2,325 nt of DNA, taken from IMG/VR virus record IMGVR_UViG_2537561709_000017; one strand, given 5' to 3'. The notes under the pieces are model-generated. The model made no database searches. It saw only the letters and a program-made list of their open reading frames with translations, and was not told the origin of the DNA. How positions within the stretch are numbered: position 1 is the stretch's first letter; the number at the start of each line of letters is the position of its first letter. Of the stretch, positions 1 through 2,325 are shown one piece after another. The DNA comes from a virus. Taxonomy: Duplodnaviria > Heunggongvirae > Uroviricota > Caudoviricetes. A program made the translations under genes and the position numbers.

Positions 1-264
1 AATTTTCGGGAAATCTCGGAAACGTCAACCAACTCTCCGGTAACTCCGGATGGTTGGATAAGCTGTAGTGAGCGAATGCCGAACGATAAACAGTATGTTT
101 GGTGTTGGGGGAAGTCTTACGGCTGGACTGAGTGCGATACCTTCGAAGGGTATTACGATTGTTCGAGAAACAAATGGTGGGCAGTTACTGACAATGGGGA
201 AGAACCGGCATCGAAAGTAACCCACTGGATGCCGCTACCGGAGCCGCCGCAGGAGGTGAAATGA
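1..264 (+). CDS. DUF551-like phage protein, 3' portion; the 5' end lies upstream of the window
   Basis: Frame 1 is open from nt 1 with no stop until TGA at 262-264, so the ATG at 76 in the ORF track is probably internal. The translation (...PDGWISCSERMPNDKQYVWCWGKS...THWMPLPEPPQEVK) matches my recollection of the DUF551 pattern (W-I-x-C/V-x-E-R-L/M-P near the start, THWMPLPEPP at the C-terminus) seen in small enterobacterial prophage proteins. Same strand and tight spacing with the downstream genes. Family assignment is from memory, not a search. Confidence 0.65.
   Translation, partial: NFREISETSTNSPVTPDGWISCSERMPNDKQYVWCWGKSYGWTECDTFEGYYDCSRNKWWAVTDNGEEPASKVTHWMPLPEPPQEVK
251..258 (+). promoter_or_regulatory. 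Shine-Dalgarno sequence (AGGAGGTG) for the small membrane-peptide ORF
   Basis: AGGAGGTG at 251-258 lies inside the end of the upstream CDS, 2 and 5 nt upstream of the tandem ATG codons at 261 and 264. The upstream stop TGA (262-264) overlaps the start as ATGATGA, the classic arrangement for translational coupling. Confidence 0.5.
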
Positions 265-347
265 TGAATTGGCCTGAAGCATTCACCGCAGTTGGAGTTG
301 CAATAGCGGTGGCATTTATTCTGTATTCGCTTTTCCGCTGGGGATAA
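261..347 (+). CDS. Small hydrophobic peptide, 28 aa (MMNWPEAFTAVGVAIAVAFILYSLFRWG), predicted single-pass membrane protein; not in the supplied ORF track
   Basis: ATG at 261 (or 264) through TAA at 345-347, hand-translated codon by codon. Near-perfect SD immediately upstream, start overlapping the upstream stop. The product is an uninterrupted hydrophobic stretch of about 20 residues flanked by Trp and a charged residue, typical of a single transmembrane helix. It sits in an otherwise unexplained 87-nt gap between two genes. Confidence 0.5.
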   Translation: MMNWPEAFTAVGVAIAVAFILYSLFRWG

Positions 348-351
348 AGGA

Positions 352-594
352 ATGTTCGCTCTGATTCAACGTGGTCAGATATACACGGACAGAGCCGGAT
401 ACCCTGTGGTGATTACTCGCAGTACTCAGCACTCAGTGTTCTTTCGACGCATGGACGGGCGCTCCGGACGGGTACGCATTGGTGAGTTCAACAACCTGTT
501 CGAACATATTGACCAACAGGAGTACCGCAAAATTCTGGCGGGCACTGAGCAGGAAATGCGCCTGAAAAAATTACGCGCAATGCAACGGAGGTGA
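352..594 (+). CDS. Hypothetical small phage protein, 80 aa, basic C-terminal tail
   Basis: ORF with ATG at 352 and TGA at 592-594, on the same strand and tightly packed with its neighbours. A G-rich stretch (GGGGA, 340-344) lies 7 nt upstream of the start. The translation is not low-complexity and has a basic tail (RLKKLRAMQRR). It may belong to a prophage DUF family, possibly DUF4222-like, but I cannot confirm this without a search. Confidence 0.6.
   Translation: MFALIQRGQIYTDRAGYPVVITRSTQHSVFFRRMDGRSGRVRIGEFNNLFEHIDQQEYRKILAGTEQEMRLKKLRAMQRR
587..591 (+). promoter_or_regulatory. Shine-Dalgarno sequence (GGAGG) for the 44-aa ORF
   Basis: GGAGG at 587-591, 6 nt upstream of ATG 598, overlapping the last codons and TGA stop (592-594) of the upstream ORF. 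Confidence 0.5.
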
Positions 595-597
595 TAC

Positions 598-732
598 ATG
601 CATACGGCTTTTGAGTTCTGGGTTCGCAAGACATTCGGCAATCGCTACGACCTGAACCGTGATGTCGACGGCTTCTACTGCCGTGAAGTTGTGAAACGAA
701 TGTTTGACGTGTGGTGCCACTGCCGTGGATGA
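598..732 (+). CDS. Small Cys/His-containing protein, 44 aa (MHTAFEFWVRKTFGNRYDLNRDVDGFYCREVVKRMFDVWCHCRG); not in the supplied ORF track
   Basis: ATG at 598 to TGA at 730-732, hand-translated. Strong SD (GGAGG) 6 nt upstream. The only minus-strand ORFs across this interval look like antisense shadows. The product has C28, C40, H41 and C42 (a C-x11-C-H-C arrangement) that could coordinate a metal ion. It is in the same frame as the upstream 80-aa ORF, separated only by TGA plus one codon. Confidence 0.45.
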   Translation: MHTAFEFWVRKTFGNRYDLNRDVDGFYCREVVKRMFDVWCHCRG

Positions 733-741
733 AAGTTTTAT

Positions 742-745
742 GAGG
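742..745 (+). promoter_or_regulatory. Shine-Dalgarno sequence (GAGG) for the excisionase-like gene
   Basis: GAGG at 742-745, 5 nt upstream of ATG 751. Confidence 0.4.
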
Positions 746-750
746 TTGGC

Positions 751-1005
751 ATGCAGACAATCATCTATCAGATAACCCCCAGCAAATGGTGTACGGAGAG
801 AGTCCTTATTGCATCAACAGGGCTAAAGCCCGGCACCATCGAGCGGGCCAGAAGAAAGTCATGGATGCAGGGAAAAGAATACCGCCATTACGCTGTAGAA
901 GGTGATCCTGGGCATTACAGTGAATGCCTGTACAACATCGAAGAAATTATGCGATGGATCGAAAACCAGAAACAACCAGGTGCCAAAAATGCAAGTTCCG
1001 GTTAA
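751..1005 (+). CDS. xis: Excisionase-like protein (recombination directionality factor), 84 aa
   Basis: Small ORF immediately upstream of, and co-oriented with, a phage tyrosine integrase, with a 33-nt intergenic gap. This is the canonical xis-int arrangement of lambdoid phages. The size and basic patches (KPGTIERARRKSWMQGKEYRHY) are consistent with a small DNA-binding protein. The call rests mainly on position and size; I did not verify sequence-level membership in an excisionase family. Confidence 0.6.
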   Translation: MQTIIYQITPSKWCTERVLIASTGLKPGTIERARRKSWMQGKEYRHYAVEGDPGHYSECLYNIEEIMRWIENQKQPGAKNASSG

Positions 1006-1028
1006 CCTGTTAATGCTCCTGGACGTCT

Positions 1029-1034
1029 GGGAGG
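1029..1034 (+). promoter_or_regulatory. Shine-Dalgarno sequence (GGGAGG) for int
   Basis: GGGAGG at 1029-1034, 4 nt upstream of ATG 1039. Confidence 0.55.
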
Positions 1035-1038
1035 TTTA

Positions 1039-2325
1039 ATGAGTAACGCATCATACCCGACAGGCGTTGAAAACCATGGCGGATCACTCCGTATATGGTT
1101 TCACTATAATGGCAAACGTGTCAGAGAAAACCTCGGTGTTCCTGACACAGCCAAAAACCGGAAGATCGCTGGTGAACTTCGCACTTCCGTTTGTTTTGCA
1201 ATCAGAATGGGGAGTTTCGACTACGCCGCGCAGTTCCCTAATTCCCCTAACCTGAAACACTTTGGTCTGGGAAAAAGAGAGATAACCGTTAAGGCACTTT
1301 CGGAAAAATGGTTGGACCTTAAGAAAATTGAGATTTGTGCGAATGCACTTAACCGTTACCAGTCAGTAATTAAAAACATGTTACCAATGTTAGGTGAAAA
1401 AAAACTGGTTTCATCCATAACAAAAGAGGATTTACTTTTCGTAAGGAGAGATTTGTTGACCGGTTACCAAAAGCTTTCTAATGGAAAGACTTCTTCCATA
1501 AAAGGGCGCTCAGTGGTCACGGTAAACTACTATATGACAACCATAGCTGGAATGTTTCAATTTGCAACAGATAATGGTTATACCTCAGGAAACCCATTTA
1601 ACGGTCTGGCTCCCTTAAAAAAGTCCAAGGTAAAACCAGATCCTCTCACCCGTGACGAATTTATTCGTTTTATTGAGGCTTGCCGTCATCAACAAACAAA
1701 AAACCTGTGGATTCTCGCTGTATACACGGGTATTCGTCACGGGGAGTTGGTATCGCTGGCATGGGAAGATATAGACCTTAAAGCAAGGACTATAACCATC
1801 CGTAGAAATTATACAAAACTTGGCGAATTCACTCCACCAAAAACCGATGCAGGCACCGGAAGGACAATTCATCTGGTTCAACCAGCTATTGATGCTCTTA
1901 AAAGCCAGGCGGAAATGACCATGCTTGGAAAGCAACATTCTGTAGAGGTGAAGCAGAGGGAATATGGGAGAACTGCTGTGCATAAATGCACTTTTGTTTT
2001 TAGTCCTCAGGTAACAAAACAGCAGCAGTTGTCCGGACCTCACTACAAGGTTGACTCCATCAGGGAGTCATGGACAAGTATCTTAAAACGCGCAGGTCTG
2101 AGACACAGAAAATCGTACCAATCCAGGCATACTTATGCATGCTGGTCACTTGCCGCAGGAGCTAATCCTAGTTTTATCGCAAGCCAGATGGGCCACACAA
2201 ACGCACAAATGGTATTCAATGTTTACGGAGCATGGATGAAAGACAACAATCACGAACAGATAGAACTCCTTAACAAAAGACTATCTGAAAGTGTCCCATG
2301 TATGCCCCATAAGAAAGCAGGGTAA
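1039..2325 (+). CDS. int: Phage tyrosine site-specific integrase, 428 aa, with N-terminal arm-type DNA-binding domain
   Basis: Complete 1287-nt ORF. The N-terminus (GSLRIWFHYNGKRVRENLGVPDTAKNRKIAGELR) resembles the arm-binding domain of lambda-family integrases. The C-terminal region carries the tyrosine recombinase catalytic signature by eye alignment: R233 in TGIRHGEL, K268 in PPKTDAG, R363-H364 in SRHTYA, H386 in MGHTNAQM, and the presumptive nucleophile Y396 in NVYGAW (codon TAC at 2224-2226). It is the last gene of the string, preceded by an excisionase-like gene. Confidence 0.95.
   Translation: MSNASYPTGVENHGGSLRIWFHYNGKRVRENLGVPDTAKNRKIAGELRTSVCFAIRMGSFDYAAQFPNSPNLKHFGLGKREITVKALSEKWLDLKKIEICANALNRYQSVIKNMLPMLGEKKLVSSITKEDLLFVRRDLLTGYQKLSNGKTSSIKGRSVVTVNYYMTTIAGMFQFATDNGYTSGNPFNGLAPLKKSKVKPDPLTRDEFIRFIEACRHQQTKNLWILAVYTGIRHGELVSLAWEDIDLKARTITIRRNYTKLGEFTPPKTDAGTGRTIHLVQPAIDALKSQAEMTMLGKQHSVEVKQREYGRTAVHKCTFVFSPQVTKQQQLSGPHYKVDSIRESWTSILKRAGLRHRKSYQSRHTYACWSLAAGANPSFIASQMGHTNAQMVFNVYGAWMKDNNHEQIELLNKRLSESVPCMPHKKAG

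Follow-up and report, generated by a model that had tools for sequence, protein, structure and literature searches.

Comparative evidence for a 27-codon gene encoding a predicted single-helix membrane peptide in the exo-xis region of an Stx1 prophage

Among the small membrane regulators of enterobacteria, KdpF (29 aa), AcrZ (49 aa) and MgtS (31 aa) are all shorter than 50 aa and made up of approximately one transmembrane helix, which is also the case for the 27-aa peptide considered here. The likeness extends to short interface motifs, to a face of small residues along the helix and to the fact that such genes are missed by length-thresholded annotation. Unlike those of KdpF, AcrZ and MgtS, however, the 27-aa gene is phage-borne, belongs to a pL operon and appears to be translationally coupled, and the sequences are unrelated. 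Type I toxins, namely Hok/Gef, TisB, Ldr, Ibs and ShoB, are likewise short hydrophobic peptides of prophages, and in many phages a hok/sok module is found about 150 nt downstream of the small ORF (open reading frame). Yet, unlike the type I toxins, the small ORF comes with neither antisense RNA, antisense promoter nor fold-back mRNA structure in the searches reported below and, whereas the translation of type I toxins is occluded, it shows a strong SD (Shine-Dalgarno) sequence together with stop/start coupling. Besides, the peptide bears no similarity to Hok and the small ORF also occurs without any TA (toxin-antitoxin) neighbour; such a coupled position inside an operon is at odds with a type I toxin. 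As for superinfection exclusion, T4 Imm, HK97 gp15 and P22 SieA are phage-encoded and located in the inner membrane, as predicted for the small peptide, and are much longer than 27 aa. Early expression of the peptide would make sense for exclusion in the course of infection; it displays, though, neither homology to these three proteins, nor a PADLOC match, nor a detectable promoter of its own for expression in a lysogen.

Regarding the genomic location, the exo-xis genes (orf60a, orf61, orf63, orf73, ea8.5 and ea22) share with the small ORF the same compartment, the same transcript and the same mosaic portability. The DUF551 domain encoded just upstream of the small ORF corresponds to the C-terminal domain of the V2 variant of Ea22 in Stx phages (PMC10834534). 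The accessory genes of the exo-xis region are reported to influence lysogenisation and induction (PMC3824215, PMC8614690). A text search of PMC10789677 and PMC8614690 returned no passage on a small membrane-peptide ORF in this region, and the exo-xis proteins discussed therein are cytoplasmic DNA- or RNA polymerase-binding or zinc-finger proteins, unlike a membrane peptide.

The window, that is the whole stretch of 2,325 nucleotides analysed, was positioned by megablast of its positions 30-1100, which are 99.8-100% identical to the Stx1 prophage of E. coli O157:H7 and match VT1-Sakai/Sp15, YYZ-2008 and phi330 as well as hundreds of O157 chromosomes. The window covers the pL-operon end of Sp15/VT1-Sakai, the Stx1 prophage that is inserted at mlrA/yehV in E. 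coli O157:H7. In Sakai, the gene order on a single strand is N...gam, bet, exo...ECs_3010 (DUF551)-gap-ECs_3011 (DUF4222)-ECs_5743 (44 aa)-xis-int-attachment site in mlrA/yehV. The small ORF lies in this gap, at 2941818-2941904 of NC_002695.2 with its conserved ATG at 2941821, and is oriented as N...exo...xis-int; it is located at the distal end of the early-left (pL) operon, in the exo-xis region of the literature. Searches against Pfam confirm DUF551, DUF4222 and the DUF1233 excisionase among the proteins of the window (Table 1). The gene with the DUF551 domain starts upstream of the window and stops with a TGA at 262-264. On the other side, the DUF4222 ATG at position 352 is found 4 nt past the TAA of the small ORF and is probably reached by ribosomes terminating on the latter, the same spacing from the small-ORF stop to the next ATG being seen in about 39 contexts.

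Table 1. Features in and around the small ORF, with coordinates counted from the first nucleotide of the window
Feature	Position	Strand	Basis or remark
DUF551-domain gene, 3' part (ECs_3010 in Sakai)	1..264	+	Pfam DUF551 (E=4e-12) and annotation
SD sequence AGGAGGTG, core GGAGG at 252-256	251..258	+	Inside the end of the DUF551 gene
Small ORF, longest form, encoding MMNWPEAFTAVGVAIAVAFILYSLFRWG	261-347	+	28 aa; stop TAA at 345-347
First ATG, non-conserved alternative start (would give 28 aa)	261..263	+	Comparison of relatives
Tandem stops TGA TGA of the DUF551 frame, overlapping both small-ORF ATGs	262..267	+	
Conserved 27-codon small gene with TAA stop, product MNWPEAFTAVGVAIAVAFILYSLFRWG	264..347	+	Intact in 142/145 contexts; omega 0.21
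Predicted transmembrane helix, codons 7-24 (FTAVGVAIAVAFILYSLF)	282..335	+	Hydrophobicity and AlphaFold2
DUF4222 gene (ECs_3011)	352..594	+	Pfam DUF4222 (E=9e-16)
ECs_5743 (formerly ECs5482), 44-aa gene	598-732	+ (same strand, 250 nt downstream of the small ORF)	RNA-seq and Ribo-seq

The initial annotation of this DNA had pointed to an unlisted 28-aa ORF preceded by a near-perfect SD sequence, and the ORF at 261-347, the SD sequence AGGAGGTG at 251-258 and the ATGATGA at 261-267, which overlaps the stop of the DUF551 gene, are all present as it described them. The length has to be corrected by one residue. In close relatives, the ATG at 261 is replaced by GTG or TTG, and other alleles have no in-frame start there; the methionine aligned in all alleles corresponds to the second ATG of the window (264-266). 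The GGAGG core is located 7 nt before this second ATG and only 4 nt before the first one. Because the conserved start is the ATG at 264, with GGAGG 7 nt ahead, the product is likely to count 27 aa and not 28, as judged from the alignment of its relatives. Considered alone, an open frame of 27-28 codons is unremarkable, the chance of a 27-codon open frame being about 0.27 for any given frame ((61/64)^27, hand calculation), and the case for a gene consequently rests on the comparison with relatives.

Local tblastn yielded 246 homologous sites corresponding to 145 unique sequence contexts, 142 of which carry an intact ORF of ATG, 27 codons and stop, with the proviso that homologues were located via peptide motifs, which favours intact copies. 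Three copies out of 145 are disrupted, namely by a 1-nt deletion at codon 2 (L011), by a TGG to TAG change at codon 3 (L014) and by the loss of the stop (L090). As read-through variants of the small ORF also occur, the gene appears dispensable in some prophages. Altogether, 73 distinct nucleotide versions encode 33 peptide versions, and a single peptide is encoded by as many as 22 different DNA versions. When the 70 intact versions are linked by a minimum spanning tree, the tree comprises 218 changes, distributed as 42, 35 and 141 over codon positions 1, 2 and 3, respectively, i.e. 65% at third positions. Omega amounts to 0.21 in the frame of the ORF; among the five other frames, four give 1.6-2.5 and the fifth, an antisense frame considered further below, gives 0.26. 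The excess of synonymous changes in the frame of the ORF (binomial p = 7e-30) is indicative only, the sequences on the spanning tree being related and partly recombinant. Pairwise dN/dS between the main alleles ranges from 0.09 to 0.61 and is below 1 in 21 out of 21 comparisons. Natural length variants are all in frame: (Ala-Met)n expansions bring the peptide to 31 or 35 aa, one form counts 29 aa and a duplication of 15 residues also occurs. Such in-frame conservation and synonymous bias indicate that the peptide sequence itself is under purifying selection; on these comparative grounds, 264-347 is a genuine protein-coding small gene, and the initial proposal of a real gene missed by annotation is borne out. 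As for other kinds of elements, the interval has no Rfam match at E<=1, the small ORF shows no excess of RNA structure (fold z-score of -0.11), a crude consensus scan of window positions 1-1100 returned no promoter-like site on either strand and a motif scan detected no terminator motif.

The small gene behaves as a module of its own in the mosaic of lambdoid genomes. Between phages whose 100-nt flanks are 49-62% identical (random expectation of 54%), the ORF remains 70-87% identical; when the window is compared with 933W, ArgO145 or TH18 for instance, the 100-nt flanks are 49-57% identical and the ORF 73-80%. The reverse is observed with PhiR12_1, where the upstream sequence is 97% and the downstream sequence 89% identical to the window, versus 70% for the ORF (50% for the protein), the divergence beginning directly after an invariant CGCCGCAGGAGGTGAA box, which is unchanged in the four sequences aligned. 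In 11 out of 11 annotated loci, the match starts right where the preceding gene has its stop codon. At least four upstream and at least four downstream gene types accompany the small ORF, the former including DUF551, Ea22-like, EaA, 'ACLAME 31'-like and 933W L0139-like genes, the latter DUF4222, mok/hok/sok, an opposite-strand toxin-antitoxin pair and a convergent KilA-N gene. As indicated by cross-tabulation, peptide alleles reassort freely with these upstream and downstream types.

Counted from the conserved ATG, the stop of the upstream gene begins at +1 (ATGA) in 97 contexts, at -2 (TGATG) in 24, at -7 in 12 and at +11 in 6, the junction in the window being of the -2 type. The 4-mer core of the SD sequence precedes the conserved ATG by 7 nt in 83 contexts and by 9 nt in 40, together 123 of the 145. 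This junction geometry is kept despite differing upstream genes and reading frames, as expected of a gene under translational coupling. Regarding the coupling to the DUF551 gene put forward in the initial annotation, the stop/start junction and the SD sequence are indeed kept in nearly all contexts; the restriction to DUF551 has to be abandoned, the upstream partner being variable.

Within 50,697 phage records, tblastn of the peptide matched 99, of which 97 at a peptide coverage of at least 80%, with identities of at least 99% in 18 records, of 60-80% in 19 and below 60% in 62; these records include 933W, VT2-Sakai, Min27, ArgO145, BP-4795 and POCJ13. The family consensus derived from the translations reads MTWPEAFTTVGxAMAVALxVYSICRWG. 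In each of three scans of IMG/VR, 369-429 of the first 600 pattern matches were confirmed as relatives. As for bacterial chromosomes, 1300 out of 5426 complete E. coli genomes contain the interior of the ORF according to blastn, often in several copies (2363 places in total, up to 7 per genome). Across 185,579 species genomes, with one genome per species and a strict, degenerate DNA pattern, true matches were restricted to E. coli, Shigella flexneri and an Escherichia sp. In the same scan, two contigs of less than 500 bp labelled Xanthomonas and Acinetobacter that bear a match are probably contaminants, and the remaining matches occur by chance and do not translate to the peptide. A search in a database of 5.8 billion proteins yielded 33 clusters; wherever a source is named, it is E. 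coli, Shigella or Salmonella, whereas several clusters are nameless. The peptide is best filed as a narrowly distributed new family of Escherichia, Shigella and Salmonella, within the class of small single-pass membrane proteins of phages and prophages.

In current annotations, the 87-nt interval is left blank in RefSeq/PGAP, in the original VT1-Sakai record and in a 2025 phage record, and PGAP annotates 'none' under the ORF match in all but 6 of 60 sampled rows. A few GenBank records do list the small gene, as 'hypothetical protein' or 'bacteriophage protein', and it is not altogether unlisted. Some database entries of 26-39 aa are named 'DUF551 domain-containing protein, partial'; this name was rejected as a label transferred from the neighbouring gene, the 27-aa peptide having no match to the DUF551 profile of Pfam, which only the upstream protein matches. 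Likewise, apparent fusions of the peptide to DUF551 proteins of 121 aa or 185 aa were rejected as a clustering artefact, the sequences themselves containing no fusion.

With 27 aa, or 28 from the ATG at 261, the product falls within the limit of 50 aa at most used for small membrane proteins. In the window, the segment F7-F24 (18 residues) has a KD17 of 2.28 and a summed Hessa value of -0.97 kcal/mol. All 30 of the 30 intact variants considered are hydrophobic (KD17 of 1.68-2.82), and the summed insertion energy is only marginal for part of the alleles, the 933W type reaching +1.5 kcal/mol. For a natural variant of 31 aa and an alignment of 13 rows, AlphaFold2 models one helix over residues 3-30 with a mean pLDDT of 92.9. 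Hydrophobicity and modelling support the single transmembrane helix of the initial annotation, insertion and topology being predictions. The ends of the peptide are characteristic, with an acidic MxWP[E/D]A at the N-terminus and a basic aromatic RWG at the C-terminus: in every variant, the first 7 positions hold exactly one acidic and zero basic residues, and the last 4 positions hold 1-2 basic and zero acidic residues. From this acidic N-end and basic C-end, the positive-inside rule predicts an N-out/C-in topology. W3, G11, R25 and W26 are invariant, P4, A6, A15, Y21 and S22 nearly so, and G11, A13, A15 and A17 make a small-residue stripe on the helix, of the kind used for helix-helix packing. 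The transmembrane core comes in N-, T/S-, D-, WW- and RWR-type alleles, which are swapped between near-identical flanks.

Searches with three alleles returned nothing significant in Pfam, NCBIfam, PHROGs or PADLOC, and a profile search of the PDB gave zero matches. The PHROG matches (E=0.02-0.09) concern families of unknown function, the glycine zipper DUF883_C (PF19029) scores 13-14 bits for a cutoff of 27 and KdpF (TIGR02115) scores 14.7 bits (E=0.024) for a cutoff of 26.85. A text search for the peptide motifs found no relevant indexed paper containing them, and the peptide is unmatched in the supplement of the Pro-SMP finder paper.

As for expression, the RNA-seq and Ribo-seq study of Sakai took in only ORFs of at least 30 aa, and the 27-codon ORF is absent from its supplements (PMC5597208); with such a cutoff, this study could not report the small ORF. 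The nearby ECs5482 (ECs_5743) reached, in uninduced Sakai grown in LB, an RPKM of 118.6 in the transcriptome and of 38.0 in the translatome, with a coverage of 0.83 (PMC5597208, S2 Table). According to PMC8614690, exo-xis genes are expressed at the earliest lytic stages. The position in the operon would imply that the small gene is expressed alongside the delayed-early genes, with initiation at the ATG at 264 either by ribosomes reinitiating after translation of the upstream gene or by recruitment through the GGAGG 7 nt ahead. The 27-residue peptide would then enter the inner membrane with its N-end in the periplasm and its C-end in the cytoplasm. Within the membrane, the G11/A13/A15/A17 face and the two interface motifs may let its helix pack onto a transmembrane helix of an inner-membrane protein, be it from the host or from the phage. 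Such packing could alter the activity of the partner inner-membrane protein, during early lytic development or at the lysis-lysogeny decision, in a mode likened to that of the small membrane regulators AcrZ, KdpF and MgtS. The conservation of motifs at both membrane interfaces, along with the small-residue face, points to specific packing rather than to non-specific damage to the membrane. Taken as a whole, a coding gene of the pL operon, the membrane peptide of which would act as a regulator by helix packing, is judged moderately probable, its translation, insertion, topology and mode of partner binding being deduced from the features above. Against the regulatory part of this proposal, neither partner, phenotype nor family match backs partner binding, and the scores for KdpF and for the glycine zipper of Pfam are far below threshold.

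An unlikely but by no means negligible alternative is that the membrane-inserted peptide damages membranes or excludes phages instead of regulating a specific partner, either by oligomerising through its small-residue face into a depolarising toxin or abortive infection factor or by blocking, at the inner membrane, the entry of DNA from superinfecting phages. In size and hydrophobicity, the peptide is comparable to small Sie proteins and to type I toxins, its G/A-x-A-x-A pattern might just as well mediate self-association, and the small ORF often adjoins hok/sok or other TA modules; in addition, the presence of up to 7 copies per genome and of differing core alleles in near-identical flanks could reflect a determinant of specificity or exclusion. 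Conversely, a coupled operon-internal ORF with a strong SD sequence is unlike the type I toxins, as is the lack of antisense promoter, antisense RNA family and special RNA structure in the searches above; exclusion by a lysogen would need a promoter active in the repressed prophage, for which the crude scan found no candidate site, and PADLOC provides no match. The strong conservation of both interface motifs, together with dN/dS below 1 everywhere, further argues against diversifying selection. In the same vein, the 27-aa gene could be a self-contained cassette exchanged at a mosaic junction, the alleles of which would determine the specificity of an interaction at the membrane between co-resident or incoming lambdoid phages, which is considered quite improbable; if true, such alleles could serve, for example, in allele-specific exclusion or in cross-talk within EHEC strains, which carry many prophages.

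The act of translation could matter rather than its product, the ORF forming a ribosome bridge over the 87-nt gap for the translation of DUF4222, xis and int by reinitiation and guarding the transcript against Rho-dependent polarity. The ORF of the window is indeed joined on both sides, by the TGATG overlap upstream and by the 4 nt to the DUF4222 ATG, a spacing recurring in the other contexts mentioned above, and DUF4222 has an AGGA with no gap to its ATG, a poor spacing for an SD sequence. A bridge, however, accounts neither for the purifying selection on the amino-acid sequence nor for the fixed length and terminal motifs, and the ORF is equally conserved without downstream coupling, e.g. 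where about 150 nt of non-coding DNA separate it from mok/hok or where a convergent gene follows, which makes this explanation highly improbable. Should the interval be a conserved non-coding spacer open by chance, that is a recombination patch, an RNA element or the site of an antisense gene, the exact mosaic junction and the invariant CGCCGCAGGAGGTGAA box at its 5' edge would fit, and one antisense frame, matched to the ORF at wobble positions, is open across 84 nt in 68 of the 73 versions with an omega of 0.26. This low value is the expected artefact of wobble positions shared with the sense frame, and in the window the antisense frame has no start until a GTG at 286 and forms an ORF of no more than 33 aa, which extends into the DUF551 gene. 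Considering besides the 65% of third-position changes, the identical peptides from 22 DNA versions, the stops held by the other two forward frames in 72 of the 73 versions and the negative Rfam, folding, promoter and terminator results, a non-coding interval is barely credible. Programmed ribosomal frameshifting, finally, could turn the frame into a C-terminal membrane anchor of the upstream protein. A natural in-frame fusion of an upstream gene and the peptide frame exists (WP_050554297.1, 114 aa, on 466 contigs). Just ahead of the upstream stop, the SD-like GGAGG is reminiscent of the SD-stimulated frameshifting in prfB. Nonetheless, an 80-nt deletion between CGATGAGTTA repeats accounts for the fusion, a slippery heptamer is neither present nor conserved, the upstream frame varies between contexts (the four stop offsets given above) and the ATG, intact in 142 of the 145 contexts, is not required of a frameshift product, all of which renders such an anchor exceedingly improbable.

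A coding gene for a predicted membrane peptide is a useful annotation and small-protein lead in a medically relevant prophage region, and unsurprising in kind. The small gene is a clean and well-supported candidate for small-protein catalogues and annotation pipelines, and experiments on it should be easy in view of its tight coupling, its fixed length and its mosaic behaviour. The exo-xis region is known to shift the balance between lysis and lysogeny, and hence toxin release, and its published gene lists omit the small ORF; studies based on the deletion or overexpression of this region may have removed or added a membrane peptide unknowingly.

The DUF551 gene upstream of the 27-aa peptide closes on tandem in-frame stops (TGA TGA), the second of which arises where the small ORF begins with ATG-AAT. 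A 1-nt difference in some strains, including E. coli SLK172 (L266), places the DUF551 stop codon 10 nt inside the small ORF, which remains intact, the conserved ATG then lying in a 14-nt overlap. Just before this start, a 16-nt box, CGCCGCAGGAGGTGAA, which includes the Shine-Dalgarno sequence, is invariant in the alignment with three homologous loci and sits exactly where the sequence similarity between phages turns on or off; it looks like a recombination joint at a mosaic boundary.

In E. coli CFIAFB20190167, the upstream gene and the peptide are joined in a single annotated protein, WP_050554297.1 (114 aa, on 466 contigs), composed of the first ~73 residues of an 'ACLAME 31'-type upstream gene followed in-frame by the 27-aa peptide. 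This fusion, which originated by deletion of 80 nt between direct repeats CGATGAGTTA, is a natural tail-anchored version of the peptide. Natural length variants of the peptide itself (P0075, P0078, P0080, P0083, P0079, and P0056) were also found; they include mid-helix (Ala-Met)n expansions reaching 31 and 35 aa, probably by slippage of the GCGATG hexamer, as well as a 29-aa form and an N-terminal duplication of 15 residues. In the read-through variants P0066 (62 contigs), P0070, and P0071, the C-terminus is longer by 11-26 residues.

Coordinates and records of the features considered, in the window and in homologous loci (L-numbers)
Feature	Sequence or record	Position	Strand
Alignment holding the 16-nt box	Window vs. 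L012, L013, L101	241-260
Tandem DUF551 stops	Window	262-267
44-aa ORF, between DUF4222 and xis	Window	598-732	+
114-aa fusion protein	L267	434-778
LGLFSICRW stretch	L007	about 760-840	-
Small ORF, contig labelled Xanthomonas pisi	L106 (431 bp)
Small ORF, contig labelled Acinetobacter idrijaensis	L118 (369 bp)
Small ORF, Actinobacillus phage vB_Apl-pPE4	L008
Small ORF, Vequintavirinae phage vB_EcoM_TH18	L006

Downstream of the DUF4222 gene, a 44-aa ORF (RefSeq hypothetical protein ECs_5743, formerly ECs5482) is another tightly packed small gene, since its ATG follows the DUF4222 stop by 4 nt. The product is without match in Pfam or PADLOC; RNA-seq and Ribo-seq signals have been reported for it in Sakai cultures grown without induction (S2 Table of PMC5597208).

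Opposite the mok/hok leader, a short stretch translates as LGLFSICRW, similar to LGLYSICRW, the C-terminus of the 'WW' allele; it lies ~235 nt downstream of the small ORF and occupies the same place in ~35 other hok-type loci. Considering the stop codons directly upstream and the low score (about 24 bits), this likeness is probably due to chance.

The small ORF was also observed, within lambdoid E. coli prophage sequence, in four records attributed to unrelated hosts or groups of phages, which likely reflect contamination or chimeric assembly rather than its true distribution.

Regarding database entries, protein clusters at 90% identity group the 27-aa peptide with unrelated DUF551 proteins of 121 and 185 aa, from which the peptide is absent, and this grouping was dismissed as a clustering artefact. 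Likewise, the name 'DUF551 domain-containing protein, partial' borne by contig-end partial translations of the peptide frame was rejected as an artefact of name transfer. Together, such artefacts around the 27-aa peptide could mislead annotation.

Follow-up and report, generated by a model that had tools for sequence, protein, structure and literature searches.

The 2,325-nt stretch of phage DNA analyzed here, which we refer to as the window, contains two short open reading frames that follow one another in the same frame and are separated by a stop codon and one further triplet, and this layout raises the question of whether positions 352-732 hold a single gene or two. Reading the sequence directly, we confirmed the arrangement described in the first-pass annotation: ORF A starts with the ATG at 352 and ends with the TGA at 592-594 (last residues RAMQRR), a TAC triplet occupies 595-597, and ORF B opens with the ATG at 598 in the same frame. 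ORF B begins MHTAFEF, closes with CHCRG and ends at the TGA at 730-732; both ORFs lie in frame 1 of the plus strand. The other sequence features reported earlier were also found where they had been placed, including a GGAGG motif at 587-591, exactly 6 nt ahead of ATG 598, a T as the nucleotide after the TGA of ORF A, and a cluster of cysteine and histidine residues in ORF B (C28-x11-C40-H41-C42). Three readings had been proposed on this basis, namely two independent genes, a nonsense mutation that broke up one gene of about 125 aa, and readthrough of the UGA. Our analysis makes it very likely that the segment 352-732 carries two independent small genes of the exo-xis (early-left) region of a Stx1 lambdoid prophage, which are probably translationally coupled.

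The window is 99.8-100% identical to the xis/int end of Stx lambdoid prophages of Escherichia coli O157:H7, the matching prophages being VT1-Sakai, YYZ-2008 and phi330. To the VT1-Sakai/YYZ-2008 prophage region of O157:H7 the identity is 99.9-100%. Judged by this sequence identity, the window is the xis/int end of a Stx1-converting prophage of the VT1-Sakai/YYZ-2008 type in E. coli O157:H7. The genes of the window listed below are on the plus strand. A DUF551 gene enters from the 5' edge of the window and ends at 264; it is followed by ORF A (352-594), ORF B (598-732), the xis gene for a DUF1233-type excisionase directly 3' of B (751-1005; PF06806 with 101.4 bits; phrog_539, annotated as excisionase; RefSeq name xisR), and the int gene for a tyrosine integrase of 428 aa (1039-2325, according to the ORF list and the RefSeq annotation). 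In strain TR01 the order is an ead/Ea22-like gene, hypothetical genes, DUF551, DUF4222, a 44-aa hypothetical protein, xisR, integrase, and the host gene mlrA. The prophage insertion site adjoins mlrA (yehV), and the VT1-Sakai att site is in yehV. The upstream neighbours in the full prophage include Ea22-like and TraR/DksA (Orf73-like) genes.

In RefSeq (PGAP), A and B are two separate CDSs, a DUF4222 protein (WP_000457728.1) and a hypothetical protein (WP_000556581.1), and both genes are thus already annotated. The original VT1-Sakai GenBank record annotates neither of them. The present analysis confirms the RefSeq two-CDS annotation where the original record had none, and it removes a suspected pseudogene or recoding site; the significance of this is small. 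We also observed that five of six consecutive plus-strand ORFs share frame 1 (starts at 76, an internal Met of DUF551, and at 352, 598, 751 and 1039), and that the gap between B and xis, consisting of the TGA plus 18 nt, is likewise in frame. The pattern of five genes in one frame was rejected as meaningful, since relatives such as L005 and L007 do not have it, and we regard it as a coincidence.

The two proteins belong to different families. Protein A matched the Pfam domain DUF4222 (PF13973) over residues 4-54 with 57.6 bits, well over the cutoff of 27, and the family phrog_285 over its entire length (E = 1.1e-32; residues 1-80 against profile positions 1-79 of 83). Protein B was assigned to phrog_3871 (E = 8.5e-32; residues 1-44 against profile positions 1-44 of 48), and the Pfam search gave no family for it. 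The equivalents of B include ORF3 of phage BP-4795 and STM0895.1n of Fels-1. The B family is small, with 27 clusters at E <= 1e-3 in a profile search of 1.84e9 representatives. In the window B has 44 aa, and most relatives have 48 aa (ending in CHCRGLSVV); the O157 Stx1-prophage lineage stops earlier and does not have the LSVV. The AlphaFold2 (AF2) model of A is a complete barrel-plus-helix fold that ends at residue 79, with a predicted Tudor/SH3-like beta-barrel and a long basic C-terminal helix; a sequence search of the PDB with A found no solved-structure relative.

Both A and B are protein-coding genes under purifying selection. In the annotated frame, the pN/pS ratio is 0.30 for A (32 distinct coding sequences) and 0.17 for B (35 distinct coding sequences). 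The variable sites in B are distributed over the three codon positions as 18/20/38, with a concentration at the third. The other frames gave pN/pS values above 1, save for the antisense frame that has its third codon positions in common with the annotated one.

Homologous loci were taken from the genomes of E. coli and of GTDB, from IMG/VR and from phage records, and they yielded a set of 61 distinct ungapped A-B haplotypes with a nucleotide divergence of up to 37%. The junction codon is a stop in all 61 haplotypes (TAA in 44, TGA in 13, and TAG in 4) and a sense codon in none, and at least five stop-to-stop changes were counted on a neighbour-joining tree. A stop is present in all of the approximately 159 A-B junctions as well; in 155 of 159 A-B loci ORF A has 80 aa, and in the other four it has 78 aa. 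Because the stop is kept while its identity drifts, it is a functional terminator; it is not a nonsense mutation of recent origin, nor is it a specific leaky codon. The spacer between the two ORFs always has 3 nt, and its sequence is variable: AGA in 42 haplotypes, TAC in 11, CGA in 4, AAA in 3, and ACA in one, with at least seven changes. Wherever a DUF4222 gene was found 5' of B among the collected loci, the junction consisted of a stop, 3 nt and a start.

All A-B junctions are homologous at the nucleotide level and thus represent one evolutionary event, for which the prior of a shared frame is one third. Descent from one ancestral junction accounts for the constancy of the shared frame, and it also makes the constant 3-nt spacing weak evidence for selection on the spacing itself. 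Among about 13 independent types of junctions upstream of B-family genes, only A-B and the junction of one further locus (L010, TGA/ATG) are in frame with a short gap, and the remaining ones are out-of-frame overlaps (ATGA, TGATG, or 8-17 nt) or gaps. On these comparisons, the shared frame of A and B appears to be no more than the 1-in-3 chance expectation, a functionless accident of the 3-nt spacer.

Each of the two genes is also found without the other. Loci with B but no A come from Pantoea, Citrobacter, Superficieibacter, Scandinavium, Salmonella Fels-1 (STM0895.1n), Klebsiella phages and phage CharmingMan. In these loci B follows unrelated genes that lack a Pfam match, and the junction types are ATGA, TGATG, TGA/ATG, overlaps of 8-17 nt, or a gap of 72 nt. 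One locus (L004) retains an intact B behind a frameshifted pseudogene of A. Three other loci (L175, L176 and L128) have A, again with 80 aa, and no B on its 3' side; in L175 and L176, the next gene is unrelated and begins about 118 nt after A. Every relative of B has its own Shine-Dalgarno (SD) sequence and its own start codon, ATG or GTG.

An exhaustive profile search with B detected no in-frame A-B fusion among 1.84 billion representative proteins, and none was present among the homologues of A (61 matches, almost all of 80 aa). The plausible family members in the B profile search were 32-111 aa long (27 matches at E <= 1e-3), and none of the long forms of B carries a DUF4222 domain; a word-index search with B returned 23 matches, all of at most 58 aa. 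All of the longer forms were inspected as candidate fusions and rejected. P0001, P0003 and P0004 are C-terminal duplications or frameshifts of B; P0027, P0029 and P0033 are chimeras that involve other upstream genes; P0051 is A with an internal duplication; in P0052 and P0062, A is joined to the upstream 27-aa ORF; and in P0069 and P0085, A continues out of frame across the 5' end of B. The family phrog_17609, which has 80 positions with B at 34-77, was considered as a fused form and likely consists of over-long ORFs called from upstream alternative starts. In-frame over-long B ORFs beginning at upstream alternative start codons are seen in L013, L059 and L069.

The first-pass annotation had proposed an alignment to homologues that could reveal either a continuous ORF of about 125 aa or two ORFs with a conserved stop, and it is the latter that we found. 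The reading as two independent genes is borne out by the separate families, by the occurrence of each gene without the other, by the purifying selection acting on each, and by B having an SD of its own. We give practically no credence to the suggestion that an ancestral gene for a protein of about 125 aa was divided into A and B when a nonsense mutation arose at 592-594; only the shared frame and the 3-nt gap in the window speak for it. The homologues are two ORFs, and their stop, present in all 61 haplotypes and all of the roughly 159 junctions, has been swapped among TAA, TGA and TAG at least five times and never turned into a sense codon. Moreover, the two proteins match different PHROG families, each from end to end, each occurs without the other, the model of A is a complete fold by itself, and there were zero in-frame fusions in either the 1.84e9 representatives or the word-index searches. 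It is also exceedingly improbable that A is the sole gene and B a spurious ORF or a non-coding spacer between A and xis. The short length of 44 aa, the lack of a Pfam family and the absence of B from the original VT1-Sakai record would fit such an explanation, but the low pN/pS ratio of 0.17 with variable sites concentrated at third positions, the strong match to phrog_3871, the SD in all relatives, and the intact ORF of 44-48 aa in at least six genera with different flanks all argue against it.

Readthrough deserves separate consideration, since A and B are in frame at every A-B junction and UGA is the leakiest stop codon in E. coli. The first-pass annotation had raised low-level readthrough, and a stronger form of this idea holds that programmed, selected UGA readthrough yields a functional A-Trp-Tyr-B isoform beside A. 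We consider this very improbable. The commonest stop in the relatives is TAA (44 of 61 haplotypes) and some have TAG, so that no single mechanism is conserved; the codon that would serve as a linker varies (Tyr, Arg, Arg, Lys, and Thr); and the base at +4 is U in the window, a context (UGA-U) that is reportedly among the efficient ones for termination (Poole et al. 1995). No RNA structure follows the stop: the junction RNA at 545-640 folds less well than shuffled sequences (z = +2.2), and Rfam gave zero matches for the junction and its surroundings. B is equipped with a strong SD and an ATG of its own and is a free-standing gene elsewhere, and common descent of one junction accounts for the constant frame. 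The features of programmed readthrough, that is, a conserved leaky stop and context, a conserved linker, and a distal part devoid of initiation signals, are all missing here. The A1 protein of phage Q-beta, a programmed extension by stop-codon readthrough, is similar in having an in-frame ORF after a UGA stop; in contrast, B carries an SD and an ATG of its own and is a separate gene elsewhere, the stop at the A-B junction varies in identity with a predominance of TAA, and no fusion product is on record. A selected readthrough isoform is thus not supported by the sequence comparisons, and nothing in them suggests any relevance for the trace near-cognate decoding of UGA that may occur in this allele. 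A further proposal is that A and B form an obligate two-subunit pair, with tight coupling providing a fixed stoichiometry of the complex. Of 825 matching E. coli records, 651 contain both genes and the invariant 3-nt junction, as do the 61 haplotypes, which is consistent with this, and the long C-terminal helix of A and the hairpin of B, as modelled, could in principle pack against each other. We regard such an obligate pair as improbable, however, because the upstream partner of B is any of at least eight unrelated genes and is missing in one case, A also occurs without B, and B persists where A is a frameshifted pseudogene.

Taking A and B as two independent genes, their expression can be outlined as follows. 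No promoter-like or terminator-like sites were found in positions 1-1100 of the window, and by analogy to pL transcription in lambdoid phages, A and B therefore most likely share one transcript; it would also include the DUF551 gene 5' of A and the xis and int genes 3' of B. Translation of A would proceed to its natural stop and give the complete 80-aa DUF4222 protein. B would be initiated at its own ATG 598 by means of the GGAGG at 587-591, which lies within the final two sense codons of A (CGG AGG). In the window allele, the SD sequence ACGGAGGTG has a duplex energy of -10.8 kcal/mol with the anti-SD, and relatives with AAGGAAGTA at the same position have -6.0 kcal/mol. With 3 nt between the stop of A and the start of B, a ribosome that has terminated on A would be well placed to re-initiate on B (termination-reinitiation coupling). 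Given the unstructured junction and the strong SD, independent de novo initiation on B would also be possible.

The geometry typical of coupling is present in the 3-nt gap, in the SD located inside A, and in the lack of promoter-like or terminator-like sites in 1-1100, and it suggests that translation of A and B is probably coupled. In Klebsiella phage P18-100, B is located behind the 72-nt gap, so coupling is not essential to the B family. Coupled pairs with near-abutting stop and start codons include trpE-trpD and trpB-trpA of E. coli as well as the ATGA and TGATG overlaps of phages. The A-B junction resembles these pairs in that the stop and the start are a few nucleotides apart and the distal SD is buried in the end of the proximal gene, and other B-family genes have the classic ATGA and TGATG overlaps of phage operons. 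It differs from them in that the two ORFs do not overlap and are 3 nt apart, a spacing that by chance preserves the frame. Such packing of stop and start is ordinary for phage operons.

The AF2 model of B (pLDDT 72.7) contains helices at residues 3-16, 21-24 and 29-43 and is a predicted helical hairpin. A Foldseek search of this model against the PDB gave nothing at E < 6. When the B profile was compared with all PDB chains at E <= 10, the only matches were summed TALE-repeat matches and one catechol oxidase; the TALE-repeat matches were rejected as spurious, since they are sums in which no single stretch passes. Several multi-stretch matches to the B profile (P0044, P0045, P0047) look like the same repeat artefact.

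The suggestion that the cysteine and histidine residues of B could form a small metal-binding knuckle found no support. The cluster is invariant among the close relatives of B, and so is the entire C-terminal half of the protein. In distant relatives (P0026, P0027, P0031, P0032, P0039, P0040, P0042, P0046), residues among C28, C40, H41 and C42 are replaced, P0031 having C28A, H41A and C42A. In the AF2 model, helix 29-43 begins with C28 and has C40-C42 near its other terminus, and these opposite ends would be about 18 A apart as deduced from helix geometry. A monomeric metal knuckle is thus not supported either by the predicted model or by the substitutions in distant relatives.

The genomic context of B gives a weak hint of a functional link to the excision module. 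For the close clade of B, we compiled 73 distinct contexts, and in each of them one of four unrelated gene types is located within 40 nt on the 3' side: a DUF1233 excisionase (54 contexts), an AlpA-like gene (3), an HTH_17-type gene (2), or a gene of 69-71 aa (14). The latter (MGLDCVPISTYCR...) overlaps the integrase gene and has no Pfam match; from its position and size only, we take it to encode another, putative excisionase. Loci in which B lies immediately 5' of the gene preceding int include the window (598-1005), L004, L007, L010, L011, L013, L059 and L186; L006 is an exception with a 59-aa ORF between B and the next gene. One of these records, L010 (CACSKA010000001.1), is labelled Chryseobacterium sp. 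18061 and contains a typical enterobacterial-type prophage segment with B and an AlpA-like gene, which suggests that the assembly is contaminated or mislabelled.

One diverged locus (L177, positions 2962-3336 of a contig from Logan DRR526068; P0043) encodes a natural in-frame fusion in which a DUF1233 excisionase (79.9 bits) is linked to a complete B-like domain. The fused gene is directly 5' of an intact integrase gene, and it represents a single protein cluster from two contigs. Adjacency of B and Xis across the whole family was rejected, as it fails in the most distant B-like proteins, whose genes belong to nin regions (P0042, P0046) or are two genes away from the integrase end (P0031). We infer that B is a small exo-xis accessory protein. 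The location of B beside xis may mean either that B works with the excision module or that its conserved 3' half marks a boundary of mosaic recombination. On the sequence data, it is unlikely that phrog_3871 is an undescribed accessory factor of excision or integration and not a generic exo-xis ORF. As a lead, B represents a very small phage protein family of narrow taxonomic range, whose genes consistently sit right beside xis.

A comparison with phage lambda places both genes in a familiar setting. Like the genes in the corresponding part of lambda, A and B are located between the ea22/DUF551 genes and xis-int on the early-left transcript, and they are short, tightly packed ORFs that vary between phages. 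They differ from the xis-proximal genes ea8.5 and orf55 of lambda in not being their homologues. Ea8.5 (PDB 2M7A), the product of the gene next to xis in lambda, has a homeodomain/zinc-finger hybrid fold; assignment of B to the Ea8.5 family was rejected, as the B profile had no match to 2M7A among PDB chains at E <= 10. In a 2021 modelling paper, the passages reached by a term search contained no A- or B-like protein.

RgdR (ECs1581) is the only characterized DUF4222 protein; this prophage regulator of enterohemorrhagic E. coli is an activator of LEE1 and of type III secretion and a repressor of motility (Flockhart et al. 2012, PMC3378721; PMC10877973). Protein A resembles RgdR in having the same DUF4222 domain, in being prophage-borne in the same organism, and in being small and basic. 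The differences are considerable. BLASTP aligned A and RgdR with only 37% identity over 27 residues, whereas the published RgdR orthologues share more than 77% over 99 aa (PMC3378721). At residues 7-9, A has RGQ where RgdR has the functionally important RGD (residues 20-22), and A has 80 aa compared to 99 aa in RgdR. The rgdR gene is located in a P4-like element 5' of a primase gene and not beside xis, and no B-like gene follows it. Based on the short alignment, the RGQ motif and the difference in length, we rejected A as an RgdR-type regulator of LEE. By analogy, A is probably a Tudor-like transcription co-factor, which is a reasonable guess and no more, and it could be a Tudor-like RNA-polymerase-binding co-factor related to RgdR. 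The lead that emerges is a distant paralogue of an enterohemorrhagic E. coli virulence regulator carried on a Stx1 prophage.

Just 5' of A we also noted an ORF of 28 aa at positions 261-347 on the plus strand that has no annotation in RefSeq. It encodes a hydrophobic peptide (MMNWPEAFTAVGVAIAVAFILYSLFRWG) and is preceded by a strong SD (caGGAGGTGaa); its start and the stop of the DUF551 gene overlap. The ORF is intact as 27 or 28 aa in about 127 loci, a count that includes some contigs twice. We distinguished 11 full-length variants with conservative changes, one of which comes from the very diverged locus L177 (MSWPDAFFGAACVFAMAAMVLAIIFWG). As predicted from the sequence, this ORF probably encodes a real single-pass membrane peptide, and a putative gene of this kind upstream of A represents another lead from this locus.
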